In this document: one piece after another, positions 1 to 64,000 of the stretch
How the letters are laid out: every line of letters starts with the position of its first letter
Numbering within the stretch: position 1 is the first letter of the stretch
The notes under the pieces: generated by a model
Seen by the model: the letters and a program-made list of their open reading frames with translations, nothing else
What the model was told of the DNA's origin: nothing
Database searches by the model: none
Assembly: GCA_043803815.1 (NCBI GenBank)
Contig: JAZDJR010000029.1
Location: 1-64,000, forward strand
Source of the DNA: Candidatus Micrarchaeota archaeon
GTDB taxonomy: Archaea; Iainarchaeota; Iainarchaeia; Iainarchaeales; JAGVWC01
Reading direction: 5' to 3'
Length of the DNA: 64,000 nt
Program-made: the position numbers and the translations under genes

Positions 1-242
1 GCCGTTCTTGACCGAACGGTAACACCGTTTGGCAACTCAGCCAAAGCCGATGTGCCAGTGAAATATGTGGGAAAAAGAGCCTACGTGGTTATTTTGGGGT
101 AATGCCAACCCACCCCAAAATAATCGTGCAACACAGCAAAATAAAAGACAAAACAGAATTTAAAGTTTTGGATGTTGGAACTATCTGAATTTCCACCGCT
201 TCGCGGACTATATTTCGAGTAAGTTTAAATAACCCCCTCGAA

Positions 243-332
243 TTAAAACAATTTGAGTTTTTTTCCGCGTTTTATTCGACCACCAATGGTAACATATTCA
301 TCGCGTCGCAATTTTCCTTTTCTTTTTGCCAC
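243..332 (-). CDS. Putative 29-aa basic microprotein (MAKRKGKLRRDEYVTIGGRIKRGKKLKLF)
   Basis: Translated by hand; GGAGGT SD just upstream of GTG; TTTAAA box at ~381-386; below the ORF track size cutoff. Confidence 0.5.
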   Translation of the reverse strand: MAKRKGKLRRDEYVTIGGRIKRGKKLKLF

Positions 333-438
333 AAATCTACCTCCTTTAAGACAAACTATAATGCTTCCTAAAAGATACAGTTTAAAAAAATAGTGAATTG
401 CCACGTTTAGGATTTGAACCTGCGCGTCAAGCTAAAAT

Positions 439-3400
439 TTAGAGGATTAGGCCGTTGTAGCCGTCAATGCGGAGTGTACGGGTTTGGGTTCCTTTCTCCA
501 AAACAACAGTGTATAATGGCCGGTAAATTTCATCAATTAACTTGGCGCGCGAATTAGCAAAGAGTTTTTCGACCATTTCCATGGCTTGTTTTTTGGAAAA
601 ATTGGGCTGTGCAACACCGAGGGCATCCGCGTTTTCAAACGGAACCTTGTTCAGGGACCCAACTAGTGAATGGTTAATGGATGGCGGTAAATCAACAAGT
701 TTAGAAACGGAATACACCGCAGAAATAGAGTTGGAATTATTTTTATTTTCAATTTTTCTCACTATTTTTTCTGAAACAAGTTTGTCCAACACATTTTGGA
801 TTTGATCCACGGGTTCTCCAAGGTCTTTGGATAACTGAAGCGGCGTTCGGTGTTGACGCAACAGACGCTGAAATACCCTGGTTTCGGGAAATGTCAGCTC
901 TGTTATTTTTGGTGCCATTTTGGATTCGATAAAGCGATTGTTCACAAAGTGCACGAGTTCGCCCGAGAAAGCGGAAATAAAGACATCGCGCTTGACAAAC
1001 GCGTTGTCCTTGACCTGCACGTGGCAGTGCACGCGGTAAATCGGCTCGAATTGCAGATTGATTTTTTTGATGAGCTCTTCGTTTCCAAAAAGTCCTAAAG
1101 TCTTTTTTTGGCGTTTGGCGTCCGCGATTTGCCTTGCGCGGGCTTCCGAAATTCGGGTCGGAAACGCCAATAATTCGGTTCCGGAAGCAATGGCCGCAAG
1201 TTCGGATTCGGTTTGGACATCCAAAGGAGTTATTTTGTGCTTGGTTTTTCTCATTTCGGCAAGCGAAACCAATCCTTCTTTTTCGGTTGGACTTTTCGCG
1301 TTTTCTAACTCTAATTGTTCCCCGATTTCGTCGTTTTCCGATAACGGCTCGATGATTTCGCTTTTGTCCGAAGCGGCTTCTTCGGGTTCGCGAATGCGTT
1401 TGGCGCCGGGCAAAAACGCGGCGAGTTCCTCCACGATAATATTTTTAGCCATTAACAGCGATAAAACATTCTGAAGATTGGCCCAGGAGTTGTGTTTTCG
1501 GTTTAGCGTTTTCACCAAATTCGTGATTTCAACAATCGTTAATTCGCCTTCTTTTTTGATTTTGGAAAACGCGAGGTCTGCGGCCAATTTTTCAACCATT
1601 GCCGCTTCCATGCTTTCAGTGACTTGCGACGTTTCGGCGTCGCGGCCTTCGTGCTGGCTCATGCGCGGACGCACGCGCAAAACGAATGCGCGCGAGGTTT
1701 CTTCCCTTCGGTCCGCGGTCAGGCCGATTCCAACGGGCAGGGTTTTCAAAAAATTGGGGTTTTTGTATTTGAACGGGATTACCGTGGGAGAACGCTTGTA
1801 AACGGCTTTGATGTCGTCGTCAAAAATCAGTTTGTGGGCGATTAAAATGTCCAGTTGCGACAATACGCGCGAGTCAATGGCGCTGGGCTGCTGCGTGGCA
1901 AACACCAAGGAACAGCCCGGCCTTCGGCCCTGCTTGACATATTCGACCAAAGCGGATGTAGCCGGCGTTCGGATATTGCCGCTTGGAATCAGGGTGTGCG
2001 CTTCGTCGATGAACAACCAGGTGGGCGGGATTTCCAGTTCCATTAAATCGTCCATGTTTTGGGTATCGAGGCGTTTGGCGGCTTCTTTTCGGGTGGCAAT
2101 TTTTCTGGCGGCCAATATGCGCCTGGCCAAAATTCCAATAACCAGCGCGGTTACGGTGTCTTCCAAAAAACTCGTGTCCAAAACCGTCAATTGGCCTTCA
2201 ACGGACAATTCGGAAAGCGGGGTTCCTTTTTCGTCGAAAATTCCCCAGGCTTTGGCGGCTTCAAAGCGCGAAACCAAGGCGCGAATCGAGTCCTGCTTGT
2301 ATCCTTTTTCGCGGGAATTGATTTCGTTGTCGGTTTCAAGGCAATTAATCACGTCATCCAAGGAATATTTTTCTTTTCGCTCTGCAATCGTTTTTCCTTC
2401 GATATTGGAATAGCCGCTTTTGACTTTGGAAAGCGTTTTTTCAAGCAATAAGCCGGTCGGGGAAAATCGTTCGATTCCGAATGTCAGGCACCAGTCTTCA
2501 ACCGTCAATAAGGACGGCCGCATGGAAAACGTGGCGTCATAGGTGGACTTTGGGACTTCGCTTGAAATTCCCGCGGGAATAAATACCTTCAGGTTTTTGA
2601 GCCCTGAAGGGGACAAGCCGTATTCTTCAAGAGAAGAAACTTCGCGGCTATCGCTGTTGGGCAGGCGCATGCTCCAAAAAACTCCCACGGGGTCGACGAC
2701 AATCGAACCAACATCCGGATTTTTGAGCGCCAATTCTTCGGCAATGACCCCGATTCCGTAGGACTTGCCGCTGCCGCGTGCCCCGCACAAAAAAATCACG
2801 TGCGGATTCAGCGAATCCAAATGGACTTTGAAATCCGAAAATTTGGATTCTTTCTCTTCAATTTTTCCAAGGTATAATGAACCCTGATCGCCGTATTGCT
2901 TGAAAATGCTTTTTTTCCTGCCGATAAAAACGATGTTTTTGTCAATGTCCTGCAAAAGCGATAATTCGAGGTTGGCTCCGCCAGTTGGAATTTCGGTTTG
3001 ATTGGAAACTTTTTTGGCCTGTGTTCCCGCTTGAGAAACCGCTTTTCCTTTCGTGCCGATTTCAATCGTTCCGGCTTCGTGCAAAACATCCTCGTCGCTT
3101 AATTCAACGACTTCGTCTTCCAGGTATCGATTAACGTCATTATCCCCGTAAATGGAATTTTCATCGGACGGCGAAAAATCGCTGTTCGATTCGGATTCGT
3201 CATTGTTTTCATTTTCCGGTTCCGATTCGTTTTCTTCTTTTTCACTTTTCGGTTCGGTTTTTCCCGTTTCGCTTTTGGGGTTTTCCTCAATAGCTTGGTT
3301 TGCTTTTTCCAGCAATACTTTTTTGATTGCTTTTTGATGTTCGGTTTTTTCGATTAATGGTTCCAATGGAACGCTTTTGCGCTTGGCTTTTTTTTTGGGC

Positions 3401-3771
3401 TTGTTTTTGGTGTACAAAGAGCCCGAATCGACTGTCGAATCGATTTTAGCTCTGGTTTTTTTCGCGGTTAAAACCGGCGAAGCGGAACCGGTTTTGTTTC
3501 CGGAATCCGAACCGGGTTTGGAATCGGAACCGGTTTTGGCCGCTGAACCGGAATCGGATTCGGGCTTTGAATTTCCCTTGGAATCCGAACCGGTTTTGGA
3601 ATTGGAATTGCTTGTGGATTCCGAATCGCCCGCATCGGCTTGGCTTTCCGCGGCAACGACCGATGCCTTTGGTTTTTGGGCTTGTTTTTCGGCGAGGCGC
3701 TTTAAGGCGGCTTCTTTTTCCGCGTCCTGCCCAAAAACGTCGTCAAACAAATCGTGTTCGTTAGCCATCAA
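439..3771 (-). CDS. HerA/FtsK-like (DUF87) ATPase with low-complexity N-terminus and C-terminal wHTH-like region
   Basis: Walker A GARGSGKS, VVDPVG, Walker B LFIDEAH, QGRRPG..ATQQP motifs. Confidence 0.85.
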   Translation of the reverse strand: MMANEHDLFDDVFGQDAEKEAALKRLAEKQAQKPKASVVAAESQADAGDSESTSNSNSKTGSDSKGNSKPESDSGSAAKTGSDSKPGSDSGNKTGSASPVLTAKKTRAKIDSTVDSGSLYTKNKPKKKAKRKSVPLEPLIEKTEHQKAIKKVLLEKANQAIEENPKSETGKTEPKSEKEENESEPENENNDESESNSDFSPSDENSIYGDNDVNRYLEDEVVELSDEDVLHEAGTIEIGTKGKAVSQAGTQAKKVSNQTEIPTGGANLELSLLQDIDKNIVFIGRKKSIFKQYGDQGSLYLGKIEEKESKFSDFKVHLDSLNPHVIFLCGARGSGKSYGIGVIAEELALKNPDVGSIVVDPVGVFWSMRLPNSDSREVSSLEEYGLSPSGLKNLKVFIPAGISSEVPKSTYDATFSMRPSLLTVEDWCLTFGIERFSPTGLLLEKTLSKVKSGYSNIEGKTIAERKEKYSLDDVINCLETDNEINSREKGYKQDSIRALVSRFEAAKAWGIFDEKGTPLSELSVEGQLTVLDTSFLEDTVTALVIGILARRILAARKIATRKEAAKRLDTQNMDDLMELEIPPTWLFIDEAHTLIPSGNIRTPATSALVEYVKQGRRPGCSLVFATQQPSAIDSRVLSQLDILIAHKLIFDDDIKAVYKRSPTVIPFKYKNPNFLKTLPVGIGLTADRREETSRAFVLRVRPRMSQHEGRDAETSQVTESMEAAMVEKLAADLAFSKIKKEGELTIVEITNLVKTLNRKHNSWANLQNVLSLLMAKNIIVEELAAFLPGAKRIREPEEAASDKSEIIEPLSENDEIGEQLELENAKSPTEKEGLVSLAEMRKTKHKITPLDVQTESELAAIASGTELLAFPTRISEARARQIADAKRQKKTLGLFGNEELIKKINLQFEPIYRVHCHVQVKDNAFVKRDVFISAFSGELVHFVNNRFIESKMAPKITELTFPETRVFQRLLRQHRTPLQLSKDLGEPVDQIQNVLDKLVSEKIVRKIENKNNSNSISAVYSVSKLVDLPPSINHSLVGSLNKVPFENADALGVAQPNFSKKQAMEMVEKLFANSRAKLIDEIYRPLYTVVLEKGTQTRTLRIDGYNGLIL

Positions 3772-3929
3772 AATCCCGTTTAACCAATGAGTTGGCTTTT
3801 GGAACTTAAAAGGGTTTTGGGCTTAAAAAGCCGACTTTCGGGGGTCTTTAAAAAGCCGGAAACCTTTAAATACTTCCAAGCCTATATTATATTAACGATA
3901 CTTAGTGAATAAGTTATTGGGGTGATGGT

Positions 3930-4208
3930 TTGAATTGGAATATCCTTTTGATTGGATTTGCCTTGCTTGGCTTGTCAGCCATTGTTCAAGCGGCTTACTC
4001 GCCTTATCTTAATTATTGGACCGCAACTCCATATGGGGTTTATCGGCCGTATGTTAACCAGTTTCACTATGCCAATACCGCGCCTATCGGACCGCCAAAC
4101 TACGTTTACGGGTATTATCCGACGTATTATTACCCGTCCTATCCCGTCACGTTTGCAGTCCCTTCTCCCGGCATCTGCTATTGGGGAACCGGCTGCCACT
4201 ACCGCTAA
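3930..4208 (+). CDS. Small secreted Tyr/Pro-rich protein
   Basis: GGGGTGA SD before TTG, signal-peptide-like N-terminus. Confidence 0.6.
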   Translation: MNWNILLIGFALLGLSAIVQAAYSPYLNYWTATPYGVYRPYVNQFHYANTAPIGPPNYVYGYYPTYYYPSYPVTFAVPSPGICYWGTGCHYR

Positions 4209-4401
4209 AACGAACGGTTTTCTTTTTCCGTTCCTTTTTTATTCCCTTTTTCCCTATTTTTTCGTATGAACTTTAGAAGGGATTTACTTTGGCTGCCTGT
4301 CACTAATCCTTCCGACTACTTTTAATTCGAACATTACGCTTAATTCTAATCCAAAATTAATTTTTCATTTTCCCGTTGCGCTTAATCATTACAATTCGTT
4401 T

Positions 4402-4469
4402 GGGGCTTTAGCATAACCCGGCAATGACGGCAGCTTTTTTTCCTGCGGGAAAAAAACCTGGGAAAAAAG
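4402..4469 (+). pseudogene. Duplicated tRNA-Trp 5' half followed by T-run/A-run hairpin repeat
   Basis: 4402-4423 identical to tRNA-Trp nt 1-22, similar to about nt 32, then TTTTTTTCCTGCGGGAAAAAAACCTGGGAAAAAAG. Confidence 0.75.
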
Positions 4470-4495
4470 AAAACAAAACGCAAAAAACAAAATAA

Positions 4496-4612
4496 GGGGC
4501 TTTAGCATAACCCGGCAGTGCGGCCGCCTCCAGAGCAGGTTTTGCAGGCAATTGACCTGAAAAAACTGCGCAAAGCGAGCGGTTGATGGGGGTTCAAATC
4601 CCTCAAGCCCCA
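4496..4612 (+). tRNA. tRNA-Trp(CCA) with 44-nt intron (4534-4577)
   Basis: Acceptor GGGGCTT/AAGCCCC, anticodon stem GCCGC/GCGGT, T arm GGGGGTTCAAATCCCTC, intron at 37/38. Confidence 0.9.
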
Positions 4613-4634
4613 ACTTAACAACGGTGTCTGAATT

Positions 4635-5108
4635 ATGAAACAAATCCTGCTGAACTGGAAACAAATCGAAACCGCGTGCCGCAAATTATCCGAAAAAATA
4701 TCTAAAAACAGGTATGACGCGGTCGTTTGCATTGCCAACGGCGGCTTGGTTCCGGGCAGGCTATTCAGCGAATACCTGAATGTTCCGCTGGGCATTGTCG
4801 TTGCCAAGCGTTACAATCGCAAAAACAAGGCTAAAAAATTTTTTGCAATGGATTCGAAAATTTTATGGTGCGGCAAAAAGCCCAAAACAAAACGGATTTT
4901 AATCGTCGATGACATTATTGACGAAGGAATTACGGCCCGGACAATCGCGGACCGGTTGAAAAAAAAATTAAAACCAAAACGGCTTGATATTGCGGCGCTT
5001 TTTTGCAAACCCAAAAAAACCAAAGCCAATCTGGCGGATTACACTGTTTTTTATTACAAAAAAACGAAGGATTGGATTGTGTTCCCGTGGGAAACACAAC
5101 CCGTTTAA
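4635..5108 (+). CDS. Purine phosphoribosyltransferase (Gpt/Hpt-like)
   Basis: IANGG, PRPP-binding ILIVDDIIDEGIT, C-terminal WIVFPWE. Confidence 0.88.
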   Translation: MKQILLNWKQIETACRKLSEKISKNRYDAVVCIANGGLVPGRLFSEYLNVPLGIVVAKRYNRKNKAKKFFAMDSKILWCGKKPKTKRILIVDDIIDEGITARTIADRLKKKLKPKRLDIAALFCKPKKTKANLADYTVFYYKKTKDWIVFPWETQPV

Positions 5109-5116
5109 CAACCGGT

Positions 5117-6994
5117 TCACGAATTTTTTTGCTTCATGTACAGTCTGATTTTTTCCAGCAATTGGTCGCGCACCATCGGAATAAACCGAAGCGAACCCGC
5201 GTGTTCGTGTCCGCCGCCTTCGATTCCGCCGTTGGAGTAAGCGTTGATGCTTTGCTGTACGAATTCGGAAACCGAAAAATTGGTTTTGTCCGTTGCCCGC
5301 AAAGTAATGAAGTCTTTTCCGTAACCGACGGTCAGCACCGGTTTTTGGAGAAAGTCTTTTTGCAGGGCATCGTGCAGGTTTCCGGTCGCTTTTCCGGGAT
5401 TGGGATAAACCCCGAAATTGGACGTGTTTTCAATGTCCACAAAAGCCAGTTTGACGTTTCCGATGTCTTCGGTTTTGACAAACTGTTTTGAAATGGCGAG
5501 CTGGCGGTTCATCATGGATTGGATTTTGGGGTAAAGCAGTTCGCACAATTGTTTTTGCTTTTGGCTGTCAGAACCGAACAAAAAATCCACAAGTTCGCGC
5601 GATTCGGAAAACTTGAACGTCCAAGCTTCAAAATCGATTACCGCGCCAAGCTTTTCCAAGTATTCTTTGGAATATCCTTGGCCTTCGGCGATTTTGAGGT
5701 ATTGGTTCAGTTCGTCGGACTCGATTCGGTCCGCGATTCCCGCCAATGCGGCGATGTAATCCACGTTTTGGCTTTTGTCGGAAATCATGCGCGAAATTTC
5801 AACGCAGAGCATTCCAGCCGAAAAATCGGTTTCGCTTCCCACAAAATGCGGATTGATATGGACCGCGGCGAGATTTGAAATCGGGTCTTTTTCAAAATGA
5901 TGATGGTCAATGACAATCACTTCGCAGTCGAACAGTTTGACCAATTGGATTGGCAATTCGTTTTCGGGCCCCGAACCCGTGTCCACAATTACGATTAACG
6001 GCATTTTGTCGTTGAACTTGGCCATGTCGGACAACGCCATGGAAACGTCTTTGGTCGCGTCATAATAATCGTAGTACGGCGATTTGCTCGGCGTTCTCGC
6101 GTAGTATTTCCACAGCGCTTTTTCGTCGGAATGCTGTTCGCGCATCAAAGGCATAATCGCGCGTTCAAGCGCGAGCGCGGCGGAATAACCGTCGCAATCC
6201 GCGTGATGTTTTAGCACAATCGGACGAGAATCGACAATAGCGCGCTTGATAATGCGCACCGCTTTTTCAAATTCGGGCTGTAACCGGTCCAAAATTTTGG
6301 ATTGAACCAAAAACGGGCGCTTGACCGGCTGAATTCGTTTTTGAACGATTGCTTCAACAACTTTGGCAAACAATTGTTTTTGCTCTTCGTTTAGTTTTGC
6401 AATCGAACTGATTTCACCTTCCAGCACTTCTTCGTGTTCGATGATTGCGACTTCGGCTTCGACTACGTCGCCTTCCTCGATTTCAGGGTAAGCGCGCTTG
6501 CCGGCTCCGGCAAATCCCTTGACGTTCATGGTGCCCGAACCGTCAAACAACAAGAATAACGTGGGGCCTCCGGTTTGCTGGATTTTTTCGACTTTTCCGC
6601 GCAGCTTGAACTTTTTGTCCAAGTCGTCCTTGGAAATGTCCGCTAGGCAAATCGCTTCGGTTTCGAGTTCAAAGCGGCCCTTAAGGTATTCGACTTTTAC
6701 GTCGTTTTTGGATACACTTTTGACTTTGACCGCGCCTTGCTTATAGCCACTATCGGTTGCTTCGTCCGAATTCAGGATTAAAGCGCTTACGGCATCGTTT
6801 AAAACGGCCATTGGGCCGTGAAATACCGCATGGTAATCCCGGCCAACGGTTAAATCGGTCGCGGATTCGTCTTTTTTGAGGCGGATTACCTTGATTGTTT
6901 TGACTATTTCAAAACCGTGTTTAAAATCCCGGTTTTGGGAACGATTCCCTTGATGGGAATTTTTGCCTTTAAAAGGCCTAGAATGAGAATTCAC
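5117..6994 (-). CDS. Archaeal RecJ-like DHH-family exonuclease with OB fold
   Basis: HHADCDG, VDTG, IDHH and GGGHEHAG (DHHA1) motifs; QTGGPTLF OB-fold. Confidence 0.88.
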   Translation of the reverse strand: MNSHSRPFKGKNSHQGNRSQNRDFKHGFEIVKTIKVIRLKKDESATDLTVGRDYHAVFHGPMAVLNDAVSALILNSDEATDSGYKQGAVKVKSVSKNDVKVEYLKGRFELETEAICLADISKDDLDKKFKLRGKVEKIQQTGGPTLFLLFDGSGTMNVKGFAGAGKRAYPEIEEGDVVEAEVAIIEHEEVLEGEISSIAKLNEEQKQLFAKVVEAIVQKRIQPVKRPFLVQSKILDRLQPEFEKAVRIIKRAIVDSRPIVLKHHADCDGYSAALALERAIMPLMREQHSDEKALWKYYARTPSKSPYYDYYDATKDVSMALSDMAKFNDKMPLIVIVDTGSGPENELPIQLVKLFDCEVIVIDHHHFEKDPISNLAAVHINPHFVGSETDFSAGMLCVEISRMISDKSQNVDYIAALAGIADRIESDELNQYLKIAEGQGYSKEYLEKLGAVIDFEAWTFKFSESRELVDFLFGSDSQKQKQLCELLYPKIQSMMNRQLAISKQFVKTEDIGNVKLAFVDIENTSNFGVYPNPGKATGNLHDALQKDFLQKPVLTVGYGKDFITLRATDKTNFSVSEFVQQSINAYSNGGIEGGGHEHAGSLRFIPMVRDQLLEKIRLYMKQKNS

Positions 6995-7176
6995 TAAATC
7001 AACTCCTGTGAAAATTATAAATACTGCGCTAAAAAATTAGGCGAATATTTTGTTTTTCTCTTCTTTGTAATGATATTAATCATCCGCTACTAATAAAAAA
7101 CCAGTCCCAAGACCAAAAAACCCCAAATTCGGCTCCAATTAGCCGATAAAATCCGTTAAACCCCTTTTTTGGAAAG

Positions 7177-7237
7177 ATTATCCGAAGTTCAGTCCCTGCC
7201 CCATAGTGGGGCAAGCGGTGGCTGGGTGCGGACGGCT
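7177..7237. repeat. Dispersed intergenic repeat, copy 1 (ATTAT-N8-CAGYCC...CGGACGGYT)
   Basis: Shares ends and spacing with 15326-15388 and 16537-16581; internal hairpin TGCCCCA-TAG-TGGGGCA. Confidence 0.55.
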
Positions 7238-7339
7238 AAAAATTTAGCGAATCATTTTTTTGGTAAAACTTTTTGGATGCAAAAAAAGCACTACCGATGT
7301 CCCATTGAAAATGGGACGACGTAGACCGCGCAGCCGCCG

Positions 7340-7393
7340 GTTTGCGGCTTTGCGAAGCAATTTTTCCCAAGGCTTTTTGCTTGCAAAAAGGCT
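7340..7393 (-). repeat. tRNA-associated hairpin repeat downstream of tRNA-Ala
   Basis: Minus strand GCCTTTTTGCAAGCAAAAAGCCTTGGGAAAAATTG resembles the tRNA-Ser and tRNA-Arg introns. Confidence 0.7.
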
Positions 7394-7395
7394 TT

Positions 7396-7466
7396 TGGAC
7401 TCGCCGGGAATCGAACCCGGATTTCGTCCATGCGAAGGACGCTTCCTACCGTTAGAATACGAGCCC
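7396..7466 (-). tRNA. tRNA-Ala(CGC), intronless
   Basis: GGGCTCG/CGAGTCC acceptor with G3:U70, CGTCC-TTCGCAT-GGACG anticodon arm, GTTCGATTC T loop. Confidence 0.93.
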
Positions 7467-7535
7467 ATAAAAAAGGTTGGAATTACTATTTTTGGGTATT
7501 AATGGTTTTAAAAACCCGCGATTGGTTTTTGGGTT

Positions 7536-8138
7536 TTAATTCATCAGTTCAAGCGCGATTTCTTCGGGCAATAATTCCAATACCCAGTTTTTGGTCAGGG
7601 AATCCATTACGATTAACCGCTGTTTTCGAAGTTCGGCGGTTGGCAGGTTCATTACTTCCTGGGCTTGTTTGGCAATCTTAACGGACAGAATGTGCTGGGT
7701 TGACTCGGGAACATTGCCTCGCTTAATCACTGCCTCTAACCTGCTTTGAATCGCAGGATTAATCTTTAAGCCGGCGTGAATAGCCGCATACACTTCGGGA
7801 GGCAGCAATTCATACAGCCAAAGCCGTGTTTCGGGTTTTTGGACCGCCAATCGTTCCACTTTTTCCGCCAAGGTGGCCAGATTTTGAATTTCCTGCGCTT
7901 TTTTGGCAATTTGGTGTTCCAGCTTATTTTTTGTTTTGGGGAAAATGTCGGGGCGTTCCAAATATCCTTTTATTTTAGAACCGATGGCGGAATTGACGAC
8001 TGTTCGTTCGTGATGCTTGGCAAATTTTTGTTCTTTGCGTTTCCGCATCAATAATTCGTGCTGCCGTTTTTTATTCACGGAAACCCCTTTATGCGATTTT
8101 GGAGCTGGATGCTGGCCGGACACAAGAATCAATTTCAA
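7536..8138 (-). CDS. Hypothetical protein with basic N-terminus
   Basis: 200-aa ORF filling the intergenic space; start uncertain. Confidence 0.55.
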   Translation of the reverse strand: MKLILVSGQHPAPKSHKGVSVNKKRQHELLMRKRKEQKFAKHHERTVVNSAIGSKIKGYLERPDIFPKTKNKLEHQIAKKAQEIQNLATLAEKVERLAVQKPETRLWLYELLPPEVYAAIHAGLKINPAIQSRLEAVIKRGNVPESTQHILSVKIAKQAQEVMNLPTAELRKQRLIVMDSLTKNWVLELLPEEIALELMN

Positions 8139-8463
8139 ATGATTGTCTTTTGCTGCTTAAAAAACCTTGGACCAAACAGTTTTTGAAAAAATCGCTATAG
8201 TTTTGGTAGTTTTGAAAACCTATTTAAACAGTTTTATCGAAAATTAAAGAATCGAATTGGGAGTTAAGGGGTAAGCTACACCGCCGTTCCGATTTTTGGG
8301 GGAAGTTTTTTGATAAAACTTTTTTCCAAAAAGTTTTTTGGACTGTTCTTGGCAAAGGAGAATAGAGACGGTTCCCTGGCTTACCTTTTTTATTTATAGA
8401 ATAAAAACCGGCGGCTGACCGACATTAAAAATTCCGCTTTTTTTTCGCCGAAAAACTCTTTGT

Positions 8464-9993
8464 TTAGGGTTTGATGTATTCTCGTATTACCCATGCTCCG
8501 AGCAGCAGGGTGATGATGGTTAGTATGGCGGCGGGTGTGTCGATGAGATTGGTGGGTTGGTTGATGATTTGGAGCTGTTTTTGGGTGCAGGTTTTGTCAA
8601 TGCATTCTTTTCCGAATCCGCAGGCGGTTCCGTTGAGTGCGGGTATTTGATAGCAGTTTTTGCTGATGCATCGTCCGATGATGCAGGTGTTGTCTGTGCA
8701 TTCGTTGTTGTTTTTGCAGCCGAGTGTTTGGATTTCGCTGGCGGTGGTTTGGGTGAATTGGTTGATGATGGGAAATGAGAATAGGCTGGCTTGTTCGGTG
8801 GTGAGTTGTTTGGGTAGGTAATAGATGATGGTGGTTCCTGTTTTTTCGAGGAAGGGTATTCTAAACTCAATTATTGGGTCTGGGTTGATGATGTTGATGG
8901 GTGTTAAAGCGGTGATTTCGTTTGCGCTGCCGGCGATTTGTTTGTTTATTTGTTCAATTAGGGTAAGGTTTTTCCAGACGTTTTCACTTGTGGGATTGCA
9001 GTTTTGGATGTGCAGGTAGATGGCGGTTCTGGTTTTTGTGGTAAAGCTTTGGCTGGGATAATATTGTTCGATAACAACGGTTCTTGTGATGCAGAAGTTT
9101 TGAAGGCTTGCGGTAATGGTTTCGATGCTGCTTTCGTAGCCGGCTTGTTTTAGTTGTTCGAGAATTTGGCTGGGTGTAGGTTGATTAGTTGCTTTGGAAT
9201 AATCTATTGTGAGCAGGTTGGTTTGGCCGGTGACTTGTTCTTCGGCTGAGCCGCAGTCGACTGGGCAGTTGAGCTGGTTTTCGTTGAGGTTGTTTTCGCA
9301 GATGTTGTTGCCGCAGCCGAGTACGCAGTCTTGGGAGCACGTGGTTTGGTTTTCGTTGTGGGTGCAGGCGTGGTCGCCGCAGGTTGAGGTGCAGTCGGTT
9401 GGGCAGAATGCGGCATCTTCGTTGGGGTTGCATTTGTGGTCTCCGCAGTAAGTGGTTTCGGTTGCGGGTCCGATGGGTCGGCAATCGGTTGGGCAGTTGC
9501 CGATGGTTTCGTTTCCTGTGCATTTGTTGTCGCCGCAAACGCTGCAGTCGTTCGGGCAGGATAACAACGTTTCACCCGGATTGCACACCCTGTTTCCGCA
9601 CGTGCTTAAGCAGTCCGCGGGGCACGAAGAATAATTTTCGCTTCCCGTGCAGCACCCGTCTCCGCAACTGGGATTGCAATCCTGGGCACAGGAGCAATCC
9701 GTTTCGCTTCCCGTGCAGCAATAATCGCCGCAGGAAGCAGGGCAGTCCTGAGGGCAAGTGCAGGCGCTTTCCCTGTCGCAATCTCCTGGCTGATTAGGAT
9801 TCAGCTCAGTACCTGCCCCCCCGGGTGTAGAAAGCCCGCTGTCGCAGACTCCGTTTCCGCAACAGAGTCTTTCCGGGATTGGAGAATTTTCCTCTATTTT
9901 TTGGCCGCCAACCGGCATTCCGGCGGCCAGCACCAAAATAATCAGTCCGATAAGAACCAAAGCCGGTTTTTCCATATTATTTTGTTCGTCCAT
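8464..9993 (-). CDS. Cys-rich membrane-anchored surface protein with CGDxxC...CPxDC repeats
   Basis: Signal peptide, about eight Cys-rich repeats, C-terminal TM helix. Confidence 0.8.
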   Translation of the reverse strand: MDEQNNMEKPALVLIGLIILVLAAGMPVGGQKIEENSPIPERLCCGNGVCDSGLSTPGGAGTELNPNQPGDCDRESACTCPQDCPASCGDYCCTGSETDCSCAQDCNPSCGDGCCTGSENYSSCPADCLSTCGNRVCNPGETLLSCPNDCSVCGDNKCTGNETIGNCPTDCRPIGPATETTYCGDHKCNPNEDAAFCPTDCTSTCGDHACTHNENQTTCSQDCVLGCGNNICENNLNENQLNCPVDCGSAEEQVTGQTNLLTIDYSKATNQPTPSQILEQLKQAGYESSIETITASLQNFCITRTVVIEQYYPSQSFTTKTRTAIYLHIQNCNPTSENVWKNLTLIEQINKQIAGSANEITALTPINIINPDPIIEFRIPFLEKTGTTIIYYLPKQLTTEQASLFSFPIINQFTQTTASEIQTLGCKNNNECTDNTCIIGRCISKNCYQIPALNGTACGFGKECIDKTCTQKQLQIINQPTNLIDTPAAILTIITLLLGAWVIREYIKP

Positions 9994-10012
9994 TTTCGGT
10001 TCTCCTTGGAAT

Positions 10013-10717
10013 TTACGGTGCATAAATATTATCGTAAAAACTTAAATCAATATCCGCGTTTTCGTCCAGCGGTTCGGGTGTGAAAATGTTCTGGCAGTCG
10101 ACTTTGTTGTCCGCATTCGTAATCTGGTCGCACAAGGCGGGATTATCCGTCATTTCGGCAACGATTGCAATGCAGTTGTCCGCGCCATCCGTCGAAGGCA
10201 TTTGGCGGCAAATCTGGTAATCGCTTTTTCCAATCGCGACCGCACGAATGCACTCGTTTTGCATTTGCGAATCCGAAATCTTTTGGCACGGATTCAACTC
10301 CAAAAACTTTTTTCCGATATCATAATAGCATTGGTTTTTCGGCGCTTGGCCAAGGCTCGCGCATTTTTGGGTATCGTGGCTTTGCACGAACAAATTGCTT
10401 TGGCACCATTGCTTGAGGTCGCCGACGGAATTGCAAACCGAAATATCATTGGTTTTTTTGGCGACTTCAAACAGGCAATCCGTTTTGTCGCTTCCGCTTG
10501 CTTTCGCGCAATCGTCTAGCGTCTGGAACTGGTCCAAATACGGGTCCTGCGCAAAAATCTGGCCAAACACATACTCGGTATTCTCGTCAATCGGATTATT
10601 GTCCTTATTGGCATCTAAGGCAACAGCCGGAGCGGGCGGTTTAAACGGATTATACAGCCAAACAAAGCCGATAGCCAAAACCAGTATAACAACCGCGGCA
10701 ATCATCCATTTTTTCAT
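10013..10717 (-). CDS. Membrane-anchored protein with Cys-rich helical repeats
   Basis: N-terminal TM helix, repeating C-x(8-10)-C units. Confidence 0.75.
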   Translation of the reverse strand: MKKWMIAAVVILVLAIGFVWLYNPFKPPAPAVALDANKDNNPIDENTEYVFGQIFAQDPYLDQFQTLDDCAKASGSDKTDCLFEVAKKTNDISVCNSVGDLKQWCQSNLFVQSHDTQKCASLGQAPKNQCYYDIGKKFLELNPCQKISDSQMQNECIRAVAIGKSDYQICRQMPSTDGADNCIAIVAEMTDNPALCDQITNADNKVDCQNIFTPEPLDENADIDLSFYDNIYAP

Positions 10718-10807
10718 TTTTTAACCCAAAAACCCTTTTTTTTGGCCTTACTCGTGTTTATTTTAACGAAAGCGATGAATAAAAGCATTTACCCCCTATT
10801 TTTTAGT

Positions 10808-11125
10808 AGCAGTAGTGGAAGGTTTGCTATCGCTTGGCCGAAAGGTTTCAAGTGAGGAAAGTCCGCCCACTTCAATTCAAAACCACTTCCGAAAGGATGT
10901 CCGCGAGAACAGAAACGGCACGGTTTCGACCGTGCGCACCGATATCGGGTACCTTCGGTACCCGTGGTGTGCATGACAAAACCGATGAAACGGCTTGCGG
11001 TTAAAATCCCGGTCACGCCGGGAGGAAGTGCAACACCCAAAGCCGGTGGCTTAGACGGATGCAAACAATCCCGTTTTTTACAAAAAACGGGACGAACAGA
11101 AGGCGGCTTACTCTCCACTGCTGCT
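10808..11125 (+). ncRNA. rnpB: RNase P RNA
   Basis: GAGGAAAGTCC and AACAGAAGGCGGCTTA conserved regions; P1 pairing AGCAGTAGTGGA/TCCACTGCTGCT. Confidence 0.93.
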
Positions 11126-11575
11126 CTTATTTTTTTGGCTATTTCTCCGCCGAGGCATTGGCGTAAAAGGGGTGAACTCGAATACAAGAACGAGCAAAAA
11201 GTACAGCACCGCCCAAATGGGATAAAAATTTTCTGGTTTGAAAATCAGGAAATATCCCATAGAAATAAACGCGCTCAGGACTAATGCAATCATGCAATTT
11301 ATTGCCTGTTTTCCGCTGGCTAGGGTCGGTTTCGAGAATAATTTAATGACGCTTGTGGCGATTCCATATGCAAAAAGGCTGACGCTTCCGATGACACCCA
11401 GGCTAAAAATCGTGATAAATCCAAGCGGCACCACCGCCATGAGTGTCCCCTCCAGCCGGTTTCTTTCCATTCCCGCGCTTGCTAAAAAAACAAAAAAGGA
11501 AAAAAATTCAAATACCAGTATCCACTCGCCGTTTTCCAAGGCCCACTTGTCCTGAACCGCGAACAAATAAAGCAT
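11108..11575 (-). CDS. Multi-pass membrane protein
   Basis: Hydrophobic ORF downstream of alaS; start trimmed to avoid alaS overlap, uncertain. Confidence 0.55.
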   Translation of the reverse strand: MLYLFAVQDKWALENGEWILVFEFFSFFVFLASAGMERNRLEGTLMAVVPLGFITIFSLGVIGSVSLFAYGIATSVIKLFSKPTLASGKQAINCMIALVLSAFISMGYFLIFKPENFYPIWAVLYFLLVLVFEFTPFTPMPRRRNSQKNKSSSGE

Positions 11576-11646
11576 GAAGACATTGAAGAAAAAAAACGAG
11601 ATTTTCGGGAAAAAAGGAATGACGGTTTCTATTTTGTCCCGGTTCT

Positions 11647-13473
11647 TCACGTTTTCGCTTCCAGAATCGCCTTGATTCTTCGGATTCCCGCGGCCGAGTT
11701 TTCTTCTTTTAAGATTTTGAAATGCCCGAGTTCTTTGGTATTGGAAACGTGGGGGCCTCCGCAGATTTCCCGCGAAAACACTTCCTTGGTTTTCGGATTC
11801 CATACGCTGTACACCTTTACGGTATCGCCGTATTTTTCTCCGAACTCCGCCATGGCGCCAAGTTCTTTTGCTTTTTCAATCGGCAAAATTTCCATTTTGA
11901 CTTCAAGGCCGTCCGCGATTTTTTTGTTCACCAAATCTTCAACCGCTTTGACCTGCTCGAGGGTCATTTTGGACGGATTGGGAAAATCAAATCGCAATCT
12001 TTCTTTGGTAATATTGCTTCCCCTTTGGTGTACGTGTTCTCCCAAAACTTTTCGCAAAGCCGCGTTCAAGAGATGCGTTGCGGTGTGCAGGCGGGTAACT
12101 TCGATGGAATGGTCCGCAAGTCCGCCGGAAAACCGCTGTTCCGCGCCTTTTTGCGAAAGCTTCTGATGTTTCTGTAACCGTTTTTCAAAGTCCTGCGAAT
12201 CCACTGATAGTCCCTGTTCTTCCGCGATTTCGACGGTCATTTCAAGCGGAAAGCCAAAGGACTGGTACAGGTCAAAAACGATTTTCGAATCCAATCGCTT
12301 CAAATTATTTTTTTTGTGCAGTTCAATCTGCTGGTTCAGCAAAGCAGTCCCTTTTTCGAGCGTTTGCCGAAAGCGCGTTTCCTCTTTTTCGAGTTCTTCC
12401 AAAACGCGGCCTGAATTCTTTTTAAGTTCGGGATAAATTTTTGCAAAGCGTTTAAGAACGGTTTTGGCTATTGGACAGCAAAAATTGTTTTCGATTCCAA
12501 GCATCTTTCCGTGGCGAACCGCGCGGCGGATTAACCTTCGGAGAACGTATCCCTGGTCGGTGTTCGAGGGCAAAACCGCGTGCTCGTCCCCCAAAATGAA
12601 CACCACGGAGCGGATGTGGTCTGTTACGATTCTTTGCGAGCGCAAGGCGGCGGAACCTTTGGTTTTGGAAATTTTTTGCACCATTTCAAAAGTCGGTTTC
12701 AAAAGGTCGGTTTCGTACACGGAATCCTTTTTCTCCAGAATCGCAACCGTGCGTTCCAGTCCCATTCCCGTGTCCACGTTTTTTTGCTTCAACAATTCAT
12801 ACTGTCCACCCGCGTTTTTGTTGTACTGCATGAACACGTCGTTCCAGATTTCAACCATTCTTTCCTTGGCGCAAGCGTCCAAAAATTTTTCAGTTGGGGA
12901 CTTTCCTTTCAATTCTCCAACGTTTTTTCCAGAATCGTAGAACATTTCCGAATCCGGTCCGCAGGGACCGGTGTGGCCCGCGGGTCCCCACCAGTTGTCG
13001 GCCTTGGGCAAAAAATGAATCCGTTCTTTTGGGATTCCGACCGTTTCCCAAACCTTGGCGCTTTCCAAATCGCGCGGCGCGTCCGAATCCCCCGTAAAAC
13101 AGGTCACGTGAATCCGGTTCTTGTCAAGGCCAAGCCATTTTTTGCCAGTCAAAAATTCAAAGCTCATTTCCACGGCTTCTTTTTTGAAATAATCCCCCAA
13201 ACTCCAGTTCCCCAGCATTTCAAAAAAAGTCAGGTGCCATTGGTCGCCGACCGACTCGATATCTCCCGTGCGGATGCATTTTTGGAAATTCGCCAGGCAC
13301 TTTCCGGCCGGATGCGTTTCCCCCATCAGAAAAGGAATTAACGGATGCATGCCCGCGGTCGTGAACAAAACCGTAGGGTCGTTTTCCGGAATCAAAGACG
13401 CGCTTGGAATAATCGCGTGTTTTTTTTCGCGGAAAAAATCCAGGTATTTTTGCCGCAAATCGTTTGATTGCAT
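11647..13473 (-). CDS. alaS: Alanyl-tRNA synthetase lacking C-Ala domain
   Basis: LFTTAGM, TFFEMLGNWS, DTGMGLER, editing HTATH and CGGPH. Confidence 0.97.
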   Translation of the reverse strand: MQSNDLRQKYLDFFREKKHAIIPSASLIPENDPTVLFTTAGMHPLIPFLMGETHPAGKCLANFQKCIRTGDIESVGDQWHLTFFEMLGNWSLGDYFKKEAVEMSFEFLTGKKWLGLDKNRIHVTCFTGDSDAPRDLESAKVWETVGIPKERIHFLPKADNWWGPAGHTGPCGPDSEMFYDSGKNVGELKGKSPTEKFLDACAKERMVEIWNDVFMQYNKNAGGQYELLKQKNVDTGMGLERTVAILEKKDSVYETDLLKPTFEMVQKISKTKGSAALRSQRIVTDHIRSVVFILGDEHAVLPSNTDQGYVLRRLIRRAVRHGKMLGIENNFCCPIAKTVLKRFAKIYPELKKNSGRVLEELEKEETRFRQTLEKGTALLNQQIELHKKNNLKRLDSKIVFDLYQSFGFPLEMTVEIAEEQGLSVDSQDFEKRLQKHQKLSQKGAEQRFSGGLADHSIEVTRLHTATHLLNAALRKVLGEHVHQRGSNITKERLRFDFPNPSKMTLEQVKAVEDLVNKKIADGLEVKMEILPIEKAKELGAMAEFGEKYGDTVKVYSVWNPKTKEVFSREICGGPHVSNTKELGHFKILKEENSAAGIRRIKAILEAKT

Positions 13474-13511
13474 AGGAAAAAAACCTTGAAAATGCCTTAA
13501 AAACAGGGGGG

Positions 13512-15197
13512 TTAGTTTTTCTGGATCTCGATTTTTTGGACACCGTCAATCTGATTTAAACGGTCCACCAGCTTTTGGATTTTTTGGTTAGAATACGCGG
13601 GAATGTTGAACTGCAAAAGGCCCGTCCGGTGATTGGAAGGATTGCTTAAAAACGCCGCAAGATTGATTTTTTCTTTGGAAAACGCGCTTGTAGTCTGAAG
13701 CAGGCTTCCGATGCGGTCCGAAATCCATACTTTGACATCCACGCTGCGCTGCTTTTGAAACCGTTTTTTGCTCAAGACCGCCTCGATGTGCTTTTTGGTT
13801 GCGATTGTTTTGGCGAGGGAAAGCCATTGATGGTTGGCCTGCACGATTTTGGAGGGAACAATTTCGACGATATCGCCCGACGACAAGAGGTGGTGCAATG
13901 GAACAAAATGGCCGTTGACTTTGGCGCGCCAGGTGTGCCTTCCCAAAATGGGGTTGATTTTAAACGCAAAATCAATCGGCGTCGAGCCATACTGCAATTC
14001 GATGATGTCTCCTTTCGGAGTGAACACAAACACATTGATGGGCAAAACATCCAATGTCAAAAGCTCCATAAATTCGTCTGTTTCGGAAACAAACTCGGGC
14101 AATTTGAACAGCTTGTTCAGTTTTTTGAGCTGCTTGTTAAAACCGCCGTATGATTTTTTTTCCGAGTCTGTTATCGCGACAAATCCTTTTCTGTTGACTT
14201 CGCACATTTTGCGGGTGGCAATATACACTTTAATTGGCCTGCCGTTTTCGCCAAGAACCGTGGTGTGCAATGCGCGATACAGGTTCATGTTAGGCATGGC
14301 AATGTAATCCTTGAACTTGTTGGGAACCGGCGGATACGCCAGATGAATGTCCCCCAGCATGTCGTAGCATTCGCGGTTGGTATTCACTTCAACGTTTAAA
14401 ACTGCGCAATCGTACAACTCCGAAATTGGCTTTCCCGTTCGCTTAAGCTTTGAATAAACCGAAAAAATGCTTTTTTTGTAAACAAAAAAATCGGCCTTGA
14501 TTTTGGATTTGGAACGCAGGCGACGGATAACCTGTTCAATCGAACGAATCACGGGTTTTCGATGCTCTTCGATTTTTTGCCTGAGTTTGGAAAACTTTTT
14601 GGGGTCCACAAACCGAAACGCCAAATCCTCCAGTTCGTGCATGACATCGTGCATGCCGAGCTTGTGCGCCAAAGGAACATATACCTGCAATGTTTCCGCG
14701 GCGATTCGAATCCGCTTTTCTTTTGGAAGATGCTGCAAGGTGCGCAAATTATGCAGTTTGTCCGCAAGCTTAATCACCATGACGCGCAAATCGTAGGAAG
14801 CCGCAAGCATCATTCGCTGAATGTTTTTGGCATGCTTAAAACTCTCGTGGCCTTTTCGGCTGACAATATCCAATTTTGTTACCCCCAAAACCAAATCGGT
14901 TATGGTCGGCCCGAATTCTTTTTTCAAATCGCTTTCCGTCACGTTCGTATCTTCAATCACGTCATGCAATAAAGCCGCGGCCACGCAATCCGGGTCTGCG
15001 CCCATTTCCGCCAAAATAAAAGCCACATTCGCGGGATGAATCCAATACGGCTCATCGGATGCGCGTTTTTGATTTCCATGAGCCTTGATTCCAAAAGCAA
15101 GCGCTTTGGACACCTTTTCAATGCGGGCTTTCGGGTGCTTTTTTTTAAGCAATAAAACAAGCTTTTTTTTGAAAAACGACGGCGATGCCTTGGACAT
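13512..15197 (-). CDS. Long RelA/SpoT homologue (HD, degenerate synthetase, TGS, ACT)
   Basis: HGNQKRASDEPYWIHP, LLHDVIED, KLADKLHN; VFVFTPKG..TPIDFA TGS; C-terminal ACT-like. Confidence 0.9.
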   Translation of the reverse strand: MSKASPSFFKKKLVLLLKKKHPKARIEKVSKALAFGIKAHGNQKRASDEPYWIHPANVAFILAEMGADPDCVAAALLHDVIEDTNVTESDLKKEFGPTITDLVLGVTKLDIVSRKGHESFKHAKNIQRMMLAASYDLRVMVIKLADKLHNLRTLQHLPKEKRIRIAAETLQVYVPLAHKLGMHDVMHELEDLAFRFVDPKKFSKLRQKIEEHRKPVIRSIEQVIRRLRSKSKIKADFFVYKKSIFSVYSKLKRTGKPISELYDCAVLNVEVNTNRECYDMLGDIHLAYPPVPNKFKDYIAMPNMNLYRALHTTVLGENGRPIKVYIATRKMCEVNRKGFVAITDSEKKSYGGFNKQLKKLNKLFKLPEFVSETDEFMELLTLDVLPINVFVFTPKGDIIELQYGSTPIDFAFKINPILGRHTWRAKVNGHFVPLHHLLSSGDIVEIVPSKIVQANHQWLSLAKTIATKKHIEAVLSKKRFQKQRSVDVKVWISDRIGSLLQTTSAFSKEKINLAAFLSNPSNHRTGLLQFNIPAYSNQKIQKLVDRLNQIDGVQKIEIQKN

Positions 15198-15325
15198 TAT
15201 TATTTCATTGTCGGAATCTGTATTTATTCATTTGCCAAAAAACGCGGTTTAATCGTGCGAATCGGGTTTTACATTTCTTCCAAAACCAAAAAATCCGGTT
15301 GCCAAACGGTCTAAACCGCGCTAAA

Positions 15326-15388
15326 ATTATACCCGATTCAGCCCGCGAAGCTCCGTGGTGAGGGAACCGGCGGGAGTAGCGGACGGTT
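15326..15388. repeat. Dispersed intergenic repeat, copy 2
   Basis: ATTATACCCGATTCAGCCCG...GGCGGGAGTAGCGGACGGTT. Confidence 0.6.
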
Positions 15389-15398
15389 CCTATTTTTT

Positions 15399-16052
15399 TT
15401 ATTCCGATAATTTTGCGTTTTGGTCTCCGACAACGACTTGGTTAATTTTGTTCCAATAAAGCAAGGGCAAAATATATTCCGCTTCGGGGGGTGCCGCGCT
15501 TCCCAAAAACTTTTTGATTTCCTCGTCAAAAACCGCTTTTGAACGCTGGTTCGCTTCCAAAGCAGTATTCCCGCTTAACAAGGAATGAATCACCTGGTTG
15601 GATGCCTTAAAAAACGGCCTTGCAAACTTGTCATTTAACGGAATCGCACTATTGGCGTGGTCAATCCAAAACGCAAAATCGTCCTCATAACCGATAAAAG
15701 CGCGACATCCGTTTTGAACGGCGCTCGGCCCAAGACCGTCCGCGGACCGGCACGAACGCGAAAAAACAATTTTGTTTTTTAATAATCCGTCGTTTCGGTC
15801 TTTTTCAACCAACACTTCATTATTATGCCCAAAAACCGCGTTTTCGCTTCCGTGACCATTGAACAGCACCAGTTCGGGCAAATGGTTTTTCAGCATAGCT
15901 TCAACGGTTTTAGCGCTGGCTTTTTCGCGATGGCAATCTAATACTTGAAACCCTTTTTGTACGGCTTTGTCCAGCAGTTCTTTGGACCAAACCGACAAAT
16001 AAAAAACCGTATCCTCGTGTTCGGGACGCGAAACCAAAAAATGCATAATCAC
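15399..16052 (-). CDS. Caspase/gingipain-fold (clan CD) peptidase-like protein
   Basis: LFNGHG and SRSC His-Gly/Ser-Cys dyad pattern, AFIGY strand. Confidence 0.65.
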   Translation of the reverse strand: MIMHFLVSRPEHEDTVFYLSVWSKELLDKAVQKGFQVLDCHREKASAKTVEAMLKNHLPELVLFNGHGSENAVFGHNNEVLVEKDRNDGLLKNKIVFSRSCRSADGLGPSAVQNGCRAFIGYEDDFAFWIDHANSAIPLNDKFARPFFKASNQVIHSLLSGNTALEANQRSKAVFDEEIKKFLGSAAPPEAEYILPLLYWNKINQVVVGDQNAKLSE

Positions 16053-16249
16053 GAATACTCTTTTGCCAAATTCCGAAGGTACGCCATTTGAATCTCGACA
16101 AACTTTTCGCCTAACGCGCTTCCTTTTTTTATTCCATCCAGTAACTCTTCCTTTGAAACCGCGCCGCGGCTTCCCAGCGACAATTTCATGTTGGAAGGCA
16201 TGGTTTGCAATCGCGCCAGCACCAGTTTTTTTTCCTCTTCACTGCTCAT
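16049..16249 (-). CDS. Small hypothetical protein (66 aa)
   Basis: GTGA overlap with peptidase start. Confidence 0.75.
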   Translation of the reverse strand: MSSEEEKKLVLARLQTMPSNMKLSLGSRGAVSKEELLDGIKKGSALGEKFVEIQMAYLRNLAKEYS

Positions 16250-16258
16250 AACTTTTAC

Positions 16259-16444
16259 CTACAGAATTTTGAGTTCTTCCAATTTTTTCAAAATTTCGCC
16301 GCCTTTTTTTGTCCCAGCATTGATTTCCAAAAACGCGACATTCCACGAAACCGGCTCGTTTCCCAAAACCAAAATAACCTCTTTTCGAATATTAAGCGGC
16401 AAATTCGCATACAACCCCAAAAAACGCGCCTTCAAATCAACCAT
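16259..16444 (-). CDS. Small hypothetical protein (61 aa)
   Basis: First gene of a tightly packed three-gene operon. Confidence 0.75.
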   Translation of the reverse strand: MVDLKARFLGLYANLPLNIRKEVILVLGNEPVSWNVAFLEINAGTKKGGEILKKLEELKIL

Positions 16445-16536
16445 ACCAATCTTAATGCAAAATCCAATATTTTAAACTATTCAAACCCGAAAAACCTTAA
16501 AAACCGGTTCAGGCCCGATTGCCGGTGAAAAAACCA

Positions 16537-16581
16537 ATTATACGAAAAACAGCCCGTGTTGCGGCGGAAGTACGGACGGTT
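16537..16581. repeat. Dispersed intergenic repeat, copy 3
   Basis: ATTATACGAAAAACAGCCCG...GGCGGAAGTACGGACGGTT. Confidence 0.6.
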
Positions 16582-16620
16582 GATTAACCGAAAAAAATCG
16601 GAAACCAAACTGCTGTTGAA

Positions 16621-17808
16621 TCAGTTTTCTTTTTCGCCGAGCAATAGTTTTCTTCCCCATTCGGGTAATGATTGGTTTGAGTCGTGTTCATTCAGGAGTC
16701 TCTGACCGAGTGGTGTTAGTTTGGCTACTGTGGTGTCGCGTGCGCCGCCGTGGCGTTTTGTCATTCCGCTGATTCTTTCTGTATGGATTTGCAGCAGGCC
16801 CTTTTCTTGCAGTTCCTTAAATGCGGGGTCAAGTGTTTTATGGTCATAGTGGGATTCGGGGTTTCCTGAATGATAACTTTTTCCACCCTTTTTAACAGTG
16901 AATTGTTTGTATAGTTGAGCGGCATGTTTTTCGCCGGTTCTTAAATTTGTCAGAATATACCATGCCGCGTTTGGGTAGTCCATGCGGGGATTTTTGTGTG
17001 CGGCGTGAGTCCAAACGCTGATAGCTCCGCCTTTTGGCCCGATAGATAGAGGCATTTTTTTTACTAAACCTGCAGTTTCCAATAATTGCAATGTCACATT
17101 AATGACGTTTTTGTGTTTTACATCTTCCCAGTTTAACCCAAGTTTTTTTACTAACTGCAAGCTGGTCATGGAAAATGGCACAAAGTGGTCTGTTTCCGGT
17201 TCCCAAACGGCGGATTCGAATAGCGTTCTTTCTAATTCGGGTAACAATAACTGCTTGTTGGGTAAGCGGAATTTGATTGCTTTGTAGACATCGGTTGGGT
17301 GACCAATAAGGGACATGATTCTTTTGGAATAATGATTTTGGAGCAGTATCCTGCTGTATTGCCGCAGTTTTTCAGAACTCAATCCAGCTTCGAGAAGAAT
17401 GGGGGCGAGTACATGGAATACGTGGGGGTCCCGTCCGCCTAATGCCTTTCTCAGGGTAATGCTAGTTTGTAGAACCTCTGCCTTAGCTTCCAAGCGTTGC
17501 AATTTTTTAGGCGAAGCGCGGGCACCTGAACTCATTTCAGCCAAGACTTTTTCTAATGCCCGTTCTTCCAATGGCGTTTCCGGAACGCTGCCGACTTGGT
17601 GCAATCTAATTCGGGGTCCAAAACGAGTTCGTCTCGTAACAATTTTTGCCAAGCGCTCTTCAGGACCCGCTAACCGGACAAAATCAGGTCTTACTGAACC
17701 CTTGCCTTTCCGCCAGTCTCTTACTTGCCAGTGTTCAGCCTGTGATAAGGGGCGGGTTGGAACCCATTTTCGTTTGACTTTGCCCACAATCGGTCTTGTC
17801 GAAACCAT
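16621..17808 (-). CDS. Basic hypothetical protein, possible winged-helix domains
   Basis: 395-aa ORF; LQLLETAGLV and ELQEKGLL..LTPLG wHTH-like segments. Confidence 0.65.
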   Translation of the reverse strand: MVSTRPIVGKVKRKWVPTRPLSQAEHWQVRDWRKGKGSVRPDFVRLAGPEERLAKIVTRRTRFGPRIRLHQVGSVPETPLEERALEKVLAEMSSGARASPKKLQRLEAKAEVLQTSITLRKALGGRDPHVFHVLAPILLEAGLSSEKLRQYSRILLQNHYSKRIMSLIGHPTDVYKAIKFRLPNKQLLLPELERTLFESAVWEPETDHFVPFSMTSLQLVKKLGLNWEDVKHKNVINVTLQLLETAGLVKKMPLSIGPKGGAISVWTHAAHKNPRMDYPNAAWYILTNLRTGEKHAAQLYKQFTVKKGGKSYHSGNPESHYDHKTLDPAFKELQEKGLLQIHTERISGMTKRHGGARDTTVAKLTPLGQRLLNEHDSNQSLPEWGRKLLLGEKEN

Positions 17809-17965
17809 ACAAATAGAAGTAGCGCCTTTCCGGTTATTTTACCCTTTGCTTTTCCAAATTCCACCAAAAAAATAGAGTAATCCATGAGCCAAACTATCCG
17901 TCTCGTCGGCCTGCGGCGGCTGCTTTTGGTATAACTTGTCAGCAATTGGGCTTCAAAAATTCGGC

Positions 17966-19693
17966 TTACATTTCTTCCAAAACGGCAATATCCAATAGTT
18001 CCAGTCCGTTGCAAAGCGCGATTCCGACGCTTTCCACCAAAGCCAGACGGCTCGCCGATAAGGCGGGATTTTTCTCGTCCAACACGGCCAATTCGTGATA
18101 AAACGAATTAAACGCTCCGGACAACTCAAGCAAAAACTGGCACAAAGAATGCGGGGACAGGCTTTTTCCGACCTGCTGAACGACCAAAGGAAAACGGCCC
18201 ACCAAGGAAACCAATCTCTTTTCCGTTTCGGTTGAAAGCAATCCAAAATCGGGCTTGGCTTTTAATTTTCCCGCTTTTCTCAAAATGCTTTTGGAACGCG
18301 CGTACGCGTACAAAATGTACGGCCCGGTTTCGCCTTCAAAAGAAATGCTTTCTTCAGGATTAAACGTGAACTCTTTTTTGGCGTCCACTTTCAGCATAAA
18401 AAACTTGATGGCCGCCAAGGCAATCGAATTTGCGCGCTTTTCCACTTCCGCTTCGGATAATTTGTCGTACCGCTTTTCGATTTCTTTTTTTGCCACGGCT
18501 TTTACTTCGCTTAGCAAATCGTCCGCATCCACAACGGTTCCTTCGCGGCTCTTCATGCGGCCCGAAGGCAACTGCACCAATCCATAGCTCACGTGGCGGC
18601 ATTTTCCGGACCAAGGTGCTTGCAGCAATTCGAAAATCTTGAACAATTGCCGGAAATAAAGGTCTTGTTCGGACGCGACCACCCACAACGCTTCGTCGAA
18701 ATGAAAATCCCTGTACTTTTGCTTGGTCAAGGCCAAATCCTGCGTCACATAAATGCTCGTTCCGTCCTGGCGGATTACGGTTTTGTTCGGCAAGCCGTAT
18801 TCTTCAAGCAGGGCAAATACCGAACCGTCGTCGCGTTTTTCAAAAACCCCTTTTTTCAGGCCCAGTTCGACCAAAGCATCGGCCTTGTCGTAAATTTCGG
18901 ATTCCAGATACCACTTTTCAAATTCGATTCCGTACGCTTCGTACGTTTGCTTCATTCCTTCAATCGCCCAGGCGTTCATTTTTTTCCAGAGTTCGCGGAC
19001 TTTTTTGTCGCCTTTTTCCCACTGCAAAAGCATTTCCTGCACTTCTTTTTCCAATTCCGGATTCGTCTTGGCCTCGTTCGCAAACTGAACATATAAATCC
19101 CCCAAAAAATGGTCGGATTTTTGGCCAAGCGCTTTTGGGGTTTTGTTTTCTCCCCATTTTTGGTAAGCCAGCATGGTTTTGCAGATATGCACGCCGCGGT
19201 CGTTCAACAAATTCGCGGGAATTACTTTGGAGCCGTTGGCCCGTAAAACCGCGGTCAAGCTCATGCCCAGACTGTTGTTGCGCACATGGCCGATGTGCAA
19301 GGGCTTGTTCGTGTTCGGAGCCGAAAACTCGATTAGGATTTTTTTGTTTTTCTGCGAATCGTTTTTCCCGAACGATTTTTTTTGCTTTAACACTTCGGCC
19401 AGCACGGATTCCGCCAGGTTTTTTTTTGCGATAAAAAAATTCAAATATCCGCCGGCGGCCTCGATTTTTTCAAACTCCAACAACTTTTTTTTATTCAAGG
19501 CTGTTACCAAGTCGCCTGCAATTTGGTTCGGGTTCTTTTTCAAGGTTTTGGCGAGGCGAAAACACGGCAAGGACCAGTCCCCCATTTCGGGTTTTGGGGG
19601 CCGCTCCAAAAACAAAGACAATTCGTTCAAGGATACTCCCTGCGTTTTGAGTTCAGAAAAAAGAATTTCCGCGGCTTTTTGCTTGAAATCCAT
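17966..19693 (-). CDS. argS: Arginyl-tRNA synthetase
   Basis: PNTNKPLHIGH, MKSREG, FEGETGPYILYAYAR, C-terminal LEEM. Confidence 0.97.
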   Translation of the reverse strand: MDFKQKAAEILFSELKTQGVSLNELSLFLERPPKPEMGDWSLPCFRLAKTLKKNPNQIAGDLVTALNKKKLLEFEKIEAAGGYLNFFIAKKNLAESVLAEVLKQKKSFGKNDSQKNKKILIEFSAPNTNKPLHIGHVRNNSLGMSLTAVLRANGSKVIPANLLNDRGVHICKTMLAYQKWGENKTPKALGQKSDHFLGDLYVQFANEAKTNPELEKEVQEMLLQWEKGDKKVRELWKKMNAWAIEGMKQTYEAYGIEFEKWYLESEIYDKADALVELGLKKGVFEKRDDGSVFALLEEYGLPNKTVIRQDGTSIYVTQDLALTKQKYRDFHFDEALWVVASEQDLYFRQLFKIFELLQAPWSGKCRHVSYGLVQLPSGRMKSREGTVVDADDLLSEVKAVAKKEIEKRYDKLSEAEVEKRANSIALAAIKFFMLKVDAKKEFTFNPEESISFEGETGPYILYAYARSKSILRKAGKLKAKPDFGLLSTETEKRLVSLVGRFPLVVQQVGKSLSPHSLCQFLLELSGAFNSFYHELAVLDEKNPALSASRLALVESVGIALCNGLELLDIAVLEEM

Positions 19694-19754
19694 GCTTTAT
19701 TTACGATATAACTGCTTAAAAAATCTGTTTTGTTCCAATTGATTATGCAACCAA

Positions 19755-19883
19755 GGACCTGTAGCCTAGCCTGGATAGGGCACCTGCCTTCTAAGGCTTT
19801 TTCTTCAAAAGAAAAACCCTGGAAAAAGAACAGGGAACGTCAAGGCGAGCAGGGGGTCGTGGGTTCAAATCCCACCAGGTCCG
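19755..19883 (+). tRNA. tRNA-Arg(TCT) with 54-nt intron (19794-19847)
   Basis: GGACCTG/CAGGTCC acceptor, CCTGC/GCAGG anticodon stem, GTGGGTTCAAATCCCAC T arm. Confidence 0.92.
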
Positions 19884-20002
19884 CTTTATTTTTCCACTAG
19901 TGCTGGTGAGCTGGCTGATTAAATTAGGAAAGCTTTGAAAAAATAAAAAAAGGGGAAACCGTTTTTTGGTTTCCCCCCTCCTTTTTTTTGTTGGAGTTTT
20001 TT

Positions 20003-21169
20003 TTAGGAGGATTGGTTTTCTATATACAGCGAATCTATGAGAGTCAAGGGCTGCGAAGCCGAAGAGGAGGTTTCGAGCTCCGCTTGGGTTACCGTTCCCT
20101 CGACCGTGCTGGTTGGAGTGAACCAGTTTAGGATGGGTGTCTTGTTGGGAACCTGGTATTTCACGGTGTAACCCACGCTTCCGTCCGCGTTCACCTTGGG
20201 ATTGATTTCAAGTTCGTTTCCAAGATTGGACTTGGTGGCCCAGTCGATTCCCTGGTTTTTTACCATCTTATTGAAAACCGCGTCCCGGATTTTTTCCACG
20301 GGAACGAATGATTTTTCCTGGGTACTCGTGTTTTTGACCATGGGCAATCCATTTTCAACCCCGATTTCGGTGTTGGTTGTGAATGGCTGGACCATGATTC
20401 TGGCCTGGTTCGTGACCACGGTGTCCGCTGAAACCGATTGGATGGCAATATTGCTTCCGCCGGTTACGGTTGGAGGGATTACTCCTGGGTTGCTCGGGGT
20501 TGTTGAAATACCTTGGCTTGAGGTCGTTGGAATTGGCATTGGAAGCGCTTGGGGCGTTAATGCCAAGAGTTTTTCAAGGCGGCTAACCCGGTTTTCCAGA
20601 AAATTGGTTCGCTGTTCCAAATAATCTAGGCGCTCCACGAGTTTCGTGACGAGCTGCCTTAACCCCTCGCTATCGAGGTTCATGTTGCTGGGAATTTTTC
20701 GGAGAACCGCGGCTGTAGAGGTCGTGGATTGGACCTGTTCGGTTGTTGCGGAATTTCCGGCCTGGCATTCGTTGTATACTTTGATGGATGCCAGGTGATT
20801 GCCTCCGCATTCCTTGCTTCCGGTTGGGTTTTGCGCGCAGAAATTGCTGCAGGCTTCTTCGCCGTACTGTTTCCACAATTTCGTGGGCTTGCACGAGGAT
20901 TCACTGCCGTCTTTTATAGCATCGCCGCTAGCGCAAATGTAATAGGCATAGCGGAAATTGCCGGGCAGGATTTGTTCGGTACCGGCGCCGTCGGTTTGCC
21001 CGCTTCCCGTTGCAATGGGGACGGCTATTCCGCCTCCCCCGCCTTGGGCGGTTTCGGGTGCATTATTGCCGGCCGCGCTGTTTGCGTTAGGACTGTCGGC
21101 AAAGGCAGCGATTCCAAGAGCTACCAGGCAAACAAGGATTGCCAGTGCTCCAAAAAGGTTTTTTTTCAT
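20003..21169 (-). CDS. Secreted hypothetical protein with Cys domain and coiled coil
   Basis: GGAGGTGA SD, signal peptide. Confidence 0.8.
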   Translation of the reverse strand: MKKNLFGALAILVCLVALGIAAFADSPNANSAAGNNAPETAQGGGGGIAVPIATGSGQTDGAGTEQILPGNFRYAYYICASGDAIKDGSESSCKPTKLWKQYGEEACSNFCAQNPTGSKECGGNHLASIKVYNECQAGNSATTEQVQSTTSTAAVLRKIPSNMNLDSEGLRQLVTKLVERLDYLEQRTNFLENRVSRLEKLLALTPQALPMPIPTTSSQGISTTPSNPGVIPPTVTGGSNIAIQSVSADTVVTNQARIMVQPFTTNTEIGVENGLPMVKNTSTQEKSFVPVEKIRDAVFNKMVKNQGIDWATKSNLGNELEINPKVNADGSVGYTVKYQVPNKTPILNWFTPTSTVEGTVTQAELETSSSASQPLTLIDSLYIENQSS

Positions 21170-21275
21170 AGGCGGTTCACCTCCAAGTGAACAAAAGAAT
21201 TTGTTAGGGATTGCGTTGGAACGCTTTAAAAGGATTGGCTGGAACCAAATGAAACCAAACGAAAAAGAAGCCGAT

Positions 21276-22148
21276 TCACTTGTTCTTGAACCATTCCGTC
21301 AAAAAAACCTTGTTGGAATAGCCGTCCTGCACCAGGCGGAGCAATTGCTTTTGCTCCAGGTTTTTTAGGGTGCGCGACAAGGTGGCCTTGCTGTAACCTG
21401 TTTTCTGGTTCAATTGCTTTTGGGTCAAGCCGTCGGTTTCCAGCACAAGTTCCATTATTTTTTTTTCCTTTTCGCACAAGGTGCGGCAAATTTCGGTCTT
21501 GGCGTCCGAAACCGGTGTTGCTGAAGCCTGAACTTGGACGGTTTTTGGCGGAATTTTTTTCGCGCGCATCCAAAAAAAGCCCGCTGCCAAAACAAGTACA
21601 ATGGCTACAGCTAAAAGCCAGGAAAAGTCAATCGCGGGTTTTTGAGGCAAAAGTTCGTATTCCAAAAGGACATGGCGGCTGGATAATGCGAATTGGTCCC
21701 ATTCCGCCAAAAGGCCCTGGTTTTGGAGAGAAACATTGGCCAACGGTTCAAAACGCGTTATTTTGGATTCTCGCGGCAATGCGACTTCGATTCTGGAAAC
21801 AGTCGGAGAAATATTGGATAGGTCCAGTGTCCATTTTTCGCGGTTTTTTCCGGTCAAAGAAGGGGATAAATATCGAAGAAGAATTTCGGACGCGTTGTTT
21901 GGGTTTGCAATCGAAACCTCCTCGCCGTTTGTTTCAAACAAAATCGCCTGGCCGTCGGCCAGAATCGAAATTTCCGCGGCCTTGGAATCCAAAAGCGTTA
22001 CGCGGATTTCTTCACCGCTTTGCGGCAGAATTTGGTGTTCCACCTGCGCAAAACCTGCGGAACTAATTTGGATATGAATTTCCTGTGAAAAAGCCAAGGC
22101 GTTTGCCGCCAAAAAAAGAACCCCAAACGCAAAAAAGGCTTTTTTCAT
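21276..22148 (-). CDS. Membrane-anchored protein with C-terminal winged HTH
   Basis: Signal peptide, TM helix, LTQKQL..GYSKATLSRTLKNLE. Confidence 0.8.
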   Translation of the reverse strand: MKKAFFAFGVLFLAANALAFSQEIHIQISSAGFAQVEHQILPQSGEEIRVTLLDSKAAEISILADGQAILFETNGEEVSIANPNNASEILLRYLSPSLTGKNREKWTLDLSNISPTVSRIEVALPRESKITRFEPLANVSLQNQGLLAEWDQFALSSRHVLLEYELLPQKPAIDFSWLLAVAIVLVLAAGFFWMRAKKIPPKTVQVQASATPVSDAKTEICRTLCEKEKKIMELVLETDGLTQKQLNQKTGYSKATLSRTLKNLEQKQLLRLVQDGYSNKVFLTEWFKNK

Positions 22149-22316
22149 GGTAGCAAAGTGGTTGCTTTTTCTTAAAAGCGTTGGCATTTGCAAAGGCTCT
22201 CGCTTGGCTGCCCAAGGCCAAAGAAAATATTTTTTCTTCGTGTTGCGGATTTCGGAAAAATCGCCTTTGGCCAATCGCCTGGGTTTCGGGGTTCAAGAGT
22301 TGGACATTTAATTTTT

Positions 22317-23030
22317 TCAGCGGTTTCTCGGAGCCATGCGATTGATTCTTCGGGTTTTTTTTGGGGCGACACGGATTTGAGAATTGGCAAATGCCCGGAG
22401 CCGTTTCCACGCATTCAACACGGCCAAAGACGGAACTTTTTTGTAGACATCGGGAAAAGAAACCAGCGGCATTTTTCGAAACGCATGCAAAGCGGGCCGA
22501 AACCGTGGCGAAAGGCGATTTTTTCCAATGGTTTTTTTTTCAAGCGATTTTAAGAATTCTTCCTGCTTAAGCGACTCCGGAAACGGCAAAGCCGCGCTTT
22601 TTTGGTGCTGATTTCCGCTTTGCATTCTTCGAATCGCGTCCTCCAAAAAAAATCCTTTTTCCCGAATCAAATAGCCCGCAAGCATGGCTCCGACTCTGCC
22701 GTTCCCGTTGGTGCAATGCACCAAAACCCGCTGATTTTTTTGTTCCAATCGATTTAAAATCCCGCAAAAAAGCTCGAATTCTTTTTTAGTCGGAACCCCG
22801 TGGTCGGCCACGGGAATTTGAAACCAGGCAAGCCCGTTTTTTTTCATTTCATTGCGGAACCCGCGGGCGCCAATGTCGACGTTTTCCAATTCGTCGTCGG
22901 TCAAAAGCGTAATCACCGTTGAAATTTTGCGTTTTTTGATTTCGCGGATTTGTTCCGGAAAAAAAGGAATCGCGGAAGCGGCCACCAGGTTTCCCAGTTC
23001 GGGAATGAGCCTAAAATTGTTCAGTTCCAT
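22317..23030 (-). CDS. Dual-specificity/tyrosine phosphatase
   Basis: VHCTNGNGR (CX5R) and PVADHGVP acid loop. Confidence 0.88.
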   Translation of the reverse strand: MELNNFRLIPELGNLVAASAIPFFPEQIREIKKRKISTVITLLTDDELENVDIGARGFRNEMKKNGLAWFQIPVADHGVPTKKEFELFCGILNRLEQKNQRVLVHCTNGNGRVGAMLAGYLIREKGFFLEDAIRRMQSGNQHQKSAALPFPESLKQEEFLKSLEKKTIGKNRLSPRFRPALHAFRKMPLVSFPDVYKKVPSLAVLNAWKRLRAFANSQIRVAPKKTRRINRMAPRNR

Positions 23031-23139
23031 ACTCTACTTTTAGGCCAAAAGGTAAAAAAATGGTTGGCTGGCCCGGCGGGTTTGGTTTTCGAACTCCGAA
23101 TTCTTAAAAGCCGCCGAACCGTTTTGATGATTGATGACT

Positions 23140-23364
23140 ATGCAAGAACCCCTGTTAAAAGACTCGTTAAAAGAAATGGTGAACCGCCAAAACGACGTTA
23201 ACCACTCGATGCGGCGCGTCGCGTTCCAGCTCGACCAGTTCCACATTCTGATGGAACACGCGCACAAGCACCTCGCGGTTCGCGGAGAAGGCGCGGAAAT
23301 CCGAATCAAAGGAAGAACCTTCAAACGCCAGCAAAACAGCGTTCACCGCGTCAAAAACAACTGA
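23140..23364 (+). CDS. Small hypothetical protein
   Basis: ORF filling gap with host-like codon usage. Confidence 0.5.
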   Translation: MQEPLLKDSLKEMVNRQNDVNHSMRRVAFQLDQFHILMEHAHKHLAVRGEGAEIRIKGRTFKRQQNSVHRVKNN

Positions 23365-23375
23365 TTTTCCTTATT

Positions 23376-24029
23376 TTATTTTCTTTTCCGCAATTTCGTA
23401 ACACTTTTGGCGACTAATCTGGCCTTTCTTTTCAAAAAATTCGGATTGAAAAGCTCGAGCGGAATCCGGCTTTGGCCAAGCTTTCTTTTCCGACCCGCCA
23501 ACTGCATTCCAATCGTGCGAACCAGCCCGGCTTTTTTAAAAGCGTCGATGACTTTTTGCTCGTTGTTTTTGAATTCCTGATGCCGCGACTGAACGGCTTC
23601 TTTTGTTTCCGGCCTTCCCTCGCGCTGTTTTTGCCTTCTATCCGCAACCCAAATCGGAATTTTAAATTCCAATAATCCGCCAACCCGAAAGCCCCGTGCA
23701 TCGACAAATTGCCGAAATTTTTCCAAGTCCTCCTTTTTTCTTGGAAAACCGTCGATAATAAAGCCGTTTTGGAAACGCTGCGGATTTTCGGCAATGGCTT
23801 TTTCCATGAACTGAAAACTATACTCGGCGGGAAAATAAACTCCCTTGGCCATCCAGTTGGAAACCACGTTTTCGGCAACCGGGTCTTTTTTTTTGGCTTG
23901 TTCGCGGATGTATTGCCCAAGTTCAATGACCGGCAAACCCGTCAATTTGCTGACCAAAGGACCGGTTTCGGTTTTGCCGGCTCCGCCGCGACCTAAAAAA
24001 ACAAAAACAGGCGGCTTTTTAGGATTCAT
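23376..24029 (-). CDS. Adenylate/nucleoside monophosphate kinase
   Basis: GRGGAGK P-loop, FIIDGFPR. Confidence 0.88.
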   Translation of the reverse strand: MNPKKPPVFVFLGRGGAGKTETGPLVSKLTGLPVIELGQYIREQAKKKDPVAENVVSNWMAKGVYFPAEYSFQFMEKAIAENPQRFQNGFIIDGFPRKKEDLEKFRQFVDARGFRVGGLLEFKIPIWVADRRQKQREGRPETKEAVQSRHQEFKNNEQKVIDAFKKAGLVRTIGMQLAGRKRKLGQSRIPLELFNPNFLKRKARLVAKSVTKLRKRK

Positions 24030-24113
24030 ACTCAAATCTTGTTTCAACAAAACTTAAAACAATAGGCCGTTTGCTTTGCATCGGCCAAAAACCGCAAATG
24101 CGGCCTATTTTCG

Positions 24114-24674
24114 TTAAATCCTTTTGAACGTTGTTTTGGGCAATGTTTTTTTGAGGCTGGTTTGAAACTTTTTGAGCACTGCGGAAGAGCCCTGCACAAT
24201 CATCATGTTTGAAAACGGGTCCATAATGTCAATCAGCAATCGCTTGGACGAAAACTGGATATTGCAGAAAAAAACGTCAAACAGCAGGTTATAATCCTCC
24301 AAAACCGCGGAAACGTTTTTGGAATTAACCGTTCCATGAGCCGAGGTCTTTTGCTTTTTGTCATACGCCGAAGAATACGATTTTAATCCGTGGCTCTTGC
24401 AAAACTGCCGAAAAATCGAATCCAAGACTTTTGGCGCAACGCTCAAATTGGAATACACCAGATTCAGCGGCTCTAACCGCTCCAGCACAACAGCCATGCG
24501 AAACTCGCCGGTCTTTTCCAGAACCGGTTTAAAATCCTGCAGCAAAAAATCGTACAACTGCGGCGTCGCATCCTTGGAAACCCCGAAATTAACCGCCAAA
24601 AAAGATTTTTCGGATTTTGGCGCAGCTTTTGGTTTTAAGCGTTTTATTCGGCGTTTTGTCCCCTTGTTTTTCAT
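24114..24674 (-). CDS. Hypothetical protein
   Basis: 186-aa ORF. Confidence 0.65.
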   Translation of the reverse strand: MKNKGTKRRIKRLKPKAAPKSEKSFLAVNFGVSKDATPQLYDFLLQDFKPVLEKTGEFRMAVVLERLEPLNLVYSNLSVAPKVLDSIFRQFCKSHGLKSYSSAYDKKQKTSAHGTVNSKNVSAVLEDYNLLFDVFFCNIQFSSKRLLIDIMDPFSNMMIVQGSSAVLKKFQTSLKKTLPKTTFKRI

Positions 24675-24707
24675 ACGAAAGTATTTATTTTACGACTTAA
24701 TATTAGT

Positions 24708-25472
24708 TTGGGTAAAACTTTGGCAAACGAAAAACCGGCAAATGAAAAGCCGGCAAAAGATTCCACGCACTTATTCTTGGCCGCGGTACTGGGCCTTGCC
24801 GGACTCGGGCTGATAGTCTCTTTTTTACTCTGGCAAAACGATTATGGCTGGGGACTTTTTCCCGGACTCGCCTTAGTTATCGGCGCCGCCGTTCTTTGGT
24901 TCCAAACCCAAAAACCCGCACTTGACGGATTATTATCCGAACGCCGAAAACTATTATCCCAAATCGAAGAAGCCGAAAAACGCTTTTTGAACCGCCAATT
25001 AACCGACGACTCGTTCCAAAAATTCAAGGCCCAAAAACAAAAAGAACTCGTTGAAACCGAATCCAAAATCGCGGTTTTGACCAAACCCCAAGCCGAACCG
25101 TCTTCCGCTGACACCGCGGACGTCGCAAGCCGCGACAAGCACAAACTCAAGGAACTATTGGAAAAAAAACAGTTAATCAACCAGACTTTTGCGATTGCCG
25201 AGCAAAAATACTTAAAACGCGAACTATCCGAAGCGGAATTTTCAGAACTGCAGGAAAAAACCAACACCGACCTGCTCGAAACCGATTCCGAAATCAAGGC
25301 ACTGACCCAAAACCCGCAAATCAAGCACGTGCAAGCCGAGCTTGAACGCGAATTAAAGCGCGCCAAATTCGAAAAACACGCCAAGCGAAAACGCCGCGTA
25401 TGGGCCGAAGGCGAAGTTCAGGACACGGACGAAATCGCCGAAGAACTATTCGACCAAAAAGCGGAAGATTAA
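24708..25472 (+). CDS. Two-TM coiled-coil protein
   Basis: Two hydrophobic helices, then duplicated helical repeat. Confidence 0.75.
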   Translation: MGKTLANEKPANEKPAKDSTHLFLAAVLGLAGLGLIVSFLLWQNDYGWGLFPGLALVIGAAVLWFQTQKPALDGLLSERRKLLSQIEEAEKRFLNRQLTDDSFQKFKAQKQKELVETESKIAVLTKPQAEPSSADTADVASRDKHKLKELLEKKQLINQTFAIAEQKYLKRELSEAEFSELQEKTNTDLLETDSEIKALTQNPQIKHVQAELERELKRAKFEKHAKRKRRVWAEGEVQDTDEIAEELFDQKAED

Positions 25473-25609
25473 GCCGCTTGCGATCGCAACAAAAACCGCT
25501 GTTTTTGTGCGCATAAAATTCGCGGATTTTATTGCGGCTGCCCCGCGGACTTTGGGATTTCGCTTTTTCGAACCATTCGTCTCGTCGGCCTGCGGCGCTG
25601 ATTCTCGAT

Positions 25610-26107
25610 TTACTTTTGCAGCGCGGTTGCGGTGAACGTCTTGATTTGTTCGAGTTGCGGAGCCGTAATATTGAGCAGGTAGGGCAGGACCAGGGTGTCT
25701 ACGATGGTGACGTTGCGGGTTTGGAGCACGCTTTCCATTTTTTTGGCAACCGTTCCGGCAACGCCGAACGCGGGCAAAAACAAGGCGGCTTTTTTTCCTT
25801 CGATTCCTTTGCATTCGCGCAGATACGTCAGCATTTCGTCCGGGATTTTGCGCTTTGGCGACATTCCTTCAATCGTCGAGCCGAAAAAAACAAAGTCGAA
25901 TCCCGACAAGTCGGTTTTGGTGGAAACCAGGGAAATTTTTTCCTGCGGATTCAAGTCCAAAAAACCTTTTTTTTGCTTTTCTTTGAGCGCTTTAATCGAA
26001 ATAAGCTCTTTTTCGCTTGGCAAAGACGGAATCGCGGAAAAAAGCGTATTGGCCGCCAAAACCGTGTTTTTTTTGCTTCGGGAAAAAAAGACTACTGCAA
26101 TTTGCAT
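25610..26107 (-). CDS. Flavodoxin-like protein
   Basis: VFFSRSKKNT, FDFVFFGS, GKKAALF. Confidence 0.75.
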   Translation of the reverse strand: MQIAVVFFSRSKKNTVLAANTLFSAIPSLPSEKELISIKALKEKQKKGFLDLNPQEKISLVSTKTDLSGFDFVFFGSTIEGMSPKRKIPDEMLTYLRECKGIEGKKAALFLPAFGVAGTVAKKMESVLQTRNVTIVDTLVLPYLLNITAPQLEQIKTFTATALQK

Positions 26108-26241
26108 AATATTATCGAATATTTCAAGGGGGTTGAATGGCTAAAAATGTTTCGATTACCGGTTAACGCTAAAAAGCCGTGTTTAAAAATTACAATACAA
26201 AAAATACCGTAAACTTGAAAAAAAATCAAAAATAGGGCGGT

Positions 26242-26559
26242 TTAGCGGCTGAAAGTTACAAAACCGTCTTTTTGAAACGATTCTTTGGGCAAGCCGCGGA
26301 CGGTTAAGCCGACGAGCATGCCTTTTTTGGCAATGCGGTTGCCCAGTTTGGATTCGAGTTCCACGATTTGAATCGAACGACCGTTAATCGAGCCTTTCAT
26401 ATCGCTGGAAACCACGCCTGAAACGATTTCGGCAACCAAATAAACATCGGACAAGCCCAAAAACTGGCAGGATTTTTTGATTTTAACCCTGTTTTCTTCG
26501 TTCGGAATCTCCTGAATTAGGTCCTGCGGAGCCACAATTGGAACTTCAGATTCAGCCAT
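26242..26559 (-). CDS. Small beta-barrel (EF-Tu domain II-like) protein
   Basis: VAEIVSG..IVELES..AKKGMLVGL pattern. Confidence 0.55.
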   Translation of the reverse strand: MAESEVPIVAPQDLIQEIPNEENRVKIKKSCQFLGLSDVYLVAEIVSGVVSSDMKGSINGRSIQIVELESKLGNRIAKKGMLVGLTVRGLPKESFQKDGFVTFSR

Positions 26560-27177
26560 AAAACTGCTTTTTTGACTGGTATGGCCTCCAAAAGTCAATG
26601 TTATCAAACTCATTTCTTCACCATTTTTCATTTTTTTAATGCAACTATCAAATAAATACTGTTGCTTTTTTACTTATTGGTTAAGAAAAACAAACCAAAA
26701 AGAATGAAAAAAAACAAAAACCAAACCTTTTGGTGGTTTTTTCGAACCGGTTTGGGGTTTTTTTACCATAATTTTTGACTTGGAACTTAACTCTATTAAA
26801 AACACCAAGGTAATATTTAAACCTATCGCCGTAGTTTGGGGTTTGTTCGTAAAAAAACCCCTTGCCCTGCCTTCAAACTCCTTTTCTCTTGTTCACCGCC
26901 TTTGAAGGTTAAGACGGCTTAATTTTTGGCAGTTGTTTTGGTCCAAAACCGTTTAATCCGCTAAAAATTGGGCTTTGGAAGGAATTAACACTGTTTTTTC
27001 CAAAACCGGCTTGTTTTTGGAGTGGGAATTGCTCCCGCCGAAAAGGTTTCCTTTTTGGAAAAACCCAAACTTTTGGGCAATTAAGCCGGTTTTAGTTCTG
27101 TTAAGTTATGTAGTAGTTCAGGCGGATTGGATTGATGACAACCTAAAAAACAAATACTATGAGCTGAAAAGAAAAGG

Positions 27178-27300
27178 ATTGTAGGCGGGCGAATTCCCCC
27201 AAATAGTTCGAATCAGTTCCCTGTTTTTGGCTGGCGTTTTCTGCTGAAAAAGTATTACGCATAAAGTGGTATAAAGCGATTTCGATGGGGTTCCTTAAAC
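27178..27300. repeat. Diverged att core plus ~105-bp arm
   Basis: Aligns along its length with 29402-29523 (ATTGTAGGCGGGCGAATT..GAATCAGTT..TTCTGCTGAAA..GCATAAAGT.GTATAAAGCG). Confidence 0.85.
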
Positions 27301-27306
27301 GGGCTA

Positions 27307-28335
27307 TTAAACCGTCAAATATTTCATTAACTGACGGTTGGATGCCAGCTGTACTAAACCCTTCGAAAGAAGCTGTTGGGTTTCTTCCTCGCTCAATCCA
27401 ATGGAATGGGCAATATTGGCAACCGAGTTTTCTTCTAAAATGCGCTCCGATAAAACCCGTCGAATCAACGGGTTTTCCAATTGGGAAATAGCCCTCTTGG
27501 TTAGTTCGATTCGTTCCTTTTCCAGCACATAACCAGCAGGATCCGCGCGGGTAGTGGAAAGGTCAAATTTTTCTCCGGTTCTCTTGCGTGAATCTACGTC
27601 TCGATGCAGACCGCGGTTCCCAAATTCCCGAATCAGGCCCGAATAGATTTTTTCCCAATACCTTCTATTTGCCTCGGAGATTTTTCTTCTGGTTGCAGCA
27701 GATTGTCGTCGTTTTCTTCCGGCAGCCGCTATTTTGGCACGTGTCGCGTCCGAAAGCGTTTTGCCTGTTAGTGTAGCCGATATCTTGTCAATCGTCGATT
27801 GGGGCAATTTTCGCCCTCGCTGCCAAGCCCCCATCTTGGCTCGCGTTTCTGCACTCTTCTTTTTCCCCTTTCGAGCCAAAGACCACCTCCGTTTGGTCTC
27901 TTCGGAACGGAGTTTGCCTTTATTGCTTTCTCCAATCTTTCGTCTGGTTTCTGCGGAAAGCGGTTTGCCTTTTTTGCCGGCCCCGATTTTTCGTCTGGTT
28001 TCCGCTGAAACACTCTTTCCCGTTGCCGATTGGCTCATCCGCGCACGAACCCCTCCGGTTTTGGCCAACCATACGGCATATGCGAGTTTGACTTGTTCGG
28101 GTTCTTTGCCTTCAAAAAGATTTTGAAAACCCGGTTTAAGCCCCGTCGGCCGACCAAATAGATACCGTTCCATTTCCTGCCGAGTTGAAATGCGAAATTG
28201 CGACCCGTATTTTTCCAAAAAATAATCCAAAACCTGCTGCCGGGTGGCCCCTCTTCGGAACAATGCCGCTGCCCGACCAACAGACCACTTGCCGAACCGT
28301 AATTGACGCCTTGCCATACCCATACACTGGTTCAC
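27307..28335 (-). CDS. NUMOD3-repeat DNA-binding protein with C-terminal sigma-70 region 4-like HTH
   Basis: About seven GKxxSAETRRKI repeats; SVANIAHSIGLSEEETQQLLSKG. Confidence 0.75.
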   Translation of the reverse strand: MNQCMGMARRQLRFGKWSVGRAAALFRRGATRQQVLDYFLEKYGSQFRISTRQEMERYLFGRPTGLKPGFQNLFEGKEPEQVKLAYAVWLAKTGGVRARMSQSATGKSVSAETRRKIGAGKKGKPLSAETRRKIGESNKGKLRSEETKRRWSLARKGKKKSAETRAKMGAWQRGRKLPQSTIDKISATLTGKTLSDATRAKIAAAGRKRRQSAATRRKISEANRRYWEKIYSGLIREFGNRGLHRDVDSRKRTGEKFDLSTTRADPAGYVLEKERIELTKRAISQLENPLIRRVLSERILEENSVANIAHSIGLSEEETQQLLSKGLVQLASNRQLMKYLTV

Positions 28336-28796
28336 GAGCCTTTTTGTTTCGGTTTTTCCCCTTTTTTGATTATTTCCCGCACGCGGTCCAAAAAACCGGA
28401 TACTTGGTCGAAAATTTCGTTCAAATCCTCTTCGAGTTCGGGGGTCTCCAGCGAGTACTGGATGTCGTTTCGTTTGGAGCGCAAGGAATCCAAAATAACC
28501 GCGTGCTGCATGGTAACCAGTTCCTGCATTTGGTATTTTTCCTCGATATATTTGCAGACGCAGTAATGGCTTCGTTCCTTGATGCCGTCGCGGAACAGCA
28601 AGGCCCGTGCGGCGTGAAAAGAAGCGTTGTAAAGCGCGATAAAAGTCATGTCCTTGATGTTGGAATTGATGAGGGTTTCGGCTTCGTCCAAAAAGTGCTC
28701 GGCTTGTTTCATGCTTTGCTCGGCAAAATTCAGGTTTGGCCGGATTTTCTTGAGGAGCCCCTCTTCAAAACAGCAATCAACTTTGCTTTTCGTCAA
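28332..28796 (-). CDS. HEPN-domain toxin
   Basis: YNASFHAARALL..ERSH, RSKRNDIQY. Confidence 0.88.
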   Translation of the reverse strand: MTKSKVDCCFEEGLLKKIRPNLNFAEQSMKQAEHFLDEAETLINSNIKDMTFIALYNASFHAARALLFRDGIKERSHYCVCKYIEEKYQMQELVTMQHAVILDSLRSKRNDIQYSLETPELEEDLNEIFDQVSGFLDRVREIIKKGEKPKQKGS

Positions 28797-29347
28797 AACC
28801 CTTCACCATGCAGTATTTTTGACTTATATTCGAGTTCATTGTAAAAAATAGTATCGTTTTTTTTGAACTGTTCAATGTCTTCCTTGGTGAAAAACTTAAT
28901 GCTGACTTCGCGCCCCAGTTCATTGGTGAACTGCTGTTTAATCTTTCCCGCTTCAACCAAACCGGGCTTTTTGTCGGACAGAGCCCACAAGTCAATGTCG
29001 CTTTGTTTGTCCACGGTTCCATCGACAACGCTTCCGTAAACACCGATGGAGTCCGAAAGCTTTTGGATGATTGAAAATGTTTTTGAGTTCAGGATTTTGG
29101 TTGTGAAAACCAGGGCAATCATTTCGCGGACAAGCGGGTTTTTTTTGTTGAGCCCAATCACTTTTCGGTTCTTGTCATTTGAAACCGTCACAAGCCTGTT
29201 TTTCGAATAGGGCACAAGGAACTGCGTTACCTTGGCTGGGGAACAATTGGCTTTTTTGGCCAAGTCCCGCACGGAAGTGTTTTCCTCGATAAGCAGCTCG
29301 AACAATTGGAGATTAAACGGCCCGAGCAGTTTTGAAAGTTCAATCAT
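28793..29347 (-). CDS. HTH-MNT nucleotidyltransferase antitoxin
   Basis: YGS..G..SDIDL motif, N-terminal HTH. Confidence 0.9.
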   Translation of the reverse strand: MIELSKLLGPFNLQLFELLIEENTSVRDLAKKANCSPAKVTQFLVPYSKNRLVTVSNDKNRKVIGLNKKNPLVREMIALVFTTKILNSKTFSIIQKLSDSIGVYGSVVDGTVDKQSDIDLWALSDKKPGLVEAGKIKQQFTNELGREVSIKFFTKEDIEQFKKNDTIFYNELEYKSKILHGEGF

Positions 29348-29361
29348 GCAACAAATTAGAG

Positions 29362-29402
29362 TGTTTACAATTTATAAACATAATGTTTACAAAAAGTAAA
29401 CA
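29362..29402. promoter_or_regulatory. Tandem palindromic operators over the TA promoter
   Basis: TGTTTAC-N5-RTAAACA at 29362-29380 and 29384-29402, overlapping TTTATAAA. Confidence 0.7.
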
Positions 29403-29419
29403 TTGCAGGCGGGCAGATT
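29402..29419. repeat. att core (copy of tRNA-Leu 3' end)
   Basis: 18/18 identical to 59184-59201. Confidence 0.92.
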
Positions 29420-29557
29420 TACCCCAATAGTTTGAATCAGTTTCCGGTTTTGGTTGACTTTTTCTGCTGAAACACCATTATGCATAAAGTAGTATAAAGC
29501 GTTTTCGATGGTGTTCCCTAAAACTATTTTTGCCCGTGATCCGGTTCTCTGTTTTTT

Positions 29558-30094
29558 TTAGTGGGCAAGGATTTTTGTTTGTCCGTATTCGGTTTTTTTG
29601 GTTGGGGCGTCTGCCGCGAGTTCGTCAATGAGCTGTTTTAGTGGCAGGATTTCTTCCCTGAATTTTAGCTCTTTTTTTGTGATGGAGTGGATTAGTTTTG
29701 TTTGTTCTCCCTGACCGATTTTGATGATTATGGAGTCGGTTTTGGGGGTGTCTTCCTCAATGAGATTGGCCAGTTCTTTTTTGCTGTTTTCGACCTCTTT
29801 GCTGCGTTTTCGTTGTATGGTGTCGAGTGTTTTAAGGGGGTCTTGGGTGTAGTAAACCGTGGGTGTGGTGTTGTTGGCTTGGATTAGTTCCCAGGCCAGT
29901 AGTTCGCGTAGGACGGTGTAGGTGGTGGCTTGGTTTACGCCTGTTTCGACAATTAGGTCGCTTGCGGTTTTGGTGTCGCTGGTTAGCAAGGCGTTGTATA
30001 TTCGTGCGTGGTTGATGCCAAAGCCGGGAACGAGGTCCGTGAAAATGGCTTTTAGCTTCAAGGCGCTTTCAGGTGTCTGTATGGTTTCGAGCAT
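29558..30094 (-). CDS. TrmB-family HTH regulator
   Basis: ARIYNALL..TASDLIVETGVNQATTYTVLREL..P.VY. Confidence 0.82.
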   Translation of the reverse strand: MLETIQTPESALKLKAIFTDLVPGFGINHARIYNALLTSDTKTASDLIVETGVNQATTYTVLRELLAWELIQANNTTPTVYYTQDPLKTLDTIQRKRSKEVENSKKELANLIEEDTPKTDSIIIKIGQGEQTKLIHSITKKELKFREEILPLKQLIDELAADAPTKKTEYGQTKILAH

Positions 30095-30214
30095 ACATAT
30101 TGCCTCTCTAGGAGCCTAATATGGCTGCGGTTTAAATTTGTTCAACCTGCTGGTTGATTGGCGATTGTCGTAAAATTTGTGTATTATTAGGGTTTTCGGG
30201 CTCCAAAAAACACC

Positions 30215-30475
30215 ATGTTTCAACCATCCGATTTCTGGGACCAAACAACCGTGGGACAGATTATTGTCCTGCTCAAACAAAAGCCCGGTCTGTACTCGAA
30301 AGAAGTTTTTTTAGCACTTGCCGAAAAAGGAAATAAGTCGAGCATGCAAAATGTCCACAAAATGCTTAAGCGGCTTGTAAAAAAATCCGTTGTAACAAAA
30401 AAGGACTTGAAATATTCCCTCTCGCCCGAATGGATAAAACAGTTCAACCAGTTTGCCGATTTTTTGCAAAAATAA
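30215..30475 (+). CDS. Small winged-helix protein
   Basis: SMQNVHKMLKRLVKKSVV..YSL. Confidence 0.7.
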   Translation: MFQPSDFWDQTTVGQIIVLLKQKPGLYSKEVFLALAEKGNKSSMQNVHKMLKRLVKKSVVTKKDLKYSLSPEWIKQFNQFADFLQK

Positions 30476-30507
30476 TCTTATATATACAAAAAACACTAGC
30501 AGTTGCT

Positions 30508-30942
30508 ATGGTCAGTATGGATGCGATTTTACGTTCTAGCGAACCTTCACAAGAATTCAAGCATTTAGATGAACGGTTTCAAAAAAATGATATTGAACAT
30601 CGAGTCCGATATTCTGTGCTCATTGGACACCTTTATTTAGAAAATAGAATTAATATTTTACTAGAAAAAATCGCTGCGAAAAACAGCAATCATGCACTTG
30701 GCTGGGCAACTGATTTGAGCTTTTACAATAAAAGTACTCTTTTACTTTTCAATGGTTTAATAAAACCGAACTTGCACGCAGAATTAAAGAAAATTAACGA
30801 TGCACGGAATGCGTTTGTTCATAAACTTTGGCCGGCTGAAGCGAAATTTGACGAAATAAGTTTGTTAGAGGAAAGCGGAATAGAAAAAATAAGAGTTGCG
30901 ATTATAGCCGCCAACGAAGAACTTAAGAATATCCGCATTTGA
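30508..30942 (+). CDS. Hypothetical protein, MltR/HEPN-like fold
   Basis: VLIGHLYLE, RNAFVH (Rx4H). Confidence 0.6.
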   Translation: MVSMDAILRSSEPSQEFKHLDERFQKNDIEHRVRYSVLIGHLYLENRINILLEKIAAKNSNHALGWATDLSFYNKSTLLLFNGLIKPNLHAELKKINDARNAFVHKLWPAEAKFDEISLLEESGIEKIRVAIIAANEELKNIRI

Positions 30943-30973
30943 TGTCAAATTGGCTAAGCGCGCTAACAATATA

Positions 30974-33190
30974 TTAAGCGCTAAATAATTCCTCTATTTT
31001 TTGTTTTGCTTCGAATCTGCCGAGTGTGGGGCCGTGTTGTTTGTAGGCGTTTCTTAGGCTGTTTTGGGTTACGATGAAGTACCATTCTTTGTATTTTTTG
31101 AGTCGTTCGATTTTTTCCTGTAATTCTTGGGGGTTGTGGAAACTGTTTCCGGTTTCGATTTCAAAGGCAATTGTTTTTTCTTTGGCGACAAAGACGAGGT
31201 CGGCCTGTTGGACTGCGTTTCGCGCTACTTTGTCCGTGTGTTTTTGGATTTCTTCGTATAGTAATTGGGCTAGGAATTTGTGGTCAATGGATTCGTTTTC
31301 TGGGTGGGGGTTTATCAGGTATGCTCTGGGTCCGCCTTGTTCCAAGCCCATTTGCTTTGTTTCCAGGTATCCTGCGCTTTTGAGGAATTCGATTTGTTTG
31401 TCGTTTAATTCCGAAACGGGGTAGTGCTTTTTGCTTAGCGTGTAGACTTCTTCGCTTAGGTCCTCATTTTCCAATAGTTTTTCGCGTAGGATTTCTCTTT
31501 TTCGTAGTTCTTCTGGGTTTGTGGTGATGATGTCGTATTCTTTTTCCGATGCAAGGACTTTGATGGGCAATCGGTCGTTCATGGCGAATAATAGTCCTTC
31601 TCCTTTTTCTGCGGTCAGGATGAAGTTTTTTTCTTCTTTGTTTAATCCGAATTTTTCGGTTATTTCGATTGAAACCGCTGGGTCCTGCCGGAGTAACAGT
31701 TTCCATGCTGTGTTGGCGAGAATTGTGTTTCCGGCGGGGCTGTTGAGCAGGTCGTTTACTTCTTGGGTGATGATGACGAGGCCTGCGCCGAATTTTCGGG
31801 CTGTTTTGCATATTTTGAATAGGTATTCGGCGTGTTCTCCGTGTCGCAGTAATTGCCATGCTTCGTCCACGACGATGATTTTTCTTTCGCGGTCTTTTTG
31901 GGTTTTTTCATAAATAAAATCCAAAACCAAAAACATTAATGCCGGTTTTACCTGGTTAGGCATTTCCTTGATGTTAAAAGAAATCAGTTTCTTTTCCAGA
32001 TTCAGGCTGGTTTGCTTGTTCATGAACGAGAAGCTGCCGTGTGCGTAAATTTGCAAGCGATTGAGCAGGGCGTCGTAGGTCATTTTTTCGATTTGGCTGG
32101 CTTTTCGCGCGTTTTGCTCTAATACTTCGAATAGGTCGCTTAGGACGGGTGGTTTTTGTTTCCATGTTTCCGGGCTATTGGGGTGAATTCCCTTGTTTTT
32201 GTAGGTTTGAATCAGAGCCTTGTCTAATGTGTTTTTTTGTACTTCGGTCAGTTCGCCGAACATTATCCGGAACAAATCCATAAGGGACAACAGTTTGTCG
32301 CCGAAGTCGCGTCCCATCAAGTCCAATGGATTGATGATTGTGTCGGAATCGCGGGAAATATTTACGAGTTGGCCGTCATATTTTTGGCACAAGTCGGAAT
32401 ATTCGCCTTGCGGGTCGATGATGTAACTTTGCGTGTTTTTCAACAAGTTCCGGATTAGGTATAGTTTGACAAAAAAGCTTTTTCCGCCGCCGCTTGAACC
32501 AAGGACTAACCCGTTGTAGTTGGCGAAGTCGTATTGGTTCAAAATGATTGGGATATTGTTGTTGATGTTTACGCCGAACATTACGCCGTCTTCTTTCAAA
32601 TCCAAAAATGAGGAAGTAAACGGAAAACAGGCCGCCAATGGACTGCTTGGAATGTTTCTTTGGATGCGGAGCTTGTCCTGTGCGATTGGAATAATGGATT
32701 GCAAGGCCTGTTGCATGCGAAAATAGGGTGTTTTTGGGATTATCATCATCGAGTTTAATTCGGATTCGATTTTTCGGGTTGCCAAATCCAATTCCGGCTT
32801 GTCAAAGGCGCGCGCGTTAACGTAAAAACTCAAATTGAACAGTTTTTCCTCGCCGGTCTGCAGGGATTGCAGGGTTTTGTAGGTGTCGTCATACTGGACC
32901 TTCAAGGAAGGATTGACGATTCCGCGGGTTTCCGAGGCTAATATGTCTGATTTTTGCTTGACAAGCTCTTGGTTCAGTTTTCCCAAAATCAATTCGATTG
33001 ATGCGGGTTCCACGTGCAGGGATAAGTCAAAGTTTCCTTCGCTTGAAACGATTCGGTCCAGCCATCCTTCTTGTATTGTGCGCGGGTAGCCTACTGCCAT
33101 GACTATTCGGTTATACGTGTCATTTATCTGAATCGAATCCGGCTCGTTGTTGACATAGGACGGTTTCAACAATTTTTCTAAACAGAACAT
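30974..33190 (-). CDS. VirB4-like conjugation ATPase with C-terminal PD-(D/E)XK-like domain
   Basis: GSSGGGKS, IDPQGEY, INPLD, VVDEAW, ARKFG; tail ADLV..AFEIETG. Confidence 0.88.
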   Translation of the reverse strand: MFCLEKLLKPSYVNNEPDSIQINDTYNRIVMAVGYPRTIQEGWLDRIVSSEGNFDLSLHVEPASIELILGKLNQELVKQKSDILASETRGIVNPSLKVQYDDTYKTLQSLQTGEEKLFNLSFYVNARAFDKPELDLATRKIESELNSMMIIPKTPYFRMQQALQSIIPIAQDKLRIQRNIPSSPLAACFPFTSSFLDLKEDGVMFGVNINNNIPIILNQYDFANYNGLVLGSSGGGKSFFVKLYLIRNLLKNTQSYIIDPQGEYSDLCQKYDGQLVNISRDSDTIINPLDLMGRDFGDKLLSLMDLFRIMFGELTEVQKNTLDKALIQTYKNKGIHPNSPETWKQKPPVLSDLFEVLEQNARKASQIEKMTYDALLNRLQIYAHGSFSFMNKQTSLNLEKKLISFNIKEMPNQVKPALMFLVLDFIYEKTQKDRERKIIVVDEAWQLLRHGEHAEYLFKICKTARKFGAGLVIITQEVNDLLNSPAGNTILANTAWKLLLRQDPAVSIEITEKFGLNKEEKNFILTAEKGEGLLFAMNDRLPIKVLASEKEYDIITTNPEELRKREILREKLLENEDLSEEVYTLSKKHYPVSELNDKQIEFLKSAGYLETKQMGLEQGGPRAYLINPHPENESIDHKFLAQLLYEEIQKHTDKVARNAVQQADLVFVAKEKTIAFEIETGNSFHNPQELQEKIERLKKYKEWYFIVTQNSLRNAYKQHGPTLGRFEAKQKIEELFSA

Positions 33191-33228
33191 AAATTGAGTA
33201 AAACCAACCGAAAACGCTTAAAAGCAGG

Positions 33229-33249
33229 CAGTGAAAGAATTCAGCAGAA
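33229..33249 (-). promoter_or_regulatory. Shared 21-bp promoter-upstream motif (VirB4 gene)
   Basis: TTCTGCTGAATTCTTTCACTG followed by TTTTAAG box. Confidence 0.7.
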
Positions 33250-33254
33250 TGCGA

Positions 33255-33584
33255 TTATTTGCCGCGTGGGAGTTGTTGCGACCAAACCATGCCGGTCTTG
33301 GTATCTTTGTTAATTTCGCCCAACCAGCGTCCGTTCGCGTTGTAAAAATCCTGCCGAACAACTGGCCCATCTTTGGACATAACCGAAATGTTTCCATCAT
33401 CTAAAACGCTTGCGGTTCGATACTTACTCTTAAAGGTTCCCGCTTTAATCATTCGGAGCGTTTTCTGCGTTAGCTGCTGTCCGCGTGCAACATTGACTCC
33501 GCGCACAGTTGCTTTCCCGGCTCTTAGAAGACCTCTTCCAAATGCGTTAATCCCGCGTCGAATTTTTCCAGCTGGCTTTGCCAT
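33255..33584 (-). CDS. Basic 109-aa hypothetical protein inside transfer operon
   Basis: ORF between PrgI-like and VirB4 genes. Confidence 0.65.
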   Translation of the reverse strand: MAKPAGKIRRGINAFGRGLLRAGKATVRGVNVARGQQLTQKTLRMIKAGTFKSKYRTASVLDDGNISVMSKDGPVVRQDFYNANGRWLGEINKDTKTGMVWSQQLPRGK

Positions 33585-33619
33585 TCAATTACCTAGTTAT
33601 ATTGCGGTTTTTCCCCTTT

Positions 33620-34546
33620 TTATTTCTTTGTTTTGGCGTTTTGAATAAGCGTCAATTCTCCGAGGTATTGGTTTTTTGTTTCCAAAAATTCGTCAAAAAA
33701 AGCCGCCATTAAACTCAGTAATTCGTCGTTTTCGAGCCGTGCGCTTAGCAAATTGCTTTTTTTGAGTTTTTGCTGGCAGAGCTTGACGCGGATTTCCAAT
33801 TGCTGTAACGAGTTTTGCTGGTTTATTTCGTAACTGGTTTTCTTTTTTTGTTTTGAAAAGAGGTTTTGCAATCCGATGATGCAGTCTTGCAGGGCCTTGG
33901 TTTTGCTGGTCGGCGAATAGGGGATTACAACGTAGAATTGCCTGTTTTTAACTTTTTTTTCGCCGATGTGGTTTTGGACGAATTCTTCAAAAGAGCCGAA
34001 TTGCTCCAAAATCTTGGGGTCTTTGGTTTCCAATGCCTGCAATTCAAGTTTTTTCAAATAGTCCGACAGATTCAGGTTGATGGTTCGCATGACTATTTGG
34101 ACGGAAAAGTCCAGGGAGTTCAAAAATTCCTTGTAGGCTTGGATGATTGCTTCCTGTTCGGTCTTGGATAGCATGTGGAAATTCAATGGCATTATTTGCA
34201 GGATTGCCCGGATTGAACCTTCTTTCAGGTAGACCACGTTTTTTTCGATTTTTTTGATTCCAACCAATTGCTCAAGTTTTGGGTCAAAGTAGCCTGCTCT
34301 TTTGATGCTTTTGTGAAAAACCCAAATCTCTTTCACACGGTCAAATAACCCAAAGAACGCGAATCCTGTTCCAATGCCCATGAATGGCAGGGCAATCAGG
34401 AAGCGGACGGTCAAATCGAATGGTGCGCGGATAAGGATAATCGCGCTGATGATTCCAAACACGCCAATCCACAGTAATTGTTCAAACGTCAGGTTGAACA
34501 TGATTTTTTCCTTATACTGCAAGTTGGACGGGATTTCGTAGGCCAT
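33620..34546 (-). CDS. PrgI/VirB3-like membrane protein fused to TraC-like domain
   Basis: YEIP..YKEKI..LTFEQ plus two TMs; FLNSLDFSVQIV. Confidence 0.8.
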   Translation of the reverse strand: MAYEIPSNLQYKEKIMFNLTFEQLLWIGVFGIISAIILIRAPFDLTVRFLIALPFMGIGTGFAFFGLFDRVKEIWVFHKSIKRAGYFDPKLEQLVGIKKIEKNVVYLKEGSIRAILQIMPLNFHMLSKTEQEAIIQAYKEFLNSLDFSVQIVMRTINLNLSDYLKKLELQALETKDPKILEQFGSFEEFVQNHIGEKKVKNRQFYVVIPYSPTSKTKALQDCIIGLQNLFSKQKKKTSYEINQQNSLQQLEIRVKLCQQKLKKSNLLSARLENDELLSLMAAFFDEFLETKNQYLGELTLIQNAKTKK

Positions 34547-34596
34547 TGTTTTTCCTCCTTTTCATTGGTCGATAGGGTAAACTGCACATTTTGTTT

Positions 34597-35424
34597 TCAC
34601 GCTGCCAGGGCCATTGCTGATTTTGCAACGGTTGCCAAGTCAATTTTTAATCCAACGGAATGCATTGCTTTTTCGATGGCAATTTTCAAGCACAAAACAT
34701 TGGCGATGAAGATTAGCAGGAAGGCTGTGGCTGGCGCCAAGGTGCTCATCAAGACCATGCCGGCAAATTCTCCTTCGAAAGCCTGAACCGCGATTAAAAT
34801 AATTACGTCCAAGACCTGCATGAAAATTGTGATGCCCAAAATGTTGAGAATGATTTTTCCGTACGATTCTAGTGGCGGGATAAAGTACAGGAACAGGCCG
34901 ACGGGGAACAGCATTATACCGATTATCAAAATTATTTGCCGCAGTATCAGGGTAATCGTGGTTAGTGCGATGAACAGGCTTAGTATTCCGGTCCAGATGA
35001 AGTCCAGTCCTGCGAATCCGGGGCTGAACAGGGTTTCGAACTGGGTGTCCCATAAATAAGTTGTCATTCCGCTTGAAGCCTGCAAAATCAACGAATAAAT
35101 CAACAGGCTCGCGTTTACGACCACGAGCATGAAAACCGCTTTTTTCAGCCATTGCTTTGACTGTTCCCGTTCAACCGCGTCAATGCTGCCGACAATGAAC
35201 TTTAACCCGATTCCCATGAACAAAAGTAAGTAGAACGCGTTGATGATGGCAATGAAAACAAGCCATAAACTCTCGAAGTGCATGGGTTCGATATTGCTGG
35301 TTATGAGTGTCTTTGCAACGTCCAGCATGGGCTGGCTAAAACCGAAAAATGACTGTTTCAATGATTCAAATAAGGCCCCAGAAATAGCTTGGGGCAGGTT
35401 TCCCATTATTTCCCACAAACCCAT
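34597..35424 (-). CDS. VirB6/TrbL-like polytopic membrane protein
   Basis: Multiple TMs, LRQIIL..LFPV..LYFIP, operon context. Confidence 0.7.
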   Translation of the reverse strand: MGLWEIMGNLPQAISGALFESLKQSFFGFSQPMLDVAKTLITSNIEPMHFESLWLVFIAIINAFYLLLFMGIGLKFIVGSIDAVEREQSKQWLKKAVFMLVVVNASLLIYSLILQASSGMTTYLWDTQFETLFSPGFAGLDFIWTGILSLFIALTTITLILRQIILIIGIMLFPVGLFLYFIPPLESYGKIILNILGITIFMQVLDVIILIAVQAFEGEFAGMVLMSTLAPATAFLLIFIANVLCLKIAIEKAMHSVGLKIDLATVAKSAMALAA

Positions 35425-36876
35425 TCAGATTGCCCCCGCTTTTTTCTTTGCAAACAAAAAAAGACCGTAGTAGGCCCCGAAGAAAAGCAATACAGATAAT
35501 CCTGTTTGCTGGGTTTCGCCGTTAAAAATCGGGAACCGTTCAATTTGCGAGCTGGACGCGAACTCGTTGTCCCCTTGGAAAACGGCTTGAATGTTTCCCT
35601 TGGTTTCACTCGCGGGAACGCTTGCCTCGGCGATGCCGTTTTGGTTCGTTTCAAGCTCGATTTGCCGGATGGGTGTTTGCAAGAAAACGGTTTTGCTTGC
35701 TAACGGTTCTTGGTTTTCGTCCGTCAGTTTTAGGGTTGCTTGGATGTTTTCGTTTTGGTCAAAACTGTTCTTGTCCAGGGATAAATCCAAGAAAACCGGT
35801 TTTAGTTCAATTAATCCGCAGTCTTGGGTTTTTTCGTCAAAATCCGAGGTAATCATCAAAGTGCAGGGCGCAAGCTCTTGGACCGCAAAAATAAACTTTT
35901 TGGTTGAACCGTTTTGGTCGAACCCAATCCAATCGAGGCCCGCGGTGCGATTAATATCCTTTTGTGTCCGGGTAATGCTGATTATTCCGTTTGGTTCCGC
36001 GTTCAGGTCAAAGGCGGTTTGCGAATATTCAAACGTCCCGCCCCCAATTTCGATTTTTAAGCGGTTGATGGGTTGATTGGAATCGGTCTGGAAGAACGCT
36101 TGATAGTAGCCGTTTTTTGGCTCAAACTTGGCGTTCACAACAAGGTCTGGAACGATTGTTTTGGCTTGCAGGGTATCTTGGGCGAGTACCTGGTCTTCTT
36201 GGTTGTCCGTGTGATGGTAATCGCAGGTGTTCCAGCAATGCCAGTAACCGTCATAGTAAACGCAGTGCTGCTGAGTTTGAAAATGGTCGATTTGCAAGCG
36301 CGTGTGGACGCGCAGCTCGGCCTTGAACTCTGCGGTTAAGTCGTCCTCGTTTGGCAGGGAATAGGTTGTTTCGGGTTGGCTTCCGAGCGAGTTTTCGTTC
36401 AAGAGGATTCTTTTTTGGTTTTCAAGAATTGTGTAGGAGTAATTGGTTTGGCAGTCCTCTGGCATTGTTCCGCTTGGGATTTGCAGGGAATAATTGCTTT
36501 GGAATAAGACTTTTCCAACGGGTGCGACGAACCATTGGTTGGTTTCTTGGTCGTAGAATCCTTTTTCGAATCCCGTTATTTTGGCCCAAGCGTTTTGAAT
36601 GATTCCTTGGGATTGGGTTTGCGTGGGCGGGTTTGTGAATTGCAGGTTTTTGTTCCAGTTGTAAGCAAAATTGAATGAAGCCAATTCGGACTGGTTTTCC
36701 AACAGGTTCAGGTACAAATCTTCTTTTTGCTGAACCGTCAAACTCGAATCCGTCAAAATGTTTTGGCAGTCTTGTAATTGGTCGCCTTGGAAAGCGTTGC
36801 AGTTTGTTGGGAGTATGCTGGCGCTTATTCCTGTAAAAAAGAAAAAGGAAGCGAGAACAAGGAGGGTTGTTTTCAT
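35425..36876 (-). CDS. Surface protein with Ig-like domain and C-terminal anchor (adhesin candidate)
   Basis: Signal peptide, LTDENQEPL..TNQNGIA Ig-like segment, TM plus KKK. Confidence 0.75.
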   Translation of the reverse strand: MKTTLLVLASFFFFTGISASILPTNCNAFQGDQLQDCQNILTDSSLTVQQKEDLYLNLLENQSELASFNFAYNWNKNLQFTNPPTQTQSQGIIQNAWAKITGFEKGFYDQETNQWFVAPVGKVLFQSNYSLQIPSGTMPEDCQTNYSYTILENQKRILLNENSLGSQPETTYSLPNEDDLTAEFKAELRVHTRLQIDHFQTQQHCVYYDGYWHCWNTCDYHHTDNQEDQVLAQDTLQAKTIVPDLVVNAKFEPKNGYYQAFFQTDSNQPINRLKIEIGGGTFEYSQTAFDLNAEPNGIISITRTQKDINRTAGLDWIGFDQNGSTKKFIFAVQELAPCTLMITSDFDEKTQDCGLIELKPVFLDLSLDKNSFDQNENIQATLKLTDENQEPLASKTVFLQTPIRQIELETNQNGIAEASVPASETKGNIQAVFQGDNEFASSSQIERFPIFNGETQQTGLSVLLFFGAYYGLFLFAKKKAGAI

Positions 36877-36885
36877 GTTCTCGCC

Positions 36886-37185
36886 TCACGGTGCCGCCGG
36901 TGTCAAGAAGCTGACAACGAGGGGGGCTACCCAGACCATGACGAGCCCTGCGATACAGTAGGTTATCATGGATTTGGCTCCTTCGCGGGCCTGGATGTTG
37001 TCGCCTGATGTTGCCAAGCGGCCACCAGCATACGTCAAAGCAATCAATGCCACAAGGGTTACGATTGCCTTGATTAGGTCATAGATTTTGTTCAATGGCT
37101 CGGTTATCTCTTCCACGCCGGTTGCAAAAGCAAACGGGGAAACAGTCGCCAATGCCACGAGCAAAGCAAGGATTTTTTGTTTCAA
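36886..37185 (-). CDS. VirB2/TrbC-like pilin
   Basis: GGAGGTG SD, TTG start, signal plus two hydrophobic helices with REGAK linker. Confidence 0.78.
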   Translation of the reverse strand: MKQKILALLVALATVSPFAFATGVEEITEPLNKIYDLIKAIVTLVALIALTYAGGRLATSGDNIQAREGAKSMITYCIAGLVMVWVAPLVVSFLTPAAP

Positions 37186-37245
37186 AATTGAACCACCTCC
37201 AAAAAAGTAGTTATAATTCGCCAATCGCAGTCCTTTAAAGCCGGC

Positions 37246-37266
37246 CAGTGAAAACATTAAGCAGAA
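37246..37266 (-). promoter_or_regulatory. Shared 21-bp promoter-upstream motif (pilin operon)
   Basis: TTCTGCTTAATGTTTTCACTG-N6-TTTAAAG. Confidence 0.7.
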
Positions 37267-37369
37267 ACAAAAACAAACCCCAAACTAACCATTGATTGGT
37301 TAGAAAAGACCGAAAATAACCCCAAACAGGCAAAAGGAGGGCGCTGTACTAACCAAGGCTCCCAAGGAA

Positions 37370-37933
37370 CTATAGTGTCTTTTCTGTGTCCTTGTTAGCT
37401 GGTTGTGCGTTTTTTATTTTTTTATAGAGTGTTTTGAATTCGTTGTAGTATTTGGGATTGGTTTTTTCTTCTTCGGTGGCATGTTTTAGAAATATTCCTT
37501 CATACCAATCAATTATTGCATCGTTGAAAAACTCCGTGTATTCTTCGTGAAGGTGTCCTCGGTTGATAAGGAATGCAAAGAATTCAATGCGGTTAAATAA
37601 TCTCGAATCAAGTCGTCTGGCTTTTAATTGGGTTTTTCCATCAGCAGCGCCATTTGCTTCAAGGTCAAAGAGTTGCTGGCTTAGGTTGTCGATGTCGTCG
37701 GAGAATTTTGATATTGCTTGAATTTCGCTTATTTTTGCGTTTTGTTTTAGTTCGTATCCGCTAAAAAGGAGTGCAATAATTGCGATGAAAATACTTATTT
37801 CAGTTAGTCCAAGCGTTAATCCGGTCAATCCGGGAATCATTCCGGTGTGTATTGCTGCAAGTATAGCGAGAATTAGGATAATGGATAGTATCGGCCAGTT
37901 TTCTCTTATTTTTCTGCGTAACTGGAGTTTCAT
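37370..37933 (-). CDS. Two-TM hypothetical protein
   Basis: N-terminal TMs, FNRIEFFA..YNEFKTL helical domain. Confidence 0.7.
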   Translation of the reverse strand: MKLQLRRKIRENWPILSIILILAILAAIHTGMIPGLTGLTLGLTEISIFIAIIALLFSGYELKQNAKISEIQAISKFSDDIDNLSQQLFDLEANGAADGKTQLKARRLDSRLFNRIEFFAFLINRGHLHEEYTEFFNDAIIDWYEGIFLKHATEEEKTNPKYYNEFKTLYKKIKNAQPANKDTEKTL

Positions 37934-38160
37934 TGTTTTTTCTCCAAATTAGCGGGCGGGGTTTCGATTGTTTTTTGGTTTTCAGCAATCGCTTGCCGGG
38001 ACCGAAGCAATCCTTGACCGTTAAAGTTTTTGAGTTCAATTCCTTGTCGTGATGCTACTTGGGGTGCCGCGTTATGCGAATCGCCTATTGCCTCCCTGAC
38101 ATCGACGAATGGTTTTGCCACATATGCTTTTCCTACCTCTACTCTTTTTTCACCAGTCAT
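37930..38160 (-). CDS. Small hypothetical protein
   Basis: AGGAGG SD, ATGA overlap with next gene. Confidence 0.6.
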   Translation of the reverse strand: MTGEKRVEVGKAYVAKPFVDVREAIGDSHNAAPQVASRQGIELKNFNGQGLLRSRQAIAENQKTIETPPANLEKKQ

Positions 38161-38251
38161 TTTTCTTCCTCCTATTACTTTGCCTGCATAAACATCGTTT
38201 TTCTCTGTTTAACCCTTTTTGGAGGTTCATTTCCGCTTAAAACTCATTTAA

Positions 38252-38341
38252 TCCACCGCTTTTCTCGTTTTTTCTTTATTCGGCTGCGGCGTTTTGTCCA
38301 TTTAAACCCTTCCCCCTTTCGGGGGTCGGCTGGCGCTTAAA
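38252..38341. repeat. Imperfect direct repeat A (promoter-like)
   Basis: Aligns with 40041-40120: CTCGTTTTTTCTTT..TTTAAACCCTT..GGGTCGGCT. Confidence 0.75.
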
Positions 38342-38766
38342 ATGGCTCCTTTAATGAACTCATCCGTGTTTTCAATTTTGAATCCTCGCATTTTTTCTTT
38401 AATGCATCCACAAAAGATTAGCGCTTGTTTGTGAATAATTTCGATTGGTATGCGGTGAGGGGATTCCCGGTTAAACTGGTGTTGTTGCTTTTTGAATTCT
38501 TTATCTGACTTTCCGTTGTCAACGAATCGGTCCACATCAACACACTCAAATTTGAACCGGTTTGCCCATTCTAATCTAAGCACAAACTTTTCTTTGGTTT
38601 TTTTTGATTTGATTTCAGCAATCGCAAACCAACCCGTTTTGTTATATTTTGTTTTTCCATTTTTTCCTTTCAGGTCAATAAAGAAATAGTTTGGGTTAAT
38701 ACAAAAAATTTCATATTCTAGCCACAGGCTGGAAATTTGGGTTGGTATTTTTTCAGGGTCGTCCAT
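38302..38766 (-). CDS. Hypothetical protein
   Basis: 154-aa AT-rich ORF ending inside repeat A. Confidence 0.6.
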   Translation of the reverse strand: MDDPEKIPTQISSLWLEYEIFCINPNYFFIDLKGKNGKTKYNKTGWFAIAEIKSKKTKEKFVLRLEWANRFKFECVDVDRFVDNGKSDKEFKKQQHQFNRESPHRIPIEIIHKQALIFCGCIKEKMRGFKIENTDEFIKGAILSASRPPKGGRV

Positions 38767-38904
38767 AAGTGCACGAAATTATGCGTTGAAAGTTATTTAG
38801 GTTTACCTCTTTTATAAAAAACCGCCAAATATGCCCAAAAGATTCTTTAAACCTTTGTAGGCATTTTTTTAATAGATTATTCCGCACAAGGGCGGGGTGG
38901 ATTT

Positions 38905-39345
38905 ATGGGTAAATGTATTTTGTGTGATGGGCAAACAAATTGGGCGGGGGTTTGTGCATCCTGTGACTTGAATAATAACTTGACTAAGCGGAAGGGGGAT
39001 TTTTATGAATTTGTTTTCTCGGATAGGTCAAATAAAATTCCTGTTGAAGATAACCTTTCTATCGGAGAATTCATTCATAAAAAAGGAAGAGAAAAAATTT
39101 TGGAGCTAATTAATGAGACTGCCATGGAAGAAAGTGGGTACTACAAGGGAGAAATGTGTCCTTTTACCCAGGTTGAAGTTGGTGGAACTCGGGCAGCAAC
39201 TTTGGCTTTCACGGGGGCTTCACTGAATGAATTTGTTTGGACACATTCGAAATGCATGCAAGAATACTGCGCAATATGGGACAATGAAAATAAACAGTGC
39301 TCCATAAAAACAATTGCCCAACGGTTCATGAGTAAAGAAAAATAA
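38905..39345 (+). CDS. Cys-motif (zinc-binding) hypothetical protein
   Basis: CxxC..CxxC N-terminus, CP..C.xx.CAIW..C. Confidence 0.65.
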   Translation: MGKCILCDGQTNWAGVCASCDLNNNLTKRKGDFYEFVFSDRSNKIPVEDNLSIGEFIHKKGREKILELINETAMEESGYYKGEMCPFTQVEVGGTRAATLAFTGASLNEFVWTHSKCMQEYCAIWDNENKQCSIKTIAQRFMSKEK

Positions 39346-39375
39346 CCCAGCCGTGGTTTGTAGTTTCACAAGAAC

Positions 39376-39996
39376 CTAGTTTTTTTCCATTTCGCTTTCA
39401 ACGAAGTGATAAAGTTCTTCCATAGTTTCGGGGATGGCATGCATCCAACCTTCTTCGGACGGTGTTTCTATTTCATACATTGTGTCGGGGAAGAGTTCGA
39501 ATGAATGAACCGCAGTGTTCCTATTTTCATGTATTCTATCTAAAATATCTTTCTCTAATGGGGGGGTTATTCCCAATAAATCGACTTTTCTGATTAGTTT
39601 TTGGAGACTGATAGTTTTTCTTTTATTCAAAATGGCTTTTTCGTTGAGGTCTGCCACTTTTTTTATCTCAATGTCTTTTTCCCCAGCAACCTGAAATATG
39701 TTAAATTCTTTCAGTAGAAATGCTGACTTTAGCAGATATTCCAATGCGATTCCAGCAGCAATTTTGTATTTTTTTGATTGGGCTATCATTTCTGCTTCAA
39801 ATTCATCAGCAGAATATTTATATTGCCAATCCAACCACTTTCCTTCTTCATCTTCTAATTCTTGTTTGGCGTTTAAAAAGTCATCAAAAAAAATTTTAGC
39901 TTGGTTAAAAAATCTTCGCGCATATTCTTGGTGTAGTTCCTTTAATTCAGCAACAGTAACCGTCAAAAATTCTTCCGGTAATCGAATTTCAGGCAT
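39376..39996 (-). CDS. HEPN-like hypothetical protein
   Basis: ALEYLLKS and RNTAVH (Rx4H). Confidence 0.65.
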   Translation of the reverse strand: MPEIRLPEEFLTVTVAELKELHQEYARRFFNQAKIFFDDFLNAKQELEDEEGKWLDWQYKYSADEFEAEMIAQSKKYKIAAGIALEYLLKSAFLLKEFNIFQVAGEKDIEIKKVADLNEKAILNKRKTISLQKLIRKVDLLGITPPLEKDILDRIHENRNTAVHSFELFPDTMYEIETPSEEGWMHAIPETMEELYHFVESEMEKN

Positions 39997-40040
39997 AATA
40001 CAATTTTTTGTTGCCGCACATTTTTTAACCCATTTCAACC

Positions 40041-40120
40041 TCCAGCGCTGACTCGTTTTTTCTTTCTGGCTCGGGTCTTGCCCGTTTAAACCCTTTCCCG
40101 TGGGTCGGCTTGTGCCTAAA
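40041..40120. repeat. Imperfect direct repeat B
   Basis: Aligns with 38252-38341. Confidence 0.75.
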
Positions 40121-40193
40121 GGGATTTAATACGTTCAAGCCCCGCGAGACGCCTTCAGAAAAAACTCGTTTTTCGCGCTGGAGGTGATTAAAA

Positions 40194-40298
40194 ATGAGTT
40201 TCGAATTAATTGAACGTAAACGGGAGAACCCGTTTGGCGATGGTTTTACCTTCGACCAACTTCTTTCAAACATGAAAAAACAGGACGGTGGTCGCTAA
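40194..40298 (+). CDS. 34-aa microprotein
   Basis: GGAGGTGA SD; TAATG coupling to next ORF. Confidence 0.65.
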   Translation: MSFELIERKRENPFGDGFTFDQLLSNMKKQDGGR

Positions 40299-40408
40299 TG
40301 ATCTACTTTTCCGACAAACAAGTGGCTCGTGCCCTTGGAAAGGTCGTGACGGGCAAACGCCTAACCAGCTTAGACCAGGCTATTTTGGATTGGGAAGTGG
40401 AACAATGA
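40298..40408 (+). CDS. 36-aa microprotein
   Basis: Coupled at both ends (TAATG, ATGA). Confidence 0.65.
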   Translation: MIYFSDKQVARALGKVVTGKRLTSLDQAILDWEVEQ

Positions 40409-41268
40409 CCGCTACCCAAACCATTCAACAATACAAACCGGTAACGGCTGTTGACCTTGAAAAAAAGGTCGAAGAATACATCAAACAGTTAGCCGAAGAA
40501 ACCGGCGCGGTCCAGCAATCCGCATGGTTCAAAGAATACCTCGATACTATGGCGAAATTTTGGCGCTACTCCCTGAACAACCAAATCCTTATCCACATCC
40601 AAAAACGCGATGCTACCCGCGTGGCCGGATTCCGAACCTGGAACGAAACAGGCCGTCGAATTAAGGCCGGTCAAAAAGCAATCAAAATCCTCGCGCCATT
40701 TACCAAAAAAGTGGTTCAAAAAGACGTGCAAACCGGCGAAGAAAAAGAGGTTGAATTCACTTACTTTTGTCCGGTAAGCGTTTTTGACGTTTCCCAAACC
40801 GAAGGGCGCGACCTGCCGCGCCTCGACATTGATATTGAGGGGAACAGCCACCAAGCCTTGTTGGAGAAACTCGTCGAATTCTGCAAAACCCGCCAAATCG
40901 AAGTCGAGTTCAAACCGCTTGGCATAAACGGTCTGTACGGTTACAGTCAAGGCGGCAAAATCGTGGTTGGAACCAACCAAAGCCCCAACATGCAGGTTAA
41001 TACTCTCGTTCACGAAATCGCGCATGAATTAATGCACTCCGAATCAACTGGTCAGCAGTTTACTAAGAACGAACAAGAGATTCAGGCCGAAAGCGTGGCT
41101 TATGTAGTATGTAAAGTTTTTGGGCTGGAGACAAAAAGCTCGATGTATATAACTCTTTACGAAAATGATTCTGATAAAATTCAAGAACAACTAAAAGAAA
41201 TCGCAGAAGTCACAAAAGTTATCCTTAAACATCTGGTTAATAGTAAAGAAAGCAATTTAAGCGCTTAA
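40405..41268 (+). CDS. ArdC-like ssDNA-binding antirestriction protein with metallopeptidase domain
   Basis: YSLNNQILI, VAGFRTW, VFDVSQTEG, HEIAH, EIQAES. Confidence 0.88.
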   Translation: MTATQTIQQYKPVTAVDLEKKVEEYIKQLAEETGAVQQSAWFKEYLDTMAKFWRYSLNNQILIHIQKRDATRVAGFRTWNETGRRIKAGQKAIKILAPFTKKVVQKDVQTGEEKEVEFTYFCPVSVFDVSQTEGRDLPRLDIDIEGNSHQALLEKLVEFCKTRQIEVEFKPLGINGLYGYSQGGKIVVGTNQSPNMQVNTLVHEIAHELMHSESTGQQFTKNEQEIQAESVAYVVCKVFGLETKSSMYITLYENDSDKIQEQLKEIAEVTKVILKHLVNSKESNLSA

Positions 41269-41282
41269 GCTATCCTTTTATC

Positions 41283-44021
41283 ATGGTTTTAAGTCCAAAT
41301 GAAGTTAGAAGAAGAGCAATTGCGTTTGTTCATGAATGGAAAGATGAAACGCGGGAAAGGGCAGAAGCTCAGACTTTTTGGAATGAATTTTTTGATATTT
41401 TTGGAATTACCCGAAGAAGAGTTGCAACTTTTGAAAAACCAAGCGTTTCAATGCAGGGTGGAAAGGGTTTTATTGACCTGTTTTGGAAGGGTAAACTAGT
41501 TGTAGAACATAAATCGGCGGGACAAAATTTAGACAAAGCTTATTCGCAAGCGTTGGGTTATTTTAGCTCTCTTGAAGAATCAGAGTTGCCGGAGTTTGTC
41601 ATTGTAACGGACTTTAAAAAAATTCGACTTTATGATTTGGATGAGGATTCCCATGTTGAGTTTGAATTAGGTGATTTACCTAAAAAAATTAACTTATTTG
41701 ATTTTATACCTGAAAATCGGCGAGTTATTTATACGGTTGAGGACCCAGTCAACATAAAAGCCGCGGAATTAATGGGTCGACTGCATGATTCTTTAAAGAA
41801 AAATGGTTATCAAGGGCATGATTTGGAAATATTGTTAGTCCGATTAGTCTTTTGCCTTTTTGCGGATGATACTGGGATTTTTGAAAAAGATAAATTTCAT
41901 TTTTTAATTGATAAGAAAACAAATCCTGATGGAAGCGATACTGGCTCAAAGATTATTGAATTGTTTGACATTTTAAACACGTCCGAACTAGAAAGACAAC
42001 AATCACTTGATGAAGATTTAGGGGTCTTTCCATACATTGATGGGAGTCTGTTTGAAGAACGCATTAAAATCCCATCATTCAATAATGAAACAAGGAAAAT
42101 ACTGTTAGACTGTTGCTCATTCAATTGGGAGCTGGTTTCTCCTGCTATATTCGGGTCAATGTTTCAGTCAGTAATGGACCAAGAAGAAAGACACAGTCTT
42201 GGGGCACATTATACTTCCGAAAAAAATATTTTGAAAACCATTAATGGTCTATTTTTAGAGAATTTGACCAAAGAATTTGAAAATCACAAAAAAAATAAGC
42301 AATATCTAAAGGAAATGCTTATACGAGTCGGTAAAATAAAAGTTTTAGACTCCGCCTGTGGGTGTGGAAACTTCCTGATAATTGCATATCGCGAGCTAAG
42401 AAGACTTCAAATAAAAATTAGAAAACAACTTGTAAAACTTGAAGGGCGAGAAGGCCAGCAATTAATGAATATTAGCTTTGACGAAGACTTAAATGTTGAT
42501 TCAATGTATGGCATTGAATTATTAGAATTTCCGGCAAGAATTGCACAGGTTGGTCTGTGGTTAATGGACCATTTAATCAATATGGAACTCTCAAAAGAAT
42601 TTGGTCTTTATTACAAAAGACTTCCTTTAAGAAAGACAGCCAATGTTAAGATTGGAAATGCATTAAGATTGGATTGGCAAGACTTTGTCCGAAAAGAAGA
42701 ACTCTCATACATTATTGGCAATCCCCCCTTCGTTTCAAAGCAGGACCGAGACACACCCCAACAGGAAGATATGGACCTAGTCTGCAAAAATATCGACAAT
42801 TATGGGCTTTTGGATTATGTTTGCTGTTGGTATATAAAAGCCGCGGAATATATTCAAGGAACAAACATCGGTGTTGCACTCGTTTCAACCAATTCAATAG
42901 CTCAAGGGGAACAAGCGGGCATCATTTGGTTTTATTTACTAAAACAAAAACAGATTAAAATAAATTTTGCACATCGGACATTCAGATGGCATAATGATGC
43001 AAGAGGAAAAGCTCAAGTATTTGTAGTCATAATCGGATTTTCACTAAACGATGCTGAAGAAAAATTCTTATTCGAATATGAAACTCCAAACTCTGAGCCA
43101 ATACCCATCAAAGCTAAACACATAAATTCACAACTAATTGACTTTGACGACGTTTTCATTTTTAACAGAAATGAACCCCTTTGCAGTGTTCCAAAAATAT
43201 CCTTCGGAAGTATGCCAAACGATGATGGAAACCTCTTATTTACTGCTGAAGAAATGAAAGAATTTATCAAGAAGGAACCTGACGCAAAGAAGTTCATTAA
43301 GCCATTAATCAGTGCAAAGGAATTCTTGCATGGTGAACAACGATGGTGTTTGTGGCTAAAAGATGCCTCGCCATCGGAACTAAACAGATTAACCTTCGTA
43401 AAAGAAAGAATTGAAAAAGTCAAGCAATATAGAAAGTCAAGTAAAAGAGAGGCAACGATAAAATTGGCCGAACAACCCGCCTTATTCGGTGAAATAAGAC
43501 AACCCAATAGTGATTATATTTTTATTCCGTTGACGACGAGCGAAGGAAGGCACTACATTCCAATGGCATTTTTAACGAAAAACTACATAGTAAACAACAC
43601 CTGCAGCATAATACCAAATGCAGAATTGTATCATTTTGGGATTTTAATGTCATCAATGCACATGGCCTGGGTTAGTGCTGTTTGTGGACGAATGAAAGGA
43701 GATTATCGTTATTCTAATAACTTAGTTTACAACAATTTTCCTTGGCCAAAGGAAATTACAACTGCACAAAAGCTACTAATTTCTAGGCGCGCAAAAGAAG
43801 TTTTAACGGCAAGAGAAAGCTTCAAAGGTTCGACTCTTGCAGATCTTTACAATCCCTTGGCTATGCCAAAAAAACTTTTAGTGGCCCATAAAAAATTAGA
43901 TTTAGCGGTCGAAAAATTGTATTCGAAAAAAAAGCTTAAGACTCAATTGGAAAAATTGACTGTTATTTTTGGCAAGTATTTGGAATATGAAAAACCTCAG
44001 ACAAAACTGACTATTTATTAA
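41283..44021 (+). CDS. MmeI-like fused restriction-modification enzyme (Type IIL/IIG)
   Basis: FIDLFW..VEHKS nuclease, LGAHYTS, DSACGCGNF, GNPPF, YNNFPWP. Confidence 0.92.
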   Translation: MVLSPNEVRRRAIAFVHEWKDETRERAEAQTFWNEFFDIFGITRRRVATFEKPSVSMQGGKGFIDLFWKGKLVVEHKSAGQNLDKAYSQALGYFSSLEESELPEFVIVTDFKKIRLYDLDEDSHVEFELGDLPKKINLFDFIPENRRVIYTVEDPVNIKAAELMGRLHDSLKKNGYQGHDLEILLVRLVFCLFADDTGIFEKDKFHFLIDKKTNPDGSDTGSKIIELFDILNTSELERQQSLDEDLGVFPYIDGSLFEERIKIPSFNNETRKILLDCCSFNWELVSPAIFGSMFQSVMDQEERHSLGAHYTSEKNILKTINGLFLENLTKEFENHKKNKQYLKEMLIRVGKIKVLDSACGCGNFLIIAYRELRRLQIKIRKQLVKLEGREGQQLMNISFDEDLNVDSMYGIELLEFPARIAQVGLWLMDHLINMELSKEFGLYYKRLPLRKTANVKIGNALRLDWQDFVRKEELSYIIGNPPFVSKQDRDTPQQEDMDLVCKNIDNYGLLDYVCCWYIKAAEYIQGTNIGVALVSTNSIAQGEQAGIIWFYLLKQKQIKINFAHRTFRWHNDARGKAQVFVVIIGFSLNDAEEKFLFEYETPNSEPIPIKAKHINSQLIDFDDVFIFNRNEPLCSVPKISFGSMPNDDGNLLFTAEEMKEFIKKEPDAKKFIKPLISAKEFLHGEQRWCLWLKDASPSELNRLTFVKERIEKVKQYRKSSKREATIKLAEQPALFGEIRQPNSDYIFIPLTTSEGRHYIPMAFLTKNYIVNNTCSIIPNAELYHFGILMSSMHMAWVSAVCGRMKGDYRYSNNLVYNNFPWPKEITTAQKLLISRRAKEVLTARESFKGSTLADLYNPLAMPKKLLVAHKKLDLAVEKLYSKKKLKTQLEKLTVIFGKYLEYEKPQTKLTIY

Positions 44022-44096
44022 AATTTTTAAAATAGTGCCGGTTTGGTGTTATCCGGTTCGCTTAACCTGGTTCAACTATTTTTTTATTTCTTTAAT

Positions 44097-45815
44097 TTAA
44101 ACCTGAATGACATTGTCTGCGTATTTTGCATATTTTTCGTCGTGGGACACGAGAATTATTTGCTGCTTTTTTGATATTTGTTTTAGTAAATTCATCGTGT
44201 TTTCGAGCCGGTCTTTGTCAAAAGAGTGAAACGGGTCGTCGAATATGAGTGGAATTGGCTTCCCGGCAAGTTCTTTTGCCACAATTATCCTGATAGCAAT
44301 ATAAATCTGGTCTTTGGTTCCTTGGCTTAACTGGCTTATTGGGATTGAATTTTTTGTTTTTGGGTCAATTATTTGAATATCGGTAATATCATTGTAGCTT
44401 ACTTGGGTATACTTGTTTGAAGTAATTTGCTGGAGCAACTCGCCTATTTCTTTGTTTATTTTTGGGGTAAGCTGACTTTGAAGTTCAGTATACGCTGCTT
44501 GGAGGTATTCTGTTGCGGTTTCATACGCCTGGATTTTTGTATTTAAGTCGTTAAGCTGGGCGTCAAATTGTTCTTGCTTTTCTTTTAATTCAACGGGGTC
44601 AGCGTTCATTTCGGCGATGGTTTCGACTTGGCCGCATAGTTTGGAATATTTTTTTTCGAGTGAGGGGATTTCGGTGTTAAGGGTTTCGAGTTCGTAGAAA
44701 TGCTCGTCATTGAATGGCTTTGCCGAAAATTGTTCGTTTTGAGTTTTGGCTATTGCGAACTCGTTTCGCGCGTTCGTCTCTTCCGCGTTGAGTTCTATTA
44801 TCTTGTTTTTTTTATTTTGAATAAACTGTGTCGGGACGTTCGTTTGGTTAGGTTGGGGTTTTTTGTGTTTTCTGTATAAATGAATCGCAAGGGGTATCGC
44901 GACTATTAACCCGATTATGGTAACCGCGAGTATTAGCGCAAGGATTGCCAGTAAAATATCCATATTGGAAAATTTGGCTTTTTGCTGGATTATTGGCTGG
45001 CTTTCTAATTCTTTTATTTCTTTTTCGAGTTCTTCCTTCTGAGTGGTGATTCCTTTGTATTTTTTTTCAAGCTCTTGCGCTTTTTCTTCGAGCGCTTTTT
45101 TTGTTTTATTTTCTTCGAATGCCGCTTGTAGTTGTTTCTGGCGGGGCTTTTTTTCATTGAGTTGTTTGTCTAAGTATTCAAGCTCAGCTTGGTGGCCTTT
45201 TTTCTTTTCGTGATATTGCTCTACTTGGGGGATTTTTTCGTTTAAGTCATCGAGTTTTTCTTCCAATTCTTGTTTTTCTTGTTCAAAGCTCTTTGTTTTT
45301 TTTGCTATCTTTCGGTCTATTTTTGAAAAAGACTCTTCTTCGGTCGGGGTTTGGTTTAGAAATGCATCGTAAAATTTTGTTTGCGTATTTTGGTCGTCGA
45401 TAATTCCGATTTGGTTTTGGGCCACAAAGGTGGTATTTTTGAAGACTTTTTCATCGACTATTCCAAAATGCTTTGCGACCATTTGATTTATTTGGTCTTT
45501 TTTTTGGGTTACTTTTTTTGTCTTTAATTCAGTAAGTTTATCCGCTTGACTGATATAATCGCGCTCTATGGAAAACTGTTTTCCATCTAGCAAATATGTC
45601 AGTTTGGTTTCACAGGTGGTTTCTTGACCCCAGGATATTAGCGGTTCTATAACTGGGGTTCTTCTGTGAAATACTGCTGATAACAATGCTTCTAACGTGG
45701 TTGATTTTCCGGCTTCGTTTTTTCCAATTATCACATTAAAGCCCGGTTTGAGCAAAATGGTTTTTTTCTTGTCAAATTGCCGAAAACCTTGGAATTCAAG
45801 TTTTTGAAACTGCAT
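44097..45815 (-). CDS. Rad50/SbcC (YhaN-like) ATPase with internal TM hairpin
   Basis: GKNEAGKS, coiled coil, LSQG, LIFDDPF. Confidence 0.88.
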   Translation of the reverse strand: MQFQKLEFQGFRQFDKKKTILLKPGFNVIIGKNEAGKSTTLEALLSAVFHRRTPVIEPLISWGQETTCETKLTYLLDGKQFSIERDYISQADKLTELKTKKVTQKKDQINQMVAKHFGIVDEKVFKNTTFVAQNQIGIIDDQNTQTKFYDAFLNQTPTEEESFSKIDRKIAKKTKSFEQEKQELEEKLDDLNEKIPQVEQYHEKKKGHQAELEYLDKQLNEKKPRQKQLQAAFEENKTKKALEEKAQELEKKYKGITTQKEELEKEIKELESQPIIQQKAKFSNMDILLAILALILAVTIIGLIVAIPLAIHLYRKHKKPQPNQTNVPTQFIQNKKNKIIELNAEETNARNEFAIAKTQNEQFSAKPFNDEHFYELETLNTEIPSLEKKYSKLCGQVETIAEMNADPVELKEKQEQFDAQLNDLNTKIQAYETATEYLQAAYTELQSQLTPKINKEIGELLQQITSNKYTQVSYNDITDIQIIDPKTKNSIPISQLSQGTKDQIYIAIRIIVAKELAGKPIPLIFDDPFHSFDKDRLENTMNLLKQISKKQQIILVSHDEKYAKYADNVIQV

Positions 45816-45823
45816 TTTGTCAC

Positions 45824-46909
45824 CTATAGTTTTCCGTCTAGTGCACGTAATCCGATTCGATAGGCCAGTTCTTTAACTTTCATTTCTTGGCCATTTTTTT
45901 CATTTTTTATTGATTCTTGCATTAATCGAATAAATCTGCCGCGAAGGCTTGCGTCCGGAATTTCGTTCATTGGAATGTGGGTTTGGTCGTTAATTTCCAG
46001 GTAAAAATAGTCGTCTTGAAAGTGTTCTACAAGTGAGTCTGCATCAATTTCGGTTGGATTGGCTGGGGTTCCTTTGAGGGTGAGCCGTAAACTTGTGTTT
46101 ATGTCCGCATTTTGTTTTAAAATTTCAAATGCGCGGTTTTGATTTTGGGTCAGGTCAATTTCTTCTAGTTTGTACGTCGTTTCGTTTGTTTTTTGTTTTT
46201 GAACTTTTACCGTCTCTTCGGTAGTTTCAACTAGTAAAATATTTGATTCGCCGGCTTGTGAAAAACTTAATGGTTCGGGAGTGCCGGCGTACCATGCGGG
46301 TATTTTTGTGTCTAATTGGCTTGTTTTGTGGAAATGTCCCAATGCGAGGTATGTGAGTCCGCTGTTTTCAATGTCTTTTTTGTCTATTGGCGCATAGGCT
46401 TTTTCTTCTTCTTCAGCCCAGTTAAATTTTGTGTAAGAGCCGTGAACTATCCCGACATTTATTTTTTCCGGTTTTTTTACTTCAAAAGCTTTCAGTGGAT
46501 CCGCATCCGGATTTTGATAATTAAATGCACAGCCATGAATAATCCATTCGCCTAAATCGAAACTTTCCATTTTGCTGTTGGTAAAAATTTTAACATTGGA
46601 TGGAAACAAAGAGCAGTCGTATGGATTTTTATCCCCAAAATCGTGATTTCCTGGAACAATAAAGACTGGGATATTCTCTTTGCGCAATTTATTGAATTCG
46701 CTAATTACTGTGTCTATTGTGACTGGGTTTGGAAAACAGGAATCAAATAAATCTCCGCAAATTAACAATGCATCTGCATTTTCCTTAATTGAAAAATTTA
46801 TAATCGTAGAAAAAGTTGTCAATAGTCGTTTTCGTTGTTTATTTGCTTTATTGCCAAGTTTGGAAAATCTGGCGCCTAAATGCAAATCTCCCGTTTGTAC
46901 AAAACGCAT
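45824..46909 (-). CDS. Mre11/SbcD (YhaO-like) nuclease
   Basis: DLHLG, GDLFD, GNHD, HG, LGHFH. Confidence 0.92.
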   Translation of the reverse strand: MRFVQTGDLHLGARFSKLGNKANKQRKRLLTTFSTIINFSIKENADALLICGDLFDSCFPNPVTIDTVISEFNKLRKENIPVFIVPGNHDFGDKNPYDCSLFPSNVKIFTNSKMESFDLGEWIIHGCAFNYQNPDADPLKAFEVKKPEKINVGIVHGSYTKFNWAEEEEKAYAPIDKKDIENSGLTYLALGHFHKTSQLDTKIPAWYAGTPEPLSFSQAGESNILLVETTEETVKVQKQKTNETTYKLEEIDLTQNQNRAFEILKQNADINTSLRLTLKGTPANPTEIDADSLVEHFQDDYFYLEINDQTHIPMNEIPDASLRGRFIRLMQESIKNEKNGQEMKVKELAYRIGLRALDGKL

Positions 46910-47002
46910 ATCGGTCTACCTTCACAGTATACTCCATTTAGAATATCTTAAAAACCAACAAAACTACTCTTCATCGTTTTCACATTGATTGTATGCCGCT
47001 TT

Positions 47003-50000
47003 TTAGTCTCCTTTTGGGCAGTATAATTTGTAGCCGCATTTTTCGCATGTTTTGTCGTCTTGGCTGGGTTCAAAATGGCTTTTTTGATAGTCTTGGCTGG
47101 CTTTTTGGGCGATTTCAAGCAATTCGGCTTGTATTTCTTGGAGCTTTGCAGGGTCTGTGCGGCCGCCGATTTCGGTCATGTCGCCTTCAGGGCTTAGGTT
47201 ATACGTGCGGGGTTTTTCCTGTTCCAGTAGCTCATAGGTTAGGTGTTTGACGGTGTATCCTTTGGCTTTTAGGGTTTGGTCGTTTTGGACTGCTAGTGCA
47301 TAGAGCAAGAGTTGGCGTGCGCGCTTTGTTTTGTCGGGTTCTTGGCCGGTTTTGTAGTCGATGATTTCAATTTCATTGGTTTGCGGGTTTAATTTGTCAA
47401 TGCGGTCGATTTTTCCTTTGAAGTAATAACCGTCGAGTTTGAATTGGAATCCTTGTTCGACTGAAATGTTATTTTGTAATCTGTCGGCTTGTCGGGCCCA
47501 GAATGTATCAAATATAAGTTTGGCCCGTGCGTGGTCGATGCGTGAGTAGTCTGGGTGTTGGGCGGTTTGGTGGGCAATTGTTTGGAGTTGTTCGCGGCTG
47601 GTTATTTTTTGTTGGACTGCAATTTCTAGTGCGCGGTGGATATATTCGCCGAATTTGAGGGCACCGTCTCCTTGGTTGTCGTTTTGGCGGGTTGGCATTC
47701 GTAGGATGTGGGCGAGTTCGTATTTTTTGGGACATTCATCGTAGGTGGATAATGCGGTGAAAGAGAAGGGCGTGTCGGCGGGGTTAAAGGTTTGGCTGTT
47801 AGTGTTTTCATTTTTGGTTTTTTCGAGGATTTGCTGGGCTTCTTGGTTGGCTTTTTGGATTTGGTCTGAATTGGGGTTGATGGGCTTGCCGGTCAGGGTT
47901 GTGTAGGTTAATAAGTGGTGGAATGCTTGGTCTGGGTCAGTGTCGATGTTGGCAATTAAGAGTTTTTTGATTTGGGCTTTTTGGCGTTCGAGGTCGGTGT
48001 CTTTGAGGATGTCGCGGGCTTTGACCTCATTGTCGGTTATGAGTTCAAGGTCGGCGTGGGTTTCGGTTAGACCGTAGCCGGCTTCGCGTAGGAAAATGGA
48101 TGGTTCGCGCTCATTATCGGAGTAGGTTTTAGCAAAGCACAGGTTAAGATTTTTTTTCGCGCGCGTGCAGGCAACGTAAGCTAATCGTCTTTCTTCTTTT
48201 TGTTTTTCAGTTTTTTTGAGTTCTTTGATTTCCTCTTTGGCTTCTTTTGGTGATTTCTCTTTGAGAATGGGCGCATAGCGTTCGTCCAGGGCGTCTGGAA
48301 TAAGGGGTTCTCGACCACCTCTGGTGAGTGGGAATTTATCTTTTACAAGGTCAAGGATGAATACATGATCGAATTCGAGGCCTTTGGCGGCGTGACAGGA
48401 CAAAAGGATGATTCCTTCGTCAGTCGCGAGCTGTTGTGCTTCAAGTTCTTCGCCCATTTCGCCGAGGGTTTCCAAATATTCAATGAATTCGAATAATTCT
48501 GAGCCGTGAATGTCTTGGAATTTAATAGTCAAGTCGTGTAAGTATCGTAGGTTGAGCAAGGATTGTCGGTTTTCATGAGTGGATTCGTACGAGAACCAAC
48601 GTGATAGTCCTGTGCTTTCATAAATATCAAGCAAGAGATTGGAAATGGTTTTGTTTTTGTTTTTTCGTAGCTCCTCAATTTTGGCGCTTAAGCGGGCGAG
48701 CTTTTCTTGGCCGTCGGAGGATAGTCCAGTTGGGGGTTTGCTGAACAAAACATGTTGAATGCTGTCGTATTTAGCTGCGTGGGCTAGTATATGGGAGTCA
48801 GCATTGCTCAAGCCATATTTGTAGTGCAGTAACTTCCACCAGGCAGGGTCTGCTGCAAAGGTGGGTTTTTCCATATTAGCAATGACGTAAAGATACGCGA
48901 GGCTTGTTCGGATTTCTGGGCATCGAAAAAAGCTGGTGCCGCCTATACTTTGGTATGGGATTCCACGTCGATCTAACGTATTTTGGATTTCTTGGGCAGA
49001 TGAATATGAGCGGAATAATATGGCAATTTCATTATATGGCGTGCTGTTCGAATGTACTGTTTCGATTTCCTCGAGAACCCGGCGGGCCTGTTCTTTGGGG
49101 TCAATCGTTTGCAATAATTTGACTTTGGTGCCTTCGGTTTGAAATGCGGATTCAAGTTGTATGGCTCTGGTCGGGTCCGAATAATTGTTTTGTACGAGTC
49201 GGTGGGCGGTCCGTAGAATTGTGTTCGTCGAGCGATAATTTTGCTTTAAAGCTAGTGTTTGGGCATTGAACTCTTTTTCAAATGCCTCCAAATTATTGGC
49301 ATACGCTCCGCGAAATGCGTAAATTGCCTGATTAGGGTCGCCGACAACCGTGATTTTTTTTTGTTCGCCACACAATACTTTCAACAAATCGAATTGTTGT
49401 CGGTTCGTGTCCTGGAATTCGTCCACAATCACATAATCAAACATTTTGGCCAGTTCTTCTTCGCCGCCTTCGGCTGCCCAATCAAGTACGCGCTTGTTGA
49501 GGTCCGCATAATCCAACAAATTCTTCTCCTCTTTGATTTGTTCATAGGCCGTCCATGCATTCAAAAAATTCGAATAATCTTCATATTCCGCAAATAAGTC
49601 CAAAAAGTCCCGGAGTTCCTTCTTTTCCAGTTTAGTTTCTCCAGTCGCCCGCTCTAAATGTAATGTTTGAAGCCGAAGTCTCGCTCTATGAACATATTCT
49701 GCCAAATCCGAACCATCTGTCAACTCGTCCACTTGTCTTTTTAAGTCTGTTAAAAACGATTCATACTGTGCGGGCGTCAAATTCAGGTCTTTGGCTTTTT
49801 CTATGCTTGACACATAAAACTTGGCATTGTAAGCGGGAATCCCAAGCCTTCGATGCAACAGAATGGCGGCATCAATTTCATCCACAATCTGGGCTCCTTC
49901 AGTCACGCCCGTTTGCGTTGAATGTGAAACTAGTAAATCGTAACAAAATGCATGAAATGTGCTAGCTGTACTCTCCTGTGCTGAAGGTAAAACCTTCTCG

Positions 50001-50236
50001 ACATCTTCCTTCATTTTGCGCGCAGCCTCGCGAGAAAAAGTAAGCATTAATAAACGTCCAGGTATAATCCCTTTTTCCTTTATCAAAAATGCAGCCTTGG
50101 CAGTAATCATCATCGTCTTACCCGTGCCTGCGCCAGCAATGACTAAAACAGAGCCGTTAGTCGATTCAACAGCTTGGCATTGTTCGGGATTTAGCTGTTT
50201 GCCGGTTTCCGTTTGGAACCATTCAAAAAAAGTCAT
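47003..50236 (-). CDS. UvrD/PcrA helicase fused to RecB-like nuclease
   Basis: AGAGTGKT, VDEFQD, KGLEF, YVACTRA; GKIDRID..IIDYKTG; Cys motif. Confidence 0.92.
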   Translation of the reverse strand: MTFFEWFQTETGKQLNPEQCQAVESTNGSVLVIAGAGTGKTMMITAKAAFLIKEKGIIPGRLLMLTFSREAARKMKEDVEKVLPSAQESTASTFHAFCYDLLVSHSTQTGVTEGAQIVDEIDAAILLHRRLGIPAYNAKFYVSSIEKAKDLNLTPAQYESFLTDLKRQVDELTDGSDLAEYVHRARLRLQTLHLERATGETKLEKKELRDFLDLFAEYEDYSNFLNAWTAYEQIKEEKNLLDYADLNKRVLDWAAEGGEEELAKMFDYVIVDEFQDTNRQQFDLLKVLCGEQKKITVVGDPNQAIYAFRGAYANNLEAFEKEFNAQTLALKQNYRSTNTILRTAHRLVQNNYSDPTRAIQLESAFQTEGTKVKLLQTIDPKEQARRVLEEIETVHSNSTPYNEIAILFRSYSSAQEIQNTLDRRGIPYQSIGGTSFFRCPEIRTSLAYLYVIANMEKPTFAADPAWWKLLHYKYGLSNADSHILAHAAKYDSIQHVLFSKPPTGLSSDGQEKLARLSAKIEELRKNKNKTISNLLLDIYESTGLSRWFSYESTHENRQSLLNLRYLHDLTIKFQDIHGSELFEFIEYLETLGEMGEELEAQQLATDEGIILLSCHAAKGLEFDHVFILDLVKDKFPLTRGGREPLIPDALDERYAPILKEKSPKEAKEEIKELKKTEKQKEERRLAYVACTRAKKNLNLCFAKTYSDNEREPSIFLREAGYGLTETHADLELITDNEVKARDILKDTDLERQKAQIKKLLIANIDTDPDQAFHHLLTYTTLTGKPINPNSDQIQKANQEAQQILEKTKNENTNSQTFNPADTPFSFTALSTYDECPKKYELAHILRMPTRQNDNQGDGALKFGEYIHRALEIAVQQKITSREQLQTIAHQTAQHPDYSRIDHARAKLIFDTFWARQADRLQNNISVEQGFQFKLDGYYFKGKIDRIDKLNPQTNEIEIIDYKTGQEPDKTKRARQLLLYALAVQNDQTLKAKGYTVKHLTYELLEQEKPRTYNLSPEGDMTEIGGRTDPAKLQEIQAELLEIAQKASQDYQKSHFEPSQDDKTCEKCGYKLYCPKGD

Positions 50237-50967
50237 ACGGTCCCTCTAAAATAATTTTCTAACTTTTTAATTGTTCCATATTTTTTGTAGTTATTATTGA
50301 ACCAAATATCTGAATCTTTGATACTTTTCGCGTAGTCCCATTTTTTCGTGTGAGTTTGCTGGATTATTTTTGCTTCTTTTGGAAATTCAAAAAAAGATAT
50401 ACCTCTTTTGACGTTTGTAAATCGTTTATAGATTTTTTTATTTAATCTCAAGACCGATGCTGGAACCCAAAAAATACGCTTTATTTTCCAGCTCGACTTT
50501 TTAAACTCGGGATAATCTTCTCTTCCATGAAGAGTAATCAAAGCGGCAAAATCAAATTTTTCATCCCCTTTTTTATTTTTTGTACCAAACCTCCAACCCC
50601 ATTGATAAATTCTGCGTTTGAATTTCCACTTTTTATTTCTCTTGATATGCATAAAGTCCTGGTTTGGATAGACTCCCTCATTTTTCAAAGTTGAAGTTTT
50701 TACTTCAATTCTGACTTCCTTTCCTTGGAACTGCAATAGTAAGTCATATCTGTGATGGCCACTTTTGTAATACACTTTGGCTTTTGGAAATTCACGCAAA
50801 AGGAGCTGTGCCACTTGGAATTCCCCATATGTGCCGATAATCGAATTGGCAATTTTTAGACCGGTTTTATCAGAATAATTCCTGATTTGGCTAATCAATT
50901 TGAGCCCTTTTTTAATTATCTGTTTATTCAGCGGTTTGGGTGCTTCCTTTCTGTTCTTTCTACGCAT
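50233..50967 (-). CDS. PD-(D/E)XK restriction-endonuclease-like protein
   Basis: GTYGE, YDLL..IEVKTS. Confidence 0.72.
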   Translation of the reverse strand: MRRKNRKEAPKPLNKQIIKKGLKLISQIRNYSDKTGLKIANSIIGTYGEFQVAQLLLREFPKAKVYYKSGHHRYDLLLQFQGKEVRIEVKTSTLKNEGVYPNQDFMHIKRNKKWKFKRRIYQWGWRFGTKNKKGDEKFDFAALITLHGREDYPEFKKSSWKIKRIFWVPASVLRLNKKIYKRFTNVKRGISFFEFPKEAKIIQQTHTKKWDYAKSIKDSDIWFNNNYKKYGTIKKLENYFRGTV

Positions 50968-51040
50968 CGCTGTTTTCCCACCTGTAATTTATCAAGTTCA
51001 GTATCATTTTTCTTCATTCGTTGGTATTTTTTTCACTTTG

Positions 51041-52426
51041 TTACATCTCAAGTGTTTGTAAAGCTATTTTTCCAATTATTTCTGTTAAAGCGTCTTCGAA
51101 TTCCCGTGATACATCGGATGTCCCGCTTGTGGCGTGGGTTGCTTCGTGCAATAGCACGCCCGCGTATGTTTGCAGGTCTTTTAGTTGGTCGCGTTGGATT
51201 ATTATGTTTGGGTAGTCCCATAGTCCGGCTGGTTGGAATCCGTTTGCTTCCAGCCGCATGGTTTCGGTTATTAGGATTTTTTTTACGCTAGCGGGTTTTC
51301 CGCCGATTAGGTCAAGTAATTGCTTCGTTTTTGAAAATATTTCTTGTTCTTTTTGGTTAAGTTGTTTTTCGTCGATGAATTTGAATTCGAAGCTTTCGTT
51401 GAAGTTTTGGACATATTGGCCCAGATCAATCATTGGGTTGCCTTGGATGTCCTTGACTCCTTGAATTTTTTCTTTAACATTGTCCGGTATCACAATTACC
51501 TTGTAACCGTCTTTTTTTGCTTGGTCGATTAGTTCTTTTTTTTCAATGAGTTCGAACGAGGTTGCGAATACAACTTTTTCAAAGCTGTTAAGCAGTTTGC
51601 AGGCGTGGACGGAAACTTCAACTCTGCTTACTTCATCGTGCATTTCCCCTGCTCCGAACTGTTGGAGGTCTTTGACCAACTGTTCCGCGACGGGCTTGGT
51701 TTGGGATTGTAGCAGTATTTCCATGATGCGGTCGGAATAAGCGGTGCGGCCTACGTTTGAGCGTTCTCGGTTTAATGCTTTTCGCAATTTTGCAGTCATT
51801 GATGTAATATTGTATGAAAAAAGGTAATTTTCTTCAGTCGCTACTTTGAGGCCCGTAATGTAAATGATTGCTTGTTTGTCTGTTTTTTCGTAAATTTCGC
51901 CTAGTTTTGTTTTTTCGAGGATTTTGGATTGGGAAAATTTGAGAAAATTGCTTTTGGCAGCATCCATGTCTTTTTTACTGCAGCCTTTTAGGATGATTTC
52001 TGTTCCTTGAAAGTTTTTGTCAGCGCTGGATTCGTCGATGATAGCATGGAGTGTTTTGACGTCTTTAAACCCGTGTTTTTCGAATTTTTGCGTTGTGATG
52101 CTTCCATGGCGGGAAATGATTTTGATTTGGATTCCATAGCGGTCAAATGTTGCAAATGCATCTTTGAGGCCGACTCCGAATTTACCGATGACTTTTTCCG
52201 GGTTATTTAGCTTTTCTTGGTTTTCGTTTTGGGTTAAGTGTTTGTAATGAACGCCGCGTCCATAGTCTCGGATATGCCAACCGTCTTTGTTTTCAAAGAT
52301 GTCGATTTCTTTAGTATTGGATAGTATTTGTTCATCCATAGCGTTGGAAATGACTTCTCGTATTCCGTCAGCTACGGTCCAGTTTTCAAGGACCTTTTCA
52401 ATGTTTAAATCGAATTTATTTTCCAT
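51041..52426 (-). CDS. GHKL ATPase with C-terminal HEXXH motif
   Basis: REVISNAMD, DYGRG, GKFGVGLK, GTEI; LLHEATH. Confidence 0.85.
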   Translation of the reverse strand: MENKFDLNIEKVLENWTVADGIREVISNAMDEQILSNTKEIDIFENKDGWHIRDYGRGVHYKHLTQNENQEKLNNPEKVIGKFGVGLKDAFATFDRYGIQIKIISRHGSITTQKFEKHGFKDVKTLHAIIDESSADKNFQGTEIILKGCSKKDMDAAKSNFLKFSQSKILEKTKLGEIYEKTDKQAIIYITGLKVATEENYLFSYNITSMTAKLRKALNRERSNVGRTAYSDRIMEILLQSQTKPVAEQLVKDLQQFGAGEMHDEVSRVEVSVHACKLLNSFEKVVFATSFELIEKKELIDQAKKDGYKVIVIPDNVKEKIQGVKDIQGNPMIDLGQYVQNFNESFEFKFIDEKQLNQKEQEIFSKTKQLLDLIGGKPASVKKILITETMRLEANGFQPAGLWDYPNIIIQRDQLKDLQTYAGVLLHEATHATSGTSDVSREFEDALTEIIGKIALQTLEM

Positions 52427-52437
52427 GGGGTGTCTCG

Positions 52438-53031
52438 CTATAATCGTGCTATTTTTCCGGCATCGGTTAATTTGTGTCCGTTTTCGGTTTCCTCGATGAA
52501 TCCTTTGTCTTTGAGTTCTTTGATTGCGCGGTAGACCATGGCGGGGCTCAATTTAGTCTCGTCTGCGAGTTTGGCGATTTGGGTGGAATCTTCGATTCGT
52601 TCCAATACCTTTTGTTGGCTGTCGGTCAAGTCGAATGATAATATGGGGATTGTAATTATTTCATTTTTTTCTTCGGTCACGTATATTATTTTTTTTATTT
52701 TTGTACTTCGTTGATAGCCGGCAAAAAGGACTCCAAAGCTTTGAGTGCGGCGACCGGTTGATACATTTAGGTAAATTTCGTCCCCGTTCGGAACCATATC
52801 AATCATATCTGTTACCGCGTGTGCAACGGAAACGATTTCGTATACGGGTACTTTTTTTTCTTTTATTTCGATTATTTTTTCATAGTGTTCTTTAATTGTT
52901 TTTATTGCGGCTTGCTGTTTGTCGTCGGTTTCAGTGCTTGAGAGCAGGTAAACCCGATCAATGGAAAAGCGATTGATGGCCAAAACAATTGAATCAGTCC
53001 GGTATACGGGAGTAATTAGCACTCTTGCCAT
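52438..53031 (-). CDS. CARF-wHTH regulator (Csa3-like)
   Basis: Rossmann-like VLIT..DRVYLL, IYLNVSTGRR, IPILS linker, C-terminal HTH ending LTDAG. Confidence 0.82.
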   Translation of the reverse strand: MARVLITPVYRTDSIVLAINRFSIDRVYLLSSTETDDKQQAAIKTIKEHYEKIIEIKEKKVPVYEIVSVAHAVTDMIDMVPNGDEIYLNVSTGRRTQSFGVLFAGYQRSTKIKKIIYVTEEKNEIITIPILSFDLTDSQQKVLERIEDSTQIAKLADETKLSPAMVYRAIKELKDKGFIEETENGHKLTDAGKIARL

Positions 53032-53075
53032 GATGAACTAGTAACTGTAACCGTTTATAAATATTTGGAATTGTA

Positions 53076-53106
53076 TACTGAAAAAGAGGTTTTCTACTGA
53101 AAAAGA
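53076..53106. promoter_or_regulatory. 12-bp direct repeat between divergent promoters
   Basis: TACTGAAAAAGA at 53076-53087 and 53095-53106. Confidence 0.6.
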
Positions 53107-53160
53107 TACTTTTTTAATGATTTTGATACTCCTTCTTGCTAAAATCAAGGGGTTGAATGG

Positions 53161-53436
53161 ATGAGCACCTATAGTAGAGGTATTGCAGCGGAAAATAAAA
53201 TCAAAGCAAAGCTTCAGAATAAAGGCTGGCTGGTGCGCCAATCGCCTGGGAGCAGGGGTCCGTTTGACCTTTATGCCTTGAAAGGTGGACGTAAAATGCT
53301 GGTCCAGGTTAAGTCTGGGACAGCCCATTTGACTACTCAAGGTCGTTCGGATTTACGTTGGGTAGCCAAAAGAAAAGGGGCCACGGCGGTAAGCATGCAC
53401 GTGCGGGGTCGACAAATCCGTTCAAGGTTTGTTTAA
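53161..53436 (+). CDS. Hjc-like small PD-(D/E)XK nuclease
   Basis: GIAAE..L..KGW.VR..GS..FDLYA..VQVK. Confidence 0.8.
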   Translation: MSTYSRGIAAENKIKAKLQNKGWLVRQSPGSRGPFDLYALKGGRKMLVQVKSGTAHLTTQGRSDLRWVAKRKGATAVSMHVRGRQIRSRFV

Positions 53437-53449
53437 GTGGTGATATTAA

Positions 53450-53833
53450 ATGCCAAATCGAAATGAGCATATTGTCCTTGGTTGCCTTCTTGCTGGCGGC
53501 GCTTATTTGCTATTTAAACGAGTTGTTAATGAAAAACCGACTTGGGGCGGATTGATAACCTCGGTGGCTGCCGGTGGTGCAATTGGACTTCTTCCAGACT
53601 TATTAGAGCCTGCTACTAACCCAACTCACAGAAATTTTTTTCATAGCGCTCTTGCTCTTGGAACCGGGACGTATGGCACTTATAAAGTTCTTCAAAACCC
53701 GCTCTTAAATCAAAATCAAAAGCAGTTTCTCTTGGCATTGTTTGCGGGATATGCCAGTCATTTACTAGCTGATGCAACAACCGCGCGCAGTATTCCACTC
53801 CTTGGAGTTGGTGAAGGATATGGGGAATACTAG
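53450..53833 (+). CDS. YdjM-like membrane metal-dependent hydrolase
   Basis: H..LPD..HRNFFHS..SHLLAD. Confidence 0.85.
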   Translation: MPNRNEHIVLGCLLAGGAYLLFKRVVNEKPTWGGLITSVAAGGAIGLLPDLLEPATNPTHRNFFHSALALGTGTYGTYKVLQNPLLNQNQKQFLLALFAGYASHLLADATTARSIPLLGVGEGYGEY

Positions 53834-54296
53834 TCGCGGAGAGTCCCGAAGCGGGAGTTCGTATAGTCGAACAAGTGGCTTTGGCTTGTCAGGACAAACA
53901 ATTGCCATTACTCGAAGAACACTTAAAAATGAAACGCCTACCGAAGCGGGGACTTTTGTTGCAGGCGTAATTCTCCAGGGAACCGGAATTGACCTTCTTT
54001 TATCAGTTTATCAGGCCGTGGTTTATTCTTATGATAAATACCAAAAGTTCGAAAATCGGTCCTGGGTAGTTGGGGAAGAACAAGCGCTTCAAGAGATTTC
54101 AGTCGAAGTTGGAAAAGATGCCTTAAAAAGCACAGTAAAAAAAATGGCTTCTCAAGCTATCGTTAATGCGGTTGTAACTGAGTTGGAGGAAAAAAAGATT
54201 ATTCCGCCTGAATTGAAAAACCGGACAGAAGAAATAGTCGATGACCTCATTGATTTGGGCATTGATAAATTGGAGAAACAATTTTTAGAGGAGTGA
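53820..54296 (+). CDS. Hypothetical protein with Gly/Ser-rich MGNTS N-terminus (QatB-like candidate)
   Basis: GGTGA SD before ATG 53820; helical acidic body. Confidence 0.7.
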   Translation: MGNTSRGESRSGSSYSRTSGFGLSGQTIAITRRTLKNETPTEAGTFVAGVILQGTGIDLLLSVYQAVVYSYDKYQKFENRSWVVGEEQALQEISVEVGKDALKSTVKKMASQAIVNAVVTELEEKKIIPPELKNRTEEIVDDLIDLGIDKLEKQFLEE

Positions 54297-54300
54297 AAAA

Positions 54301-54585
54301 ATGGGTCAAATAAACACGGATGATTTATTGTTCAAGGCCACGTATGCCACTCTTATCAAACAAGCGCAGCATATGTTGAACACTAAAGAGTTTGCTGAAC
54401 GATTCAAGCTAAAAACCCGTGAAGAAAAAATTGAAATAAAAAAGAAAATGCTTGAAAAGCTAAAAGGGTACGCCGTTGAAATCGTGCAACAGTTGCCTGA
54501 AAATGTTGAAGGGGGCCAGGATATCCAAAAGCTGAAGCCAAAGCTGATAAAAATAATGCAAGGGTGTCTTGATGGCCAAGCTTGA
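54301..54585 (+). CDS. Small helical hypothetical protein
   Basis: GGAGTGA SD; overlaps QueC-like start. Confidence 0.7.
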   Translation: MGQINTDDLLFKATYATLIKQAQHMLNTKEFAERFKLKTREEKIEIKKKMLEKLKGYAVEIVQQLPENVEGGQDIQKLKPKLIKIMQGCLDGQA

Positions 54586-55786
54586 ACACTATTTTACCCG
54601 TTTTTCGGAGATAAGCAAGTTTTACAAAGAAAGGAAAGGAAAATACGCGGCTGAAAAAGTTATTCCGCCGAGGCAACGGGACCTCACTAAATTTGTAGAA
54701 AGGGTAAACTTTCTGGAAAGGGACGATTTTCAAAATGAAATGGAATTTGAGTGTATTGATTATGATTTTTGGGAAAAACAAAAACCATTACTAAAGAGCT
54801 TAATTGAAGATATTGTTGAACGGCCCGTCGAGTTAAACCTTAAAAAAATCCAAGATCCTTTTAAAAAATCAAAATGGGGCGTCCAACCTGCCGGAAAAGC
54901 ACCCCTCGTTCTTTTTTCCGGCGGACTGGACAGCTTTCTTTCAGCGTATGAAAATCCAAACGCAGTCCTGGTGCATGTAAATATTGCCAAGGGAATGCAC
55001 CCGTATGCAAAAAAATCAAGAGAATTTTTACCTTTAACCCAACCCTACTTTGAGATATCATTTACAGCTTACAAGCCGCCAGCAAAGGCGGGCGGTGTGT
55101 CCAGTTGTCGCGGTCTAACCTTCATCTGCCTAACTTCACTGCTAATTCCTGCATTTAATGCCGACCGAATAATAATCGGGGAAAATGGAATCCTAATCCA
55201 TAACCCGCCGTTATTCGAAGGCGCCAAAATGACACGAGGGCTGCGTCCAACAATTACCTCAAAAATTGAACAACTGCTTTGCCAAGTCTATGAAAAAAAG
55301 ATTAATTTGGAGTTTCCTAATAACAGCCTCACAAAAACCCAAGTAATCGAAAAAATCATGAAAACCCCCCCTTGGCCAGAAATACTGCCAAAAACAAGCT
55401 CCTGCTTTCATCAGCAACCGCATAGGGGAATAAAGAAAAAAATTCCCATGTGTGGCGTATGTTACGCCTGTATTGTTCGTCAACTCGGAACCCTTGCGCT
55501 CGGAGTAGACGAGTCAAAAAACTATTTAAAAAATCCTTTCAAAGAATGGGATTCAAAAGGAAACGGGCTAATGTTTGTGATTGACTTATGCCGCCTAATT
55601 AAACTCTACAAAAAAGGGCTGCTTTCAGTAAACCAAGCCAATATCATCCTGCAGAACAAGGCTCTTTTTGAGCGCTATTTTGACGAAGTCCTTAAGGGTC
55701 TCAAGGAGGCACAAGCGCGAAAACTAACAGGAGACTTCGTTGATAATGAAATTGCAGAACTTGCGAAGCTTAGTCCTTTCTGCTGA
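54572..55786 (+). CDS. QueC-family (QatC/Cap9-like) PP-loop ATPase
   Basis: LFSGGLDS, IGENG, TKTQV, SC..CGVCYAC zinc site, ~110-aa N-terminal extension. Confidence 0.85.
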   Translation: MAKLEHYFTRFSEISKFYKERKGKYAAEKVIPPRQRDLTKFVERVNFLERDDFQNEMEFECIDYDFWEKQKPLLKSLIEDIVERPVELNLKKIQDPFKKSKWGVQPAGKAPLVLFSGGLDSFLSAYENPNAVLVHVNIAKGMHPYAKKSREFLPLTQPYFEISFTAYKPPAKAGGVSSCRGLTFICLTSLLIPAFNADRIIIGENGILIHNPPLFEGAKMTRGLRPTITSKIEQLLCQVYEKKINLEFPNNSLTKTQVIEKIMKTPPWPEILPKTSSCFHQQPHRGIKKKIPMCGVCYACIVRQLGTLALGVDESKNYLKNPFKEWDSKGNGLMFVIDLCRLIKLYKKGLLSVNQANIILQNKALFERYFDEVLKGLKEAQARKLTGDFVDNEIAELAKLSPFC

Positions 55787-55798
55787 ATTTTTTCACTG
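55778..55798 (+). promoter_or_regulatory. Shared 21-bp promoter-upstream motif
   Basis: TTCTGCTGAATTTTTTCACTG-N6-TTTAAAG. Confidence 0.7.
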
Positions 55799-55834
55799 TT
55801 TTGGTTTAAAGCCTATTTTTGGGGTTTGTTTTGT

Positions 55835-56053
55835 ATGCAGACTGTTTTGCAGTGGGGAAAGAAGCGTTCTTTGGATTCTCGTCAGGCCGAGGTAGTGGTT
55901 CCTTTTTCGTATTATTTGGAGCAGTTTGGCGAGTGGAAGGAGCTGCGCGGGGACCCGGGGCGGAATGCGGAGCGGTTGAAGCATTTTGAGTCCTTGCACG
56001 GAAAGGCGTTTATTGAATCTTTGTTTTTGTTTGAGAAAGTGGTGGGTGACTAA
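55835..56053 (+). CDS. Small hypothetical protein
   Basis: Downstream of shared promoter motif. Confidence 0.55.
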   Translation: MQTVLQWGKKRSLDSRQAEVVVPFSYYLEQFGEWKELRGDPGRNAERLKHFESLHGKAFIESLFLFEKVVGD

Positions 56054-56054
56054 A

Positions 56055-56210
56055 ATGCGGGATTTGGATAAAGTGGGTTTTAATTCGAATTCGCCGCTGC
56101 GGAACTACATTAAGCTGTCCGAGCGGATTGATGAATTGAATGATAAGATTCGGGAATTGGAGCAGTTGACGTTGGATGCTGTTGTCCGATTGAATGAGCG
56201 TAAACAGTGA
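56055..56210 (+). CDS. Small coiled-coil protein
   Basis: GGGTGA SD before ATG. Confidence 0.6.
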   Translation: MRDLDKVGFNSNSPLRNYIKLSERIDELNDKIRELEQLTLDAVVRLNERKQ

Positions 56211-56392
56211 ATAAAGCCGTTTTTGTCCTATTTAATAGGGGTCTTTTTGGCTTGTTGGGCCTGTCGTTAACGGTTGACGCGTTAACGCGCTATTTGGGAA
56301 AGTTTTAAATCGGTGCGTAGGAATAGTATGTTAGAACCTTTTCTGACCCATAGGGACTGGTTTGCTGTGGCGAAAGCCCAGAAGTAGTATTT

Positions 56393-57751
56393 TTATTTTT
56401 TATTTTTTTGTTTGATTGTTTTTTTGGGCGGGGTTTTCCAGTAGCCGCCTTTGTCTGGGCCAATTCTTTTGAGACTGCCTTGTTTTTTTAGGTTATTGAT
56501 TTGCCATTCTATTCCTTTGGGGCTTATTCCTGTTTTTTTTGCCAGTTCATCGGTCGTTATTCTTGGCTGTTCGATTATTAGGTCCACTATTTTCTCCCTA
56601 GTTTTCTCCCTAGTTTTCTCCCTAGTTTTCTCTTTGGGGTTTTCTTTGATTTTTGGTCTTTGAAAGGTCACGGTAAAAAATGTGGTGAATTCGAATTTTG
56701 GTTCTGGCAGTCCCGCTTCTTGCATTGCTTTTCGTATTCGGGCGATGCCGGAGCCGGCGTGTTCGACTAGATTGCTTTGTTGCAATAGTCCGAATAGGAG
56801 CGGGTTTCGGGATAGGCTTCTTTTTCCGAAGTCGCTTTGTTTGATGATGAGGCCGCCGGGATTTGATATTTCGACGCGGTTGTCGAAAACGTCTATTTGG
56901 GTTACGGCTCCTTTTTCGCTGTAGTCGCGGTGGCAGAGCGCGTTGATAATGGCTTCTTTGAGGGCTTCTTCGGGAATTTCGAGTATTTCTTTTCGGGGTC
57001 CAAATCCCTTTATTTCGTAGCGAAGTTTTAGGGTTCGGTACAAAAACTTGGATGTTTCGTTGTAATTGGAAACCGTGTCGTTTTTGAAGTCTTTTTTGTC
57101 AATGATGAGTGCTTTGTCGGTTCCTTTGTAGGTAATGCAGGTGATGATGCTTTGGGGGATGAACTTGGAAGGGTTTTTTCCAAAGAAAAGGATGGCTGCG
57201 TTTTTGAATTGGTTTTTTTGGTTTGTCAAACCCAAATTGTAGAATAGGTCTTTTTTTGGAATGGTTTTGGATATGCCAGCTTTTTTTAAAAACTCGTTGA
57301 ATCGCTTTGTGTCAAAATCCTTCAAGGCAAAATCGGGGTTTATCATTTCTTCATACAGTATTTTTCCCTGTCGGTTAAAAAGTTCCCGTATTTCTTCGAC
57401 TTCAAGTTTTTGGGAAGTGGAACCAATTCGCAAATAGAATCCTTGCGTGCAACGGTGCGGTTTTCGGTCGCTTTCCGGGACTGTGATAATAAGGACTTTT
57501 TTGAATTCTGAAATCTTGATGGAAATTGGCGGGTCGCAACTTCGAGCAATACTGTGGGCATCGGCCTTCAACCGGTTGGTAATATTGATTCCTTTGATTT
57601 TGTTGTCATCACTTACTCCGACCAGAATATCGCCGCCTTCGGCATTGGCAAAAGCCACGAGGTCTTTTTCAATTCCGTTCAGGTTTTCCTTGAACTCGCT
57701 TCGATAATCCTCGCCCTTTTTCAGGATAAAATCAAAGGTCTTTTTTTCCAT
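56393..57751 (-). CDS. AlbA_2/Schlafen-domain protein with HATPase-like and HTH domains
   Basis: EFKE, AFANAEGG..GV.D, EAIINALCHRDY, NPGG, RNP, GSGI; 12-bp KTRE tandem repeat near 56590-56632. Confidence 0.88.
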   Translation of the reverse strand: MEKKTFDFILKKGEDYRSEFKENLNGIEKDLVAFANAEGGDILVGVSDDNKIKGINITNRLKADAHSIARSCDPPISIKISEFKKVLIITVPESDRKPHRCTQGFYLRIGSTSQKLEVEEIRELFNRQGKILYEEMINPDFALKDFDTKRFNEFLKKAGISKTIPKKDLFYNLGLTNQKNQFKNAAILFFGKNPSKFIPQSIITCITYKGTDKALIIDKKDFKNDTVSNYNETSKFLYRTLKLRYEIKGFGPRKEILEIPEEALKEAIINALCHRDYSEKGAVTQIDVFDNRVEISNPGGLIIKQSDFGKRSLSRNPLLFGLLQQSNLVEHAGSGIARIRKAMQEAGLPEPKFEFTTFFTVTFQRPKIKENPKEKTREKTREKTREKIVDLIIEQPRITTDELAKKTGISPKGIEWQINNLKKQGSLKRIGPDKGGYWKTPPKKTIKQKNKK

Positions 57752-57791
57752 ACAAAATCAACTGTCCAAAAACCATTATGCCCGCTTGGCT

Positions 57792-57917
57792 TTAAAAACG
57801 CTTTTCCAGCAACACCTTGATTTCTGCCAATAGCTTGTTTTGCTGGGCAAGCAGGCGGTTGGTTTCTGCTACCTCGTTTTTTGTTTTGACGAGTTGGATT
57901 ACTTCTCCGAAACCCAT
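57792..57917 (-). CDS. 41-aa helical microprotein downstream of integrase
   Basis: GAGGTGG SD; MGFGEVIQLVKTKNEVAETNRLLAQQNKLLAEIKVLLEKRF. Confidence 0.6.
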   Translation of the reverse strand: MGFGEVIQLVKTKNEVAETNRLLAQQNKLLAEIKVLLEKRF

Positions 57918-57918
57918 T

Positions 57919-59118
57919 TCAAACCACCTCTTTTTTCAGTTGCGTGGCTTGGGTAATGGCTTCTTGGATGATGTTGGGGTTGGTTTTAGCCATTTCAAGC
58001 AATTTCATTACTGCGACCATGGCTTCTTGGTCTTTTTGGCGCGTCATTTCCACTGAATTGATAGCCTGGGGGGTCAACGGTAGCCAGCATTGTTTACAGT
58101 ATTGGCTGTTTACGTCGTTGGGTGTTTTGCAGCGGGGACAGTTTTGTTGTAGTAAAATGATTTCTTTTTTTTCGGGTTTTTTTAAACCGTTTAGCTCCAA
58201 AATTGCGTTGTCGACTTGTTTTCCGGACAGGTGGACGTAGCGTGAGGCCATGTCGCTTCCTTGGGTCCAGCCGAAGTATTCTTTCATTTGGGCTTCAGTC
58301 AGGAATTGCGCCATGTAGGTTGCGCGTGAGTGTCGGAAGTGGTGGGGGTTGACTGGTTTTTTTATTCCCGCGCGTTTGGCGGCGCCGCGGATTACTTTGA
58401 TGATGTAGGCGTAGACGACTTGCTGGGTTTTTTTTCGGGTAAGCGTTACCCACAAGGGCGCGTTGGGGTCGTGGTTTTGGGGGTGCTCATTTATCCATTC
58501 CAATAAATAGGGTGCGCTGGATACTAGTCGGATGCGGCGCATTCCGGTTTTGCCGTCGACCATTACTTGACACCCGAATTCGTCGAATTGCACGTTTTTG
58601 AGTTGTAGGCCTCCAATCTCTCCTATTCGGGCCCCGGATTCCCAGATGCACGAGATAAGTGCTTTGTCGCGTTTGGTGTGTGTGTTTTGGAGCAGGGTTT
58701 TTACTTCTTCTTGGTTTAATAGGTCGTCCGGCAGTCGTTTGTATTTGGATTTGGAACCGCTTTTTATCCAGGCCACGCATTCGGGGTAGGTTCCTTTGTT
58801 GAACCACTTGTAAAACACTTTTAGGGTGGCTCGAAAAGTGGCAATGGATTCTTCGGCATAGTCGCTGGTTTTCATCCAGACCAAGAAGGTTTCCACGTCT
58901 TTGGCGGTAATCGTGTCAAAGGGTTTGGGGATTTTTTGGCTGAAAAGGCGCAAACAGGATGCTATGCGTAGGATTCGGGGGGTTGAAATGCCGTTTACGG
59001 TTTCAAAGTTGTGGAAATCCGTCATCCATTGCTTGTTTTGGCTTGGAATGTCGGCTTTTTCAATTCGTTCCTGTTCCTTGACTAGGTAGTGGTCGTAGTC
59101 GTGTAGGTATTTTCTCAT
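57919..59118 (-). CDS. Tyrosine integrase with C-terminal zinc ribbon
   Basis: SGARIGE, GKTG, HHFRHSRAT, GW..YVH; CPRC..CKQC. Confidence 0.95.
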   Translation of the reverse strand: MRKYLHDYDHYLVKEQERIEKADIPSQNKQWMTDFHNFETVNGISTPRILRIASCLRLFSQKIPKPFDTITAKDVETFLVWMKTSDYAEESIATFRATLKVFYKWFNKGTYPECVAWIKSGSKSKYKRLPDDLLNQEEVKTLLQNTHTKRDKALISCIWESGARIGEIGGLQLKNVQFDEFGCQVMVDGKTGMRRIRLVSSAPYLLEWINEHPQNHDPNAPLWVTLTRKKTQQVVYAYIIKVIRGAAKRAGIKKPVNPHHFRHSRATYMAQFLTEAQMKEYFGWTQGSDMASRYVHLSGKQVDNAILELNGLKKPEKKEIILLQQNCPRCKTPNDVNSQYCKQCWLPLTPQAINSVEMTRQKDQEAMVAVMKLLEMAKTNPNIIQEAITQATQLKKEVV

Positions 59119-59185
59119 CAAATCACGTCTCCTTTTACCCAACCGAAAACCAATTAAAAGAGACGGATTCAAACAATTTGGTAAT

Positions 59186-59289
59186 TGCAGGCGGGCAGAT
59201 TCGAACTGCCGAAAGCCACTAAGGCACAAGCCCATTGACCGTTGATACGGGCCTCAAGCTTGCGAAATTGACCGCTATTCGACGCCTGC
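59186..59289 (-). tRNA. tRNA-Leu(GAG) with 19-nt intron; integration target
   Basis: GCAGGCG/CGCCTGC acceptor, long variable arm, BHB-type helix TTGA/TCAA. Confidence 0.92.
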
Positions 59290-59394
59290 ACTATTGTAAA
59301 AGGGTTCAATAGTCCTTTTAAAATCTGTTCTCCCTGCTTGCCGATTCTTGCCGAATTTAATAGTACTGCTTGCGCACTAAAAAAAATAATGATA

Positions 59395-60228
59395 TTAATT
59401 GGGCTCATTTTTCAGGCTGGCGTTGAAGCAGACATGGTTAAATGTGACATTATCCGTGGTCACTTCGATTTCAAGCTGTTGAACATCAATTGCAATTTCG
59501 GCGGACTGCTTGTCCGCGCTTAGAACAACGGTTTGGTTCCCGTTAATCCGAAAAGCCGGCTTTCCGGCGGGGTTTTGGCTTGCGGCGTCGTCCAAAAAAC
59601 CGAAGAACAAGGTTCCTTTCACGGGTTTGGAATATTTTAGCACTAAGGTTTTGTCCGAGAACGGGTGGGAAAAAACGCACAGCATTTTTTTGTATTCAAT
59701 CGGACTGTAAACGGTTGTTATTTTTTCCCAATAATTGGATCCGCAGATGAATGCATTGCCAAAAAAAGGACACGTTTTTTTTTCTTTGTTTTGCAGGGTA
59801 AACACTTCAAACTCTTTCAAATGTTCGCTTAGCAAAAAAACCTTTTTTTTGAACTGCAAAAAAGACGTTCGATAGGCGCAAATCGTTCCGACTTTGATTT
59901 CTTGGCTGCTCGAAAAAACGGTTCCGCAAAACGCCACTTTCCAATACGTTTCATACAATGATTCATCCGGATTGGCATTTGGTCGCGCGTCAAAACTCGT
60001 GAACCGGCCCATATGCGCGTCCAATGCAAAAAACCGCAGGTAATCGGGCTCAAAAACAATCTGCTGGCCAATCATTCCCTGTTTTTCCAAGGCCGCGTTC
60101 AGATTGTCCCATGCGCTTCCCAGCGGAATTTCGGAGTAAACCACGCTTCCCCATAACGCGATAAATGCCCACATTAAAAAAATTGCGAGCCGAATCCGCT
60201 TTGCTTTTTTTTCGGTTTTTGTATCCAT
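59395..60228 (-). CDS. Membrane-anchored hypothetical protein
   Basis: N-terminal TM, GAGG SD. Confidence 0.7.
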   Translation of the reverse strand: MDTKTEKKAKRIRLAIFLMWAFIALWGSVVYSEIPLGSAWDNLNAALEKQGMIGQQIVFEPDYLRFFALDAHMGRFTSFDARPNANPDESLYETYWKVAFCGTVFSSSQEIKVGTICAYRTSFLQFKKKVFLLSEHLKEFEVFTLQNKEKKTCPFFGNAFICGSNYWEKITTVYSPIEYKKMLCVFSHPFSDKTLVLKYSKPVKGTLFFGFLDDAASQNPAGKPAFRINGNQTVVLSADKQSAEIAIDVQQLEIEVTTDNVTFNHVCFNASLKNEPN

Positions 60229-60237
60229 TTTTTTTCC

Positions 60238-61368
60238 TCACATTGACAAAAGATAGATTGCTCCAAGAGCGACGGGAACCAGTTTAAAGAAAATGTTTGG
60301 CCGGTCAAAATAATGGGCAATAATTGCAAAGCAGCCGATGCTAAGAACATAGGTATAGCGAATGGTTTCGGGCAACGGGCGCAGGTTCACCGCAACTGCC
60401 ATAATGCCGATGCAAACAATCCAAAAAACCCAAAATTTGGGCATTTTTTGTTTTTCCAAGGCCAGAACGGCAAGACCCAGCAAAAAAACCGCGAAAATAA
60501 GAATTGCCTTGAATAAAAAATCCGAAACCAGAAACGGCCAAAAAATTTCCTTTATAAAGTCCCCCAAACGGAAAAAAACAACCGGCGTCAATGGAAGGCC
60601 GCCATTAAAGCGCGCAATGAGGCTTTCCCCGAACCGGACCGCATTTAGCAGGAAGAAAAAAATGCCCGCGAGTACAAACGGGACATATTTTTTCAGGTTT
60701 TTCCAGTCCGGTTTTTTGGATTCGCTGTTTTCTTTGAAAATCCAAAATTCGTACACCATAAGAATTACAAACAAGTAAAACGCCTCGATAAAAAGCGAGC
60801 CCAAAACAAAAAGCAAAAATGTCAGCAGGTAATAGCGCAGTTTTTTTTTGGACAGGAAATTCAGGAAAAAAAACAAGGTAAGCAATAAAAAAATAGCCGC
60901 CAATGGATGCCTTGTGCCTGACGCGATCCAATTAAGGGTGTTGATGTGCAATGGAAAAATAAAAAACAGCACCGAACCGACGTAGGCTGCCCATCGGCCG
61001 TACTCCATTTTTCGCAAGACAAAAAACAAGAGTACTGCCGCGGCAATATGAAACAAAAAAATGACGACGTGATATCCAAAGGCACCCGTGCCGAAAAATC
61101 TTGCAAACAACCCCCATTCCATGATGTCTAATGGCATGTAATGGGTCTGAGTATGAATCGTGGCTTGCTTAAAAAACGGGTCAAAGATTTTTTCAAGGCT
61201 GTTCCGCGTCTGGGCTTCGTTGTACATGGCCAAGTCATCTCCCCCTGAAATCGCGCCGTCCCACGAAAGCCTGGAAAACCCCGCCAAAAAAACCAGTATT
61301 GCAATCAGGGTAAATGAAATAATGGCAACTTTTTCGCCTTCAGAAGAAAACGTCCAATTTAGCTTCAT
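60238..61368 (-). CDS. GT-C fold (PMT-like) membrane glycosyltransferase
   Basis: GDD, Y.PL, YHVV..LFH, FPLH..NWI pattern, many TMs. Confidence 0.75.
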   Translation of the reverse strand: MKLNWTFSSEGEKVAIISFTLIAILVFLAGFSRLSWDGAISGGDDLAMYNEAQTRNSLEKIFDPFFKQATIHTQTHYMPLDIMEWGLFARFFGTGAFGYHVVIFLFHIAAAVLLFFVLRKMEYGRWAAYVGSVLFFIFPLHINTLNWIASGTRHPLAAIFLLLTLFFFLNFLSKKKLRYYLLTFLLFVLGSLFIEAFYLFVILMVYEFWIFKENSESKKPDWKNLKKYVPFVLAGIFFFLLNAVRFGESLIARFNGGLPLTPVVFFRLGDFIKEIFWPFLVSDFLFKAILIFAVFLLGLAVLALEKQKMPKFWVFWIVCIGIMAVAVNLRPLPETIRYTYVLSIGCFAIIAHYFDRPNIFFKLVPVALGAIYLLSM

Positions 61369-61456
61369 CCGATTGGTAAAATTACCAAAAATCAGTTAAA
61401 ACGACCATTTTTGGTAACCGCATCGGTTTTTTAACTTTGAAAGCAAACTATGTAAC

Positions 61457-62248
61457 ATGATTTCAAAACAAGGAATCCTGACTTTGGTCCTTTTATTGCT
61501 GGTTGCGACTTCCTGCCAGGCGGTCACGATCCAGGCATCCGACAAAATCGTAACCGGTTCGAACTGGAGCTTTTCCGTAAAGCTAGATTCAACAGACTTG
61601 TATTACACCTTAAACGTTTTACTCGACAGCCAAAAAATCGGTTCATTGTATTCCACAAACCCGCCGACGTTTGTTCCCGACCCGTTTAACGGCTCAATGA
61701 TTAATTCTTCCCGCTTTGCAAACCAGACTCTTTTTGTTTCCCTGACCGGACTTTCCGCGGGAAACCATGAACTCCGCGTGGAAACCTTTAATCAGGAAAA
61801 TGTGTCCCTGCAAAGCCAAACCAAGCCTTTTTTGGCAATCGAACCCGTGGACACGCAAATCCAAACCTCGATGAATCAAAGCGTTTTGACCCTTCAAACC
61901 CAAAACACCGCGCTTGTCCAGTCGATTGAAGAATTAAAGCAGACCAATGCGGGACTCAACAACCGTTTGGAACAGCAAAACGAATTGCTTGCAGAGTTCC
62001 AGCAAAAAATAAAAAACCTCACGAGTTCCTTGCAGTCATTACAGGACAACCAGTCTGCGGACAAGACCGTTATTCAAAACCTGCAAACCCAATTGGAATC
62101 GGTTCTGGCGGAGCAGCAATCCGCAAAAGCAAATACTGTAACGGGATTTGTTGGACTCAGAAACGCGACGCTCCTCGGAATCGGAGTTTTGGTTGTGATT
62201 GCCGTCGGATTTTTTGTTTACCGGCAACGCAAAAAAAGCGCGTATTAG
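61457..62248 (+). CDS. Secreted, C-terminally anchored coiled-coil protein
   Basis: Signal peptide, coiled coil, VTGF plus TM. Confidence 0.78.
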   Translation: MISKQGILTLVLLLLVATSCQAVTIQASDKIVTGSNWSFSVKLDSTDLYYTLNVLLDSQKIGSLYSTNPPTFVPDPFNGSMINSSRFANQTLFVSLTGLSAGNHELRVETFNQENVSLQSQTKPFLAIEPVDTQIQTSMNQSVLTLQTQNTALVQSIEELKQTNAGLNNRLEQQNELLAEFQQKIKNLTSSLQSLQDNQSADKTVIQNLQTQLESVLAEQQSAKANTVTGFVGLRNATLLGIGVLVVIAVGFFVYRQRKKSAY

Positions 62249-62376
62249 GACTGCAAAAAACACCGCTAATTTTTTGTTCTTTCAAAGAATGACTGCTCCC
62301 CGTTCTAAATAGGGAAATATCCGAAGCTTGACCTGGAAAATACCTTAAAAAACCGATTCAACCCAATTCTTGCATT

Positions 62377-62430
62377 GCGGAGATGGCTAAACCTCAGCTT
62401 TTTGCTTTGGGCAAAAACCTGGGAAAAAGC
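62377..62430 (+). pseudogene. Duplicated tRNA-Ser 5' end fused to intron-like hairpin repeat
   Basis: GCGGAGATGGCTAAACC (16/17 match to tRNA-Ser nt 1-17) then TCAGCTTTTTGCTTTGGGCAAAAACCTGGGAAAAA. Confidence 0.8.
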
Positions 62431-62448
62431 AGCTCTGAAAAATTTGAT

Positions 62449-62587
62449 GCGGAGATGGCTGAACCTGGTTAAGGCGCACGCCTGGAAACTCAGCTTTTTT
62501 GCTTTCAGCAAAAAACCTGGGAAAAAATTGTTTAGCCCGTGAGCGTGTGGGCGAAAGCCCTTGTGGGTTCAAATCCCACTCTCCGCG
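62449..62587 (+). tRNA. tRNA-Ser(GGA) with 54-nt intron (62488-62541)
   Basis: GCGGAGA/TCTCCGC acceptor, CACGC/GCGTG stem, GGGCGAAAGCCC variable arm. Confidence 0.92.
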
Positions 62588-62629
62588 CTTTCCTCAAAAT
62601 AGTCTTAAAAAAAAGCATTGGTGTTTTGA

Positions 62630-62761
62630 ATGAATCCCGACTGCCCCTGCCCCAAAACAACCTGCCCAAACCACGGCAACTGCGACAAATGCAAGGCGTA
62701 TCACCTCAAGGTGGGCGGGTTGTCGTACTGCAAGAGAAACCCGCAAAGAACGGGTTTGTGA
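62630..62761 (+). CDS. 43-aa Cys/His-rich microprotein
   Basis: CPC..C..HGNC..C..YH..YC pattern; GGTG SD. Confidence 0.7.
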   Translation: MNPDCPCPKTTCPNHGNCDKCKAYHLKVGGLSYCKRNPQRTGL

Positions 62762-62798
62762 ACAGGCGAATCCTTAAAATGAGAAACCCCCTGTTGAA

Positions 62799-63113
62799 TT
62801 GGAAACGCATTTTTGGATGATGATTATGAGTACTTTGGATTGGGTTTGCGACCGCGCCCTGGACGTGGACAGTTTTTTGCTCGGACTGGCTATTTTTGAC
62901 AAAGTGTTCAGGATGGATTTGTCCGCGCCGACGATTGAGGGGCGCATGGTGGCGGCTTTCGAGTTCGCGGTCATTATCCTGTTCGTGCAATGGGTCGTTA
63001 AAAAATACATTCAAAGCCATGTTCATTACAAGCGAAAGCTCTGGCAACTCGTAGCTCTCCTCATTTTGGGGGTTGGGCTTTCTTTTCTTACTGTTCTCGA
63101 ATTTCACGCGTAA
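62799..63113 (+). CDS. Small membrane protein
   Basis: Hydrophobic helices; start uncertain. Confidence 0.55.
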   Translation: METHFWMMIMSTLDWVCDRALDVDSFLLGLAIFDKVFRMDLSAPTIEGRMVAAFEFAVIILFVQWVVKKYIQSHVHYKRKLWQLVALLILGVGLSFLTVLEFHA

Positions 63114-63241
63114 ACCAAAGCGTTTTTCCGGTTTTTTTGGATTGGTGAATTTTTCCTCTTCCGCACCAAAATCATTTTAAAGCTTTAAATGCACGTTTTT
63201 AAGACATTTGAAGCACTTTTCATTCGTAAAATGGGGTCTTT

Positions 63242-64000
63242 ATGCGCGTTTTAATGCTTAATCCGCCTTTTTTCAAGGGGTTTTCTCGCTCCAGCCGCAG
63301 CCCGGGCGTTTCCAAAGGCGGGTGCGTATATTACCCGTTATGGCTGGGCGCAGCAACAGGCTGGCTTGAAAAACACGGCCACGAAGTCAAATTATTAGAC
63401 TGTCCTGTTGAAGAAATTACGACTGAAGATGTCGCCAAAATTTTGGACGAATGGAAACCCGAACTGGTGGTGTTTGATTCGGTTACCGCGTCCGCGACAA
63501 ACGATTTTGAAGTGGCCAGGCAATTGCGCTCCCATTCCAAGGCAAAATTCGTGTTTGTCGGAACCAGCCCCAGCGCTTTGCCAGAAAAAACTCTCAAAGA
63601 GTGCGATGCAATCGATTTGGTTACGCAGGCGGAATACGACAAGCAATTGCTGAACCTGGCCAACAATGTTCCGCTTGAAAAAATAAAAGGAATCAGCTAT
63701 CGGCTAAAAGACGGCAGCATCAGGCATAATCCGTCCGAAGAATTATTGACCGGAAAAGAACTCGACGAGTTTCCGTTCATGTCCGAGGTTTTTGCGCGCC
63801 ACTTAAAAATCAAAAATTATTTTTATCCGTCGGTTTTGTATCCCGAGACAACCATTGTGACGGGAAGAGGCTGCCCGTTTCACTGCACGTTTTGCGTCTT
63901 GCCGCAGGTCATGAACGACCACCAGTACCGCGCGCGCTCTCCCGAAAGCGTTTTTGCGGAAATGAAATGGATTCACGACAATTTGCCAGAAGTAAAAGAC
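63242..64000 (+). CDS. B12-binding radical SAM protein (HpnJ-like), runs off window
   Basis: MRVLMLNPP..YYPLWL N-terminus; GRGCPFHCTFC. Confidence 0.88.
   Translation, partial: MRVLMLNPPFFKGFSRSSRSPGVSKGGCVYYPLWLGAATGWLEKHGHEVKLLDCPVEEITTEDVAKILDEWKPELVVFDSVTASATNDFEVARQLRSHSKAKFVFVGTSPSALPEKTLKECDAIDLVTQAEYDKQLLNLANNVPLEKIKGISYRLKDGSIRHNPSEELLTGKELDEFPFMSEVFARHLKIKNYFYPSVLYPETTIVTGRGCPFHCTFCVLPQVMNDHQYRARSPESVFAEMKWIHDNLPEVKD

What the first reader, a model, noticed from the sequence alone, without database searches (positions are those of the whole stretch)
62377..62587. tRNA-Ser preceded by a copy of its own 5' end fused to a copy of its intron
Seen: 62377-62393 repeats tRNA nt 1-17 (16/17) and is joined directly to TCAGCTTTTTGC..GCAAAAACCTGGGAAAAA, nearly the same as the intron at 62490-62527. 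The TTAAAA box at ~62345 lies upstream of the pseudo-copy, so both are probably co-transcribed. Inference: footprint of an intron-like element inserting in the D-loop region with duplication of the tRNA 5' end, or a second non-canonical intron.
Basis: partly seen in the sequence, partly recalled or inferred. Interest (0 to 1): 0.72.

Follow-up and report, generated by a model that had tools for sequence, protein, structure and literature searches.

The report
Hairpin insert duplicated tRNA-Ser start
A 40-base hairpin repeat scattered through this small archaeon and its relatives sits both in front of a serine tRNA gene, behind a spare copy of the gene's first 18 bases, and inside that gene's intron; it is likely the footprint of a tiny mobile element that may show how archaeal tRNA introns change or arise.

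Summary
In detail: 62376-62394 repeats the tRNA-Ser(GGA) start (18/19), followed by a hairpin that also fills most of the 54-nt intron (62488-62541). A contig from another study spans the junction at about 94% identity, so misassembly is unlikely. The hairpin is not private to this gene. It belongs to a dispersed family (25 copies here; found in 27 of 61 genomes of the order) with a covarying stem and an invariant C·C mismatch. The layout [gene end]-hairpin-spacer-[same gene end] recurs at the 5' ends of tRNA-Trp, -His and -Pro, at three tRNA 3' ends, at protein-gene starts, and at tRNA-Ser in two other families. A second intron is unlikely: no splice motif forms at the junction. The upstream copy is likely leader removed by RNase P. 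No Y1 transposase, reverse transcriptase, IS110 or Cas1 tracks the family. The intron's tail is an exact 8-nt inverted copy of the spare D-arm, in the family's fold-back geometry, which hints that the two copies share a local origin. The scan noted this family before, here and in at least 24 genomes. I found no paper describing it.

The parts
62344..62350 (+). TATA-like box; 33 nt before the spare copy, which is the usual distance for tRNA genes of this genome
   Evidence: (boxes at 28-48 nt for many other tRNA starts; none within 104 nt of 62449). Function inferred.
62376..62394 (+). Spare copy (X1) of tRNA-Ser positions -1 to 17a; A instead of G at position 13
   Evidence: 18/19; score 16 against control maximum 13
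62393..62428 (+). Family hairpin, upstream copy: 3-bp closing stem, C·C mismatch, T5/A5 stem, short loop, GG, A-run
   Evidence: (45 bits, E 1e-7; it is a training sequence of the model)
62429..62447 (+). Spacer; no source found in the genome
   Evidence: best 17/20 hit lies in a coding region; 2 of 60 shuffles reach 17
62449..62587 (+). tRNA-Ser(GGA) gene whose start is the second copy (X2)
   Evidence: Rfam RF00005, 42 bits; its 3' 17-mer occurs once in the genome at up to 2 mismatches
62488..62541 (+). Canonical 37/38 intron, 54 nt, relaxed bulge-helix-bulge (h 3/3, H 3/4, h' 2/3)
62489..62527 (+). Family hairpin, intron copy (T6/A6)
   Evidence: (47.5 bits; training sequence)
62530..62537 (+). 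Intron tail: exact reverse complement of 62385-62392 of the spare copy, including its A13 variant
   Evidence: 8 nt; 0.1% of 5000 swapped pairs reach 8; partly confounded with splice-motif pairing
4402..4612 (+). Second instance in the window: spare 5' copy of tRNA-Trp (24/25), family hairpin 4427-4469, A-rich spacer, tRNA-Trp 4496-4612
10811..11122 (+). RNase P RNA; the enzyme that would remove the leader
   Evidence: RF00373, 86 bits, cut-off 84

Best explanation
The locus is likely the footprint of a small, non-coding, non-autonomous hairpin element that inserted into the D-loop-coding DNA of tRNA-Ser(GGA) and left the gene's first 18-19 bases on both sides, so that the downstream copy heads an intact gene and the upstream copy, hairpin and spacer would be transcribed as a leader and cut off by RNase P. 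A second member of the same family makes up most of the gene's ordinary 37/38 intron. Shown: the family, its structure, and the recurring layout X-hairpin-spacer-X. Inferred: mobility and the order of events. My preferred route for the insertion (about 0.4 of the mechanism weight; no enzyme identified) is strand-switch DNA synthesis. A strand ending in the D-loop is extended with the hairpin through 1-3 nt of microhomology, sometimes folds back to copy 5-9 nt of its own flank, and then re-copies the gene end. Only events that keep a whole gene survive. The intron copy and the upstream copy probably share a local origin (about 0.5).
For: Family: 16 strict-pattern copies against 0 in the reversed genome; 25 model hits at E<=0.01 here and hits in 27 of 61 genomes. 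Structure: 98% of cells paired, 36 two-sided changes, 0 of 500 shuffles reach that; the C·C mismatch is invariant in 34 of 34. Layout: 7 of 37 profile hits here have a flanking direct repeat scoring >=16 and 0 of 300 controls do. Across 141 elements, 34 score >=12 on the 5' side against 2 of 396 controls; at least 5 of the 34 are tandem arrays of the element itself. X is 13-41 nt and follows each host gene's own sequence. Ser 5'-end cases also occur in two other families (L009, L186). The Ser(GGA) gene of the same-family genome G003 has family hairpins in its intron but no spare 5' copy (L002), so the upstream insertion is lineage-specific. Both orientations occur in and beside tRNAs, which fits a DNA-level step. 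Fold-back: 11 of 141 elements carry >=6 nt of inverted flank right after the A-run, against a permutation mean of 3.3 and maximum of 9 in 1000; 6 of the 33 with a duplication do. Local kinship: the intron copy's best match among the other 20 copies of this genome in that set is the upstream copy, 22 against 19, and the intron tail matches X1 in the family geometry. RNase P RNA is present.
Against: No empty and filled allele pair from one species was seen, so mobility is inferred. No mobilising enzyme was found. The fold-back excess is modest: a reverse-only control gave 5 of 141 at >=6 nt, and this locus's upstream copy has only a 3-nt inverted match. Most elements (107 of 141) have no duplication scoring >=12. 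In about 14 of 15 tRNA cases read by eye, X stops within 0-2 nt of the mature tRNA end; a blind strand switch plus survival filter does not explain that precision. Folding does not favour the real start: acceptor pairing is 0.74 with X1 and 0.25 with X2, and cloverleaf-compatible folds lie about 5 kcal/mol above the minimum. For the upstream copy, the intron copy only ties with C36:9646 and with two copies of other genomes. The intron tail also serves splice-motif pairing, and it differs in the relatives' contigs.
Confidence: 0.7

Rival explanations
1. Same element and footprint, but made by a trans-acting recombinase or transposase (tyrosine integrase, HUH or casposase-like enzyme of a virus or plasmid) that cuts once at the mature tRNA end and once in the adjacent D- or T-loop. 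This differs from the best explanation only in the enzymatic step.
For: X runs from a mature end to the neighbouring loop in both orientations. An invariant mismatch in a hairpin looks like a protein-recognition feature (recalled for HUH transposases, not tested). The A. boonei casposase gives a 15-bp duplication next to the T-loop part of tRNA-Pro (PMC5137440, abstract). A pNOB8-type insertion left a 5' tRNA-Thr fragment 1.8 kb upstream of the gene in Caldiarchaeum (PMC3293823, parts 1 and 3 of 5).
Against: Of 13 genomes with >=5 copies, Y1_Tnp is in 4 (and in 9 of 34 genomes without a copy), IS110 in 2, Cas1 in 0. No hairpin scores better than E 0.31 in 30 Y1 loci. X length (13-41 nt) and spacer length vary, X differs at every site, and there are no terminal inverted repeats. 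Tyrosine integrases were not tested for co-occurrence.
Confidence: 0.3
2. RNA-mediated route: an excised intron or hairpin RNA is joined to a processed tRNA piece by the splicing enzymes and copied back into DNA, which would put the borders at mature ends.
For: Borders lie at mature ends in about 14 of 15 tRNA cases (by eye). 5 of the 25 copies here are inside tRNA introns. EndA is present.
Against: No RVT_1 match in this genome (85.6% complete) and in only 1 of 13 element-rich genomes. The duplicated 3' ends I read carry no CCA. Many copies are antisense. The same layout occurs at protein-gene starts, with the border at or near ATG.
Confidence: 0.12
3. One-off local event: tandem duplication of the 5' half of the intron-bearing gene, followed by a microhomology deletion from the D-loop to the intron start.
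For: Similar 5-6 nt stretches lie at the D-loop and at the intron start (62390-62394, 62486-62490). The two hairpins are closest kin in this genome from the intron's side.
Against: The spacer resembles neither the intron tail nor the upstream flank. The tRNA-His gene has no intron at all, yet has the same 5' layout, and the Trp and Pro introns are not among the model's hits.
Confidence: 0.12
4. The 72-nt segment is a second, non-canonical intron and X1 is the real 5' exon.
For: The promoter-like box fits X1. X1 wins acceptor pairing in the folding model (0.74). X1 persists in two related contigs. This genome's ordinary introns have relaxed motifs, so its enzyme is tolerant. A nominal h-B-H forms at 5/6 (h 3/3, H 4/4 with two G·U).
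Against: No full motif at any of 21 junctions, and H <=2/4 at 16-18. The 5/6 motif uses leader bases, breaks the acceptor stem and has no counterpart at Trp; my rough estimate of a chance hit among the registers tried is about 0.1. One 175-aa EndA gene was found, the size of the alpha4 type, which is described as needing a strict motif at the canonical site (PMC3239211, passages). The mirror-image 3'-end layouts cannot be introns.
Confidence: 0.08
5. Assembly artefact caused by the repeat.
For: The genome is an assembly in 36 contigs and no same-strain reads were available.
Against: The two hairpins differ in loop and run length. An independent contig spans the junction and another reaches the hairpin. 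The same layout occurs in other genomes.
Confidence: 0.02

Closest known systems
tRNA-linked repeats (TLRs) of Escherichia coli (PMC8144298; passages read)
   Same: A non-coding insert beside a tRNA or rRNA gene, ending in 18-19 bp identical to the host gene's end; can be repeated in tandem (as in L040).
   Different: TLRs as described copy only 3' ends. This family copies 5' ends, 3' ends and protein-gene ends, in both orientations, has a conserved mismatch hairpin and forms intron cores. Sequence kinship with TLRs was not tested.
Transposed tRNA introns of Thermoproteales (Fujishima et al. 2010; seen only as summarised in PMC4090602 and bioRxiv 10.64898/2026.10.13.758758, passages and section 2.5)
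   Same: Related intron sequences in different tRNA genes of one genome; mechanism unknown.
   Different: Here most copies (20 of 25) are free-standing DNA outside introns, often with a long flanking duplication, and the introns that hold them are at 37/38.
att-site tRNA fragments of integrating elements, e.g. Caldiarchaeum tRNA-Thr-F/Thr-II (PMC3293823, parts 1 and 3 of 5)
   Same: A 5' tRNA fragment upstream of a reconstituted tRNA gene, linked to intron gain.
   Different: There the insert is 1.8 kb and encodes a recombinase. Here it is ~54 nt, gene-less, and X changes with each target.
PATEs, SMRs and MITEs of Haloquadratum (PMC3119063; passages)
   Same: Tiny transposase-free mobile repeats in archaea; PATEs have palindromes and no terminal inverted repeats.
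   Different: SMRs and IS605-type elements make no target duplication; MITEs and SMRs have terminal inverted repeats. This family has 13-41 nt duplications and no match to the ends of the 30 Y1 loci tested.
REP/REPIN with RAYT (recalled; NCBIfam NF047646 used as test)
   Same: Dispersed extragenic hairpin with a conserved mismatch.
   Different: No RAYT found: the full-length Y1 protein here is IS200-type, and the hairpin does not flank it.
Casposons (PMC5137440; abstract)
   Same: Target tRNA gene ends with a ~15-bp duplication.
   Different: Large, with terminal inverted repeats and Cas1; no Cas1 in any of 13 element-rich genomes.
Bacterial intrastrand triplex repeats, TM/PIT (PMC4666352; abstract and outline)
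   Same: Pyrimidine run, purine run, second purine run; linked to local instability.
   Different: A/T-rich, and the covarying 3-bp closing stem would take up most of the linker a triplex needs. Triplex formation was not tested.

Membership tests
Archaeal tRNA intron (62488-62541) | Insertion at 37/38 whose removal restores a 7-nt anticodon loop, with a bulge-helix-bulge | tested here: met
   h 3/3, H 3/4, h' 2/3 (relaxed)
Archaeal tRNA intron (upstream 72-nt segment) | Bulge-helix-bulge at the exon junction | tested here: not met
   none of 21 registers complete; H <=2/4 at 16-18
Archaeal tRNA intron (upstream 72-nt segment) | Excision by EndA | not testable with these tools
   no RNA holder listed
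Split tRNA | A separate partner half with a complementary leader | tested here: inconclusive
   the three Ser-type 3' parts found all belong to whole genes; genome 85.6% complete and no Ser(CGA) piece found
REP/REPIN-RAYT | RAYT gene flanked by the repeat | tested here: not met
   IS200 model 93.9 bits over cut-off 55; RAYT model 24.2 against 80; best E 0.31 in 30 loci
MITE | Terminal inverted repeats with a short fixed target duplication | tested here: not met
   hairpin at one end only; duplication 13-41 nt; spacer from a few to over 100 nt
PATE / IS200-IS605 derivative | Palindrome shared with IS200/IS605 ends and no target duplication | tested here: not met
Casposon | Cas1 casposase and terminal inverted repeats | tested here: not met
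Integrase-borne element remnant (att sites) | Fixed attP sequence and a linked tyrosine integrase between the repeats | tested here: not met
   no gene between the repeats; X differs per site; the recombinase at 57919-59235 lies outside, and no further copy of either tRNA-Ser end was found
TLR (E. coli) | Insert ending in 18-19 bp of the upstream gene's 3' end | tested here: inconclusive
   met by 3'-end copies (L040, L041, L037; three genes here); this locus is a 5'-end copy; no sequence comparison with TLRs made
Intrastrand triplex repeat | Forms a triplex | not testable with these tools
   needs CD or NMR

The most novel reading that the evidence does not exclude
A new class of ~40-nt selfish DNA in DPANN archaea spreads with host machinery only, copies gene ends so that essential genes survive, and seeds or rewrites tRNA introns. 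This locus preserves the hand-over: an element that landed in the D-loop, folded back on its flank, and was copied into position 37/38 of the same gene, where that fold-back tail happens to complete the splice motif.
Probability: 0.2. Interest if true: 0.85.

Novelty: new variant of a known kind. Interest (0 to 1): 0.58.

Why it matters
How archaeal tRNA introns arrive is stated as open in a 2026 preprint that tested copying, mobile elements and reverse transcription in Asgard archaea (10.64898/2026.10.13.758758, abstract and section 2.5). Here one short sequence exists both as free DNA insertions with clear junctions and as intron cores, in one case within 100 nt of each other. That gives a defined substrate for testing intron gain. 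The finding also warns that tRNA fragments beside tRNA genes in DPANN genomes need not mark integrated viruses, and that long hairpin introns hide tRNA genes from annotation: ARAGORN's default run listed 1 of the 4 tRNA genes Rfam found in the window.

Tried and rejected
ARAGORN with introns and a lowered threshold gave 181 mostly spurious calls and was not used as an inventory. The Y1 transposase on the contig that also holds a hairpin array looked like a RAYT but is IS200-type and 2 kb away. A test of pairing between X and the whole spacer was not significant: 3 of 24 at p<=0.05; only the narrower 14-nt test was, and that test was designed after seeing the data. A 17/20 match of the spacer on C10 and C11 is chance. 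The sigma-70 promoter scan does not apply to archaea. No RNA holder was listed, which says nothing on expression. Parts of the window without contig cover were not used. Whether X1 records 1 and 2 come from one organism could not be told. Literature searches with no description of this family in the listings; one search returned nothing. Subscription journals and supplements were not searched, and Fujishima 2010 was not read. Taxonomy was not tested by a tree: the Iainarchaeota label comes from note e1-6952126 and fits two of the 10 named pattern hits.

Full report
Setting. The window is G000:C29:1-64000 of a 1.08-Mb archaeal assembly in 36 contigs, 85.6% complete. It holds an archaeal RNase P RNA and four tRNA genes by Rfam. 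The lineage is probably Iainarchaeota.

Observation. Bases 62376-62394 repeat 62448-62466 at 18/19. A hairpin follows (62393-62428), then a 19-nt spacer, then tRNA-Ser(GGA) at 62449-62587. Removing 62488-62541 restores the anticodon loop; the splice motif is relaxed, h 3/3, H 3/4, h' 2/3. The first 40 nt of that intron are a second copy of the hairpin, with T/A runs of 6/6 instead of 5/5 and another loop. The only TATA-like box within 110 nt is 33 nt before the spare copy.

Not a misassembly. Of five listed runs, none holds more than 0.14 of the sampled words. In run X2 one 151-nt contig of depth 2 covers 62376-62487 with six other letters and one gap; the listed ones lie in the loop or the spacer, and its flank before 62376 is unlike ours. 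In run X1 a syntenic relative, about 85-88% alike, matches up to 62390 and continues into a hairpin variant. These are relatives, not the same strain.

The hairpin is a family. A strict pattern finds 16 copies in this genome and none in the reversed genome. An alignment of 34 copies shows a 3-bp closing stem, an invariant C·C mismatch, a T/A stem, then GG and an A-run. Of its cells 98% pair and 36 change on both sides; no shuffle of 500 reaches that. I drew the structure from these sequences, so the slide control is flattered. A covariance model finds 25 copies here and hits in 27 of 61 genomes of the order. An exact pattern hits 10 GTDB genomes, nine of them archaeal by title. Reading, 16 of the 25 copies are in or beside tRNA genes, 5 of them in introns.

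Recurring layout. Seven of 37 profile hits here have the sequence just 5' of the hairpin repeated downstream (score >=16); no control of 300 exceeds 13. Among 141 elements from this genome and from loci chosen among the best model hits of relatives, 34 score >=12 against 2 of 396 controls; 13 do so in the mirror geometry, and at least 5 of the 34 are arrays of the element itself. Of 32 tRNA genes tested here, four have a 5'-end copy upstream (Ser, Trp, His, Pro; a fifth hit was the neighbouring tRNA gene) and three have a 3'-end copy downstream. tRNA-Ser genes in two other families show the same 5' layout with their own X (L009, L186). The Ser(GGA) gene of G003 has family hairpins in its intron but no spare start. 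So the 37/38 intron is probably older than the upstream insertion, and its content turns over. Protein-gene starts are duplicated in the same way. In about 14 of 15 tRNA cases read by eye, X stops within 0-2 nt of the mature end, and its other border lies in or near the D- or T-loop. This precision is unexplained.

Junction signature. A test of X against the whole spacer was negative, 3 of 24. A narrower test, designed afterwards, found >=6 nt of inverted flank just after the A-run in 11 of 141 elements; the permutation mean was 3.3 and the maximum 9; a reverse-only control gave 5. In the clearest cases the match ends about 2 nt before the hairpin and starts 0-3 nt after the A-run. The Ser intron's tail (62530-62537) is an exact 8-nt inverted copy of 62385-62392 in that geometry, including the A13 variant; 0.1% of swapped pairs reach 8. 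The same bases also pair in the splice motif, though less well, so this is suggestive only. From the intron's side the upstream copy is the closest copy in the genome, 22 against 19; from the upstream side it is a tie.

Second intron? No complete motif forms at any of 21 junctions. A nominal h-B-H at 5/6 uses leader bases and would give a product with G13. One EndA gene of 175 aa was found, the size of the alpha4 type, which is described as strict (PMC3239211, passages). Yet this genome's ordinary introns are relaxed, so the rule is not airtight here. The folding model lets X1 compete for the acceptor strand, 0.74 against 0.25; it ignores tertiary structure and folding order. I put the second-intron reading at 0.08.

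Enzyme. The full-length Y1 protein is an IS200 TnpA, not a RAYT, and none of 30 Y1 loci carries the hairpin. Among 13 genomes with at least five copies, Y1 is in 4, RVT_1 in 1, IS110 in 2 and Cas1 in 0; Y1 is also in 9 of 34 genomes without a copy. The tyrosine recombinase 3 kb upstream has no second tRNA-Ser end to pair with. Integrases were not profiled.

Mechanism. Shown: family, structure, X-hairpin-spacer-X layout, presence in introns. Inferred: insertion, with survival of those events that keep a whole gene; the leader removed by RNase P. For the chemistry I favour strand-switch synthesis because of variable duplication and spacer lengths, microhomology, fold-back tails, both orientations and no tracking enzyme. 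A structure-guided recombinase in trans remains a close rival because of the sharp borders.

Known systems. Closest are E. coli TLRs, Thermoproteales intron transposition, the Caldiarchaeum tRNA-Thr fragment, haloarchaeal PATEs and SMRs, casposon duplications and triplex repeats. It fails, or cannot be shown to meet, a defining feature of each mobile-element family. Six searches listed no description of it. Earlier notes of this scan describe the same class in this genome and in at least 24 genomes; they are unchecked, and I used them as leads only.

Verdict. A real, well-preserved instance of an apparently undescribed family of gene-end-duplicating hairpin elements. The locus is special in holding a free copy and an intron copy side by side with a possible trace linking them. 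Interest 0.58; new variant of a known kind.

Noticed in passing
window 4402-4612 (+): tRNA-Trp(CCA) preceded by a 25-nt copy of its own start, a family hairpin and an A-rich spacer; its intron is at most a degenerate hairpin.
   Followed up: yes
window 19755-19883 (+) and 7360-7466 (-): The tRNA-Arg(TCT) intron is built on a family hairpin; another copy abuts the 3' end of tRNA-Ala without a duplication.
   Followed up: partly
G000 intron-bearing tRNAs: Most 37/38 introns have only 2-3 of 4 pairs in the central helix although a single 175-aa EndA was found; base 32 pairs with the third-last intron base in 9 of 13 genes as I registered them, which recalls the eukaryal anticodon-intron pair (recalled). 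Four registers may be off.
   Followed up: no
window 10811-11122 (+): The RNase P RNA carries insertions relative to the Rfam model, one a 25-nt hairpin with U/A runs that the family model did not hit.
   Followed up: no
G000 C8:31174, C18:82231, C18:38445, C14:41838, C14:45802: A second dispersed hairpin repeat, often fused to the first, also inside the tRNA-Glu(CTC) intron and between the tRNA-Ser(TGA) 3'-end copies.
   Followed up: no
window 57919-59235 (-): 438-aa tyrosine recombinase (XerA-like, below all curated cut-offs) 3.1 kb upstream of the tRNA; no att partner found at tRNA-Ser.
   Followed up: partly
L031:1362-1990 (G000:C21): IS200-type tnpA whose upstream end has T/A-run hairpins only faintly like the family (E 0.34).
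   Followed up: partly
G000:C25:28072-28155 (-): tRNA-Leu followed closely by a T-arm/acceptor fragment more like another tRNA-Leu gene, with no family hairpin between.
   Followed up: no
L011 (G058:C1:95609): A tRNA-Ser(GGA) 5' half followed by several tandem copies of a T/A-run hairpin unit.
   Followed up: no
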